Shown here piece after piece: positions 1 through 64,000 of a stretch of 64,000 bases of DNA. The notes under the pieces were generated by a model. The model saw only the letters and a list, made by a program, of their open reading frames with translations, did not search any database and was not told where the DNA came from. The position numbers and the translations under genes are program-made. The stretch comes from Mizuhopecten yessoensis (lineage: Eukaryota): the NCBI RefSeq assembly GCF_002113885.1, contig NW_018404492.1, forward strand, positions 7,111,255 through 7,175,254. The letters are read 5' to 3'. Positions within the stretch are counted from its first letter, which is position 1. Every line of letters starts with the position of its first letter.

Positions 1-767
1 TCGCTTATAATGTCAGAAGGGCAGTAAGGGGAGGTAACTCCAATAAAAAATGAATAAAATGGCTATACCAAATTATCTGCTGCACTGGCGGATGGTAGCA
101 CAAGTTAATGAATTTTGTTAAGATGTAACATTAAAGAAAATATCATTAACGTCCATATCGTACTGTCTGTTAATAGCTAATACATTAATGAAATGAGCAA
201 TAGTCTTTAAAAACTACGGGTCAAGGCACTAGAACCGTGGCACTCCCTTTCATAGAATGTCAGCAAAGATGTGCTCCGAACAGCAGAACGTGACGACCGG
301 GTTCCGAAGGGAATAGGATAGTCATATGAAAAGTTCATATTAGTGACAATGACTTTATTATATAAGACTGTCCTCCTACTATCGCTAAACTATACTGACA
401 AACACATTTTCAAACTCAATTTTATATCAGAACTCCAGACCCAAGACTTTGGCATTTAACTTTTCTGAATAAAACCCGCACATCCATTACATTGAAATTT
501 TAAAGACAAACGGAAATTGAAAACGCATTTGATACCCCGTTCGTCAGTGAGCGAAATGTGTGTTACAACCAGTTCTGATATGGACAGCGCCCATTGACAA
601 CGCTTGGTCAATTTATCTGACCATAAATGTTACCGGTGGGAGCTCTTTTCGTAAACATTGAAACTAGGACGTATATATGAACTACTTTATATACAGGAAT
701 TTATGAGCAATGAATTATTGATGCATTACATCAATTAAACCCATGGAATTGTCAGTAACTGACTTCA

Positions 768-1390
768 TTTATTACATTTTTGCCAGTGAAATATCGGATT
801 CTATCAACTTGATATAATTGATATCTTTCACACTGTGACAAATATCAAAAGTGATATTTTCACAGTGGGAAAATATCACTTTTTAGTATTGACCAATCCT
901 AGCGGTATCTTCCATTCGCCGCATTCAAAGGGAACAGATTCACATGAAGTGACGGTAAAATAATTGGTTGTTATGGTAAATGTTCGGTACACAGACTTAA
1001 GTATTTACATATATATACCAGTATTGACATTTTCATAAGCAATCATATCAGAAAATAGCTAAAAAACGTCGAAATTGCGTTGAGAATGCCACTCAAAATT
1101 GGGCGCAGCCTTGTTGTCAAGCGTGACGTCATTATAATATGGCGCTAATAATTTCGCTTCTGATTTCCGCTCCTTTTTAATGCATTAGATTTTTCATGTT
1201 TTATGCTTTAGAAGTGTAATAAATAGAAAATTCAATGGTGTCTTCAGTAATAACAAATATATTTCACCGATGTCGCTAATAATTTGATATTTTTCACTCG
1301 TGCTGCGTACTCGCGGAAAATATCAAAATATTAGCCACACTCGTGAAATATATCTGTTATTACTGAAGACACCATTAAATATCCTCTATA
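768..1390. mobile_element. Non-autonomous hairpin-ended element (Crypton-like architecture)
   Basis: Short IR tttattaca (768) / tgtaataaa (~1215), then a ~165-bp imperfect palindrome 1223-1389 centred on CTCG-tgctgcgta-CTCG. Confidence 0.6.
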
Positions 1391-4300
1391 TATTGATTTT
1401 AAAAAAATGTAACAAAATACCTTACGTACATGTATATGCACCTTGGTGTGTTTACAGTTCTCCGAAAGGTCAGTTGATAAAACGATATTTACATTGGTGA
1501 CACTCTATTCAATATAGATTATTTCAGTTATTTAATCGAAACATTCTTTTTCAATAGTGTCGACCCATAGTATTGACCATATGTAGGTACGTGCTACACT
1601 TCGTTTTAAATAGCCAGACAAATCCTGTGATGAAAACTGAGCTGACGGCCTGAGGAGCATTTTATAGTTCTGGTTTATGTACTCGACTCAGCACAAAAGT
1701 CCAGTACAGTCATCCTCTTTTATTACGTTCCCAAAATAAGTCTGTAGGCACGTTTGTTGTCGGGTTTGGTATTAGTCGTCAAGTTGGTATTAGCTATATT
1801 CGACATTCGCGTTTGACAACGTATCGCACGCGCCGGACAGACGCCGGGGCATTAGTTAGCCACACCAACGCACCAACTGTTGATACCCCAGGTTACCGTT
1901 CATTACAGTAAAATCCCAATCAGTGTGTGATGGCAGACACATTGACACTATCTTCAGGTTAAAGCACCGGTCATTGATACGGGGAAACTGACATTGTATC
2001 CAGGAACACAAAACTGATTTAGTGCCGTATAAAATAGCAGCTAATCGAATCTACCGCTGATATGAATATTTGTTATAATACAACAGCACTTCCCCCTATG
2101 ATAAATATCAAAAATACGTTTTTCTTGTTTCTAGATGAAAGTGAAATTTTATAATCAAATGAAACCATTCAAGTAATTCAATAAATGGAAAAGAACAATA
2201 ATGTAATTTTATCGCAGTATTTTATAGATTGGAACCCGATTTCTCGACATACGTGTATGGCCAATAGAGTTGCTCTATCAAATTGCGATCCCGTTAGTCA
2301 CAGCCATGGAGGCACGTCTTTAGAACAAGGCTAGCACGGAAAGGCGACCGCGATGAAAAGGAAAAATGGTTTAATAGACTAGAACACGTTTCAATGGGGT
2401 TGTAATTCACTTTTAAATATCCTGAATTTTGTGTTTCCCTTTCGTGACATTATTTAAATGTAAAAAAAAAAAAATGAAAAAAAAATGTATTAGGCTGGAT
2501 CACGATCGATATGGTTAAGCAGTATGTGGAGCTTGTGTACCTTCTGTTATGAAGATGAACGGAGCGTGTAATAACACAGGATATGCTGTGAGGCTTACCC
2601 CACCAATAATGGTACGGTAATACGGACACAAAGATGCAGGTAATTTGTGTAAATCACGACAAAGCGCTTGGTCTTCTGTCGATGTCTCTGTCAAAGTAAG
2701 GGAGATTTGTACACAATATCTGATATCGTACTGGGTCGATATAGAATGTTAAAAAAACACCTGAAAACACCATTTCGAAATAAAGTATGCACGTATTTAT
2801 ATACGAAGATACAATGTAAACCTATTGATTAGCTAAAACATGGTAACATACCTTAAAACCAACCAGATCATAGCTAAAAAAAGGAAATCGTAATATTGTT
2901 CAGCCATTTTGTTTTTACATCATCTTTGAAGCTGTAATTGCCCTGTATTTTTCGTTCGCACAAGGTACACACACCATGCACATATCGTGCGCATATCGTG
3001 CGCACAATGCACATCGTGTAACGTGCGATTCTGAAATATCCGTGCGCATCCAGCTTTCTCAACAAGTCTTGTGTACTGTTAAAATGGTTGTACTTAGGAG
3101 TACCCTATAATGAGTTTATTACGGCCAAAATTGTTAAAACTTGTGTTTCATATCTTTATTTTTTTATTTTTTGGCAAAACTGACTTGCTGTACAATGTTG
3201 CCTTATTTTTCATATCTTCTGTTTAGGAAACTCACGTTTACGACATTTAGAATTTGGAAACAACTGTACGCTTAACAAGTCTGTTAAAAATGTATAACAA
3301 TCTTAACAAAGTGTTTTAATTAGTATCGAAATTGTATGAACACATTTCTTTATCGAATATAATTGACTTTTATGTATGAACATTGTACCGGTATACAATT
3401 CTGTTGACCAAAACTTGGATTTTATTCACACAACTTTTCGTCTACAATTTTCGTTTAGCACGGTATCGACTAAATCTGTGATAAATAATTATGAAGAGAC
3501 AAACAATACTTTTCAATATTTAATCTTGTATTGACCGATACCTTGATAAATGAGCGCGTCATCCGCCCCTTCTCTTTAAAGATACGAATGTACGGGTACC
3601 AACACAATTTTTTTACCCGCCAAAGCCCGCTTAAATAGAATTGTAGAAATGTATCTCAACCAGTTAGTGTTAACGTGTGATGTTTCGATGACCAGTACAG
3701 TACATTTACAATTGTACTTACCCCTACCACCTTCATCAGAAAAATGACCAGTGAAGCCTATTTAAAAATTGTGTAAATCGACGGTATATTATATATTATA
3801 ACTTGAACAGCTTTGTTTGCCATATACTGGCATAGACATTGAAAAAAAATAATCACCGAGTACATGTTTTAACTGAAGTATATCAATATATGAACACAGT
3901 GATCCCTTTAATACATTTGTATATACGGCTAAATATATTGTTTCTGTATAGCAACAAACCCTATACATGCACAAACGCATCGCCCCGCTCCACGTTTTAA
4001 GGATGAAAATGTATCGGGTTATTGACGAAGCCATGATACATTAATACAATGTCCCCACAGCGTCCTCGGAACGAATAACGTTTGTAATTACCGACATAAC
4101 CTCTTATGGACAGGTCAAGACACAGACTGTCCACGCCTGACCACCTGTCGCCTACTGATCAATATGGTCAATATGGTCAATATGACCACTCTCGATTTTT
4201 ATTGGACTAGAACTCGTCAATCGAATAGTAGCAATCTCATGATTACTACGTTTATGAAAGGATGGTTAATCAATTATAGCAATACCCGATATCACAATTC

Positions 4301-7300
4301 GCACGTCGGAACAGGCCAAATTGTCTAATGCAGGTACTTACTCACAGTTCACAATAGTGTTGTATCGGTACACGTGTAAACTTCGATACAAGCAACAAAG
4401 GATGCAGCTGGTCATTAATTCCTTAAAACAACTTTTGTTTGGGAAGCCTTTTCCCGGACAATGGACGTTTGACCATTTCCATTATCAGCGGTAAAACGTT
4501 AAAACCCTCCCACAGACGAATACATAGAGGCAACCGTATCTTTAATCATACATTTGCCTATAAAACAGGTACTCTAGGCAGCAAATAGAGCAAGTAATCT
4601 GCCAGGAACAATTAATTCGAAAAATTGGAACCATTATAGGCCGAGCATTTCCAACGGACTTCTCATCGATATCATTGATTTTCCCCTAGCGTCCTAAAGG
4701 GGTGTTTTGTGTACTCCTCTTACCGAAGGGATCTAACAGCGGTGAAAGTGTACGCCATCATGTAGTAACTTAGGTACTTTATCTCTACTACCTCCGACAT
4801 TATACACTGTCAGCAAGCACGAAATCTATTTCAATTAGAAATATCTCCGCATCCTGTTTCAAATTTCATGAAATAGACTTTTGGGGTTTTGTTGTATCCA
4901 ATTTTGTTCCGATTTCTGTCGAATGATTGAATGGTTTCAAAGAATAAAACTTGTTTTTTTATTAAACGTCACTCACATTTTTCATTTGTCAAACAATGGT
5001 ATGTATTTGTTACACACAACCGGTCAGCTGTTAAATTCTCATTTCTACTCTTAGTGTGGAGTTCAATCTGTTATACGCAAAAATCAATCTTAAAATCAAA
5101 TCTTAAACGTTCTTTCCCAAATTTTTGGAGGAAGAGACGAGTGTTAAAACACATGGCGTCTATCGACTAGAGAAAACCAGTAAACTTGTCTTCGACATAT
5201 AACTCCTCGTAGATCGTAGACTGATCTACAAAAACATGTAGTCTTAAACATATATCTCAAATGTTTTCTTTATCAACAAAATGTCGCCCCGGATTACACT
5301 GTCTGTCACTGTATATAGAAAAATCCAGCTATCACCGACACACTGAGTGTACAACGTCTCCTGTAAGACTGGCTATAGCCGCTAACACGATCATGTGTAA
5401 AGCTTTCATCAATCTTGATATACATGTACATGTTGTATATATGCTATCCGTGTACCGTTCGGTCAGTGTTTTATGTAAAGTATGCAAGTTGATAGTCACT
5501 GAAATTAAAAAAAAAAAAAATGTCGTAAAAGCAGTGTCTTTCCGAATTGAATCATTGTAGATCTAAAAAACCCTCCCACCGACCAATCCCTTAGTATGTG
5601 AGATTCCATCTGTTACATACATGTAGAATGTAGGACATTTTGGTCAATGGTGTAAATGGCTTCTTGTTAAAAAATGTCACTGATGACATTTATATTGTTA
5701 ACAAGAAAACGAGGAGTTCATTGTAGGCCTACCTAATTACATGGACAATGTCTCCCTATGCCATGTATACTGAAACCGCCTTACGTGGCAGATTTTAATG
5801 TGTCTGAGTGTAACAAGTAAAATAGGCAAACGCACTTTTGCCGTATTGTGAAAGATCGATAATTAAAACTGTGGTAACTGAAGCAGATACCTTTACAAGT
5901 CCGACAAAGGCTTTATCTACAGTGGGATTATAACCATATTTGTAATTAATGCCCGTATTATCTCCAGTCACTAGTCTCACACAAAAACTAAAAAAAAGAA
6001 AAACTTAGATTATATCAAATATATGTTAAGTGGGAAGACGTGAAAGACCTGACGTGGACTACAGTTGTTTGTTTGGGGGTTTTGCCAGGCATTTCAATAT
6101 GTATAAGTGCAACGAAATGGCTCCAATCCCTCAAACAAACCCCCAAAGCTGAGTCTATGTGTTTCTTCAGGTGCCTAGCATCAGACGTCTGTGACAGTCC
6201 TGCAGTGGGATATAGCAAGCGAGATGTATTACGGAATATCGTTTTCTATCAGGCTATCGATGATGATCATACTCAATAGACTTGTCGACTTGTAGTGTGT
6301 CTCTAAGCTACCACGATAAGATGCAGATGATTTCTGTCTTGAAATGGCGTGTAGTGTAACCCTCTCTTCACCATATCAAACGTCTTATCAAGTACGGATT
6401 TATTGTGTGGAACATGAGAATGCTGCATTTACTTAGTAGAAAAGAAATAATCGAATTTTCAATTCATTCTTTCTATATACGTGTATAAAAAAAAGAGCGG
6501 TACTGTATTTTGTACGTCGATAATAAAGTATCGACGAGAATTAATTCTAATCCAAAGTAGAAAGTATGTCCACATTTATAGGACTAAGTTATCTAGCCTG
6601 TCTCATTCTCCATACCCACAATGAGCCACATCGATCGGAAGCCGGGGTGTATACGGCCTACACACGCACCCTCGTCATACTGAGAGCGACACGGTGCCTT
6701 TATTGGTCGTGGGAAGTCGTTCAAAAAAGATCTGACAACGCCAAGACTGTTGTAATCTGATTTCTCCCTGAACCTGCATAATACATTTAAAAGATGAAAA
6801 AGCTAAAACATTTGTTAAACCGTGAAAGGCCCCTCGTCTAGTTGGAAGCCCATTGAGCATATAACTCATAATGCACGTTAATACCAAACGAGTCATACAA
6901 CCCCCGAGAGTATTTGAATATTTTCTCAATTCGATTAAGCGGTTATGGGAACAAAGCTTTTGAGTCTCCTTGTAAGATTTGATAAAATTTCTGTTTATTT
7001 TGAAAAACTAAAACAGGCTTTATATATGCGTGGCCCATTGATCCCAACAGACACTGGAAATTCACGGGTTTACTAAATTAGTGTTTATCTCCAGCTAGCG
7101 CAGTAGCAGTCCCCCTTGTAATTGTTGACTTACTTCTACGGCAAATGAATCGAACCAACTGGCCCCCGAAGCAGAATCACGTGCAACAGCGGCCGGTAAT
7201 AATGGCCTCTGGCTAGTGAGGCCACTTTGGTCCAATTTCACTACAGAACGGATGGTTGTTAAGTATATAAATACACACCAACAGTACACCCAATCAATCC

Positions 7301-7907
7301 AAACCTCGCTATTCTATTCTAAAATGACATTATCAGAAATTACCGTTATTGTGAGCAGCAGAAGGCATCAAGATTGGATAAAGATGAAAAGTGATTTCCC
7401 TAACGATGCAAATGCTGTTTCATGGAGAATCTCCATCTAGGAAAAATGAAGGCCACGGGACATATGAATGACTGTTTTAGGTTTGACATTAGCGACGTGT
7501 ATTTATGTGATCTTTGTAAAACACCCGCTCGTTAATATGCTTTTTCATAACCATGTGAACATCCTATTTTACGAAAAACTCCAATCCCTTGACAGACGCA
7601 CCATCATAAGCTTGTGGAAGAACAAATGTCTCAAAGTCCTAATCGAGTTTCTGTGATCGGTTCTACCCTTTAATGAACATGAGGGTCGGCGTTTTGACAT
7701 ATTGTACCTTGCAGTTTACACAATTCATGTCACATAATGTCCTGCTGTAATATACTCTGAATCAAATTTGATGCTGATCTAATATGCTGCATTCTTACGT
7801 TTTATATAACAAAATGCCCCCCCCNTTAGGCATGCGTTAGTAAGTACATGTGCAATTGGACAGTTAAGACTTTTTCTTTTTCTTTGTATTTGTGACAGCT
7901 GTCATTG

Positions 7908-8540
7908 AGTCTCTGACTATCTTAACGATGAACATTGTATACATGTACATTGCTTTAATGAGTCGTTTGTATTAATGAAAGCTATCATTTAGTCTCTGAC
8001 TATTATAACAATTGATAGTTTACACATTGCTTTAATGAGTCGTTTGTACTAATGAAAGCTATCATTTAGTCTCTAACTATTATAACAATTGATAGTTTAC
8101 ACATTGGTTTAATGAGTCGTTTGTACTAATGAAAGCTATCATTTAGTCTCTGACTATCATAACAATTAATAGTGTACACATTGGTTTAATGAGCTTGTGT
8201 CACACCTATGTCTTAGTCCATTGCTATTTTTACAATTAACAGTGTACACGCTGGTTTGGTTTAATGAGCAGTGTGACGGCTTTCTATATAACATGACTAT
8301 ATTCACAATGAAAAGTGTACACTTTGGTTTAATGAGCAGTGTGACGGCTATGCTTTAGTCCGTTGCTATTTTCACAATGAAAGGGTGTCCACTTTGGTTT
8401 AATGAGCAGTGTGACGGCTTTCTATATTACACGACTATATTCACAATGAAAGGTGCCCACTTTGGTATGGTGAGCAGTGTGACGGCTATCTTTAGTGCAT
8501 GACTGTATTCACAATGAACAGCTAAAGTATTGGTTTAACG
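7908..8540. repeat. Compound minisatellite: 77-bp units (7908-8190) grading into related ~67-70-bp units (8190-8540)
   Basis: agtctctgactattataacaattgatagtttacacattgctttaatgagtcgtttgtactaatgaaagctatcattt repeats with period 77, followed by repeats of ttggtttaatgagcagtgtgacggct. Confidence 0.85.
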
Positions 8541-9902
8541 AGTCAATATCAGAAACTGTCACAAGTATCAACGAGCGCATTGTGTTGTAGGGATAACTAA
8601 TTTGATTAAGCGTAGTGTAGTCTACAGTACGACACTACGTGTAATTAACTTTCGCTCCTCATCATTGTATTCGCATTAAGATACTGTCTGAGATACTACA
8701 TGTAACTACATGTAATTACTGTAGACAGTGTACATGTCAAAGCACTGATAAGTGTTTTACCACGCCAGAGGACAATATCAACACAGTTTCCTATACTAAC
8801 GTTATCCAGGTAACGTCTGACACATAAACAGACTTTGCAACATGTTCAATGTTTGAGTAAATATTCTACAAATAAATAATCATAAATATTTTGATGAAAA
8901 ATCAACTTGTATTGCGGATTTCATTAGATGTCTTCTCAACATTTATTTGTCAGATATCGGGTTTTATGTAGTAAATGAAAGTGCGCAGAATGTGGCACGG
9001 GCAAAATTTCAAAAACATAACTTATTCCCTTCTCCCACTGAAAGTACATGTAATTAATGAGGTCAAGGACAAAATCCTTAAATAAGTAGTTTTCCTTTAC
9101 TCCAACAACGTAATTTAATGGAAATGACACTGAATTATAAGGTAAAGATTCCATTTACGAAAGGAATGTTCATGAAATATGGACCAGAACGTAATTAAGG
9201 AGTGAGCATATACATACAAATGTAGTTCTTATAGCTCAGATTAGTTACGGGAGAACGTTAATAGAGACTCGAAGGCACATATGGACAAATGTATTACTAG
9301 CGCACGTTAATAGGAAATCAACTAGTACGAATGTTCAACAAGAGGTACGTAAATGTGAATATTGGAAACCGATTTAACATTGTACATAAGCAGTAGTAAA
9401 ATACAACAAAAATAAATTTAGTATATGAACAGTATATTTTTTTATTTAAACGCGATCGGTCAAAAGATGCTACATTCTGTATGACTATGTCTGGAAGTAC
9501 ATGTATTTAACATACAATCGCAACCATGCATCTTGTTATTCTACTCACTATTTAGGTACATGCACAATGTAAGATGTACGTGATAATTTCGTTAATAAAA
9601 TTAATATTGATTCGTTATTTACTTCAATAATATTGCATCGAAAACAGATACTTATATTCGACCAATAGAACAAAATATGTATACATTGTATTTGTGCTAC
9701 GAGAAATCGAAGTGCGTTAATAGCGGAATAATATGCACGAATGTCTGTCTGCAATTCAGTGTGATTGATATCGAACTTGCATTTTATAGGCGTATTAAAC
9801 CGCACGAAGATATTACAGTAACGAGATGTGTTTCCATTCGAAATGATTCGTGCTAATATATATTCAATACGCATACCATGTAAGTGAGCTATACTCCATA
9901 CG

Positions 9903-11112
9903 TTGACAGTGAGATAATTTATATTACATGTTACATTGATAATGAGATAATCTGTGTTTACATTTAATGTTGATAGTGAGATAATCCGTAAGGACATGTT
10001 ATATTGATAGTAAGATAATCTGTGAGTGCATGTTGTGTTGAAAGTGAGATTATCCGTGTGTACATGCTATATTTATAGTCAAATAATCCCTGTTGACATG
10101 TTATGTTGATAGTGAGATAATCTGTAAGTGCATGTTGTGTTGAAAGTGAGATTGTCCGTGTGTGCATGCTATATTTATAGTCAAATAATCCCTATTTACA
10201 TGTTATATTGATAGTAAGATAATCTGTAAGTGCTTGTTGTGTTGAAAGTGAGATTGTCCGTGTGTACATGTTATATTGATAGTCAAATAATCCCTGTTTA
10301 ATTGTTATGTTGATAGTGAGATAATTTGTGAGTGCATGTTGTGTTGAAAGTGAGATTATCCTTGTGTACATGTTATATTGATAGTCAAATAATCCCTGTT
10401 TAATTGTTATGTTGATAGTGAGATAATTTGTGAGTGCATGTTGTGTTGAAAGTGAGATTATCCGTGTGTACATGTTATATTGATAGTCAAATAATCTGTT
10501 TACATGTTATGTTGATAGTGAGATAATCTGTGAGTGCATGTTGTGTTGAAAGTGAGATTATCCGTGTGTATATGTTATATTGATAGTCAAATAATCCCTG
10601 TTTACCTGTTATGTTGATAGTGAGATAATCTGTGAGTGCATGTTGTGTTGACAGTGAGATTATCCGTGTGTATATGTTATATTGATAGTCAAGTAATCCC
10701 TGTTTACCTGTTATGTTGATAGTGAGATAATCTGCGAGTGCATGTTGTGTTGAAAGTGAGATTGTCCGTGTGTACATGTTATATTGATAGTCAAATAATC
10801 CATGTTTAATTGTTATGTTGATAGTGAGATAATCTGTGAATGCATGTTGTGTTGAAAGTGAGATTATCCGTGTGTACATGCTATATTGATAGTCAAATAA
10901 TCTGTTCACCTGTTATGTTGATAGTGAGATAATCTGTGAATGCATGTTGTGTTGAAAGTGAGATTATCCGTGTGTACATGTTACATTGATAGTCAAATAA
11001 TCCCTGTTTACATGTGATATTGATAGTGAGATAATCCATATGTACATATTATGTTGATAGTGAAATAATCCCTGTGTACATGTTATGTTGATAGTAAAAT
11101 AATCCTTGTGTA
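9903..11112. repeat. Minisatellite with 102-bp higher-order unit (3 x 34-bp monomers), ~10 units
   Basis: Unit = atgttatattgatagtcaaataatccctgtttac + atgttatgttgatagtgagataatctgtgagtgc + atgttgtgttgaaagtgagattatccgtgtgtac. It explains the repeated 34-aa minus-strand ORFs. Confidence 0.95.
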
Positions 11113-11937
11113 CAAATCATCTATGTATAGTAGTATGTGGACATTAAGAAGTTGAATTACTGTAAACATATACAGGCTGAGTTTGTTATGTGCAAGAGAT
11201 AATCCATGTGTACATTTTGTAAATGCTGGTTTGCCAATAGGCGAGAGACAATCTTGAATGCTGCGATAAGGAGTAGAGCATCATTTTCTATGCAATACCC
11301 TAATGACAAGATATTACTAGAAGTAGGAGCGTGCAATTAGTACCGGAAACACATGTTGACATTCCAATAAACTAATTTGCAATAATTAGGACACGACCGC
11401 CGGTCTAGCTAATGTAGTGTACGATACCGCTAGTTAGGAAAACCAATTTCCAAATCGGACTTTCAGGAAACGATATATTGTATTCATTTTTTAAAAGTTC
11501 GAAAGGAAAGGAAAGATATTGTCAGAGCAGATGCGTTCCATTCTGCGTCTTATGTATACGCATATTTTACAACACCCACACTTGCACAGTTATGTAATTA
11601 AATCTGATATTTGAAGCCGATCCCGTAAAACAATAAGGAGGCAATACAAGGAAATCAGCGCGACCGCGACCAACAATCTCGATATCGGTTAATAAAAAAC
11701 TTGTATCCCCTCAAAACAATAAACATAAATTGCCCTTTTATTATTGGTGCATTACAAAAGGGACTTTTCCTTGATCTATAGAAAAAAAGATTAACCCATT
11801 TATGAAGACCAACTTTCTTGGTGCAGTGATAGCGAATGGGATGCTTGTGTTTGCTTTTTACATCTCTAGATTCTGTGCTGGTTGGACGACTAATTTCATT
11901 ATTATTTCAACAATATACAAACATATCCAAAGCTTAC

Positions 11938-12034
11938 AAGAGTTTCGAGTGATTAAGTGGAAGTGATGCCTCTCCTGCTCCCGGACTTCCAGCCGATTAC
12001 TGTCACACAAACGCGTCGCCATGCCGTATCGCAT
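11938..12034 (-). CDS. Possible alternative first coding exon (no signal peptide) of the same minus-strand gene
   Basis: MRYGMATRLCDSNRLEVREQERHHFHLITRNS+T ends at donor T|GTAAGC (11938|11937), phase 1 like the 32.3-kb exon. The second ATG is in GGCATGG context. A CpG-rich 5' region has Inr-like TCAGTT (~12469) and CACGTGACGT (~12420). Confidence 0.35.
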
Positions 12035-12611
12035 TGAGTCCTGTTCAATTCCAAACTGAGATCCGAAAGTGTCAGAACATGAACACTGGCAAATAAACAG
12101 ATAAATATCGCAGGGATTGATTGAAATATCTTAGATTCAGTAGTCAATTTGTTAGCGCTTAATAGCATGTTTGAGAAGCTTTATCGCGATCACAGAAGGT
12201 GGGATTTCTGACTTCACCCACCATCGATCAATGTACGGCCCGAATGTCGACTGTCAGACCCGCAATCTGCAAACGTGATGGATACATGCAGCTGACATCT
12301 CTATAACACACAGTTGCCTTTAATATCGTATCGTCATCGGAAGAGATTACCGGCTTACACACATATATGAGTCGACTGCTAGTCCACTGCCTGTGCATCC
12401 GGCCAGTGCGGTCAGTATGCACGTGACGTTAACGTTGTAGCGGTGTATCATTTTTGCGTGTCAACTGACTTCTCGATAACGTATTCGTATGCATGTACAT
12501 GTATCTGTGTGTTTACTGTATTCGTTTGTGTACGTGAATTTTCATGAGATCTGTTGACGAAGATAGACTCTATCCGTTTTTGAAAGCCCAGTTCAGACAA
12601 ATCAAATAAAG

Positions 12612-12677
12612 CACACGCAACATGAGTACTTCGTCATTGACACACACGCAACATGAGTACTTCGTCATTGGCACACG
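12612..12677. repeat. Short tandem duplication (cacacgcaacatgagtacttcgtcattg x2)
   Basis: Direct ~31-bp repeat visible in sequence. Confidence 0.8.
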
Positions 12678-15600
12678 ATAATGAACACTGCTCTATTTAT
12701 CATATGTGTCATTGTGCTAAAATATCCGATATGCACCAATGTAAAACATGGTTTTCTAAGCCTTAATTACAAAACGAACACTACGAAATGATTAACATTA
12801 TGTAACATCACTGCGGCATGTTTAAATAATGCATGTTTTCTATAACGAGAGAGTATTAGGCTTTCAGCGACCGGCCTATATCGGGGCATTTTGTCTAAAG
12901 CATGAAGTCATTGGAAACCTCATGTCGTCGGCGCGCTGACAGGCTTTCAGATTCCTGTACAGATATGTAAATTAACTCCAATATTTATTATGCAGCACTG
13001 ATTGAAATTTCATTTTTAATACAATTTTCATCCGTTTTGTAGTTGAATTCAAGCTAACGTTATGACCGAATTAAATATTTTATTACTTTTTGCAGTCAAT
13101 CAAAAATGTCAAGCTCCAGTGCTTGCTAGCTCTAATCGTAAGGAATTAATTTTGTCGTCAGAACAACGCGCGTTTAGAGAAAATGATAGTAAATTGTTAT
13201 AATTCCAAGAAATGAAGCAAATGTTTGACAACATCCTTTTATATTCCTTATTCCTTGCGTACCAAAATAAAAAGCGAATAGATCAATCTGTTGGGTATAC
13301 GATCGTTGATCAGACAGAGAGCCATTAATTTGTACGATGTATATATATATATATGTATTTAGTGATTATCATCCGTCTTATTCCTAGACTCTCGAGTAGC
13401 CTGTACACGTAAAAGCCCATTCATAATACGCACACGGAAACATTACGCTTAATGTTTAAAACGATTTGTTGTGTTAAGACTCCAGCAATAGCGACAACAC
13501 TCTTTTACGTTGAGATCGTCAACGCACTCTTTACAAGAAGGATATCTGTCATTTTCTTTGTCGCACTGGTTGTTCAGTGATGCTGAAAAGCTTGTGTTTT
13601 TATTCAGTTTTTGTTAGGAGCAATTGCAAAGTACATATGTACCAGTGAAACCTGGTGAAACTTTAACACAAAATGAGAATTCGGGATTGGGATACAGATA
13701 CTGAAAATGAAAGCCTTCATCAATCAGCCGCTGTTGCTTTATAGAATTTTCCGTCCTAGTTCTGATTGACACTGCTGGGATCAGATTCAATATTTCATTT
13801 AAATGTTTATTTTTTTACTACAACAGGTGTGTTATAATATCAGGCGTTGAAACGAGTTAGAATTGTTCAATGTAAGGGATATTAACGTTAACGTTTAACT
13901 TGTGTCATATAAGAGAAGTTCAATAAGTCAAACTTTCAGAGGATTATTCTCTGATCTAGCTAAAAATGTCCTAAGTTCTTATTTAAACCAAATTCAATAT
14001 TTGCAGAATTTATAATTTCAAAATCGTATAGCAACACAAAAATTGCATCGCCGTCGTTGTTGCTAGGATACGGTTTTGATTACAAGGCAACAAGCCTTAT
14101 TTAACAACGTTGTTTTAACGATCACGTGATTACATTTTGTACAACAAAACACATCTAAAGCATTGTAAAAGCTTTTAAAGTTAATTTAGCTCAAGGAAAA
14201 CAAAAACAGTAAGCATGCCACAATCTCGGCAATGTGTCATACGTGCTGTATCTGTATACACAATGGCATTTGTGATGTGTGGGTTTACGATTGACGAGAT
14301 GTGTCGATTTATTTGTGACGAATTTGTTCCCTTAACGATACAATTTGCAATACATAATGCTTCTCCGGCCCTACTTTCATACTATTTACAAGAATGTTAT
14401 GGCTGTTTCAGGTAGAAAATTAAAAGCTTAAGCCACAACAGAGAAGGCTGTTAATGAAGCGGAAACATTGATACCGTCAAATGCAAACGGATAGCACCCT
14501 TGGTGTTCACTTAGCCCTGGAAACTAGTAATCTTACATTTGCATCTTAACCATTACTGATTTGCTTAATACTTAAGTATTTCCCTACAGATTAATTTTAG
14601 CACCAAATATTCATCAGATGACTTTTCATGTGCAGGTCTTTTAAACACAACTGAAGATGGATTTCTATGGTAAAATACAGCAGAATCATGTCGGTTATAC
14701 TGCATTTTGTATACATTGGAAGTAAGTACAAGATTAACACACATTTTTGAAAAGTATTTTTTTTATCATTTCTTCTTTCATTTTTTTTTCGTACTTCTTG
14801 TCTATGGACCATGTTTTGGGTACCTAAAGCTGCAGTCTCGGAAAACAATAATTAAATTTAAAAAAAAATAGAATGTCGTTTACCGTGAACAAAACAGTGA
14901 TTATCTAGGGCATGGCTTCGCCCCGGTTTATGTAGGGCATCGTTATTTTTTGCCCAAAGTGTTTATGGGGCTCCTTCATTTCTCGCCTCTAGTATTGTAG
15001 GACTCCTCATGTTTCGCCTCCGGTTTTACGTGGGGCTCAATCATGTATCTCCTTGGTGTCCATTTTATCGGCTTTGTGTTCGGACATGCTTGCCGTGTGT
15101 CGATATAATACTTTTTTTTCTATTTTACTTCAGAAAATTAGTTGATGAGAGCATGAGCGTCAGCGAAGATGACGTTGTACGTATCCCCGACCTGCACACG
15201 GGTTTACGTGATTGTATTTACATCTTTTGAGAACATCGTCTTGATCACATAATGATATTTAAAAACAAAATATACAGTGATTTTGGAAACATTCCTTTTA
15301 TGCCAAAAGTTCATTAGGGATAAGGGAGTATCGATCGTCCATCTTTCTTACAACACCCGCCAGCCAAATTGACAATGTGGGGATGCAATCAACTTAAAGA
15401 CAAGAAGCATGGAACAAAATGACACGGAACAGATTAAACCTGCCATGAGAGACAGCGCAGAACATTTTTCCTGCGAATATAATTTTTTATCATTAGAAAG
15501 ACTAGAACCTGGAGACAGGACTAATTTTTGAGCATGCACAAGGGATAGATGACAAAGTCTATTATTATCTCAAAACTCACATCCTGTCCAAAATGCCGAG

Positions 15601-16293
15601 AGAAATAAAGTCATCGTAGCGTTACATGATCTTCTAACACCTTTGGAATTTGAAAACGTGTCCTAAGGCTAGAATAAAACTATGTTAAAACAGTCACTGT
15701 ATCACAAGGGAGATCATACTACAGTCAATTATACAGAGAAGGTTAATCAAATACAGCCCTAAATGTCTAGCCCGCGGGAACATCATAGAACAATCGGTGC
15801 AGAAAGTATCTTTGATCAGTAGAGACATGACTGATATGGTGTATTGTGCATATATGTACATGGATAACTAGAATAATTGCACAAGATCAACTTTGAAACA
15901 TATGCAAGCCGATGTGGATTAAAAGAACCTTGCCGAACACAACAATAATATTACGAAAACTTTTGAAATATTTTCAATAACAACATGTTATGTTTTTTGG
16001 TTTTTGTTTACCGCCACACATGCTTTCAGGGCATTATAACCTGCCTAATAAGAGCAATTGTAGGGCCAGACTTGTAACGGCAATAAAACGTATGCCGACG
16101 AAGATGGCCGTCTGGATCAGGCAGTTGGAGACAAGTGTTTATTGTAATTTATAACACAAAAGGATATATATGCCTACCTTACAGTGGTCTCCAGGTCACA
16201 GCGAGCCAAGGTCAATAAGGGAGGACGTGGTCCTATGTATATCCTTTACCAATCTATATCGTGTTAATTAAACTTCAGTGTAATTAAAGAAAG

Positions 16294-16345
16294 TTTGTAG
16301 CGAAATCTTACAACGTGATTTGTAGCGAAATCTTACAACGTGAAT
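16294..16345. repeat. 26-bp tandem duplication (tttgtagcgaaatcttacaacgtga x2)
   Basis: Direct repeat visible in sequence. Confidence 0.8.
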
Positions 16346-19300
16346 TGGAGCAGGAACATTGGAATCCCGACACGTTTAATACGGTGAAAAAGACTGGGAG
16401 GAAACAAGAGGAGGGGATTTTTTTAATTATCAACATATAAACTGCTGTTGTGCCCATTATAATTTGTACATTTTCGCATCGAACATGTAAATTATCGTAA
16501 ATCTGTATTAAATGTGGAAAGAAATTGTCACCTGGGACTTGAATGTTGGCGCCATGGCATCATTAGAAGCTTTTAGTTAAAATGTGTTCTTCTTTGATTC
16601 ACTGCGCCTTTTAAAGTTCACAAACGTTAACGACATTTTTATTTGCCCTTCAATGGGATCCCGTGTCTGTACGACTCTTCCGGGATATTTTGAAATTGAA
16701 AACACAGAGCTTTGAATGTCCGTTCCTCTCTGTAAAGGTATCACAATACACACGACTTAAGGAGGCCGTCTAGACACAATAAATAACCCAGTCGTAATAT
16801 TACCGGATTATAGGCTGTGTGCCACTAGATGTCGCCATATGCAATTGATTATAAGCAAACATCTTTCCGCTAGCCTGTTTAGAATATTTACCGGTGATGT
16901 ATTCTTTCAATGACCCGCGGTTTATGTATGTACAAATACAACGCAATATCTTATACATGATGGTTTGCTATTATTGACATTTACATCACGACTGTCAGTA
17001 AACCTACCGGATGACAAAGTTCCAATAAATCATCAGGTCGAAAGGTCATCTTAATCAAACACATTTACGCTTTGAAAAGGTTGAATGTTATTCCAAGTAT
17101 AGTTCCCTCTCCTGAATCACACAGCGCCGTATGGGAAAGGGTGAACAGTTCAAATTGGTATAATTCCAACATATCGAGCTCCGTAACAGATCGGAACTGT
17201 ATCGCATGATCTTGTGAGCTGACTCAGATTATTTGTGAAAGCTATATGCTGTTTGACAGAGAAAAGGTTAAAGATGCTGCTGAGGAACGGTATCCGGAAC
17301 CGAGATTTCTCGGAATATTGGAAACGTGATTATTTAGTCCAAACAAATCGGTCCAGAAGGAGCTTTGGAAAGGCTTCATTTAAACTCATAAAATATACAT
17401 CTTTATATCTGTCAAACTGGCTAGATTTTCTTTTAATAATTCAATGAAAAACAGATTTCAGATTTAGTACAAAATGTGTATGTTAGATCATATTTTATGT
17501 GCTGTACTGCGCTTGATGGCAACGTATTACGGATATCCGTCCATAGATTTACTCAGAGACTTCCGGTAGCGATCCCGGTCTACCGCTTATCGAAGCACGT
17601 GTATTTCTATACCATGTTGGCAAGAGAACCTATCAAATGAACATAGTCATATGATAGGAAGCCATTCACAACCTCGACTTGAGTCACGACTCTCGGGACT
17701 TCGCTATCAAATAAACATAAATCGGAACCCATACATCCGCTTCCTGTCTCACCCGTGAAACGTACGGCAGCGAGGCTCGTGGACCCTTAATGCATTGTTT
17801 GTCAGACTTATCTTACTGGAGCCGTGCAAGGGATTCTCGTTCACTGTTCTTGGTTCGAAGATTTAAGCAGATACAGGGTTTTTATCACGACCTGCAGTTG
17901 GAGTTTGAGAACCAGTGTACTTTAGTTCGCCCAAGTGTTCGGAGTCAGAATCGATGGTAATACTCGGTGTGGATCGCTGTATTTTATGTAGAGAATTGTG
18001 ATCCCCAGGCAAGTAATGAGCAATATGAATTATTTACTCCACAATGTGTGTTCTGTCATAGTTACTCTTACTTTGTGTTTACCCCTGACTAGGAGAAGAC
18101 CGTAAAGTACAAGCTAATCCCTGCCGAGCTTAAATGTATAATGCCACACCAGACCACGGAGCTAGAGTGTATAATAAAACTAGTGATATCGAAGTCAGAT
18201 CCATGGTTTCTTCATCAAGTTAGTAAATGACTTTAAAGAAGATGCAAATATCGAAATGAAAGCAAAACTGTTTTCTCTATATTTATTTTACCTGAAATCG
18301 ATAATTTCACTTCACTTCAATATCTCCGAGCAAAGTAATAAATAATCTTAGGGGACATAAACTCGAAGTTTTCTTACTGTACGTTTGTGTCTGGCGAAGT
18401 CCTCACCTCAAACCAGGAATCGTCATCAGAATGACACCACCAAATGGACATGTTCCCCGATCGATCCTAGCCAAGGGCGTATATGCCACTGCCTTATGGT
18501 TACGTGGGTCTCAGTAATTCGGTTCTGTCTCGCCAACGGGGACATTATGACCCCTGACCGCGGTCCCGTGCCTCTGTCACATCCAATCAACATTCCAATC
18601 TACACGTCATCTGCATTGGTCAGGTTTAGCGGCATTTCCGTCTTTCCTCCAAATCATTCCGGTATCCCCGTCCTGTCACACTTCATTTCAATATATGTCT
18701 GATTTAAAGTTTTGGGAAAATATTCTACAAAACCCCGACGTAAAGCGGAAGACAAATCTCAAAGAGATAACACATTTGGTTGTTAAATCCTCCTCTCCCA
18801 ACCGACTAAAAAAATTGCAGACTTGCGAAAGGCGGTAACCTTGGACATCGACATAATTTTTATACAATGCATCTTTTTTGCAAGCGCGAAGGAAATTCAT
18901 ATACAATTTCTCGGCAAATTATCTTTAATTTGATACAGAAGTCGTCTATCAATACCTCTAGGATAGCTACCCTAACAATAATGCACTTAGCCGCTTACCT
19001 ACGTGTTAAACGTCATTTAGGCATACTTACAGTTTTCATCTCTGCTCAGTAAAGTACAAAAACCACAACAATCACGAAATTTTACCCTCTCAATTTTTCT
19101 GACTTCTCAGAGAAATTAATTTCTAAGAATTGTCGTTATGATAAAATTTGTCATATGTTTCCTTAAAAAGCGACCCAGTTACATTGATGTCTGTGATAGT
19201 AATGGTGTACACGTCGCGCAGTTTCATGCTTGGCATTTAACATAAACCTGTTAAGCAATGTGTTACATATAAAAAAAACATTGAATTAGTAAACGGATGA

Positions 19301-20857
19301 AATTGAAAAATGTTTGAGTTACATCTTGTCTTTATCAGGCGGTCTGCATAGACAGCGAATAGGTACGTCGTTTTTATAGTGATTCTATTGTATATTTGTG
19401 TATTACTTGTAATAATATGTTCTATGGTCATCTTGATTAGTTTAAATTTGATTTAAAATAACCTCAAACTTTCAATGCACTTTAGAGGAGATTGACTGGC
19501 ATATTTTGCGTATGTATTGTTCATAACTTTTCAACTCAAGCAACTGTCTAAGAGAAATCAGCTGCCCTATCATCAGTTTCTTCTGAAGGCATGTCTAGTA
19601 ATTGACTGTAGTGTATCAATAAATACCGTATGATAGAAAATTCAAATTGAAGGTCGCTACTTCGTGAAATTATCAGACTTATCAGATACAGTGCTACCAC
19701 ACTTATGTAAGCAGTGACCTTAACGTTCTTATTCGCTGAAAATAAATATTTTCATAGTTGCCAATTTCAAACTTTCTTGCATTCCAAAACTGAATAAAGT
19801 TTAAACATACTGGGGTTACTTATGTGTGATATGGCCTAGATCATTAAATACTTTTATCATAATAGTGTTGCCTTCTTTGGATAGAATGAAATTCATCTTC
19901 AAAATCGTATCAGTTACATATTACATAATATTTGTTTCTACGTTTAATGTCATATACCGTGCTTTATGTTCAGCTTATTGCCAAACAAGTTCATTTTTGT
20001 AATTTGCTTGCAATAATTCAAAATAATAAATGGACAAATGGTATTGTTCTACAAATTTACCCATTTCCTGGTATAAACGACCCATCGATGAAACGCGAAT
20101 CTTTCCCAAACATTGCTGACTAGTATTGCTGTCCAAAGTTACGCACGCGTTAATACTGAGAACCTTTCGATAAAGCACACATCTAAGAAGAAGTGGTTTC
20201 TTTCAAATAGAAAACATTACGGTGTGTATATACATTACTCTTCCCATATAAAACCAAAACCAATTCATTTTAATTCAATCTTTACAACAAGGCTTCATTA
20301 TACAATTTTATTTACTTGCAAGTTTGAACGAATATTCGAAATTTTTTAACCCAAGCATTACACACGATGGTCATGTAAACGTTTACAGCGATTCAGTTCA
20401 TCTTTTTACAATATCATAATAATTTTATCATTACGTCACCAAATTATTCAGATTTACCATTAACTTCGATCGCATTACTTTGCGAATGCATCGATTTAAA
20501 GATGTGCAAAAAGAGCACTAAAACAGAAATGCTCAAAAATAAATTCGTTCAAAATTAGAAACGCGTCAAAATAGACACATTTAGACATGTTCTGCTCAAA
20601 TAAGACACGCTTACAAACGAAACCGCCCAAAAATAAATACTTTCAAAAATAACCTGACAAATTCATTGTGATCAACGTTCATTTAATTTTAAGAATAGAG
20701 GAAATCCCTCGAACAATTGCTACTTTTTATTAACAGCATCACTACAATTCCAGAATAAAACAAGCTTTTACCCGTACCGGTAAAGGGTTAAAATGTCTTA
20801 AACTGAAACTATTCAAAAATAGTTACATTCAAGCTTAAAATACATGTACATTCAATT

Positions 20858-20950
20858 AATAATAGTAATAATAATAACTCAAGGTTCCTATATAGCGCTT
20901 TTTCACAACCTAGTTCGTAGGTTGGTCCAAAGCGGTTCACATATTATTAT
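20858..20950 (-). mobile_element. L2-type 3' tail of a 5'-truncated SINE/LINE
   Basis: Minus strand reads CGCTTTGG...GAAAAAGCGCTATATA followed by a (TTA)n-like tail, a stem-loop typical of L2-clade 3' ends. Confidence 0.5.
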
Positions 20951-23900
20951 CAATGGTTACATGTATATATAGATAAATTGATATACTCAAAAATAAATCA
21001 GATATCAAAAAAAACGTTTCATTTATAAATAAAATTGTTTTCTTTTTAAACTACAGAGTAAACGGATGCGTTGCAAACATTTTGGAAAGACATATTTCTA
21101 AGGTTGTAGATGAACATTATTCATCCGTGGAAATCTTCCACTAAATCGGTAATGTGACATCATTGGTCACATCTCCTTTCGTTGATATATGCCAAGCAGT
21201 CCCTTTGCATGCCATCATGGTTATATAGAAATCTTCCCTTTTTTATTCCAACAATTTCTTTTAACACGATTATGTTATCAACATCCTTAATTCGTACAAA
21301 AGATAATCAGGTCATTTTTAATATGCCGCCTTTATATACTTATGTGTGTAACTCCATTTTTTGGGATTGTGAATAAAATATCTATTCTTTTTTTTAATTT
21401 TGCTTTGCTGAATTCTAATCACCAAATCAAAAAAGAAAATTATGGAAATTCTTATTTGAATGGAATAAAAACTATTTACCTATCTATAACTATTAACACA
21501 TAGACCAACTGATATTTTTTCCTCCAAAGGAATGATTGTTGACCTCGCACACATAATTGTTTGCTTGTGGAAGTATTATTTAATTATTATATATCCGTAT
21601 GTGTCTTACTTCGGACGACCCGACACGTGCAATAATATGCGATAAATTATAATTGATGCGAAAGATAACTCTTATATTGTTTATAGTTGAGCTACATTTG
21701 TACTAGCATCAATAATGTATATGTGACTATTTGTCAGTCGACTGGTCACAGGCTCACCTTGGCAGAATTGGCTAATCAGGACAAGGTTATCGACCATCTT
21801 ATCACTCGCGTCCTATGGTCAATAAATCAATAATCACCAATTAGACAAAGAAAGTGGACAGAGCTGGCATAATTCCACTAACATACAGGGATCAAATCGG
21901 ACCCATTGACTTCATAGTGTGTCTCTGTGTCAGTCACATGGGAGGTTCTAGGATTCAAGGTATACAATGGTATTGTTTCTACAAATGCCTAGACACACGT
22001 ATATTACTAGAATCAGTCCCCCCTTTGCGGTATAGACAGAAAAATCTTAAACCTAGGGTAAGGTCTTAGCAGTATAGCACGAAGTTATGTTAAATCTTAA
22101 CCCGAGGGTTAAAAGTTATGATCAAATATAAAATATTTATGATTGTTTATGGCATTTAAAAAAAAAAACGTTTTCTATTCCGAATGCATTTGTATATATA
22201 AAATGAAACTGACCATGTATACTTCACAAATAAAAATTAAAAAAACATACAAAATAAGCATAAATTTGTGCTTTTTGATTTTATTCCTTTGATGTTGAGG
22301 AAAATCGAGGAAAATAATTCCCTATCCTAGGAACAGGGAAGTTAATTGTTCACGCTCCGATGAGATCCTTCACTCTATACATTGAAATAGTCTAGGGATA
22401 GAAAGCCAACGATCTCTTCCTCGTACAAGGCCTATAAGGAAAAGAACAGTTTCGTTAATCCCGCACCTACATAGGATAGAAGCAATGACCTATTCGGATT
22501 TTACAAACATTTTACAACATCAAGCGGTAAACAGAACGAATTTTTTGATAATGACATGATCAAATGTTCTCCATTGTGTCTTAAACACTCACAATTTAAG
22601 TGCATATCGTTTTTATTACATTTCATATCGGTATAAATGAACTGGTACCTCGGTGAGCATACGTGTACGTACAGTAGGGGATGCTAATAGGTTATGTTAG
22701 CTTGGCGACGTCACATCTCTTTTTGCTAGATAGAGGTTTCTGTCATTTACTAGTCAAGGCTTAACCTCGCTCCATTATGATGTGGTTACGTCAATTTCTA
22801 CTACCCAGTGTCATCATGAAACAACTGGGAAATAAGTCTGAAACAGCCATGAAGTCTTTAAAACGTTCAGTACGAAAATAAATACAGCACTTCTGAGACT
22901 GGTAGACCTCACAAAATGTTCCCAAGGTCGACAGTGGCCGCTTACTGACAGACCTGGATTTGGTAGCTGCGGCTAAATGACACTAAACGTTGTTGAAGTA
23001 CTGCCATGATCTACTGTCGCTTTAATCCTGTTAACGAAATACGGCAAGCAACGAGTGTTCAGGTAAGTCATACTTTGGCAAGGTTAACGTATTAACAGGG
23101 TACATACTCTATGATACAGCGACAGTATGTATACTATAGCGAGATAGTTCGTACTCTTGCATGATGTTGCACTCAAGTCACTCGATCAAGACATGCTCCC
23201 ATCGCGTCATCTGTCTATAATTAATTAGATAGGGGTTTAACGTCTCGTGTAACACCTGGGAATTAATTTCACGACGTTTCCTTCTAGGACTAAGGAAGCG
23301 AAAACCGGAATATGGATAACAGAAATGTCTCGTAAAAGTATTCTCTTTCGGTCAAACATTACTTGCATGTTGAACACGAGTTTTATTGCTGTATCTAATG
23401 ACAATATGTGATGGATAAAATGGTTAAGCATCATACAGAGTAGATAATCGATCATTGTCGTTATATATTTGTATATCTTAAATGCTACATGTATCCAATA
23501 ACACTGGTACTGGAACTGATGGAGGGTGATCGGTAATTCAGTGTCACTTAAGATTTCATTTTATAATGTTTAAATAATGATAAACCATTAACATTGATAA
23601 GCTTTTCTGACACACGTTACCAATTATAGAGCTAGAACTACTCTTTTACCAGGATATACCATTTCAGAAATAGTATCCATGAATGAAGCGTTAACACGCA
23701 AAGACAAAATTGGAACTGAGAATCGAAACGGAAAGACAATCAGGAACTGAGGTAAACAAAATCAACAGGATATAAACAGCAAGCCAACTAATTGTATAAG
23801 TAAAAGAAGGGACGGGGTCGTCAATTTCTGTCGGATGAAAACTTGCTCCGGTTTTATCATAACATATAAGGAAATATGAATATTGTATGTACACATGTAA

Positions 23901-25129
23901 CTGATGAAGTTACGACAATCCATGTTTGTTAATTTGTTTGCGGTATTATTTCATCGGAACACATTTAGTGTAAACAACATGTGCAGGTCAGAGAGATGGT
24001 TACATGTATACAGCTATTATAACTTAGACTGTAGATCAGTTAAAGCCTCTTTCAATTTTCATTTCAATTGGAGCGAAGAGTAGAAGGTAAAGCCCGAGTT
24101 TTAAGGGATCACGTGCGTCAATTATTTGTACAAACATAAAATATCTATCAGAAAGTATACCCCCATACCTTCACCGCATACAACAAAAAAATCATAAGGG
24201 GTTCATATCAGTAAATGTTGTGAACTTTACCATAAACGCTAATGGAGATAGTCGTGTATAGTTGCTATATGGTTGGTACAGCTACTAAGGTAAATGGTTA
24301 TCTTTTGCGGTGACCAACCAACCATATAGATATTTATGTATTTTTTACAGTAAGGACACAATATCAATGCATAACCCTAATAACCATAGTATTTTTAGGA
24401 GATATTTCACATACCACATCCGTGATCATTGAGTACAAACACTAGAGTACCGAGTCGCCCAGGTATTTCATATAACAAACAAATATTGCAAGACTTCTCG
24501 GAAGTCAACATTTGGCTTCAATTCCAAACTTCAATATTAAATCCCCCATATCCATGTAAGCTTTGTCTACCTTTCCATAATAATTAACAATTACGCCGCC
24601 ATCACCAATCCACGCTTCGTCTACTTCTCCATAAGCTATCAACCAAGGATGCTCCTCATAAGGCTAATTCCCGGTACATTAACACCTCTAACCGTTTCCG
24701 TGGTAATTACATTTCCTTAGAAACGCCAAGTGTTTCTGGTGCTTGATGTCGGTATAATTAATAAACGTTATCGTCACAGCTCTGGCAAAGATTGGGGCTC
24801 TTGACAAATTATTGAAATGATACGTACCATCGGAAGGTTTACCTTTAAAAACATCGACAACGGCGACACGGCCGTGATTATTTCGTTATCAAATCATCTA
24901 AAGTGCATCGAATAATCCCCGGCACGTAAGGTAATTACAGTAGAGAAAAAAATGCCAGTTCTTTACGGAAGAAATGCTCAGTTCATTAAAGAAACAGCAA
25001 ATTACGTGTACAGTAAATTAAGATTGTCTTGGGTTTGAGACAGGTACTCCATTTGAAGGTTACCAAATGACACGGGAGGTCTCTATAGATCGAGGCAGCC
25101 GCCATAGGTTGTGAAAGTGTTGACACGCC

Positions 25130-25800
25130 GTCATAGTTCAGGACAAACCGGGTCATATCGTCATAGGTCAATACACGCAGGAGTATACCGCCATAAGCTA
25201 GGAAAAGTCGGGCCAGACCGGCAAAAGACAAGTGAAATAAAAATATATAAAACAATAACAGATTAAAGCGTCAACATACAAAGGTAAGATCCGAGGTCAA
25301 ATGCAGTAGGTCATTTACAGGAAAAGTCGATAAGACAGCAAAAAAAGAGAATACATCATGAACCCTCTTACAATCCTTCATACACATAGGCCATGGCAAG
25401 CCAAAACGAATTGACAAATACATGTACATACCTGGTGATGTACATTTACGTACGGGCAAAAAGAAAAGGTGTAACGGACAGCATAAGGTCAGGATAAGCC
25501 AGGAATGACCACAAGAGGTCAAGAGATGCCGAGAATGATTGCCATAGGACAGCTGCTTCAGACAGCTAGAGGTCAGGATAAGCAGGTTGGGACAGACCAA
25601 AATATGTCACGAGATTTCGGTCAGGATACAATTTGTCAGGACAAGCTAGGACAGGCGGTCAAAGGTCAGGACAAACTAGGACAGACCACCATACGTCAAG
25701 GCTAGACGGGTAAGACCGCAAACGTTCGAGATAATCTGAAAACAACTATAAAGTTTATGAAAAGCCTGGAGAGACAACGAGAGATATCGTGACAGACCAA
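25130..25800 (+). repeat. Decayed ~30-bp tandem array rich in AGGTCAGGAYAAGC
   Basis: Recurring aggtcaggataagc / gtcaggacaagc / aggtcaggacaaac, with seven AGGTCA on one strand. Confidence 0.5.
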
Positions 25801-28800
25801 AATATGTGCAAAGGCAAATTGGTGTAGACCGTTTAGCTGGAGCAGAACATACACATGTATATGGATATTAAAATCGTTGTTGATGATAAAGGGAGGGAAA
25901 AAATAATATATAATGGATGTATAAATAAACACACGTTACATGTATACATTTCTAAAAGAATATGTCTTCTTCTGTGTTTTTTTGTCATAACAGGCAAATC
26001 TTTATTTCTATATGACGTCCTTTGAAATTACCTAATTGAAGTGGATGTAAATGTTGCCGAACTGATTTAACCTTATGTGAACATGTTGTTTCAAACCACA
26101 CATATTATGCTACATATTATTAACGAGAAATGGTATACATATTTTTAAATATCCTTTCTTTATTGTTGACAATGATTCTATTTTCAACTAAAAATATTGT
26201 TCATATAGATATATTTAAACCGCTATCGATAAAATGTTTTTGCAGTAAGGAGCAAATAAAAAAAAGAGACAGGAATTAATCGACTACATTTTCGTTGTTT
26301 TTCTCAGAAGAACATGCACAACTGTAACTAATGAGCATTCCCAATGTTTTGTGTTTAGGTCAAGTTTTATGTTGCATTCAACAGATAACAATAGAAATAG
26401 AACGACAACAGGTTCATAGTAATTGTTTTCGGGTAAATTTCTAGCCTCATATACAGTGTTTTGTTGATGCACTTATCACCGTTTGGAATATATTTCTTGG
26501 TTTTTATTTAAACTCATGTGAAATGTGAGTATTTCACACTTTGTGAGATCGACGTGAGAGCGATGTGACATTCAGTGATCACTTTGACGATGAAATATGG
26601 GATATTTAACTCTTCGTTTGATCTAAGACGATTGAAATATTCAATTCGTCACATTGTGCAAAGCCGTGCGAGATTTTCAACTCCTTACTTCGTATGCTCC
26701 ATTTCAGACATCTACATTTGTAACTCTTCACATTGTCTAAGTCATGTAAGATATTTCATGCGTCATTTTGCCTAAGCTGTGCGATATATCTACACAGCTA
26801 CCAATAAAACACGGCATGTTCAGCCGACACGAATTTCCTAGATTTGTTGCAAGCCGCCACAAGCATATATTTCATTTTCACTTCCCTTGTTGAAATAATT
26901 CTCTAATGAAAGTAATGCTGCTCTTGTCTCCACATTACTTGTTGTCTCCACATTTTGTCATCAAAATGGAACGCACAATGCCAACAGTATTTTAAACCAT
27001 GGTATCAATGCTCTAGCCATTCTACAAGCATTAAATCTTCCACTTGGGTGATAAGATCTAAGGAAGATCCAGGTTATAACTCCGACGTCATAAAATGTGA
27101 AGGTGAAGATACGAATACGCCCTTCCCATGGTTCTAAAGCCGACACAAAAGCTTCAAATATTGGATCGGTGTCTATTTTACATCAGTTTAATGTCTCCTA
27201 GAAAATCGTTTGAAGGAATTAAGGTCTCACGTAATTAAGAATAAACGTCAATGAAACCAGAAAAGAAAATGACCTTTTTTTCTGATAGAATTGTATTATG
27301 TCACGGACAAGAAAACACCCAAATGTGTCTTCCTGTTTAAATAGGACCGAACTAAGATTGACATGTTCAATTGCAAATGTTCAGAAAAATAGGAACATAA
27401 AGTAAAAGAGAGGGGTTGAGTAGCAATGCATAAGGATAGCGTATTCTACAGGATTATTACTTGTCGTAAATCTTTACCTCAGCGTATTATCTTATAGCAC
27501 AGAGCAATATAGCACAGACATCGCCATCTGTCGACTAACAGTTATACACACACATATATATATATACAAAATACAGAGGTTCGAAAATAGCAGTCCCCGG
27601 ATGAGCTTGTTTATTCAGGCTCTCAGGAAGACTAGCGCATACATATATTAATAAATATGCATGCAGTATTTTCTCTAAATCGTCTAAATCTAATTTGTTA
27701 TTTCTAAACAGTAATTTGGTTCATGCTATAAGACCACTTATATAGGTCAGGAAATTGTGCCCAAAGAGAAAATGTATGAATTTGTCTCATTTTTATTTAT
27801 ATGTTGATTTATCACATACTGTCTATAATTTTCGACCACGCTAGACCTTAAACAGAGCTTAAGGTGCCTGGTTGTGCGTTCTATATAATTGGAAATAGTT
27901 CACAGTCTATATACACATTTTTTTTATGTTTATTGCATTGAATCTGTAAACCATTAGGGCTATAATGTCAATATCCCCAATGCTTGAAAGTTTTTTGGAA
28001 TAGGAAATTACCTAAGGGTTAAATAAGAGATTGAAATAGGTTACATTGATATGAAACTTCAGCCAGGGGCGCTTAGTATGAGGTTTCTGTGGAGATTTTG
28101 TATCATGAGCTCGACACATCCTCAGACAAACGTTTAATGTACATTGCCAATCAGTGTGTACCATGGGGGCAACTGACACTCGTCGACAACTGAGTCCCCA
28201 CAGGAACTAGACAATCGATGTGTTTGGACAGAGAGATACATAGACACATATATACATTAAACATACAATGTTCGACGGGCATGGCCAATTATACATCAAA
28301 CGCCTTTCACAACCGTCACGTAAATAATCGGAGTCTTCTATTTACCTTCCAGAAGCGTCTTAATATATATTGATTGGTGTTTTATGGTGATAACAGGACT
28401 GTAGATCGAGGTAGTGCTTGTGGCACTAGCCTAAAGAACGACACGCTTTTAAGAGAAGACATCCAGTAATTATTACAATACCGTTATAGTTCCATTACGG
28501 TACCGATAATTTAATCTTTAAATCTCGTTTGCGATTTTCAACAAAAGCGATGCTTGGTTTCAATTTCACTATCATATACATTGTATACTGTAAAATATTG
28601 CGGTCAAGTCTACTATTCTACTTTAAACTTCGCATTTTTTTTTTTTTTATAAAGGTGTAGTTTCAATTTCTTTTGGATTACTTGTCAAATAAACGTCTGT
28701 GGGATAATTCATTGTACGCTATTTCTGTTTCGTGATCAAAGAGCAGTGTGCACTACAGCAGTTCACAACAATAATTATCTTTGATGGCTCGAGGATCCCG

Positions 28801-31800
28801 TGTTGGCCTTCGTACGAAACGCCACTGGGATAACGACTTATGTGTCATTACCGGTATTGCGGCACTAGAATGCATTCGATAATTGCGTGGAAGAAAACAC
28901 CCTCAATGTGCAAGGGATTAAAACCGTGCCTAAGCTAGCAGAGAAGAATATACGATGCTTCCAAAATTAGTGCGTATTTTATCATACGTATGCTAGTATG
29001 GTCTATCATCTAAGCAACATGATTCGGATATAATTAAAGTTCCCATTCATAACACCACGCATACTGAGCTATATTGTAACTATCGGCGCAAACGTCAGAT
29101 AAATCTATTTACGCAACATCTTGATTTTGTACACGAAAATACCCTGTTTCATGTTTCAACATTTTAACGGTAACCATTGTGTTGCTATGCAAGATTCCTT
29201 CTGATTCATAGATCGTATTACATGTGCCATGTACATGTATATATTTAGGTCGTTAAGGGAAGAATAGACCTAACGATTTCAATGTCGTTCAATTACATAT
29301 CGATATATCACATTTCTGTGTTTACGTCAGAGCTAATGTGATAAGGTAAATACTACAGTTCCCAGGACGGTGAAGCATCACAAAAATACTAAATTCGATT
29401 ACATTCACGGAAATGATTACTTGTAAATGTAAGAAACGTTTCACATTTGAGTGTTTAAGAAAAGAAAATGTATGAAAAACTTCATGAATCCTTTCTCCTT
29501 GATTTTTCCTTATCTGACACTTTGCATCAAAATTCATTAATTTAAAAGTTTCTTGAACAACGACATTGCGAAACAACAATGTCATACATATAAGTTACAA
29601 CTGAAGCTGGCAACCGAACACTTCATTAACACTTAATTTACACTTCGTCAGTCTGTGGTACGTTTTGATATGATATTCTTCTCCATTCTTACATGGTCAT
29701 GTATTGTTTGATTTAAACAGATTTGAGTTGTAGTTTCTATTCTAACTGTATAATAGTAATAAGAAGTGTTCAGTTTCAATTTGTTTAATGAACATGTTAT
29801 TGCGTGGAACCCGCATTGGGTATAGTCAATTGGAGTACAGGATTTGTGAGCAAACATTTGATATATGTTGTCATGGTTTTAACGTGGGACTAAGCCGTAT
29901 GTTAACAATCTAGCCATCAATATTGCAATAGTTTTTCAAACTATAACATATTTTCAGCGCTTTTCAGAATATGAAAATTGTTGATGAAATACTATACTTA
30001 TATCAACGAACACGTTGCAGCCTTAAATTAAGGATATGGTGAGTATCAATCTATTTTCAACGCATTCATTTCATGTTTAATAACCAATATAATTTTGCAA
30101 TCTCTGACGAATTACCGTCGGTTCTGATTATTGGCATTGTTTCCACATTTTTGCAGTTTTCATTCTATGTTTCTAATCTATATGATTATTTAAAAAAAAA
30201 AATAGTCCAAGTCTTTTAGATTTCAATTAAGACGCATATTTCTCGTGCGGAATATTTTTATTCGTTTTTTTATTTATTTATTTTTTAAACTGAACGCAAA
30301 CAACACCATAGGGCCACGGAAATCACAACCGCGACTGTTCACACAGGGTATCATCAATATGCTCCCCGTGGAATGGATTTGACAATTTCCGTGACGAGAG
30401 AAGACTATAATCAAATAGCATGAGGTATGACAAATTGCAAATTGCCAAATCGCCATTTTAACTGTCACTATTTGTTCAAAGCAATCTAGCAAGAGGATGT
30501 CACGCAGCCGTCCAAATGCGATCGGGATTCACAGAAATGAATGCGTACTGTTCTTTGGTGCAAAGATATCAGTATACTGTGTATATGAAACAAACGGATA
30601 CACTAGGAGTATACTCATGACACGTGGGTCTATATAGAGACGAAAACACCCAAACGAAGCAAGATTGATACTTGAATTCTTTAAGTCCTCACCATTGGAA
30701 GGAAAATCAATACAAAAGCTTTTCCTTTTTGTCAAGAAATAACAAGAGGCAATGGTTTTAAATGTCAGAGATTTCAACATGTACGCGAAAACGAATAGAT
30801 GGCCTCACTAGATAACAAATACAGTTCTTACATAAAGAGAAAATGGTTCAAGATAAAAATAAAGGTTTTTTTCAAAGATTGTGAGTGTAAACTACATTTC
30901 ATTTATGTATTGTTAATTATAATAATTGTTAAAGATAATTAATTAACTTTTAAATTAAATTAATTCTTTTAGTCTCAGATGTTGTACTTATATAAATATA
31001 ATTAATTTCGCCTATTGATCCTTTATATCGTATTGATCAAGCTACTTAATTCTGTCAAATGTCATTTGGTTGATTTTTTCGATTTGCTGTCGGGAAGGTT
31101 CACTTGAAAGTGATGTAGACTATAACGATAATTGATGATAAGGTCAGGTGTCGTCCGTTTGTATTGACCGTGTATAAGTGTTTTGGCAGGTGCCCGCGTT
31201 ATCATTGGTACAATTTGTACGTAAATTTGTCATGATTGATCTATCGCTGTACGATACTGACTAGAAAAGTGGAAAGCTTATGGATCTATATCTATGTAAC
31301 AAATCCATAATACCGTTATGTTTCTTTAGGACTATAATATAACAAGACATCATGTACGGACTTGTCATTAGTTTGAAATGCGTTCAAATGTTTTACTTGA
31401 TCACGTTATCCTTCAAAACCTCCTTCCTGATTACAAGCGCTCTATATACACGTATTAGAGCTTTTTATACGCCTATTACAACAATCCTAATCATGACAGT
31501 TTTACTCAAAAATAGTTACGTAGTAAAAATGATTCCTTGTTAGCATCATTTCGGAGTGGAGCCCTATACCTAACTACCCATCCTCTGTTCACAATAATAA
31601 ATAATTATTTCCACGTACCAAAAGGCACACGTAGCTTTCAGAGCTTTTTGGCAAGGCATCATTCTTCTAAAACCTCATTGCGGTATTGTGTTATGTGACC
31701 CTAACGTCTAGATTTTTTTGCAGTTTACTTTTTAAACTTGCATTGAATGATTCTATATCTATTTATAAACTTATAAACTTTGATATACCGTTTATTTAGC

Positions 31801-32322
31801 TGGAGAATAAAACGTTTAAAACTCTGTCGACGGCTTACAGGCATAACGGAGTCAAAGGGACGCAGCCAAAAGGTCCAGTCTTATGCCAAAAAAAAAAACC
31901 CGTAACGAGACAATAGATGTCTCAGAATTTCCCAGACGAGATAATGAGATATATAGTTTTCGTCGCTTAAGCAGATTAAGTCGACAGTGTCAGGTTTGTC
32001 ATTTTATATTAGATTTCAACCCCAGTAGTTTTTATCTGCATCATTTCTTCGAATACCTTATATATCTGTGTGTGAAAAGCGTTTTAAAAAAACCGTAAAA
32101 GAAATCTTAACACCTTCAGAGCTCAAAGATGATTACCTGATTCCCAGAACTAAATCGTCTCTATTCGTTTCCCCACGTTACAATCGTTGATTGAGCAGAC
32201 GAGACGGTTAGTGCGGCAAGACATCTTAATGCGACACTGACACAGACACGTGCATTGATTGCGTAAATCAGAGAATGCTAAAGGTGTGACATAAATATAG
32301 ACTCGGGTTAATATTGACTTAC

Positions 32323-32434
32323 CTTGTCCAAAAACAATTACACTCGATAAAAATATGATCCGTATACCAAAACTGGGTACCGTCATCCTGGTCCGAATCG
32401 GCATTTTGTAACTGGAGAATTGACAAACGTCCAT
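32323..32434 (-). CDS. Probable first coding exon (signal peptide) of a minus-strand host gene whose later exons were not found in the window
   Basis: MDVCQFSSYKMPIRTRMTVPSFGIRIIFLSSVIVFGQ(G): basic n-region plus hydrophobic stretch, ending at canonical donor AAG|GTAAGT (32323|32322), phase 1. A CpG-rich region with CCAAT motifs lies upstream at ~32800-33100. Confidence 0.6.
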
Positions 32435-32799
32435 CCGTTACTAGTATATCCAGTATGTTCCGACGTTAACTTAGTCCATCGTTGATCGGCGTTAAAAGCA
32501 TCCCAATCCAAACACCAAAGTAAATCCAGGTGTCGAATGAGTGTCTTTACAATGTTGTCTTGTCGTCTGCGTCAACGACACCTACTTCCGTATTTGAACG
32601 TTCCTTCGTTCTATTTGCTCACCATGTGCTTGCTTGTATCTCCTTGTTTATGTTATTTCAAAAAGTTGTTGTTGTGTCGGCGGGACAAATTGGAGGCGTT
32701 ATTTCGGTCAACAGGGCTAAGAAAGTGCGAGGAAATTCGTTAAACACTCTCTGATACAGATTCTAACAGAATGACAAGTTTTTTCCTTGAAAATCAGAG

Positions 32800-33120
32800 T
32801 GAGATCTCCCACTGAGATTAAAATTGGAGTCGGAAACGGTGCGTGATAGCCGGACCGATCGATGGATGCTGAGAATGTATAACGGTACATATGTTAGCAA
32901 TAAACGCGTGTGTGAGAAACGTTGGATGCCAATCAACTGCTAATAATGTGATTGAACGATGATACAGAGGGGTCGGTCTACAAGTGGGAGGGAACAAATA
33001 CCGACGCTACCACCAATCGGTACCTAGCAGCGCGGGTCCACGCCCGAGAACCGCTCTCTCGCTACTGTAAAATCAATGTGAATGTAAACGAGTCACCAGC
33101 TCGCCCCTAACTTGCCTTAA
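32800..33120 (-). promoter_or_regulatory. Candidate promoter of the minus-strand host gene
   Basis: Locally GC/CpG-rich, with two CCAAT motifs (ccaatcaa ~32929, ccaatcgg ~33013), upstream of a UTR-like stretch leading to the signal-peptide exon. Confidence 0.35.
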
Positions 33121-35640
33121 CCGTCAGTGTTAGTATGGTGGTACACTTTTCTGGCGGTGCCAAGAGTACGTAAGATGTCTAGGAACTGGGGTCATAATTA
33201 GACGGGAGGCCCGGCGGATGTATATTTCATAGATAATGGAAATAAAACACTCGGACCTGTAATTAGTTGAGATTTACCTCGTCCTCATCTGTGCGAATAT
33301 ATCACTATATAGATAAGACTATCCCTATCGAGCGAGTTTGAACGTCTTTTGCCCATGAGTAATACCGACCCGATAGGAGTGACCCGCCCCTCCGGCCATT
33401 CCACAATTGATAATGCTGACCACTGCGCAGATCAATTTCCGGACAATGGACATGATACATCGTCGCTGTAAATAGCCTCGCAGTTGTTTTCCTGGTATTT
33501 TTCAAGTTCACATCAATATGAAGAGTAGTTAAAAACATCGAATATTTATTTTTATTTCCATAGATCCCTACGTGCTAAGGGCAGGGAAATAATTTTTAAC
33601 TTGGGGCATCAAATACTTCATTTTCTAAGTATAACATCTAGTTTGTTGGTATTATGGGTCAAAATCTTCCAAGTCTGGAAATACTTCTTTAATCTGATGA
33701 TCCACATCATCTACAATGATCCACATACTCTACAATGCAACACAATTTGTTTATTTCATACAAAGATACCACATGCGATAGTTTATCAGAGTACAAAACA
33801 AACAAATCGCCGTGTACGTAAGAATATCGATAAGTAAGAATAACGGTTATCTCAGTAATTCAATAATATGGAATTGCCGTTGAAATAAAGAACATTTCAA
33901 ATTTCAATGTTGTGCATACATTTGCATGCAGTAAGTAAAATTTTAACAGTTATTACGAAATTAATATATTTGCAATGCCCAATGTTGTACACGAGACGTT
34001 GCAGATATGTGTCTGCTATAGAATCCTTCTCCATTTTCGGTAAGTTTGAAACTATGAAGCGTTAACGTTGTTGGATGCAAGTGTTGTACTGAAACTAACA
34101 CGAGTCTTACCTGCACCATGTACAGAAATATCTGAACATATAAGGCTATACATGTAATATGTTCAAAGGAGTGACTTAAATATTAACCCTTATTTAATGT
34201 ATTTACAAAAATAAAGAATATTTCAGTGGGTCGATTTGGTCCATATTTTGAAACCATAATAAACGTACATTGTATGTGACCAGTTGTTCAACTGTACACG
34301 TAGATTGCCGTTTAAGTAACAATATTCAGATACTATTGTAGAATGTAAAAATACGTTATTATGTACAAGAAGATTGCCGTAGAGATAACTATAGTAGAAT
34401 TTAAAAAAAATTATAAGGTACTTTTGCAATACGTTACAAAACATTAGTAGGCCTTTAAGTAACCTGTAACATCACATTGTATGTTTATTAAGTAATAAGA
34501 GCGTAGCTCTCGGGAGCCTTCGGCGCCCGAGCGAAGCTCTTTAATGGTAACACATGCGTACGTAAACAGAGTTGCTTCCCCTTTCTACACTTTGCCTTTA
34601 ACTTCTTCCGGAAGTAGACCTCCAGTGGGGAAAAAGGAAGAGTATCAACACATACTTGAACATCTTCATATAGTGAAAGCAATCTTCATGTTTTTTTGTT
34701 TAAATAAAAACTATATAATATACATTCTGAATGAAAAAAGTCCATCAAATACAATGTGATACAAACAGGCATGAAACTTCGTTCAGAGATTATCATACTA
34801 TGACGTCACAAACACGTCACACTCCATCGGCCTTCATCGGTTATTTCCGGAAGGATGAAAAATAACCGGAAAATCGCGGAACTGATGTCCGTTGCATTTA
34901 TCTCTTTGTTGGTGCTTCGTGACTTTTTTACTTCTCTTCTTGCCACAGGCACAAAAAGTAAAAAATGCAGATATTTTCTGAAAATCCTTTTTGTCATCAA
35001 CCAGGCTCTGTTAATTTTTCTACTGGGAGATAGAGCCGGCATTAACCAATAGGTCAACGTGTACATTTATTTTTTCATCGTCTAAAATTCCGTCAGCTTT
35101 TGATTTCCATTTGTTGAGAATATCAACGAATTAATTAACATTTTTGAAAGTCTGGTTATAGTCTTTACATACATTTTATATGCATCACCACCACTCATCA
35201 AAGAAACAATGGATAATGCATTTATGTCGAAATCAACAGTAATTTTCAAAAGAACCTCCCCAAGTTCATAGCCCTTTTTTAGCAACGTATTACTTTTTCA
35301 CAACACACGCCTATTTATAACTAGTTACAGACAGAAACCGTTTAATTTTATTTGGCATATCCTTACCTGTCAAACCTCGATGACAGTAACAAAATGTGAA
35401 ATTCAATCCGGTGTTTTAGGATGGAACAGGAATTGAGACTGCATATCGATATAACGACAATCTCAACATTACATCAAAATATTTTTTAACTTACATTTCA
35501 ATCCATTTACTTAGACTTATCGTTAAAAATATAATATGCACATGTTTTCTGAAGCAACTGCCAAACATTTTTCCCAACTTATCTTGATGATTTTGTTTGT
35601 GCCCTGACGGAACATGCAGAGGATTTAATTCTTAATGAAT

Positions 35641-35748
35641 GAGGAAGCCAGAGTATCCGGAGAAAACATGCGTTGCTGGGCAGATGACCGGGATTGAATC
35701 CGTCTTCTTGGTGAAGACGAGCGCGCTATCCACTGCGCCACCCGACCC
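35641..35748 (-). mobile_element. tRNA-derived SINE with TTTTCTCCGG-TACTC-GGCTTCCTC core
   Basis: Minus strand: TGGCGCAGTGG A box, GGATTCAATCCC B-box-like motif, then the ttttctccggatactctggcttcctc core typical of invertebrate core-domain SINEs. Confidence 0.7.
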
Positions 35749-38207
35749 ATCATATACGTTACGCACAAGAACAAATATCTACTTTAGCTTTGAATGGAAG
35801 AAAACGGCGTCATTACTGCAAAGATTATATTGTTAATACATTTTTTCTAATCATCTATGTCACAAAAAGTCTCCATACGGGAGACCGGGGCAAATTCGGC
35901 CACCCTTGATATTTTTGTTTTTTAGCTTACATTTACAAATTTGAGGCTCTAAGCAGTTTAGTTGGCTGGTCTTTCACGCGAAAACAATTGTCGAGGCAAA
36001 CTATTATGTACTGATATACTAAGCAGGAGAAAATAACTTTTGAGAGGGTATAGAAAGAAAATCATGATCTCGCTTCTGGTTATGCGAACTTTCTGTAAAC
36101 GCAATACTTGTAATGTCGGTCTTAAGTCTCATTAGAGCTCACGTTTCATTGTTATTCCTCGATTAGTCGACTTTAAAAAAAGTTTATTTTATTTCATTCT
36201 GAAAGCAGTATATCTAATTCTGAAAGCTACGCTCTTTTTAGGCTTTGCCTTTTCATATAATTGTTTGGCGTTTTGGTAGCATGTACATGTGGCATTACCT
36301 TATTGAATAACATGTACCAATACATTTTAGTAACTTAAGTTACGCATAACAATACACTAGGAACTGTATTTCGGTAACATTTTCAAGTAACAATACATTT
36401 TAGCTACTTTGGTAACACACAACAATACACTAGGGCTTGTACTTAGGTAATATTTATAAGTAATAATACATTTTTAGTAACATGTAACAAAATATGTTTA
36501 GTTATTTTAGTAGCATTTACAGTACATTAGCGAGGTTTAACAACCTTGCTTTCACGCGTATATGTTACTACGCGTACACCTGCATTGTATGACTAGATTC
36601 TATGAATAACACTGTACAAATACATATTTACTGTGCGTGAACGTGTAGTATTTTTATGTCATCAATGGAAATACTTGTACATGTATTGCCTTTTTTTGTT
36701 TTGTTTTTAACTGTTTTTATTATTTTTCCTGTCATTACAATACGTCTTGATACAATCACACTATCTTACAAGATTATAGTGTTAACTACATGAAGTCGTT
36801 CTATATACATCACTCAAAAAGTTTGTTCCGTGAGTATTACGAGTAATACTTGTCAACATTTACATAAGTGAATAATAATGAAGTATTTTAGCAAACCCAG
36901 TGACGTAAAAGAACTGTATCAATCAAGATCACAGCACGTTTGTCGTGCAAACTTTACTTCTGACCCTGGCAAACGCATAGCATTGTGTAAACAATCGCCA
37001 TAAAGTTTCTGCTCTTGTGAAATATCGTGAATTCGCTAATGCATGATAATAATATAGCTTCAACCGGGCGCCTGTTGATATAAGTAGCAAACGGGAAAAT
37101 TCGACCATGCACACTTATATTTGATATACATATAATGCAATGTAATTTCAAATCTTTTCATACAATGTACTAATATACGTATATTTGAAATGAAATGTTA
37201 TTACTTAAGTTTTAACCGCGTCTTTTCCCGACAGATTGTCATGGTAACTTTAAGCACTACATAATACATGAAGTAAGCAAAACCTTTGTTTGGTGAGGAT
37301 AAGTCGCTAATGAAACAAATATTGTATTACATGAAACAGAAATTACTATGACAATGACTTTTGACCCCACACAACAAAGGGATGACCACACGATACTTGT
37401 GCCTGTCTAGTACAAAACCATGAATTAAAAGCAAATGCCGTGTTTAGAGGTAAAATAATCGGCCAGCTGTAGAGGATGCTCACATAGTTCCGAGAAATCG
37501 GGAACACTGCTCTGTATCATACGTCAAATACAAAAAGGCAACACGAATCAATAGCCTGTATTGCCATAACCGTGAACGTAGGAGGAATCTGTTTCAAGTT
37601 TTTTGTTTGTTTTGACATACCCAATGTATCTCCGTACACTGCTTAATGCTGTCTATCCCTTGAAACTTAGTCAACTAGTTATTTTTTGAATGTGTTAAGG
37701 GGCTGCTGTTAAGACAATGCTCTCCAAAGTAGTTCTGATTTCTGTATTGGCTCTTCTTATTCTGTTTCCACTGACAGCAATATTAAACCTCACGAACATT
37801 CACTGTTGTGCCAGTGATATGTTCTTCTTTTTTCTATCCACACACAATTAGCTATTCGAGTGTGTCTATGACCAGACAGCTTCAAAAAGGCCAAGGAACG
37901 CCAATTAACCGATTTAAAGTGGTGTCATTTCTTTGCCGTTTACGAGTTGGCGCTGGCGCAAAAGGAATTCCAGGTAGCACCGAACATGCACCTTAAAGAG
38001 TGGTACACCTTCGGATAAGACTAACAACAGAAGGTCGACTGTACTTAATTCGTGTCAAAATATAATTAGAACACTGAGTTTTCTATCATTTATTTTTGTC
38101 AACTAGAAATCAGTTAAATGATGTAATAATATTATAATATACACATAATATTTCTTTCAATAAACGTAAAAATAAGTAAGAATGGAATATTTTAACCCTC
38201 CCCCCCC

Positions 38208-38256
38208 NNNNNNNNNNNNNNNNNNNNNNNNNNNNNNNNNNNNNNNNNNNNNNNNN
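38208..38256. other. Assembly gap (49 N) flanked by C runs
   Basis: N run in the sequence. Confidence 0.99.
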
Positions 38257-38390
38257 CCACCTCAACATTTTTTTTATATTGAGGGTTGTTGTGTAAACAA
38301 CAGTCCATTCCATATGCATGGTATACACGGTATGGTCAACCTATTAACAACTTATATAAGCTTCTATGGTACTCACGTTACATATACACA

Positions 38391-39000
38391 TTTATTCCGC
38401 CTCTGACAAAAATGTATCAATTTCATTGGCTGGCGCGAACATCATTACAAACCCGTATTATGCTACCTGCAGGGGGTATATTTACCCCTCTGTGGAGCCT
38501 CACTATCGTGACGTCATGACGCCATATTTTCGTGACGTCACACCGACGGCAGACGACGTAAACAAATATGGCGGCGAGGTTTGCTTTTCCGACCTGCCAG
38601 TCTGCAACTCCAGTTCACAGAGAGTGTCCAGCTCTGATGTTCAGCGGGTGTAGAATTGGGAACATTACCATTAACATCAACAGGTAGACAAGTATGACCG
38701 GATGGGAAATGACTATCGTGCGGATTCATTTTATTGTTATTTTACAGTTTCTATTGAAAATAAACTGCTGAAAATGATGTTTTATCATTAAATTGTAATG
38801 TTTAAGTTTGTATTTTCGTGGCTTATTTTCTGATGAAATAAATAAAAAGTCATCGGCAGGATAAATTCGTTACATAATCACTTGCAGGGAGTATACGGAA
38901 ATATATTGGGTCTATGAAAAAACCTGTATTGGGCGAGGCGCTTGTTTTTTTCATAGACCCCATATATTTCCGTATACCCCCTGCAAGTGACTATGTAACT
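38391..39000 (+). mobile_element. Internally deleted Crypton-like element with residual mini-ORF and terminal palindrome
   Basis: IR tttattccgcctctgac (38391) / gtcatcggcaggataaa (~38849-38865), palindrome 38869-38999, and a 39-aa mini-ORF at 38568-38687 (MAARFAF...FSGCRIGNITININR*) resembling fused N- and C-termini of animal Crypton YR proteins. Confidence 0.6.
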
Positions 39001-40073
39001 AACAGTACATGTTTACTGTACAAAACTGAATGTCATTTCTGGAATTCCAAACGAAAAGTAATTTACATATTGAACTTTTAGTAATCTACTAGCTGATTCC
39101 ACCTATTGTTAATATGTTAATATATAAGTGAAACTCATAATTCACATTCATGTGTTTTCGTGTGTATAACTCATTATTGCGAAACGCAGTAGACTAGTAT
39201 TAAAAGTATTCATCAAAAATACTGAAATATGACATATTCGTCAGGACACAAGGCTCATTTAAACGCACATGCGTTTGAATTAACAGAACATAACGTCAGT
39301 AGTGCATTGACCAGCAGTGCATACACGTATGTCGTCACACTCAAAGATGTCGTTTGAAGTACAAAGGTGGGGTCAACATTTGGCCCCCACTTTGATTTCA
39401 TAATTACTACTGATAACCGTAGTGGACCTCCTTGCATAACACCAGGTTGAATGACAGGGGTATCCTAACAAAATGACAGATACATGTCACAGGCAAATGT
39501 TATTTTGAAATTGAATTATGATAGTGTATAGTGTATAAAATTACTGTTATTGTGATACTAAATATGTCATATTGGTATACATGAAATAAGCGTAGTGATA
39601 CTTTTAATTATAAAAACATGCAAAATTTTCACAAAATTCTAAATATAACCAACATTGTCGACTTGCCTATATATAGTTTCAATGGTAGTCTATATTTTAA
39701 ACTTCTTAAAAAACTTTCTATATATATATTCTGTCTACAGAATCATTTTTATGTAATATCAAAACCGGTAAAGTACTTTTTTAGCATGCCAACATGACCA
39801 ATGGCCAATTTCATATAATCATAGAGATTTGATTATCAGCGTTTATTATAGATAGATACCGATACATTTTCTGTTTTTGTATTATACCAAAACACTTTAT
39901 TATATTACGCATGATTTATTGTTATGTACAGCAGTAATAATTCATGAATATATATTCTGCCAAAGTAATCTTTCCTCTGAAGAATGACTTAAGGTTGAGA
40001 TTGTGTTATAGACAAAGATATGCAATTACATAAAAACAATGAAATGATCTTAATAGTTAAAGCTATAATAAAC

Positions 40074-40810
40074 TTTATAAAACCACCTGCAACGAAGTTA
40101 AGGGGGTACACTGGAATCAGCTTGCCCGTCCGTCCGTCCGTCCGTAGAAAAAGTTTGTCCGCACAACTTCTTTTAATTAAATGGATTTATTTCAACGAAA
40201 GTTTCCAGATATTATAACTACCACCTGAAGTTGTGCATCCAGGTACTATTGTTTTTATTCTGACCTTTTTTTTACGGAGCAATGGCCCTTGGTTGAAAAA
40301 TACTTTTCCAGACAACTTCTCCAAAACTATGGGGTCACTTTCAACGGAAGTTTACAGATATGGTAACTGCCCCCTGACATTGTGCATCCAAGTAGCATGT
40401 TTCAATTCCGAACCTTTAACAAGGAGTTGTGGCCCTTTGTTGAAAAAAAACTTTAGTCTGCCTCATAAACTTTTGGTCCGATTTCAATGAAATCGTAATT
40501 ACCCCCTGATGTCGTGCATCAGGGTAGTATTTTTTTTTATTTCGACCCCTTGTAAGGAGTTATGGCATTTTGTTGAAAGTCTTTGTCTTGACAAATGTTC
40601 CTTAACTACTAGGACGATTTCAGCAAAACTGATTCATCTGGGCTAACACGATTTGGTATGCAAGTTTGTTTTGGCATTGGGAGGGAGTTTATTTAGTATG
40701 TCAATGACCTACATGTATATACTTTAATAATTACTGGTGCCTTTGGCTTACAGTTTTGTTTTATATAGGAGCGGGGGTATTAGTTGGTATTTGGCTTACA
40801 GTTGTAGATA
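40074..40810 (+). mobile_element. Helentron-associated non-autonomous element (HINE/pearl/DTC84-like) with internal ~150-bp tandem units
   Basis: 5' subTIR/IR accacctgc..gggggtac, (CCGT)5 microsatellite at 40126-40145, about three diverged ~149-bp units (acaacttct...gtgcatc...ggagttatggccctt), and a 3' gcgggggtat subTIR at 40771-40780. Confidence 0.75.
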
Positions 40811-41829
40811 CTTTGTTTTGCCTATCACCCATTCATTGAACAAAATATGTAGGGATATTATTTTATATCGGTAACTCTAAACAAATAAATCAAGGAAAGA
40901 TCTCCTTGTCTGCTCCCGTTACCTAACTTTTATTTTAGCACATTTGATTCTTGTGACCTTGAACGAAGGTCAAGGTCATCAACGTTTACAAAACTTAAAT
41001 CCATTCACACGAACAACCTACTGGCCAAATACCAAGACTCGGGGACATTTCGTTATGAAGAAACACAAGTTAGAGTAGAAAGATAGCTATGTTTTCCTTT
41101 TTTGGATCAAAAGTGTTTCATGACAAATACCGGTTGTCATTTGTTTTTGAAATTTCTGATATTCAAAGATTTTATTGGTAGCCACCTTTAAGCAAGTATG
41201 CACATAAGACTCGATTTAGAACTATGTGAATTAACTTGTCAAAAATAGAAATGTGTTCATTAGTAATGAAATTTCACACACTTTTCAGCGTAAATCTTCA
41301 ATAAAAAAAAACCAACAATTCTTTCCTCAAATAGTGTAACATTTGTTATCAAAATAACAGTTGGAATATGTTGCACACAATGATGATATAATCTTATTGT
41401 AATTGTGTCATTTAAATGCTCTAGGAGGAATTGTATTACCGCACCTTTAACACTCATACTGGTGTAGGTCAATGAGGTCCCATTTATCATTAAATGATTT
41501 CTGAAAATAACTGTTCCTGATTTAAGCTTCCTATACCCATACCTTTTCGGATTTATCTTGTTTTGCAATTCCAAGCGGGGGCCGACGCTAATGTTAAATC
41601 TCCATAGGCGTTGACCCTACCTTTTACCAGTTTACAGAGAAAAGTATCCAAAATGACAACAGAAATAATAACTTTATTCTCACCGTTAAGCCCTTCATAA
41701 ATGTTATTGGTCAAATTGCAATCATTGAATCCGAAATATAAATTCACTACTGCGCCAATACACAATCAACGAACGTAAGAAAAGATAATAACGGGAAATG
41801 AGGCCACACCAAACCAAGTTACATCATAA

Positions 41830-42700
41830 TTCACCAAAAACGGAGTCTTCTTGCTTTGGTAGGGTAAGTGTTTCCTCGTGGAAAACACTGGAATTCAGTT
41901 TTAAACATAGTTCAGGATAACGACCGTAATATTTCTGCAGAGTAGATTGAAACTTCACCGGTAGGAAACCTTGGCTATAATATTGAGTTTGTTGTCCAGC
42001 TAGGCACATCTATCAGGAGAGCCTTAAAACTATTCTTGAGCATTGAATAAATAGTGATATATCAAATCTTTACAAACGGGAGTCTGTTTTTTTGGAAAAC
42101 TATCTACGGCCAGTACCTGGCGACTGTCCCACGTAGGCCTCGAACCCGTGACGCAGTGGTGGAGGGTTAGTGGTAGCAGCATGTCAGACGCCTTAACCAC
42201 TTGGCCACCACCGCCCTCTGGGACCGATAAACTTACAACGAATACATGACACTTATACAGCGCCCTCTACGGTTTATAAATTTAGCAGAGAGGTTTTGTT
42301 AAAAGGCGGAAGATCTTGCAATAAATCGCCCTTTGTGCAAGTGGTTCAATATGACGGAAGAACATCTATACAAGTACTCTTCTTTAATATCAAAATGATA
42401 ATAAACAAGTTTGTTATTTTAAATACCGAAGTATTAGATTGTCCGTCAATATTCAATATCTTTCACGATAGTCATGATATTCGGAGAACGTTTTTGAAAC
42501 CTAGAATACCGAATGCCTAAAACAGATATGTGATTGGTCAATATCTCCTTTTGAAAAAGTGTCAATAACGAAGAAGTAGGAATGCCAACATTGTCAACCA
42601 ACTGAGCTCCATGTGTAGGCAGTTTACGTAATGTAGGATATCCGTCTGCAGTTCTTGTACCGCTCAGTGACATCGAGCGCAAGGATATCCATAACTTCTT
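41830..42700 (-). pseudogene. Decayed Penelope-like retroelement RT remnant, interrupted by the SINE
   Basis: Minus-strand fragments LPSY* (W to stop), HKGRFIARSS..TKPL (~42290-42340) and SQGF..KFQSTLQKYYGRYPEL (~41910-41976) resemble PLE RT segments. Stops and frameshifts are present. Confidence 0.5.
42094..42216 (-). mobile_element. tRNA-derived SINE, 5' part
   Basis: Minus strand reads GGGCGGTGG-TGGCCAAGTGG (A box)-TTAAGGCG...GGTTCGAGGCC (B box)-TACGTGGGACAGTCGCCAGGTACTG; the A-B spacing is long and no tRNA cloverleaf is evident. Confidence 0.75.
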
Positions 42701-43145
42701 GTTAAAATTCTTACATTGTGTTCAGTCATCATGTTGAGTCGTCCACGAAATCATTAGCACGTTTAAATCTACAATCCACAGAATAGATGTATGTAACGAC
42801 TTGTGTATTGACGTATACGTAATATGCCATTTAGCCATAATGAGTGCAAGATACTTTTTCGTTCGGTGCATGTATAAGGAATTTGGGTAGAGTCATACAA
42901 AAATATACGTACGAGAACTCTCTTTTTAATGAGACCAGCGACACATCAATGAACATGCACATTGTTTGAAACATATGACAGCAAGTGTTCAACAGTAAGT
43001 CACATTTCTAGAGTATTTGGAATGTTGATGTCATGCTCTGTTCTTAGTGCTGCTGAACTGTCAGTTCTCGAGATTTGCAGTAACATTGTAACTTGGATAT
43101 GTTCTGTAAAAGTTAACATGAAATACCGGTTTAAGTTATCATTAT

Positions 43146-43600
43146 ACAATTGTTTCATGGCTATTTGGGGAACAGTCAAAACTATCATCCCGAGGTAGAA
43201 GGAAGCCCTGGGGAACTATTTGCCCGAGGCCGCTAGGCCGAGGGCAAACAGTTCCACTGGGCTTCCCCTTACCGAGGGATGGTAGTTTTGACAGTCCCCC
43301 AAATAACCATGAACCAATTGTTTTATTACCAAATACACATTAGTATCAATGCTGCATGTAATGATGACTCGCCACTGCATTGCTTCGTCTGCGTAAACAA
43401 CACTGAGTCGCGCTCATCGAAACGCTTGAACGGGGCTTTCGAGGGTGGATTTCTGCGCATCGAGTTCGCGCCGGGTAACAGTCGTTTGGACCGGCAAAAC
43501 GGTTTTGACTGTTTCACCCCTACAGCCGAAATTGGACAAAAAGCCAGAAACAGTCAAAAATAATTAATTATAATGTATATAGTCTATTGGGTAATTATAA
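43146..43600. mobile_element. Non-autonomous hairpin-ended element (Crypton-like), opposite orientation
   Basis: ~175-bp palindrome 43146-43321 centred on CGAG-GCC-GCTA-GGC-CGAG, followed by ttttattacc (43321), which pairs imperfectly with gggtaattataaa (~43589). Confidence 0.6.
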
Positions 43601-46600
43601 ATGTTGTTAACAAAATTGTGAAGAATCGTAACGTTTTATAGACACCTGTTCCTTTTAATTTATCGCTCAATTGTTTTCAAGATTATTTTCTGGGGGTAAG
43701 GGAGTACTAGTACATGTTTATTCATATCATCAGCCATATTAAAGACAGTTTTAAATATTTTGTTTTGATATTTGGCAACTGTAGCTCTATATAAGTATAT
43801 GTAAATGATGAAATCGTATGCGTTTTGCATTCAAATGTTTAAGGTGTTCTGTATGCTTTTACCACCATTAGTCTCTTTCACATTACTGATGCCCTCACAG
43901 CAAAATACCCCTCTCCTAATCACCGAATGTAAACATCTGTGGTCCGTGTCGGTGTGGTCTACAAGCAGTTGTTCTGGTGATAGGGTATATCTGTTGGGAT
44001 CTATTAAATAATAAGTAAATGGCAGGGACACCACATTGCTCATTAATTATATAAGACAATCGTTGTGGGTCCTTAAAGTAATTAAAAGTTGTTCAGTATC
44101 TTTAATAATAACTCAACGCGCGCGTGACTGAGATTTGCTTCCTCTTCAAAAATAGAAAACTTCAGCACAGGTCGCCTACAGAGGGTATTTTGTATTAGTG
44201 TCAATATGACTTAAAACCTTGAATTTTAAATGTTTTGTTATAGATATTAACTACTTATGTACATTTAATTAGTTATGCTTAGATGTTGAAAAATAAATAT
44301 AATGTTGGTTTACCTCCGATATTTGTTTATCAAAAAAGCACATGAACGGGCCGTTGAGGTTTTAGTGTTAAAAGGGACATGTGAATTGATAACACTGAAT
44401 TTCTAGTCAGTGGAGATTTGTAAGGTCGGCAATGTAGTCCACTGGAAGGCTTTGCGCTGTAGCCAACTGCGTACATTTCTGCAATTTTGTCAAATTGCAG
44501 AAATGGACGCAGTTGGCTACAGAAACCTGTGTCTTCTCAGTTTGGCATGGGTTTTCTTGGACAGATACATGTATTCCTTATTGCCGAGGTCAAAAATGCC
44601 AACATAAATAAAAGTACATTGCATTACATGTATTAGTTTTGCGTATGCTATTTTTGTACCAGCAGTCTGAAATAAATAAAGTTGACGTTTTACAATCAAA
44701 AATGAGAGACTGATAAATCACTGACATGCGCGCTATAGTGTCTGATCAAGTCAAGTCGTCACAGTCTGCTGAGTTATTGACCACGTACATAATGTATATG
44801 CATTACCAATGTGATAATGCTTCTGTCCTCAGTCGAGGTAAACTTACTCGTGCGCACGTAGGTTTTCACGTGTTGTCTGTCTTATTCACAATTCCGGGTT
44901 TGCCAATATCCACCAGATACGCGGTATTAATGACGTAACGTCTCTAAATGTTAAATGTCTATATTACCTGACCGACTTACACACAATGTCATGTTACTAG
45001 ATCCATAATGGTACCAGAACGTTGGCAATGTTATTTGGGGTCTGCTTCGGTTAATGTCACGAGGTGAAGTGAATGCATAAGTATTTATGATCGCACTAAA
45101 TAGGTTGCACAGGACCCATTACCTTAGCCAGTCCAGAATATGCAATTAAAGATACGAACTCAACGAATTAGGTAGTTGTTCTGTGTATTGCTGAGAAAAG
45201 TAATTAAATTGTCCACGTATCATGATATGGTCATTTGGGAAACAACCTGCTTTTGAAGTATCGAAAATGGTCGCGTTTAGCGATCTTTGACTCAAAATCA
45301 TGTTTAATAAAGTTTTTATTTTTAATGGTTACTAATAATGTTCCGTAGTAACATGCAGAGGTTATCGTTAAACTATTTAGTCAAACAATTCTCATCTGCT
45401 TTTCTTTTTTATGTAGTTCGACAATGACACTTGAGTGTATCACCATCGTCTACATGACAATACTGCTTAGGAATATTGTCTATAATTTCTGTCGTCTTGT
45501 CTTTTTACCTGGTCCAATACATCTACTGTCTTGGTCGATTAGCCTTGTCGATAATGGATGTTGTCTAATCGAAAACATATGTTTCCTTGTCGCATATGTA
45601 TGATGTCTTGTAGAATGGGTCTATTTGTCAAATGTGTATGATGACTCGTTTTTGTTTTGTTTTGTTAATATGGCCGATATCTTGTTGAATATGGCTGTTG
45701 TGCTGTTGAATGGGTCTCTTGTCTTGCCGTTACATTATATGTCTTTAATGAATTTCCTTTCCTATACTGAATGATTATAAAAACACGATCCATATTAAAT
45801 AAACGTTCTTATTGTGAACTTGATAGCGCAAACTAAACGCTTTGTCATCTGAAACATCCTGACTACATGTAACATTATGAAATAATGAAACGCATTGTAG
45901 CTTGAACATGTCGGGAAATCAAACACAAGAAAATAATTCGAAAATGATTTTAGATAATTCGAAGTTTTATATACCTGTAGCATGTTGTACAATCCCTCTA
46001 CTATTTAAGTTTTGCCAACTCTATGTTAATGCCACGGTGTTTTATCGAAAATGGAACCAATGCTACAGTTTAAAATTGTTTAGATATCTCGATGGCGTTC
46101 ATCAATGTACAGTAAATATCGGGTGCGATTGGTTTGACATTTCTGAATCCTATTCCTCAGATGAATACAGGAACTACTTCCTCCGGGCGATATCGGTTCC
46201 AGCTGCCACTGACAGGAAGAAACATTGCTCGATTTGTAAGTGTGCTTCGTCATTTATCAATACGCAGGTACATCTACTCTGACGGTGGGTGTCGTGCATT
46301 TCCGGTTGACGCTTGTTATGGAGCAATAGGGGCATGCTTCTCGTTCAAACATGGCACGAAGGCGAACACAATTTTCTCTATTTGATAACTACTAACGATT
46401 CAGGAATACGGACCATTTTGTCTTACAGATAGTGTTCTGTTTCATAGAAGAGGTTTTTGCGATTGGGTAAGGTTACTAGAACAGTGTTATGACGTGACGT
46501 TTGTAATATTTTGTCGACCGCTTGGTCCAGTTGGTAAGTTAATGATGTGGTTAAGAGTCAATAGGAATTTTAAACGTAAGTATATGGCAATTTAGATAAG

Positions 46601-49600
46601 TCATAACTACATCAGGTGAGAAATAGTAATTATCCAAAACTACCACAAGTCATGCGCAGCATATGGTGATACTCCTTCCGGGTTATTTCTCTCATTGAAT
46701 CACATCATACTGACTTCCTAAAGTAAACAAACTTCCAGATCCTTCTAATTCCAGGACAATACCTTGTGTATTATACAGACTAAAGAAACAATTACTTACA
46801 GAGTATGTAGCATCCATCGGATTACTTTAGTCCTGCTGACAAAATCATGCAATACGTGACATTTCAGTAAAGAATGACGATTCTTAACAAACAATAGACG
46901 TAAGACACTTCAGATACGATGTGTATCTGGAGAAATGAAGATCTGTTAACTCTGAGCACGTTTAAGTAGGAGATACATTTATTGTCATATATATATCTTA
47001 TCAATCAGTCATGTTTTGAGTCGAATTTGCCATGTTTTAACATAAAATGATTTATAATACACTTGTAATATTCTATCAGATCACGATTATGACGATGACA
47101 ATATCACATTTTCAGGAAGGTTATTGTAATAAGCGTTACAACATACAAACTCAGTCGTTGATCTCAGTGTAATCATCATTCAGCTGATGTGATGTATTTA
47201 TCTTAATAATATACGGTAATTTATATTTATACAACACGCTGAATGACTAGAATACCGATTATTTGGACTACCATAGGCAGTAAACCAGAATACAGAAAAA
47301 TCATTAATGATAGAACGCCAGAATACAGATAATTCGTACTGGGCATCACACAGGCATAGTGGCTTCAGTAACACTTAAATGTACCGGTATCTTGAGATAG
47401 TACTTTATCTGTACACTGCATTTAACGATTTGATTTTTAAATATTGTTAGTGATGAGGGGCTGGGGTTCAGAAGACCAGTTATACTATTTTTATTAAAAT
47501 TTATTGGGAAACAACTACATAAATAAGAATATAAAGCTTTACAACATGTTAATTATATATCTAACCTGTGTTTAATATGCATAAATTAAACTATTTGGTG
47601 GGATTGAATTTCAAACCTCATCAGTGGATGGTCTTGTGTGATACAATGGACTTTTGGCCTGTATCTGTTGGGTGCGGTAATTTAATCCCATCAAATGTTT
47701 ATACATGCAGCTCCATCAACAAATTATTTTTCTTTTCTCTTTATAATATGTATATACCGGTATATATTTTATATGTCTTTTCAATATCAAAATAAAAGGT
47801 TAGACTTTAAACCATTAGATTCCATTAAAATAAAAATGAGTATTAGTAGTTGTTTCCCCTAATTTGATTATTAATTTGATTATATGTGTTTGTATGTGTT
47901 CTAATGTCTATGTCTATGCTTGTACCACTGTCTGTTACTATGTTTGGAAAGGGCTTAAATAGGCTATGCCTGCTGCCCAATCCATTTGTCCTTTGACAAT
48001 AAAATTTATTGAAATTAAAAAAAAAGAATGATGGAATAAACTTTAACACTGAAAAACAAGCTCATCGTGTAAGCTAGCATGTATTCTTTAATACAGGTCT
48101 TCAACGGGTAACACGGCTATTTGTATTGTTCTACACATATTTATCAACAGGATTGCTCAGGGTTACATCTTACATGATATTCTCTACAATCTTGCCCTTT
48201 GATTTACATCCCAAGCCCATAAGTTTGCTACATGATATCACTGTTGCAAAAAGATCAAAAACCAGACAATAAATGATTATATACCTGAAACGTCACAGTA
48301 ACAGCATCGGCCAGGGAGACTATAGGGTTACAATGCCGTAATTCTTAACCACCAATACAGGATAAATCTTTTTTTTAAATAAAAAAATAGTGCATGCTTT
48401 ATTTAATAAGCTGTTTTTAAGTAGACAAAGTAATGTACTCAAAAGAACGCAAAACCTTTGCCATTTATTTTTGTCTTGATTTTACATACATTGCATGACC
48501 ATGAATCTTATATAATTTAAATGTCATGTACATTTTTTTGTAATATTGTTCCTTTTAATAGTAATTACTGAGAACATTTACATGGGCATTTGAATACGGC
48601 TTTAATGCTTATTATTACTCTCATGCTAAATAGGGACGTTTGATCGTGTGCATTGGTTACGTCAGATATATTATCTGTGTATGACGTACGTATGCATAAT
48701 AACAGTACTTAACATGAGTCATGTCTTAAAGCATATACACTGTACCTTTATTTGATTTGTCCGTTCGTCATTGATGGCTATAACAGACAAAACTGGTTAT
48801 ATCTACGGGTATTTACTGATTGACCAGTTTGTGTAATTAACAGGTGACCTCACACCTGGTTTGTTTGTTGCGGCTGATGTTTCTTTACACTAAATGTGTG
48901 TATGTGACTCACTACGCATTCGGACTACATACAATCCTGCTAACCACTCTTTAGATTGTGATAAATGCAAACACTAAACCGGAAGTATCATTGAAAGATA
49001 TCGATCCGGCGGGTATAATTATACTGCCTAGTTTGACTGTCCACACACTGGACTAATTTGTAATGGCACGATACCTTTGAGCATAGCAGATGGTCACTTT
49101 ATAAATTAACATTTACCAGAATGATCAATAGCTAAATTTCTAAATTATTTCGATTTTTCATATTTGATGAAAAGTAAACTGTAAGCAAACAACTGAAATG
49201 GACTGTAAACCGTTTGCGTTCTTAGGACAATGAATGTCATCAGGTGACTTCGGTCACTCTTTTTAACGTTATTTGAGTACAATACAATGCTCATTTGAAC
49301 AAGCCCGCTGTAATTGACCATTTCGGTTTCAAACCGTTTTCACCTGTACGGGCCGACATAATGATTTACAAAATGTCCCGTGTTTATTCGTCCCCGAGAT
49401 TCGCCGTCACCTTGATACCTGCATTGTTTTGGAGTGGTAGCACGTTACATAATGCACACACTTTTCTCTTTGTTAATTTCAAGTTAGAATGTATCCAGAA
49501 ATCCTCTCTCATTTCTGGAATTCAGAAACGTAAGAGTTTTTAAGCACATTTCCTTCTTGTTTCTCCACCCTATTGGTCCATAGCATGACCGATGAGTTAT

Positions 49601-52153
49601 AAAAGGACGAAACAGCTTTGTGGCACGGCGTAATTTATTTTTACATACCGTATCTATTACTTAACATTAAAAGTCCAATGCCATGTGCGTCTTTCAAAAC
49701 GGCAATTTATCTTCGTCATTTCCATGATCTTTTCTGTTGACACATGTACAACACACATACCCACGCATTATAAGGACACTGCGTTGAGTTCTAAACTATG
49801 TTTAAATCTGTAATCCAAAAGGTTAAAAAGGTAATGAAGCTTCTAATCTGTTGACAAAATAAGCTTTCGATCCGTTATAATATTGAAATTTACATTTTGT
49901 ACTAATTTTCTCCCTGCTTATGACTACACTGTACACTTGAGATTGACTAACACTGGCGTCACGATATCTACACCGTTACAAAGCATGCATGTAACAACTG
50001 TCCCTCCAGCCAAGCAACGTCTAATTGGATGCCGATAATGGCCGTTTAACACAGCTCTTTAGCTTTTACGTGTTTTTGATCGATTATTGAGATTCATCGC
50101 AGTTCGTGATATCCGTAAAACATCAGCGCTGACCAGCAAATATCGGTAAAATCCTCAGTAGTTGTCATTCTCTAGATATGAAACATGTAATCAAACAATT
50201 ATCAACAGCATCATGGTTAGGAACAAGAACGTTTTTAGAAGTCTATATTGTGTCGCACCAAGGGTTGCCCATGTTTAAAAGCTGCAGACATTCGTATTAG
50301 GTTATATCAGTTACTTAAACACAGTGCGTTTTAACTAATAGTGTCAACACTACATAGCTCAAGGTGAATGTTTGATGGGTGTAACATCATCACCACACCA
50401 CAGCGAAGTGTGCTCTATGCTTGTTTGGTTTGGACTTCATGTCAACAGATATGATCATACGATGATGGTCTTAACTGATGATGTGACCAATCAAAAAAGC
50501 TGATCATGGAAGCACTGGAAATTTACCTCGGTAACATAATTTTTCCAATGAGCATGAAATCTGCATGGGGAAACACACACGAAAGAGATATAGATCCCAA
50601 GTGCCGGGGCAGCAGACCATTGAATTCGACGTCACGCCATGAGCGGTCCCCGATTACTCGAAACCGTATTAACGTAATTACGGAAACTTCCGAACAGTTT
50701 TCGATTTGAATACATTCTCTTGCTGTTATCGTTTTTAACAGACATGTAAATTATTTCCGATAGCTTGAACATGAAACTTATTATATATTATATAAGATAT
50801 TCATGATTTTGTGATGAATAACAGTTATATTTGACGAGCTGGATGAATATTATGATAATTGTAAGAAGCACGATTAAAGAAATGCATCCCACCAGTGATA
50901 TTTATCATGTTATTCCTTCAGAAACCAATAACATTCTGTTCATTTATCATTTTCTTCGAAAAGGGTTGTTGTGGACAGATAATCTATCTCCCGCCAAAAG
51001 ATTTTGAGACAAAAAATGCTATCTAGTGACGTCACAACAAGAAAACGTATGGACATCAGTGATGTCACAATTGACAAACCCTTTGTTGTTATGTATCACA
51101 CTAAACCCCGCTCACTTATTTGTTGGTGTAGAATGAAACTTACAAAAACGGTATACATCACCATCAACAGAATTTAACCATTCCATATGGATATTTGGAC
51201 GTAGTAGATTCGCCTGTATCATGAATGTAATGGCGTGGAAGATTTATACCATGATAACAAATAGCATTTGCATCATATTTACATGCATTCCCTATGACTT
51301 GATATTTTTTTTTTTAGTTTTCATTATTCGTGAGAGTATAGATTGATAAAAAGTTTTTTGACCATACATATGTACGTAGAGTAAATATGTAGCCGATGTA
51401 AATAGCAGTTAAAAAGGGGTCACTGCTACATATGATGTAGATAGGGGTACGTGTATACTCCCATTGTTGTCGTGTTGTCATAAAGAAGATACTTTTACGA
51501 CTCCGTACATGTCAAGATTGTGACGTCAGAAATAATGTTTTACAAATAACATGAAAAACTATACCAACAGCAAGACATGGCTTAAAAAGGTATCGTTAGT
51601 TGCATAGGTAATGCATGTGTTACACCTGAAATGGATATCACATAGACTCACTTTATCTCAATATTGACGCTTTTTAGAAATTCAATTTATAAATAATCCG
51701 TTATGATTGTTTTTTTTACATTCATTACATACATGTACATTGTATACGGTAACAAAATATCTAACCGGACGCTGTCCAGTGCGGAGTTGTAGTAGACATT
51801 GCGTCACCCCGATGTAGGTCCATTGACTCTTTAGGTTATCAATCCTATAATTCACATGAGTCTCACTCACATCCGTTGGTACAAACCTTCCGACATGGAC
51901 ATGTATTGGGTGTGTGCTGGTCACCAGCAAAGTGCGGCGTAACGCTATAGGACTCACACATCTAAATCATTTACTATATGTTATTACTAAGCTTTTGTGT
52001 TAATAGCGTTACAATTTGAAGTTCAGCACTAGTGACAACGGTCTAGATCCACATTTTTGGCGGGTTTAGTGGTACATTGTATATAAGATCGCTACAGTGG
52101 TCTGCTTTTGACAATCGGAAGTTTATAAGCCAAACCGGTGAAGTGGAAGGGGA

Positions 52154-52154
<1 letters not shown>

Positions 52155-52193
<39 letters not shown>

Positions 52194-52194
52194 N
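52155..52194. repeat. Poly-C tract (39 C followed by an ambiguous base)
   Basis: Homopolymer about 14 bp left of the CACTA end; its length is likely assembly-uncertain. Confidence 0.85.
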
Positions 52195-52227
52195 TTCCGC
52201 CACCACACACTACTGCCAAGATTGCCC

Positions 52228-52808
52228 ATTACAAACCCATCAAAAAGCCATTATTTATACTGCCATTACTTTTGTACACCTTTAATGGCCTCTAAAGTAA
52301 TGGCCAAACCCATTACCTGACCATTACTTTCCCATTAAAGTTTCAATTAAGTAATTGCCATCACAAAATAATGGGCCAATTATTAGATTTCAATGTAATG
52401 GGCATTAAAATTTCTGACCTAATGTAATGACCATTACTTTCGAGGTAATGCATTTTTAATGGGCATTACTTGTTTCAACAGTAATGCCATTACTTTGTGG
52501 AGTGTCCATTACATTTCGCCCAAAAAGTTGTAATGGCCATTAGAGGTGCACAAAACTAATAGACCATTGCAATAAAGTACATTTTAATGGCCATTATTGT
52601 TTTTAAATAATGGCCATTACTTTCAAAAATTAAAATTATTTATGGGCATTACATTTTTTACAGTAATGGCCACATTTTGTGATGCATAATTGTAATGGCC
52701 ATTACTTTTACAAAAGTAATGCTATATATTTTTAAGGGCCATTACATGAGGTGCATGTAATGATCATTACTTTGCACATAAAATGTATAATTATTTAATG
52801 CCATTACT
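52228..52808. repeat. CACTA left subterminal repeat array ((G)TAATGGCCATTA(C) palindrome and CCATTA half-sites)
   Basis: Many perfect and near-perfect copies, e.g. gtaatggccattag, taatggccattatt, taatggccattac, taatgggcattac. Confidence 0.9.
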
Positions 52809-52821
52809 TATATGGTCACAC

Positions 52822-53664
52822 AAGTGTGGTCCTGAATAATCAATTTAATTAGTCGACGTCTGGTTGTTTGTCTCTGAAAATCGATTAATCAATCTTTGTT
52901 TTCCATGATTGATTATAGTTTGACTAATTAAGTATTAACAAAAAATAAACTCGGATAGTTACTGTTATTACCGCCGACAGCGAGTTGTTCCTTCTTGGGC
53001 AAAACAAATTGACCGAACGTCCCACACAACGACAACGCTGATTGGCTAGCTGGTCCACCCGATAACCATCAGAACTTGCGTTTCAATGGAAATGCTGCAT
53101 GGCTCAGTCAGTGAGTGACAATATGCATGGCAAACCAGGACAATGCATGGCAAACCAGGACATTCCGGAGATTAAACTCTATGATCATCCAGGTGCTACC
53201 GATTTAAACGTTTGGAAGGTATTGTTCCGTCTTAGCTGGATATAAATAAAACGCTTTGTCGAAAGTTTGGGTTATCTTACAAATAAAATGTTAAGTTTGA
53301 CTGCAGGGTGTCATCAGGTGAATGCCAATCCATCGCGGCATTTCTGAATACGAGATGCAGCTGTCACACTCACAGCATAATGGACCTTGCAAACATCATC
53401 AATTTCATTTCCAAATACATATTTTTCAATAATTATAAGGTTCCGTCAACAAACGTATTGTTTTTGTTTGAATGTTGTGCGTTATTAGCGAAATTCTCTA
53501 ATGTCAGGTTTTCCGCAGAAACGAAAGTGAAAGTAGATTTCGGAAATCGAATATAACCTTAAATTACTGAATTCAAATTCAATTTGATCGATCATTAGTC
53601 GATCATCAGTCACTTGATTGGAAGTGATGATCGAGTATGAATTTACAAGCGATTGCCAACACTA
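52822..53664 (+). mobile_element. Possible decayed internally deleted hAT-type element nested in the CACTA left arm
   Basis: Right end cgattgccaacacta (revcomp TAGTGTTGGCAATCG), TCGA-rich subtermini at both ends, and BED-finger-like remnants (..GATDLNVWK; LDINKTLCRK.GLSYK*) at ~53150-53285. The left TIR is weak and no TSD is seen. Confidence 0.4.
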
Positions 53665-54551
53665 GTAAATCTTGTAATGACAATTTTTTAGATACAATTA
53701 CTTATTGGTATGCAAATTGGGTGTGCAGTCTGATTTAACAGACCTGTGGATCCTGGGATGGAACACATAGCAGTTCAACCTGACCGTCAAGTTTGTATTC
53801 GCCTTGAATCTTGGCAGATAGTGTAGTCTATCACAATCCAGGATATTCTATTTATACTTTTTTATAAAAGAAAAATGTACATAAAAAAGCTTGTCTTGTC
53901 TTTTATTTTAAGAACACAGTACAGTTACACTTGAAACCAATAAAATAATTCTCCATACGGTATTAATGTCTTCAGATAACTTTTTCATATAATCCTATGG
54001 CAAATATTGAAAATGGTCATTTCTGCAGAGGTGTGCTATTGCAGAGTTTACCTTGGATACTGTGACCGTAAAACTGGGACTAAGATCTCTTTAAACATCC
54101 ACATGACCTTGATCTAGCCTAGGGTCATGCAACCTTGAAAATGGAACTACAGTTTCAAGTATTCTGTACATGATTTCCAACAACTCTCCAATGCATATGC
54201 CTATTCAAATAGTCTCAGACTACCGTTTTAGCGAAAATGAGATTCGTAATTTTCAAATAGTCATGTTACCTTGACCTTTGAAACCGGGTCAAGGTATTCT
54301 TCACATATTTTCCAACAAACTGCTAGCCATTGCACTGCTCAATGTTTGCAACCAAGTTTTAAGGTCATCTGCATTAGAAAGTTGTTGGAAATCTTGTGAC
54401 GAATACTTGGACCCAGTTTCTAGGTCACAGGTTTAAAGGTCAGGGTCACATGACCGTTTGAAAATTAGGAACATCATTTTGTCTAAAACGGTAGACTTTT
54501 TAATTATAGGGCATAATAATGCATTAGAAATTTCTCCCCAGAAATTTAAGA

Positions 54552-54770
54552 AGGCATGTCGGAATCGAAGTCACAGCTGACATTTTTACAACTTCATAAT
54601 CTTTAAACATTAATTTATAGTATTTGGTGCTAATACCCATTTTAACAGTTTTATACTAAACTATCTAAGGCATGTTTTTTTCACAAATGAAGGCGTGACA
54701 AATATGGAATTTATTCAGGAATTAAGGCACGTCATTTCCGAAACATATGCATGTCATTTCTGACATGCCT
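54552..54770. mobile_element. MITE nested in the CACTA element (Kolobok-like AGG...CCT ends)
   Basis: TIR aggcatgtcggaa / ttctgacatgcct. TTAA follows the right end; the left flank ttaaga is degenerate. Confidence 0.5.
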
Positions 54771-55346
54771 TTAAGACCGTCCTGGGGAGGATAGTGTAAA
54801 TTTTCCCCCAAACACCGAAACAATAATTAAAATGTACTCCAACTTGAACTACAAAATCATAAAATGCTATATACAAGTGCACGTGTTGGTCAAATTTGGG
54901 CAATCGATTACTCTCTAAAGAGTAGAATATTAGTATTACTCGCAATTAGGGCCTACAAAAAAGTGTTGTTTCCCCTTCCTGACCGAGCATATTTTTTTGG
55001 GGACATTTTCAAAGAAGAACTACAGTAATCAAGTGTGAATGTTTCTTACAAATAACCATAAAAAGGGTAAGTTTTTACTAAAAAATTGCCACAAACCTTA
55101 ACCAGGGACCCACAGGCCTAAACATTCAAATTAAAAATATCATGCACGCATGGAAAGGCAAGTCTTATACCAGGTGTACAACTGTCAGCCTGTCATTATA
55201 CATGCATGTAATTATTTGTCAACATACACCTTGGTTCGGACGGCCAGGGACCAGATGATTTCCTTTGAAAAAAAAATGCCTTCCAGCTGGAGTGGGATAT
55301 TTTTAAATGGAATATATAGACCCTTATATTAATGATAATTCATTAT

Positions 55347-56944
55347 TTACTGATCATCATAAATATAACTTTGAATTTTTTTCTTTAGAAGGTTTCCAAA
55401 TTTCTCCCGACTTACAACTGATAGGCATCCAAATTTTCCCAGTTTAGGATCCAGTTTTAAAAGTTCATTTTCTTTCGGTACCTCCCAGATACAGTAACGC
55501 ATGTCTGGATTTACCTCTATATCTGTGGAGCTAAGTCTCAAGTTGTCTGTGTTATCTGCTACAACTCTGCACTCTTCAGTGGTCATCTTGCCATCGGTAT
55601 TTAACTTTCCACAACTCTTCACTGAGTTCCTTACTAGAAAAGCAGTTTCTGTGACACATTTGACTCCCCAGAATTTTTTTTTGTTTGCCCACTCCATTAG
55701 AACAAATGACCGAAACTGAATCTCGCGTTTTGAGCACTTAGATTCATTGTTGGGCAGGGTTTGTTTTTCATTACGTCGTTTCTTTTTTTCTATAACTGGT
55801 AAATCTTCGTCATTACTGATATCAATGTGTAATTCATGATCATCATCCGCTGCAGCAGATCCTTTGGGTTGGATTGTTTGTAGTCTCTCTGGGGATCCAT
55901 CATTCCTAGGCCTCTTCACATTTTTTGATTTTGATGGTAGATGATCAACATCAATCGAGCTCGAGGATTGCTTATTGGCATCAGAATCTGTATCAGTAGA
56001 ACATGAACTTTGTTTAAACATTTCATCCAACTTCCTGCTTGTGTTTGGCGTAGCCTTCTTTTTCTTTACTTCCACTTTTTCAAGTTTTTTTGTCCAGAAA
56101 AGTATCATCTGTTTCACACCAGCATTTTTTATAGTTGTTGCACCATCTGGTGAAACAGCTGGCAAATCTACATCTATTTTCGCGTCCATGTCTTTACTTT
56201 TCAAAACAACATTTGAATACATATCGTCTTCCTTACCTAGAAAGATACCCGTTCCTACTATGACACTGGTACTGTCACAACTGTGTTTCAATTTTACCAA
56301 ATCACCTGGTTTCAAATCACACAAACCCAAGTCATTTTTTTTACGCTTTTCACTTAATTCAGCTTTGTGTTGTGCGAGGAATTTCCGTCTTTTTCCTGAA
56401 TTCAAGTCTTTTAAGTACTTTCTTCTATTTTGTAAATGTTCTCCGACTCGCCTCCAAATTTCTGACCTTTTTGATTTGAGGGCAGGGACATGGTTTTCAA
56501 TAATTGTATGGAATTCTTCTTTTTTTCGACTTGTGATGTCTTGTAATGTTATGGGATTTTTCCATAGCTTTGTTGCTTTCATTGTATCCTTCATCAAGCT
56601 ATTAAAATATGTTTGAGCAGAATTACTTTTCGTTCTGATAGCTTTCTTTCGTAGCATTTCATCTACATTAAATTTTGTTATAGGTGTCAGGATGGAACTA
56701 ACACTACTGGTCGAAGATTTCTCAGTTTCACTACTACTGGTATCAAGATCTGTAGTGCATGAAGTCTCGGTGGTTTCTGATTCTAAGCCTGGTGATTCCT
56801 TATCTGCGACTTGATCCATGTAATCTGCTCCCTGTTTCAAATGTATTAGGTTTCGTACAATCCTCCGATCACCGAAACTTTTGAAAAGGTCCTTGATATC
56901 CCCTTCAGTGAACGTATATATATCTTCAGCTGTAATTTGATTTT
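55347..56944 (-). CDS. CACTA accessory (TnpA-like) protein, main exon: SAM-like N-terminus, basic helical region, TNP1-like motif
   Basis: The frame of the 497-aa ORF stays open 34 codons upstream of its TTG (NQITAEDIYTFTEGDIKDLFKSFGDRRIVRNLIH) up to acceptor ttttctttgcag|AA at 56945|56944 (phase 1). It lies inside the CACTA ends and is K/R-rich with NLS-like KKKRR. Confidence 0.85.
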
Positions 56945-57807
56945 CTGCAAAGAAAATGTATAAAATATTGTCAGGATATGTAGTCCCCCGGAAGGTGATT
57001 TTTTAAATAATGAACTACAGTATGTCTCATTTAGTCTCAACAGGGTTTTTGCCCCTCATTTTTATCAATTCAGGGAAAATTTCACTGGTATATTAGTCAT
57101 AACGGAATTCCAAATCTCAACCTAATTGGTTAACAAATACAAAAGTTGTCTGCTTTGAGACAACTGAAAATTTGCGTCTTGACGTTCCATTGACGCCATA
57201 GTTTATAGTAAAATTGACAATATATTAAGAGTATCGGTACGTTTTATGCCCTCATTGTGAATCCCAGTAAAAAGCAACCAAATCTGGTTGCAACTTGCCT
57301 AAATTTCATTTGATTTTGTTTGGATCCATATTTTTTTAAACCTGACCTTTTTTAAGTTAAATTTTCTACCTTTGAGATAAATTTGGACATAATTTCGATG
57401 TTTCACGCTGATCTGCCTCTGATTTGACACTTCTGGTTCTCCCTACCATCGATTCGAAAATATACCGCGATACAAGAGTAGTTACGTCCCCTGGATTCAC
57501 CGAACCGGCGGGTAGCAGACGCTCGCAAAGTATTGAATGGTTTTTCTTACAATTAAATGTATGTCCTCAAAGGTTATATATTTGTTTATATCCTGATGTA
57601 AAAGTTTCTACTGGGGTGTACACTCGTCCCTCGTAATTTCGCGGAAATTGTTAAGTACCGCGATACAGTAGGGCTAAACATGGATTTGAACATTTTTCAA
57701 ACTAAAAGTAAAGATCTATGCCAATCTCAACATGCATTTAATTACGGAAACACACAGATCAGTATTGTTACAGATTTGAGTACGGCCTGCAAACGAATGA
57801 TACCAAC

Positions 57808-57847
57808 CTTCCATCGCAAGTTTGCCCTCCGACGAGAGATTCTCCAT
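57808..57847 (-). CDS. Accessory gene exon 1 (MENLSSEGKLAME + G)
   Basis: ATG at 57847 (alternative in-frame ATG at 57868), 40 nt, donor GAAG|GTTGGT at 57808|57807 in phase 1. Joins exon 2 as G+AA=Glu, giving a continuous SAM-like sequence; intron is 863 bp. Confidence 0.62.
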
Positions 57848-57868
57848 CGTAATATGAATGTTCTGCAT

Positions 57869-58008
57869 CCTCAGAATCCCGCGAAAGTACTGCAGAGCGG
57901 AAAAGGCGCAACCACGTGATGTTTGTTTTGAGATGTGATGTTGTGCGAGATTTGAATACACAGCTTCCGGTATGCCGGCAAGGTTTCAGCAACAACGTTA
58001 ACGCTCGT
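57869..58008. promoter_or_regulatory. Putative bidirectional promoter between the divergent accessory gene and transposase
   Basis: Short gap between inferred divergent start codons, CpG-containing, with palindromic E-box CACGTG (57913-57918) and ETS-like CTTCCGG (57964-57970). Confidence 0.5.
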
Positions 58009-58193
58009 ATGCCACGGCGAAAAATAATATGTCCTTGCTGCATATGCAGATCATGTTTAGATCCTGTAGATCATCGCACTGCAAAGTCTCACATCTCGAA
58101 ATATGGCATACAACATTCGACATCTCCGGGTAAAACCGTGCTTTCGCATCATAGCGGGAAAGTTGCAAATCATGGCGGACAAGTTGCAAAAAA
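58009..58193 (+). CDS. Transposase exon 1 (Cys/His transposase-associated N-terminal domain)
   Basis: MPRRKIICPCCICRSCLDPVDHRTAKSHISKYG has the CPCxxC...H..YG pattern of CACTA N-terminal domains. Donor AA|GTAAGT at 58193|58194 is phase 2 and joins in frame (AA+A=Lys, then ATG 59799) across a 1604-bp intron. An alternative in-frame ATG is at 57919. Confidence 0.8.
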
Positions 58194-59164
58194 GTAAGTA
58201 AAGTGTTGTATATGGGATGATAGTTTGACATCTGTCCCGGGTTGGGTACTGTCAAATTTTTGGGTACACCCATGTCAAACGTTGGATGCATTTAAAACCA
58301 TTTTTCCGAATTTTCGTTCAATTTTGAAAGATATGAGCGTCGACAGAATAAAGACGGACAATTTTGAAAAATACATTGTAATACAGAAAAGGTTTTCTCC
58401 CATACCAAGTGGCAGTGTGTGTTTTCTCACTCTCAGCTCATTAGTAAGCATTCCCTACTATTGGTAAACATTTTTGTTTCTTAACATATGTCGGTAAAAA
58501 ACACCTATACATAGCTATATAGGCATATATATATATGTATTTGAAAGTTGTAGGGACACGGCTGTAAGAGTTACTTTTGAAAAGTTTCAATGTCATTGGG
58601 TCTCATCAAATATTGTTTCTTACATATTGAAAGTTACAGTATTTGACTTATTTTTAAGTAATAGCCTGAATAGTCAAATATCACACAAACTTTAATTTGA
58701 GATGCATGCTCTGTTCAACTTTTTGCATAGCTCCAGATCTAGAGGATCTCAGGTGGGCCTCTTGTTTTTTAAAAAAATCGTTGAAAATTTTAAAACTTTA
58801 ATTTCTCAACCTTGTTACAAATTATTTAGATGGTTCATTTTATCTATTTCAGAACGACACAGCTTCCCATGGCCACTGGTCCTACTAGTCCTTCTGTTTT
58901 GGAATTGGAAGACTCAGAAGTTGAAAGGTATAACAATATTTTTCTGACATTATGAAGATGTACTTCATCTGTCTGCGACACATCGGTTTTCCAGACTTTA
59001 CTTCGTTTCAATAATATTTGACCTCTGTAGACCTATTTTCTACTAAATTGTCGTAGGATCATGAAAATTGAGCTTTGTGATGAGCAATGGATGTCAAACT
59101 TATGCAATATTATTTTAATCAAATTTCCAGTTGGGGCAAATTGAACAACAATAATACAGCCTCT

Positions 59165-59330
59165 TGTTAAATATGGTCATAAAGCATATCAAATCGAACA
59201 GGATGATGAGAACTGTATTTTGCAAGACCATTTGTCACCATAGACTGAAATAGGGGAGGGGAGTCGGGTCAAAATAATTTGTTTTTAAATATATCAAATC
59301 AAACAGGATGATGAATACTGCATTTTGCAA
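59165..59330. repeat. Two diverged satellite/HINE-type monomer fragments in the transposase intron
   Basis: Repeated atatcaaatc(g/a)aacaggatgatga motif with an intervening gggtcaaa, similar to bivalve HINE internal repeats. Confidence 0.4.
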
Positions 59331-59434
59331 TTTTCCCTGTACACTGTATATAAATATGTATTTACAAATTTGCACTGCAACTTATTTGGATGTCAGGACT
59401 CGACAAACCTGACATATATGCATGTAGATGATCG

Positions 59435-59742
59435 TACATGAGTGTCCATGTAATATTGGGATTTATTAAACAAGTTAAATAATTGTATATGTCACGAGCC
59501 TTTAGGCGATTAATTTATTTAACAAGTTTAATAAATTCAATATTACATGGACACAAGTGTAAAATTCTATTTATCACATAACTCATAATTATGAGTAAAT
59601 AGGCCAAAAAACTCAAATTATCTCCCTAAAGGAACGACAATTTTCTTTGATGGCTTCATTCAATTAGGACGTCACAATGCCTTTATGACACAGTGTGGCT
59701 TACGATATGTATGACATGGAAAATGAGCCAGTTATGTAATGA
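59435..59742. mobile_element. Hairpin-ended (Crypton-like) element nested in the transposase intron
   Basis: Palindrome 59435-59561 centred on CGAGCC-TTTA-GGCGA; IR tttatcacataac (~59570) / gttatgtaatgaa (~59731). Confidence 0.55.
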
Positions 59743-59797
59743 AGGAATCTTAATATACATTACAATTGTCTTAAAATATTTCCTTTAAATTTTTCAG

Positions 59798-62624
59798 AAT
59801 GGATTCTGATGATAGCATGGTGGAGGATACTTTCTCAGGGTCAGATACCGGTACCAATGTCAATGTTGACAACGAACTTGAAGATGCAGATGGGGCTGTT
59901 AGTTCATCTGTTCTGACTCCATCCAAGCCTGAGGAATGTGATGATCAAGATGTAGATTCAACTGTGTCTTTGAGTGATGAGGAATTTGACATCGATGAGG
60001 AATTTGACACCGACGAAAATGAAGTAGTTAACAATTACAACATTAGTGATACCTGGTCATTTACATATGACAAAACATTGTATACTAGTGGAATAGCTTG
60101 TGAAATGATGCCAGGTTCGAACATATCAGTGTTGCAATGGTTAGCTATGAATTTTTATACATTCTCATCACACTCTATGAGCAAAAATTCTTTTTCTTGC
60201 AACCTAAACATTCAGAAGATATTACATACCTCTAACAAAGACTGCTCGATGTCATTGGAGTTGCCTTCAAATTATCGCAAAGCAAGGAAAATGGTGGACC
60301 AATATAGAGTAAAGAAACTCAATTTCAAATGTTGCGTTAATGACTGTATAGTGTACAAAAACAATGCAGGTACTAATCCGAAGTGCCCAATGTGCGATTC
60401 GACTAAAACGAAAAATTTTGTTTATCTACCAATTGCACCAAGAATTGCACGAATTTATGGTGAAAAGAACTTGGCTAAATTGATTCAGGTACATGGACAC
60501 AGATTGGAACATAATTTAAAACCCGACATGTGGGATATTCAAGACTCACCTGCATGGCAAGAAGTGTATGGTGAGGATGGACATTTTAAAGGGGACCATA
60601 CAGGGTTATCCTTTGCATTTGAGGCAGATGGTGTTAGCCCATACCACAACCTGAGAATTTCATATTCAATGACACCTATAATGTTGACTTTGTTGAACCT
60701 TCCAAGAAACATTCGAAATCTGTTTGGGAACATTTTCTTAGTTGGTATAGTTCCTGGAACGGGTCGGTCAGAAGCATTAAAATTAGATCCCTATCTGGAG
60801 ATTATGGTCGATGAACTACTTTATCTTACAGAATGTCGGACGATTGACAGTTACAAAAATGCTCCTGTAAGTGTGAAACTCAAAGTACTTCTGTTTGTTC
60901 TTGACTACCCTGGACTATCCAAAGTATTTTCTCAACACGGAAGTGGCAGCTTAGCTGTGTGTCACTGGTGTTTCGTCAGAGGACAACATTGCAAACATCT
61001 CGACAAGGTAATATATTTGTCGAATAGGTCATACTTGGCCTTCAGTGATCCATTACGCTTGGACAATAAACATTTTCTCTGTAAGAAAACTGACTTTTCT
61101 GTGGCACCCAAAGAAAGAAAGAAAGATGAAGAGAAGAATTTCCGAAATGCTTATGATACTGCGGACAAAATGGTGAATAAAAAGTTAGTAGCAACAGCAA
61201 CAGGCTGCAAGAGTTCATATGTACTAGAAAAGCTCCCAGGTCATGATAGAGTAAAGGAATCAATTCCAGATGCATGCCACACAATTAAGGATTTAGTCCA
61301 GAATATTATGAATTTGTTGGTGAGAAAGAGTGATGTGAAAAAAATATCTGAAGCAGAATTTAATTTAGGTAGATTATCAGTGAACATTACATCAGACAAC
61401 CAAATACAAACCGATCATGGAATAAACAACAATAATCATAAGAAACGAAAGACATGTTCTGAGATTGATCTACCATATGTTCTTACAAATGATGAAATTC
61501 AGCGTGCCGATGAAAGAGCCAAGAATATTCGTGTTCCACACGGTTTCGGTTTAAAGCCCTCTCCGTTCATTTCGAAAAACAGAGGTGCTTTGAAAAGCCA
61601 CGACTGGAAGCAGATTGCTACACACGGGATTCTTAAATACTGCTTACGTGGGTGTCTTTCAGAAGATTGTAGAACTACATTGTTTACATTATTGGATAGC
61701 ATTTCACGGATTTGTTCTGAATATGTGTCTATTGATGACTTGGCTGAAATGGAATGTGAACTAAATAGAGCACTTGCCTTCCTAGAGCGAGATTTTCCAT
61801 TGTCACTGCAAAACATAACGACCCATATTCTTCACCATATAGTAAATGGCATAAGGCGCTACGGACCTGTATATGGAACATGGATGTACAATTTTGAAAG
61901 ATTTAATTCATGGATATGTAAGAGAGTCTTCAATAAACGTCACCCAGAAGCAACAGTAATGGAGACATTTGCAGTTTTTGATTGGTGTAATTTTATGATT
62001 TCAACAGGAAGGATGCCCTCCAATATTGTAGCTATGACAAATCAGTTTAATGATGATTTGGAATGCCAAGAAATAAAATGTGATGGTGATCATGAACAGG
62101 CATACGAGTCTGGTATTGAAATCTGTTTGACTGGCAGGGAGTTACAGTTTTTACACCATGCACTTGCAAAAGAAGATCTTGTGTGTTGTGGCAACTGCAC
62201 TATCAGGAAAGCTTCGTCTCACAAAGTGACACACTCAGGAACTGGGCGTTGCATATATTATACAACTTCTGCTAAGTCGGTGCGAGCATCAGCTCTAACA
62301 AAGTCTTGTTATGTTTGTTTTGAAACCACTAGAGGAAAACCAAACAGGAAGTTGTCTACAGGTCAATTTGTGAATTTTGGCATCATTTTAGCTTTCTATC
62401 ACCATATAATAGAAGGTGGTGTACAAGCCACAGTGTCTTGTGTAGAAACATATACCAATGCTGAATGTGACAGTACCAAACTGTGGAAATGCCCCATTGA
62501 CTCCGAGAAGTCTAAGCTCTTCATTCACGTCAAAAAATTATCCAAACCGCTTGTGACTGCAGAAGAAGATGGTTGTTTATGGTTCTTGGATGGTGGGAGG
62601 TTACCTTTTCACAGTTCAATTTAA
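59798..62624 (+). CDS. CACTA TnpD-like DDE transposase, main exon (941 aa from ATG 59799; ~1003 aa with exon 1)
   Basis: Uninterrupted ORF with CMC/CACTA motifs: CCVNDCIVY..CPMC, WDIQDSPAW, EADGVSPY (first D), LLNLP, LDYPG (second D) followed by CHWC, DACH, LKSHDW, HILHH..YGP..WMYNFERFN (E). Preceded by acceptor ttttcag|A (59797|59798). Confidence 0.93.
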
Positions 62625-62978
62625 CTTGGTGAGGCCAAAAAAAATCTTTGTTTGGCATTGACGGACTAACTGGAGCTGGGATTGCATATTTTATATGCAG
62701 AATTATAAGGATTAAGATGAATGATTATTTTCTGTTATGTAATGGACCTGTTTGATCTTTTCTCTGATTTTAAAATTGATATGGATGTATGCAATATCAT
62801 TACAAATATATAATGATCACAATATGTGTATTGGGTTTTAACCAACAAATTCATCAAATGAAAATGAATTCGTCTGAAAATTATATTAAATTGTCTTTGA
62901 TTCGAAATGTATATATAAAATGTGTGTACAAATGAATGTTATAGATATATATTGTTATTTTTTTGTTTTGGTCACCAG

Positions 62979-63120
62979 GGCCCGAGATCATGAAACAATC
63001 TTAGACTTAAGTCTATTTTAATCTTAACTTGAAACTTAAATAACATCAGAATTAATCATCGTAACTATAGTTAAGTCTTAAGTCTGAATTAAGGCTAAGA
63101 TCACTTCATGATCCCAGGCC
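62979..63120. mobile_element. ~140-bp MITE nested in the CACTA right arm (GGCC termini, PIF/Harbinger-like)
   Basis: Left ggcccgagatcatgaaacaatcttagacttaa versus revcomp of right ggcctgggatcatgaagtgatcttagccttaa; CAG lies to the left, and the TSD is not preserved on the right. Confidence 0.6.
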
Positions 63121-63237
63121 AAAAGCTAATCAAAGTCTGTTGACTGGCCTGAAACATAAAGTAGCAAACAAACATTGCTAAACAATGATACAATGAGCAT
63201 TAATACATTAATTTAAGGCCAACAATTAGTAGTTGTC

Positions 63238-63712
63238 ATGGCCATTACAAGAAAAATGTAATGGGCATTACATAAAACCAATAATTAGTAATGGTCCTTA
63301 CACTGGAATCAAAAAATGTAATGGGCATTACATAAAGCCCTCAGTTAGTAATGGCCATTACATTAAGATAATAATTTGTTATAGTCATTAAATGGAAAAT
63401 GTAATGGCCATTACATAAAGCAATAATTAGTAATGGCCATTACAATATGATTAGCTGAATTATAATGGCCATTACAACCATGGATAGTGGCCATTAATAA
63501 ATATGAAACATGAAATAATGGCCATTATATTTTTCATGCCCATTAAAATGAAATAAGTAATAGGAAATAAACTAAAATTTGGGAAAATAATGGCCATTAC
63601 ATTACTAAACATGAGGTTTGTCAAAAAAAAAGAAACGAGAAATAATGGCCATTTGTAATGGAAACTGTGTTTTTAATGGGTTTGTAATGGGTTTGTAATG
63701 GTATTTTAATGG
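63238..63712. repeat. CACTA right subterminal repeat array (same palindromic motif)
   Basis: Many copies of (g)taatggccatta(c) and taatgggcattac, then 11-bp gtttgtaatgg half-site repeats next to the TIR. Confidence 0.9.
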
Positions 63713-64000
63713 CTTTGCTGTGCAATAGTGACATATCAAAATCTACCAAACGTTTACATTGTTTTAAAGTTCAACAATTAACTATTCAAATTACTCAGAG
63801 CCGCTGTATTAATCCGGAATGATTTTCGGTGGGGATTACAATGGTATGAAACACTTGCTGATTGGGTAATTTAGTTGTGTGAGTCCTATATAGATTGTTT
63901 ACAATAGGTAAAGACAGGGAACATATACTCACCTTCCAACATGGACATGAATCGGATGTGAACTGGTCACTATCAAAGTGTGCGTAACGCAATATAGATT

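What the first reader, a model, noticed from the sequence alone, without database searches (positions are those of the whole stretch)
52208..63730. Intact two-gene animal CACTA transposon with plant-style hallmarks and head-to-head gene layout
Seen: exact CACTA/TAGTG ends, a 3-bp ACA TSD, subterminal repeat arrays and two uninterrupted spliced genes facing away from each other about 160 bp apart. Known: maize En/Spm makes TnpA and TnpD from one alternatively spliced same-strand transcript, and CACTA ends with 3-bp TSDs are best described in plants. Inference: this is a potentially active animal (likely bivalve) CACTA family whose transposase and end-binding partner are co-expressed from one bidirectional promoter. 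That would make it a compact two-component transposition system that could be reconstituted.
Basis: partly seen in the sequence, partly recalled or inferred. Interest (0 to 1): 0.85.

Follow-up and report, generated by a model that had tools for sequence, protein, structure and literature searches.

The report
Intact two-gene CACTA transposon in scallop
An 11.5-kb cut-and-paste DNA transposon of the CACTA/EnSpm kind sits structurally intact in a scallop genome, with its transposase gene and a second gene of unknown function placed head-to-head only 140 bp apart; it is a real mobile element and an unusual variant of a known kind, not a new kind.

Summary
Window 52208-63730 is a bounded CACTA/EnSpm transposon in what is almost certainly Mizuhopecten yessoensis. 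It has CACTA..TAGTG ends. The 3-bp ACA duplication is confirmed by uninterrupted copies of the dispersed repeat it landed in. About 22 palindromic TAATGGSCATTA sites lie only in the two subterminal regions.

It carries two divergent spliced genes:
- A 3-exon transposase of about 1028 aa, with a zinc-finger exon, Transposase_21 and DUF4218.
- A 2-exon accessory gene (ORF2) of about 552 aa.

Their ATGs are 140 bp apart, across a CpG-rich patch. The same head-to-head layout recurs at 16 diverged loci in this genome. It also recurs in an Argopecten irradians element with CACTA ends and a TAG duplication.

- The family is tiny: one intact copy, one roughly 98% identical interrupted copy, and fragments.
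- Two raw RNA-seq runs are nearly silent.
- Transcription start sites are unmapped.
- ORF2 has no Pfam family or significant fold match, so "end-binding partner" remains inference. Weak leads point to BEN/Myb-like DNA-binding helices.

Animal CACTA elements are already known. The new points are the layout and the ORF2 family. Other first-reader notes in this scan touch the same stretch (palindromic motif, SAM-like ORF2 start).

The parts
52205..52207 (.). Left copy of the 3-bp target-site duplication (ACA)
   Evidence: Read directly. Paralogous uninterrupted repeat copies carry a single ACA at this site.
52208..63730 (+). Whole CACTA/EnSpm element, 11,523 bp
   Evidence: CACTA..TAGTG ends. The alignment to the C76631 copy starts exactly at 52208. 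Empty-site logic supports both boundaries.
52208..52220 (+). Left terminal inverted repeat (CACTACTGCCAAG), short and imperfect
   Evidence: The same CACTACTG-type terminus occurs in the Argopecten element and at C4882 and C1714.
52221..52760 (.). Left subterminal array of palindromic TAATGGSCATTA sites and CCATTA half-sites
52823..53670 (.). Nested copy of an unrelated high-copy dispersed repeat. It is shared with the C76631 copy and absent from the C4556 relative.
55347..56944 (-). ORF2 (accessory gene) exon 2: 531 codons plus stop. The reading frame is open from the splice acceptor.
   Evidence: The residues upstream of the first ATG in this exon are conserved in P0001, P0002 and genomic relatives.
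56945..57807 (-). ORF2 intron, 863 bp, GT..AG on the minus strand
   Evidence: Contig of run X3 joins 56944 to 57808, depth 10.2, with 255 or more letters on each side.
57808..57868 (-). ORF2 exon 1, coding part: ATG at 57868, 20 codons plus 1 nt, in frame with exon 2 by arithmetic
   Evidence: The start codon is inferred.
57869..58008 (.). 140-bp region between the two ATGs: putative bidirectional promoter, GC 49%, CpG observed/expected 1.31
   Evidence: against an element average of GC 36% and CpG o/e 0.63. No start sites are mapped.
58009..58193 (+). Transposase exon 1: zinc-finger-like N-terminus (CxCCxCxxC..H..KYG), followed by a GTAAGT donor
   Evidence: 58% identity over 36 aa to the N-terminus of Argopecten transposase P0011. 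Weak Pfam Transpos_assoc hit, E 0.009. The same peptide is found in relatives at the same position and strand and at the start of P0013 and P0018.
58194..58852 (+). Transposase intron 1 (predicted only)
   Evidence: GTAAGT donor, pyrimidine tract plus AG acceptor, frame preserved (arithmetic). No read evidence.
58853..58927 (+). Transposase exon 2, 75 nt, acidic/serine-rich linker
   Evidence: Its 3' end is joined to 59798 in an X3 contig, with 28 letters on the short side and depth 2. The 5' boundary is predicted.
58928..59797 (+). Transposase intron 2, 870 bp, GT..AG
59798..62624 (+). Transposase exon 3: 941 codons plus stop, carrying Transposase_21 (aa 248-439) and DUF4218 (aa 638-728)
   Evidence: Pfam E 1.6e-21 and 3e-11. 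Invariant D277, D369, C388xxC391 and H676xxxH680 are retained.
63236..63717 (.). Right subterminal array of the same palindromic sites and half-sites
63718..63730 (-). Right terminal inverted repeat (reverse complement CACTATTGCACAG)
63731..63733 (.). Right copy of the 3-bp target-site duplication (ACA)

Best explanation
This is a structurally complete, autonomous-type CACTA/EnSpm cut-and-paste transposon of scallops. It is inserted into a copy of another dispersed repeat.

Shown:
- CACTA..TAGTG termini.
- A 3-bp ACA target duplication.
- Dense palindromic subterminal repeats.
- A Transposase_21/DUF4218 transposase gene.
- A second gene (ORF2) in head-to-head orientation, linked to the transposase in this way across a diverged clade and in a second scallop genus.

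Inferred mechanism:
- The DDE transposase (about 1028 aa from three exons, with an N-terminal zinc finger) cleaves at the CACTA ends and integrates with a 3-bp staggered cut.
- ORF2 (about 552 aa from two exons) has a conserved helical domain, a small beta-barrel and a C-terminal alpha/beta domain joined by disordered linkers. It acts as the accessory factor, analogous to but not homologous with maize TnpA. Most likely it binds the palindromic TAATGGCCATTA sites and helps bring the ends together or regulates the element. I put this role at about 45%.
- Both genes are driven from the 140-bp CpG-rich stretch between their start codons.
For: - Ends and TSD.
- Second locus with a different flank, 97.4-98.5% identical.
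- Motif arrays, 40 matches against 0.91 expected.
- Transposase_21 and DUF4218. Invariant catalytic-region residues kept.
- Zinc-finger first exon conserved in relatives and in annotated bivalve transposases.
- Two splice junctions with GT..AG on the right strands.
- Transposase and ORF2 relatives are paired divergently at 16 of 16 co-occurring loci in this genome.
- Argopecten irradians element on L073 (2208-12981): CACTACTG ends, TAG duplication, the same layout and similar subterminal motifs.
- ORF2 is a real, long-conserved protein. It has 112 profile hits and AF2 domains at pLDDT 90-98.
- Weak DNA-binding leads for its helical domain: Myb and BEN structures at Z 5-6 and nearest named language-model clusters being BEN.
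- CpG-rich patch between the ATGs.
Against: - Activity is unproven. There is only one intact copy and one interrupted copy about 2% diverged. There are no MITE derivatives, and the right end has no other copy in the assembly.
- Only 1 and 2 reads laid out of 12.4 million read in each of two raw RNA-seq runs.
- The spliced contigs carry the insertion breakpoints of the sister copy, so they do not show expression of this copy.
- One X3 contig runs unbroken from 57808 to 58570, across transposase exon 1. The two transcripts may therefore overlap rather than start from a clean shared promoter.
- ORF2 has no Pfam family. All fold matches are below the tool's stated noise level.
- ORF2's N-terminal module also occurs in Haliotis and in an ENA metagenome contig (L082, organism not on record) with no transposase within 10 kb.
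- The third catalytic residue (E) was not assigned.
Confidence: 0.8

Rival explanations
1. The element is structurally intact but no longer mobile. On this reading it is a silenced or slightly crippled relic whose open frames have simply not yet decayed.
For: - The two copies differ by 1.5-2.6%.
- The sister copy carries nested insertions, seen as loose ends at 56614/56618 and 60580 and as N gaps.
- Other family members are decayed: C4556 at 77% nt with many stops, and C4242 and C4397 with stops.
- The raw RNA runs are almost empty.
- The terminal inverted repeat is imperfect.
Against: - 1028 and 552 codons are open across five exons, with intact splice sites.
- All residues invariant among 22 homologs are kept.
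- Both ends and both motif arrays are intact.
- It transposed after acquiring the nested repeat.
Confidence: 0.4
2. ORF2 does not bind the ends. The transposase's own zinc finger reads the subterminal repeats, and ORF2 is a chromatin or regulatory factor that counters host silencing or controls expression, for example through its Tudor/KOW-like barrel.
For: - The beta-barrel at 206-294 resembles Tudor, KOW, PWWP and SH3 folds at Z 5-6.4.
- Transposases of the family keep an N-terminal CxCxxC..H finger.
- The ORF2 N-terminal module occurs away from any transposase in Haliotis and in an ENA metagenome contig (L082, organism not on record), and within an axolotl protein annotated as a host gene isoform, whose neighbourhood I did not examine.
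- Maize TnpA is itself also a regulator (PMC1636069, background section).
Against: - The top structural neighbours of the helical domain, though not significant, are mostly DNA-binding helical domains, including four BEN-DNA or BEN structures.
- A palindromic site suits a dimeric dedicated binder.
- ORF2 is strictly linked to the transposase across 45-50% diverged lineages.
Confidence: 0.3
3. This is a domesticated, single-copy host gene pair derived from a transposon, not a mobile element.
For: Both genes are intact and low-copy. The window's exact proteins were not returned by either protein-collection search.
Against: - Exact termini with a 3-bp duplication inside another repeat.
- A second copy at another locus with a different flank.
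- Many diverged paralogous elements, some with stops.
- An Argopecten element with its own TSD at an unrelated site.
Confidence: 0.02
4. ORF2 is a captured host gene or part of a different nested element, and only by accident lies next to the transposase.
For: It has no homology to plant TnpA. Its N-terminal module occurs in other protein contexts.
Against: The four-module ORF2 is paired head-to-head with the transposase at 16 of 16 co-occurring diverged loci and in Argopecten. The zinc-finger exon lies about 1 kb from ORF2 exon 2 in the window, in C76493 and in C5242.
Confidence: 0.03

Closest known systems
Maize En/Spm and other plant CACTA elements (Tam1, CAC1, Caspar-type)
   Same: CACTA..TAGTG termini, 3-bp TSD, subterminal repeat arrays, a Transposase_21/DUF4218 transposase with an N-terminal zinc-finger-like region, and a second element-encoded protein (background from PMC4158355 and PMC1636069; tested).
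   Different: - The plant proteins come from one transcription unit on one strand by alternative splicing. Here there are two separate genes head-to-head, 140 bp apart.
- ORF2 shows no similarity to TnpA, and no Pfam family is hit.
- The subterminal motif is a perfect palindrome.
- The host is an animal.
SmTRC1 and related animal/fungal 'TRC' CACTA-superfamily elements (DeMarco et al. 2006, PMC1636069)
   Same: An animal element with a Transposase_21 transposase and extra, fast-evolving, non-TnpA-like proteins.
   Different: - SmTRC1 has CCC-type termini, 2-bp duplications and same-strand alternative splicing.
- The scallop element has true CACTA ends, a 3-bp TSD and a divergent second gene.
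PIF/Harbinger two-ORF transposons
   Same: A DDE transposase plus a separate accessory gene needed for function. This is from general knowledge and was not tested here. The analogy is functional only.
   Different: - It is a different transposase superfamily with a different TSD and termini.
- The Harbinger accessory protein is a recognised Myb/SANT-like protein, whereas ORF2's helical domain matched Myb-like folds only at Z 5-6.
MuDR (maize Mutator autonomous element)
   Same: Two element-encoded genes on opposite strands. This is from general knowledge.
   Different: - MuDR genes are convergent and driven from the two TIRs. Here the genes diverge from the element's centre.
- It belongs to an unrelated transposase superfamily.
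CACTA elements flanking the Takifugu sex-determining supergene (PMC9191631)
   Same: Animal CACTA transposase with a conserved catalytic core.
   Different: No TIRs or intact structure could be shown there. Here both ends, the TSD and both genes are defined.

Membership tests
CACTA/EnSpm superfamily (CMC group) of DNA transposons | Termini 5'-CACTA ... TAGTG-3' | tested here: met
   52208-52212 and 63726-63730. The same termini occur in Argopecten, C4882 and C1714 relatives.
CACTA/EnSpm superfamily (CMC group) of DNA transposons | 3-bp target-site duplication | tested here: met
   ACA on both sides. Uninterrupted paralogous repeat copies carry one ACA. The Argopecten element has TAG/TAG.
CACTA/EnSpm superfamily (CMC group) of DNA transposons | Transposase with the Transposase_21 (tnp2) domain, usually followed by DUF4218 | tested here: met
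   PF02992 at E 1.6e-21 (77 bits, cutoff 28.6) and PF13960 at E 3e-11.
CACTA/EnSpm superfamily (CMC group) of DNA transposons | Intact DDE catalytic triad | tested here: inconclusive
   D277 (ADGVSP) and D369 (LDYPG), plus CxxC and HxxxH, are invariant in 22 bivalve homologs and present here. I could not assign the third residue. The reference paper (Yuan and Wessler 2011) was not held.
CACTA/EnSpm superfamily (CMC group) of DNA transposons | N-terminal transposase-associated zinc-finger domain (Pfam Transpos_assoc) | tested here: inconclusive
   Exon 1 peptide hits PF13963 at E 0.009, 16.6 bits, below the 27.7-bit cutoff. The peptide is clearly conserved at the N-termini of bivalve transposases.
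CACTA/EnSpm superfamily (CMC group) of DNA transposons | Subterminal repeat arrays | tested here: met
   About 22 sites, confined to the two subterminal regions; 40 strand-matches against 0.91 expected.
En/Spm-type gene organisation | TnpA-like second protein (Pfam Transposase_24) made with TnpD from one same-strand, alternatively spliced unit | tested here: not met
   ORF2 is on the opposite strand with its own intron. It matches no Pfam family, even at E 10.
BEN domain (PF10523) for the ORF2 helical domain | Sequence match to the BEN profile, or a clear BEN fold | tested here: inconclusive
   BEN (PF10523) does not appear in the Pfam results for 49 family members. BEN structures (BEND3, BANP, Bsg25A, BEND6) appear at Z 5.1-5.4, tied with Myb, homeodomain and integrase-N folds and below the noise level. 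The nearest named language-model clusters are BEN at 0.80-0.83, a lead only.
SAM domain for the ORF2 N-terminus (other first-reader note s1-519447) | Five-helix SAM fold spanning exon 1 and the start of exon 2 | not tested
   Exon 2 alone gives three confident helices at residues 5-43 and no Pfam SAM hit.

The most novel reading that the evidence does not exclude
A currently mobile animal CACTA element in which a previously undescribed, dimeric BEN/Myb-like accessory protein reads palindromic subterminal sites. The protein is co-expressed with the transposase from a 140-bp CpG-rich bidirectional promoter. This would be a compact two-component system that could be reconstituted as a new animal transposon tool. 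Its accessory-protein module would also have been recruited into host proteins in gastropods and amphibians.
Probability: 0.2. Interest if true: 0.7.

Novelty: new variant of a known kind. Interest (0 to 1): 0.5.

Why it matters
CACTA elements are well understood only in plants. In the animal reports I read (PMC1636069, PMC9191631), the termini were non-CACTA with 2-bp duplications, or could not be found at all.

This element, with its Argopecten relative, gives a fully delimited animal example. Both ends, the 3-bp duplication, the binding-site arrays and both genes with their introns are defined.

It also shows that the two-protein logic of En/Spm is kept in animals with an unrelated second protein and a different, head-to-head gene layout. 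That makes two questions directly testable with a small set of defined parts: whether CACTA transposition needs an accessory end-binding factor, and what that factor is.

If the element is active, it could be a new tool for mollusc genetics.

Tried and rejected
- Pfam on ORF2, its pieces and 49-80 relatives gave nothing above noise.
- A PDB sequence profile search with the helical domain gave nothing below E 0.5.
- Foldseek against PDB, on the whole ORF2 model and on the helical domain, gave no match at E 0.001 or better.
- VIA-align wide gave only Z 6.4 or less, below the tool's noise level.
- ESM Atlas by shape gave TM 0.40 or less. Atlas by features found no usable hit for the C-terminal domain.
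- Complex prediction of an ORF2 88-300 homodimer returned 'no answer' (score 0.00). This is not evidence either way.
- A search for other copies of the right end found none.
- The raw RNA runs X22 and X23 gave 1-2 reads each, so expression level and start sites could not be read. The library type of X1 and X3 is not on record. X1 looks like DNA because its coverage is even across the introns.
- The Haliotis locus and the ENA metagenome locus (organism not on record) that carry the ORF2 N-terminal module have no transposase within 10 kb.
I therefore could not fetch whole relatives to read both ends and TSDs of the 16 diverged elements.
- Joined (spliced) protein models were deliberately not built, searched or folded. 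All searches were exon by exon.
- The domesticated-gene and captured-gene readings were rejected on the multi-locus and TSD evidence.
Full report
**Where we are.** The window is G000:C1165:7111255-7175254 of a 988-Mb assembly in 82,659 contigs. A protein that NCBI names as Mizuhopecten yessoensis LOC110450989 (P0013) matches another contig of this genome at 99% over its main exon. The organism is therefore almost certainly the Yesso scallop.

**Checking the observation: ends and target duplication.**
- The element starts with CACTA at 52208 and ends with TAGTG at 63730. ACA lies immediately outside on both sides.
- The terminal inverted repeat is very short, with 8 of the first 9 bases matching and similarity fading after that.
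- Both flanks belong to one and the same dispersed repeat family.
- Uninterrupted copies of that repeat (L076, L078, L079) read CCGCCATC-ACA-TATCAAAATC with a single ACA. The window reads CCGCCACC-ACA-[element]-ACA-TATCAAAATC. This paralogous empty site fixes both boundaries and the 3-bp duplication.
- A second copy on contig C76631 aligns from exactly the CACTA base, at 97.4-98.5% identity over 52208-60580, and has an unrelated flank. The element has therefore inserted at two or more loci.
- A poly-C run with a single N lies 13 bp left of the duplication. I left the N as it is.

**Subterminal arrays.**
- The palindrome TAATGGSCATTA, allowing one mismatch, gives 40 strand-matches at about 22 sites.
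- All sites fall within 52396-52744 and 63236-63654. The expectation for the whole window is 0.91.
- The half-sites CCATTA/TAATGG occur 25 and 24 times in the terminal 600 bp on each side, and 5 times in the inner 10.3 kb.

**The transposase gene.**
- The 941-codon ORF at 59799-62624 carries Transposase_21 (E 1.6e-21) and DUF4218 (E 3e-11).
- A contig of public run X3 joins 58927 to 59798, with GT..AG and the acceptor one base before the ATG.
- Upstream, 58009-58193 encodes a CxCCxCxxC..H..KYG peptide, followed by a GTAAGT donor.
- That peptide is 58% identical over 36 residues to the N-terminus of an annotated Argopecten transposase. It gives a weak Transpos_assoc hit (E 0.009, below cutoff).
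- It starts three annotated bivalve transposases, from Argopecten, Mizuhopecten and Solemya.
- It is found at the same position and strand in diverged relatives.
- A 75-nt middle exon (58853-58927) keeps the frame. Its 5' boundary, and so intron 1, is predicted only.
- The model is 61+1+24+1+941 = 1028 codons, like the 1031- and 1045-aa annotated relatives.
- D277, D369, CxxC and HxxxH, which are invariant in 22 homologs, are all present. I could not assign the third catalytic residue.

**The second gene, ORF2.**
- The 497-codon ORF at 55347-56840 on the minus strand has no Pfam family.
- An X3 contig joins 56944 to 57808, skipping 863 bases, with GT..AG on the minus strand, depth 10.2 and long flanks.
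- The frame is open from the acceptor. The 35 residues upstream of the first ATG in this exon are conserved in relatives, for example the FxxxDIxDLFKxFxDR motif. Translation therefore must start in the upstream exon, most simply at ATG 57868.
- This gives about 552 codons.
- That stretch has GC 49% and CpG observed/expected 1.31. The element as a whole has 36% and 0.63, and the coding exons have 0.53-0.61.
Everything was done exon by exon.

**The layout is a family trait.**
- In this genome, transposase relatives at 44-53% identity and ORF2 relatives lie on the same contig, 2-7 kb apart and divergent, at 16 of 16 co-occurring loci.
- In Argopecten irradians, the ORF2 homolog P0001 lies 1.7 kb from a divergent Transposase_21/DUF4218 gene.
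- That Argopecten element (L073:2208-12981) ends in CACTACTGTCA inverted repeats, is flanked by TAG/TAG, and has TAATGGCAATTA-type subterminal sites.
- CACTACT termini with CCATTA arrays are also seen at C4882 and C1714.
- Transposase homologs at 43-58% identity come from Argopecten, Ylistrum, Mizuhopecten, Solemya and Mya.

**What ORF2 is.**
- A profile search of 1.84 billion representatives found 112 relatives. The named ones are from Argopecten, Haliotis and Mercenaria, plus an axolotl protein labelled 'KIAA1958 homolog isoform X3'. The last 190 residues of that protein match ORF2's first 190 residues (E 3e-26).
- AlphaFold on an 80-sequence alignment gives four confident parts joined by two disordered linkers:
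  - short N-terminal helices,
  - a helical domain at 90-205 (pLDDT 95-98),
  - a beta-barrel at 212-295,
  - an alpha/beta domain at 405-530.
- The barrel resembles Tudor, KOW and SH3 folds at Z 6.4 or less.
- The helical domain, folded alone at pLDDT 94, has its best neighbours at Z 5-6. These are Myb-like, BEN, integrase-N and homeodomain DNA binders. All are below the noise level the tool states.
- Foldseek and the Atlas shape search found nothing.
- The nearest named language-model clusters are BEN at 0.80-0.83, which is only a lead.
- DNA binding by ORF2 is therefore plausible and fits a palindromic site, but it is inference. The transposase zinc finger is an equally available reader of the repeats.
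- The N-terminal module also occurs at a Haliotis locus and at an ENA metagenome locus (organism not on record) without any transposase within 10 kb.

**Activity and expression.**
- The family is very small. It has this intact copy, the roughly 98% identical C76631 copy broken by assembly gaps, a 77% relic at C4556, and fragments.
- The loose ends at 56614/56618 and 60580 indicate nested insertions in the C76631 copy.
- The right end has no other copy in the assembly.
- An 850-bp unrelated repeat nested at 52823-53670 is shared by both copies and missing from C4556. The element therefore moved after acquiring it.
- Two raw RNA-seq runs gave 1 and 2 reads out of 12.4 million read each.
- The spliced X3 contig runs into the insertion breakpoint at 56614, so it comes from the interrupted sister copy. 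It shows that the family's splice sites work, not that this copy is expressed.
- The same contig is continuous from 57808 to 58570, across transposase exon 1. The two transcripts may overlap at their 5' ends. Start sites are unmapped.

**Comparison with what is known.**
- CACTA elements are defined by CACTA/TAGTG ends, a 3-bp duplication, a DDE transposase and an ORF2 of unclear function (PMC4158355).
- They have been reported in animals since SmTRC1, which has 2-bp duplications, CCC termini and same-strand alternative splicing (PMC1636069).
- EnSpm is routinely listed in bivalve repeat tables (PMC8905726).
- Fish CACTA transposases are known without defined ends (PMC9191631).
- By every structural test I could run, this element is a member of the superfamily.
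- It departs from the En/Spm model in its gene organisation (two divergent genes rather than one spliced unit), in its unrelated ORF2 family, and in its perfectly palindromic site.
- I could not consult Repbase or Dfam, so a deposited equivalent cannot be excluded.

**Verdict.** The element is a new variant of a known kind, of moderate interest.

Noticed in passing
window 51941-52207 and 63731-63893: The element sits inside a copy of a high-copy dispersed repeat with hundreds of candidate matches. In this copy a roughly 34-base poly-C run plus one N (52161-52194) replaces about 27 bases of the repeat consensus, 13 bp from the insertion site.
   Followed up: partly
window 52823-53670: A copy of another high-copy repeat of about 850 bp, 82-90% identical to dozens of loci, is nested in the element's left arm. 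The C76631 copy shares it, and the older C4556 relative lacks it.
   Followed up: partly
window 54156-54497: A MITE-like set of inverted repeats lies in the non-coding left arm, with arms of 44-66 nt at 83-84% complementarity.
   Followed up: no
window 56614-56618 and 60580 (sister copy on G000:C76631, L070/L072): Contigs of runs X1 and X3 leave the window sequence at these points. At 56614-56618 the two sides overlap by 5 bp, and the foreign ends look like inverted repeats (TGTAATATATTC / TGTAGTGAATTC). This suggests a nested transposon with a 5-bp duplication inside ORF2 of the sister copy. The assembly has N gaps at the matching places.
   Followed up: partly
P0042 (axolotl, NCBI 'KIAA1958 homolog isoform X3'), residues 394-574: The C-terminal 190 residues of this annotated host-gene isoform are homologous to the first 190 residues of ORF2 (E 3e-26). 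This could be an exonised or domesticated transposon module, or an annotation artefact. I did not pursue any human sequence.
   Followed up: partly
L081 (Haliotis rubra, P0035) and L082 (ENA contig, P0043): The ORF2 N-terminal module (the short N-terminal helices plus the helical domain) occurs here, twice in the Haliotis protein. No transposase lies within 10 kb and no TAATGGSCATTA sites are present.
   Followed up: partly
L073:8043-8135 (Argopecten irradians element): The zinc-finger first exon of the Argopecten transposase contains an in-frame stop. NCBI's model P0009 starts after it, so that copy is probably defective.
   Followed up: no
window 55347-56944 and 59798-62624 versus 57300-58200: The coding exons are CpG-depleted (observed/expected 0.53-0.61), while the rest of the window is at 0.98 and the inter-gene patch at 1.1-1.3. 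This pattern would fit past germline methylation of the transcribed bodies with an unmethylated promoter.
   Followed up: no
window 59509-59558: In run X1 a contig replaces 48 bases here with 12 other letters, and k-mer depth rises 2-3 fold at 59500-59699. This suggests a short repeated or variable segment inside transposase intron 2.
   Followed up: no

Follow-up and report, generated by a model that had tools for sequence, protein, structure and literature searches.

A CACTA/EnSpm transposon of Mizuhopecten yessoensis carries a two-exon accessory gene predicted to encode a shortened SAM domain

To our knowledge, the accessory proteins of CACTA transposons are understood for maize TnpA only. 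In the maize En/Spm element, the accessory protein is produced together with the transposase from one transcription unit by alternative splicing. Maize TnpA binds to subterminal 12-bp repeats and brings the element ends together, and next to this also regulates the element promoter and its methylation (PMC1636069). The accessory proteins of animal CACTA elements have been reported as unconserved orphans (PMC1636069). Those of the Schistosoma element SmTRC1, the non-transposase products SmTRC-PrA and SmTRC-PrB, were proposed as stand-ins for TnpA and have no detectable relatives in other animals (PMC1636069).

The window analysed here is a stretch of 64,000 nucleotides from the genome of the scallop M. 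yessoensis (contig NW_018404492.1). It contains an intact CACTA/EnSpm DNA transposon of 11.5 kb (approximately 52208-63730), of which the region studied is the two-exon accessory gene. Assignment to CACTA/EnSpm is based on the CACTA termini, the 3-bp duplication ACA on both sides and an ORF of the Transposase_21 type. The features of the element outside the accessory gene are:

52205-52216, plus strand: target-site duplication ACA and left terminus CACTACTGC (sequence reading)
52396-52744, no strand assigned: left subterminal array of the palindromic 12-mer TAATGGCCATTA (motif count)
59799-62624, plus strand: transposase ORF of 941 aa, divergent from the accessory gene (Pfam)
63236-63654, no strand assigned: right subterminal array of the same 12-mer (motif count)
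63722-63733, minus strand: right terminus CACTATTGC, in minus-strand reading, and target-site duplication ACA (sequence reading)

The transposase ORF matches Transposase_21 (1.6e-21) and DUF4218 (3e-11) in Pfam. Overall, 19 matches of the 12-mer with at most one mismatch were counted versus 0.29 expected, all of which locate in the two subterminal arrays. The element harbouring the closest homolog in Argopecten contains the same 12-mer near both ends.

Judged from the nucleotide sequence, the accessory gene is a real two-exon gene, oriented divergently from the Transposase_21 gene:

57848-57868, minus strand: possible N-terminal extension M-Q-N-I-H-I-T, beginning with an in-frame ATG 21 nt upstream
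57808-57847, minus strand: coding part of exon 1 from ATG to donor, encoding SAM helix 2 (direct reading)
56945-57807, minus strand: phase-1 intron of 863 nt, GT...AG (sequence; position and phase common to relatives)
55347-56944, minus strand: exon 2, 531 codons and stop (direct reading)

Exon 1 reads M-E-N-L-S-S-E-G-K-L-A-M-E, contributes the first base to a split Glu codon and ends at the donor G/GTTGGT. The acceptor ...ttctttgcag/AA is located at 56945/56944, and the frame of exon 2 remains open until the TAA at 55349-55347. The spliced product comprises 545 aa (13+1+531), or 552 aa if translation starts at 57868. The acceptor occupies the identical codon position in 14 paralogs. At 10 of these 14 loci (about seven distinct lineages, plus the window), a short exon is found 480-1250 nt upstream of the acceptor, which ends in L-(S/T)-x-E-G-x-x-A-(M/I)-x followed by a G/GT donor and starts with ATG in all cases except the C5462 copy. 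The phase-1 intron interrupts at least eight paralogs of 25-50% identity at exactly the same spot, and NCBI models annotate it likewise in the Argopecten homolog XP_069109798.1 (P0015) and in the host-type protein XP_069132590.1 (P0012). The joining of 57847-57808 to 56944-55347 into a protein of 545 aa, as proposed in the first-pass annotation, is thus borne out by the conservation of the acceptor, of the phase-1 exon 1 and of the NCBI-annotated introns. Of the start proposed there, exon 1 from 57847 was recovered as described, while translation may in reality begin with the in-frame ATG at 57868. The frame of this upstream ATG is kept in the diverged C4556 copy despite a 6-nt deletion, and with the extension included, exon 1 resembles that of P0015 in length and pattern. 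The extension may represent a stub of SAM helix 1.

Exon 2 codes for the following parts, all on the minus strand:

56808-56942: SAM helices 3-5, exon-2 residues 1-45 (hhalign; pLDDT 84-89 in the exon-2 model)
56679-56807: acidic, S/T-rich disordered linker, residues 46-88 (pLDDT about 40; S/T 21 of 43; pI 4.1)
56328-56678: domain B, basic and four-helical, ending in L-Q-N-R-R-K-Y...G-K-R (pLDDT 95-98; pI 10.5)
56055-56327: domain C, predicted small SH3-like beta-barrel, KOW/Tudor-like (pLDDT about 96; VIA; Foldseek)
55728-56054: disordered K/S/D-rich linker with a basic K-K-K-R-R cluster (pLDDT 36-46; composition)
55350-55727: domain D, C-terminal alpha/beta domain with E-W...Y-x-G...N-C-x-K-P...N-P-D (pLDDT 88-96)

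The structure model of the window protein covers exon 2 alone (531 residues), and full-length public homologs served as proxies. The S/T-rich linker, the G-D-L-V-K-L...I-L-F-W segment and the C-terminal domain, all pointed out in the first-pass annotation, are present and conserved among the paralogs. Gene model and domain assignment, taken jointly, are very probably correct.

A six-frame search of the same genome with exon 2 gave 64 matches, and an exhaustive profile search with domain B, run on 1.84 billion representative proteins, retrieved 81 relatives. The family is common to bivalves, gastropods, cephalopods and cnidarians, and conservation of its four domains extends beyond paralogs to other genera and phyla. 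An exact look-up of the exon-2 product in public assemblies gave no match; querying a word-index protein search with exon 2 in full was equally negative, probably because of swamping by low-complexity words. In Pfam, nothing above threshold was obtained for the window protein, for the alignments of the individual domains or for 34 relatives. The accessory gene is arranged head-to-head with the transposase at a minimum of 17 loci in this genome, at two in Argopecten and at one in the sea anemone Exaiptasia; these pairs in scallop genomes and a sea anemone corroborate its earlier designation as a CACTA accessory gene. It is very improbable that the gene is non-functional because its ORF is decaying or its exons have been paired incorrectly. 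Some copies in the genome are indeed degenerate with stops, and dN/dS versus three close copies is moderately below 1 (0.39-0.62), values that are uninformative because two of the three partner copies are dead. These points are countered by an open frame of 531 codons within an element whose ends are intact, whose target site is duplicated and whose transposase ORF is open, as well as by the conservation of the four domains and of the intron.

The N-terminus of the protein is, according to profile alignment and modelling, a shortened SAM domain composed of helices 2-5, with helix 1 missing or at most present as a stub. By hhalign, exon-2 residues 1-39 correspond to positions 31-69 of 71 in the homologous full-length domain, i.e., helices 3-5 (99%, E 3.8e-18). 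The fold was tested on residues 8-78 of the host-type homolog from Argonauta (P0016), the window protein possessing helices 2-5 only. AF2 modelled this domain as a five-helix bundle (pLDDT 93.4), the best 50 Foldseek matches were nearly all SAM domains (TM 0.7-0.82), and in VIA, SAM or PNT domains made up 46 of the top 50 matches, with Z reaching 10.6 and an rmsd of 1.6 A for 66 of 68 residues. When the profile of the full domain was compared with PDB sequences, about 27 of 32 matches were SAM chains aligned in register, at marginal E values of 0.014-1. Pfam SAM models (PF00536, PF07647 and relatives) did not match the window protein at E<=10 (hmmscan), and among the relatives they gave sub-threshold matches in one member each (SAM_1, E 0.071; SAM_2, 0.19; SAM_LFY, 0.015). 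The SAM domain suspected in the first-pass annotation is hence upheld by the alignment to helices 3-5 and by the predicted fold of the homolog, as a domain that is truncated and falls below the Pfam SAM thresholds. The homolog shares its five-helix SAM fold with proteins that form polymers or heterodimers, namely DGK-delta, Scm/Sfmbt, Shank3, L3MBTL3/SAMD1, SARM1, PHC3 and BICC1 (Z 8-10.6). Unlike those SAM domains, the transposon copies have a reduced helix 1 or none, G-x-R of helix 5 is changed to F-x-D-R, and the domain is sub-threshold in Pfam.

The family exists also as an ordinary host gene in molluscs, as sequence comparison indicates. The host genes (XP_069132590.1 of Argopecten, XP_070179948.1 of Littorina and a LOC115212324-like gene of Argonauta) have the same SAM domain, the same domain B and the same phase-1 intron within the SAM domain; in contrast to the transposon copies, they possess a full five-helix SAM domain and a long linker and are devoid of domains C and D. 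The host-type gene is chromosomal with no transposase nearby. Its exon 1 has 26-27 codons versus 14-21 in the transposon copies.

The SAM segment shows strong conservation between paralogs that have 25-50% identity elsewhere; D, F and the D-R motif are invariant. Its most conserved residues are the acidic E-E-D-I-x-D in helix 4 and the basic (K)-D-R-x-x-x-R-K at the start of helix 5. In polymeric SAM domains, patches on helix 4 and at the start of helix 5 form the mid-loop and end-helix surfaces; self-association is not universal among SAM domains. Since the present copy lacks helix 1, a stable, polymerising SAM domain is not assured. No clear SAM domain was found in the cnidarian relatives, and the domain is therefore not essential to the family. 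The SAM segment could accordingly be a vestige from a SAM-bearing ancestor that lost helix 1 and no longer oligomerises, in which case the protein would act as a monomeric or otherwise dimerised DNA-binding cofactor. The shorter exon 1 of the transposon copies and the cnidarian relatives would suit such a history, and dimers assembled through another domain could recognise the palindromic sites. The strong conservation of the segment with its invariant residues, the maintenance of exon 1 and of the phase-1 intron, and the confident modelling of the helices (pLDDT 84-89) argue against a vestige, which is considered unlikely.

Domain B is, as modelled, a new basic four-helix domain and represents the best-conserved part of the protein; the basic helical segment recognised earlier from the sequence is present. 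Binding to DNA is presumed for this domain and is plausible on account of its pI of 10.5, its content of 31 K+R in 117 residues and its highest conservation. Domain B has no Pfam or PDB sequence match, and its VIA matches to Myb/SANT-like and BEN-like domains (PHR2, ARR1, Reb1, BEND3, BANP, BEND6 and Bsg25A) were weak, with Z values of 5.1-6.1 in the chance range for helical bundles. Domain D likewise has no PDB or Pfam match, the structure searches with the exon-2 model having barely covered it. In ESM Atlas feature searches, domains B and D scored at chance level (0.82-0.83).

Domain C is predicted to be a barrel that superposes on Spt5, NusG, TDRD3, PHF19, UBE2O and the C-terminal domain of retroviral integrase, with an rmsd of 2-3.4 A over 50-68 residues. 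In VIA, UBE2O, the KOW domains of Spt5 and NusG, and Tudor domains were matched at Z 5-6.4, scores that common arrangements also reach; the Foldseek matches of the 531-residue model, to SH3, KOW and CAP-Gly, were weak (E >=0.2). The motif G-D-x-V-x-L...G-x-G-I recalls KOW, although, unlike KOW, Tudor and other SH3-like barrels, domain C has no sequence-family match, including none in Pfam. The combination of a SAM domain with a Tudor/KOW-like barrel could also mark a chromatin-directed factor of the Polycomb type, which would tether element or transposase to chromatin or modulate silencing, with no pairing of ends. The closest structural matches of the SAM domain (Sfmbt/Scm, L3MBTL3, SAMD1 and PHC3), the PWWP and chromo-like barrels matched by domain C besides Tudor and KOW, and the occurrence of a host form without transposase would fit such a function, as would the regulation of promoter and methylation by maize TnpA (PMC1636069). 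The barrel matches, however, are weak, spread over many SH3-like families and come without a demonstrated aromatic cage, and the strongly basic domain B together with the dense end arrays fits direct binding to element DNA more simply. A chromatin-directed role consequently has a low probability.

The mid-protein segment had been likened in the first-pass annotation to plant TNP1-like proteins, an affiliation that the searches do not support. Membership in TNP1 (Transposase_23) or TnpA (Transposase_24) is not reflected in any Pfam match of the exon-2 protein even at E<=10; neither Transposase_23 (PF03017) nor Transposase_24 (PF03004) was detected in the 34 relatives at E<=1; and the segment models as an SH3/KOW/Tudor-like beta-barrel. 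A remote homology to plant CACTA accessory proteins of the TNP1/TnpA lineage is still suggested by an ESM Atlas shape search with the 531-residue multi-domain model, which returned plant CACTA proteins with DUF8039 in 5 of 10 family rows, partly in combination with Transposase_24 or Peptidase_C48. These DUF8039 (PF26133) matches are weak (TM 0.16-0.26, rmsd 7-8.5 A), and the Pfam copy used for the domain scans did not include this family. Next to the negative Pfam results, the layout as a separate divergent gene versus the alternatively spliced single unit of maize En/Spm also speaks against common descent, which is quite improbable. Literature searches retrieved no description of SAM domains in CACTA proteins and nothing on DUF8039.

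The overall explanation that best accommodates these observations, and that is held to be probable, is a CACTA accessory gene with the described domain set, the product of which binds the subterminal arrays and pairs the element ends. The binding-and-bridging mechanism taken by itself is more tentative and is rated below even odds. Domain B would bind the element DNA, most likely at the TAATGG half-sites of the subterminal TAATGGCCATTA arrays, and the SAM domain would make the DNA-bound accessory molecules associate with each other. The associated molecules could then coat and pair both element ends and recruit or position the transposase. End synapsis via SAM oligomerisation is plausible by analogy, and the accessory protein would be a functional analogue of maize TnpA rather than a sequence relative. 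A much wider proposal holds that SAM-B(-C) is an ancient unrecognised lineage of CACTA accessory proteins, with a barrel homologous to DUF8039 that predates the plant-animal split, with SAM domains that polymerise along the subterminal arrays and thereby build the transposition complex, and with repeated domestication (the mollusc host gene; an alternative C-terminal exon of axolotl KIAA1958); this proposal is speculative and decidedly unlikely as a whole.

The accessory protein family is new to description, conserved in animals, linked to the transposase in two phyla and built from a predicted SAM domain, a new basic helical domain and an SH3-like barrel. It provides a concrete and testable model for the assembly of the ends in elements that combine 9-bp termini with short sites in long arrays. 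The copy in the window is intact, its ORFs being open, its ends matching and its target site duplicated, and offers a natural basis for a reconstituted mollusc transposition assay, and the intron-sharing host relatives represent a clean case for gene exchange between transposon and host.

Compared to maize TnpA and the ORF2-type proteins of plant CACTA elements, the gene described here likewise specifies a non-catalytic second protein in an element with 12-bp arrays inside short CACTA termini, and by analogy the proposed role in binding the arrays and pairing the ends would be the same. It differs from En/Spm TnpA in having no detectable sequence similarity and in being a separate divergent gene, and its domain set consists of a SAM domain, a new basic helical domain and an SH3-like barrel, as far as predicted. 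Unlike SmTRC-PrA and SmTRC-PrB of Schistosoma, with which it was compared by description, the family of the window protein is common to molluscs and cnidarians.

The minus-strand gene at 57847-55347 lies in AT-rich animal DNA, within a CACTA element whose transposase gene is divergently oriented:

52208-63730, CACTA/EnSpm DNA transposon with the termini CACTACTGC and CACTATTGC and an ACA flank at either side
59799-62624, + strand, transposase ORF of 941 aa (Pfam Transposase_21, 1.6e-21; DUF4218, 3e-11)
57847-57808, - strand, exon 1 of the accessory gene
56944-55347, - strand, exon 2 of the accessory gene

Arrays of the palindromic 12-mer TAATGGCCATTA are located just internal to both element ends (19 matches with at most one mismatch versus 0.29 expected). 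Directly left of the target-site duplication, a C run containing one N (52180-52194) may represent an assembly join beside the inserted element.

The gene is the accessory gene of this transposon, as the first-pass annotation had proposed: head-to-head pairs of accessory and transposase paralogs (transposase identity 40-60 %) were found on at least 17 contigs of the own genome, and the same arrangement is annotated at two Argopecten loci and at one locus of the sea anemone Exaiptasia diaphana, whose relative comprises domains B and C (see below) and no clear SAM. At the latter locus (LJWW01000027.1, 7081-13030), the Transposase_21 gene is paired with a B+C gene whose product, KXJ26706.1, is named "DNA ligase 1" in GenBank, apparently an annotation error. 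The Argopecten element encoding the closest homolog (P0041) likewise carries TAATGGCCATTA near both ends; in A. irradians JAYEEO010001003.1, TAATGGCCATTA and AATAATGGC motifs locate at ~2350-2690 and 12530-12710. P0041 is only ~32 % identical overall and the motifs are nevertheless the same; conservation of the site thus far exceeds that of the accessory protein. One copy that is 97-98 % identical (locus L047, G000:C76631:5000-14999) has ~2.9 kb between the parts that match exon-2 residues 1-86 and 224-531 (~4046-6964), a gap attributable to insertion, rearrangement or an assembly problem, and its transposase match covers residues 1-261 only.

Direct reading of the window confirmed the exon and junction sequences of the earlier model. 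Exon 1 runs from the ATG at 57847 over 13 codons plus one base to the donor G|GTTGGT (57808/57807), and exon 2 from the acceptor ...ttctttgcag|AA (56945/56944) through 531 open codons to the TAA at 55349-55347. A six-frame search of the same assembly (988 Mb, 82,659 contigs) with exon 2 yielded at least 64 matches, with identities from 97 % down to ~25 %. In 14 fetched paralogs, the polypyrimidine-CAG acceptor is retained at the identical codon position, and the open frame ends a few codons ahead of the conserved N-G-I-S motif. Ten of these loci (~7 distinct lineages) possess a short upstream exon, 480-1250 nt from the acceptor as in the window copy. Its end reads L-(S/T)-x-E-G-x-x-A-(M/I)-x and then G|GT, a Glu/Asp codon is split in phase 1 as in the window copy, and the exon starts with ATG in all but the C5462 copy. 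Both exons and the phase-1 intron recur in NCBI's model of an Argopecten homolog, XP_069109798.1 (P0015), and in XP_069132590.1 (P0012), a homolog of the host-gene type. Because paralogs, P0015 and P0012 all keep the acceptor or phase-1 intron, the previously suggested junction 57808/56944 can be regarded as established on comparative grounds, short of RNA proof. Set beside these data, a reading of the gene as a non-functional ORF receives little support. A second in-frame ATG is present at 57868, 21 nt upstream of the first, so that the product has 545 or 552 aa; the length of ~545 aa given in the first-pass annotation holds if translation starts at 57847. The frame of the upstream ATG is retained in the diverged C4556 copy despite a 6-nt deletion between both ATGs, and exon 1 counted from 57868 nearly matches P0015 exon 1 in length and pattern. 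A TTG-started ORF of 213 aa antisense inside exon 2 (55975-56616, + strand) is most likely no gene, since it overlaps the conserved coding frame.

Exon 1 was examined by eye and exon 2 on its own, with public full-length homologs standing in for the joined product. The exon-2 protein had no Pfam match even at E<=10. An exhaustive HMMER search of 1.84 billion representative proteins with domain B, the most strongly conserved portion of the protein (alignment A2), retrieved 81 relatives, of which 59 had E below 1e-10; the closest ones are from Argopecten irradians, which makes a pectinid bivalve the most likely source of the window, and all public names are "uncharacterized" or wrong. Some relatives (Argopecten, Littorina, Batillaria, Haliotis, Argonauta) have a longer N-terminus. 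Relatives matched the Pfam models SAM_1 (0.071), SAM_2 (0.19) and SAM_LFY (0.015) only below threshold, i.e. the SAM assignment is not significant by sequence models alone. The profile of the long N-termini (A5) matched SAM chains in ~27 of 32 PDB hits, aligned in register (best E 0.014; including SARM1, ANKS3, ANKS6, neurabin, BICC1, L3MBTL3, Sfmbt, Shank2 and LFY). The full-length homologous domain (Argonauta P0016, residues 8-78) was modelled by AlphaFold2 as five helices (pLDDT 93.4). Nearly all of its top 50 Foldseek matches in PDB are SAM domains (TM 0.7-0.82), and 46 of the top 50 VIA matches are SAM or PNT domains (Z up to 10.6 for DGK-delta SAM, rmsd 1.6 Å over 66/68 residues). The exon-2 N-terminus of the window family corresponds to helices 3-5 of this 71-residue domain, covering its positions 31-69 (hhalign 99 %, E 3.8e-18; pLDDT 84-89 in a model of exon 2 alone), and exon 1 supplies the counterpart of helix 2 (N-L-S-S-E-G-K-L-A-M-E-E versus G-V-S-S-E-G-V-D-S-V-R-G in the host form). 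The proposed N-terminal SAM is thus upheld, with one qualification: exon 1 of transposon copies is shortened (14-21 codons versus 26-27 in the host gene), and helix 1 is missing from the window copy or persists as at most a seven-residue stub.

In the model of exon 2 (A6, 57 rows), three globular parts are predicted with confidence, with disordered linkers between them:

residues ~89-205, domain B, four helices, pLDDT 95-98, pI 10.5
residues ~206-296, domain C, predicted small SH3-like barrel, pLDDT ~96
residues ~406-530, domain D, conserved alpha/beta domain (alignment A7)

Domain B ends in a near-invariant L-Q-N-R-R-K-Y...G-K-R and has no sequence relative in Pfam or PDB. The basic helical segment noted earlier is borne out; its likeness to DNA-binding domains is weak (Myb-like and BEN, Z 5-6.1, the chance range for helical bundles). 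Domain B is best regarded as a new domain, probably a nucleic-acid binder. Haliotis rubra XP_046547783.1 carries a tandem pair of it (residues ~120-215 and 503-598). Domain C corresponds to the segment formerly considered TNP1-like, an assignment that is not supported: Transposase_23 gave no match, and VIA aligned the barrel with those of UBE2O, Spt5/NusG KOW, Tudor, PWWP and the retroviral integrase C-terminal domain (Z 5-6.4), weak Foldseek matches of the exon-2 model being likewise SH3-like. Domain D had no match in PDB or Pfam sequence searches and was barely sampled by structure searches.

Membership in the plant families TNP1 (Transposase_23) and TnpA (Transposase_24) is unsupported, since neither Pfam model matches. 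Remote homology with plant accessory proteins is an alternative on which an ESM Atlas shape search with the whole exon-2 model bears: plant CACTA proteins with DUF8039 (PF26133), some also containing Transposase_24, appeared in 5 of 10 family rows, at TM of only 0.16-0.26. No mention of DUF8039/PF26133 was found in a literature search.

Host-type relatives (P0012, P0016, P0025, P0037, P0038 and P0084) have a complete SAM of five helices, then a long disordered linker and finally domain B, followed by the stop. The Argopecten gene is chromosomal, adjoins a galactosyltransferase gene and has no transposase within 10 kb; counterparts occur in gastropods, cephalopods and the own genome (G000:C76554:69048-74383). 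Host-type and transposon genes share a phase-1 intron inside SAM and are therefore related in gene structure; either domestication or capture may account for this. The only vertebrate match, XP_069486739.1 (Ambystoma mexicanum KIAA1958 homolog isoform X3, residues ~440-575), has the usual KIAA1958 N-terminus and then a half-SAM-like stretch plus a full domain B, replacing the Crypton-derived DUF3504. Two alternative Crypton-derived C-termini of KIAA1958 are already known (PMC3212892); this one may represent a third such exon of transposon origin, or else an insertion annotated in error.

Gene model, domain order, the SAM fold (by homology) and the linkage to the transposase are shown, and the anatomy is regarded with high confidence; the following binding-and-bridging mechanism is, as a whole, a tentative proposal. 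Domain B would bind the TAATGG half-sites filling both subterminal regions, SAM would drive association of the bound molecules, and the resulting nucleoprotein arrays would pair both element ends for the transposase. Within the SAM, conservation is highest at an acidic patch of helix 4 and a basic patch opening helix 5, the regions that provide the two contact surfaces of polymeric SAMs; a vestigial, non-oligomerising SAM is a competing reading. A chromatin-tethering or silencing-related role is a further alternative, as SAM together with a barrel of Tudor/KOW type is reminiscent of the SAM proteins of the Polycomb group. Under the bridging proposal, the accessory protein would functionally parallel maize TnpA, the role of which is summarised in PMC1636069. 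Literature searches revealed no description of a SAM-bearing CACTA protein. The accessory proteins of the animal CACTA element SmTRC1 were reported as unconserved orphans (PMC1636069); the present CACTA accessory protein is assembled from a different set of parts, and its family is conserved in cnidarians as well as molluscs, with relatives among host genes.
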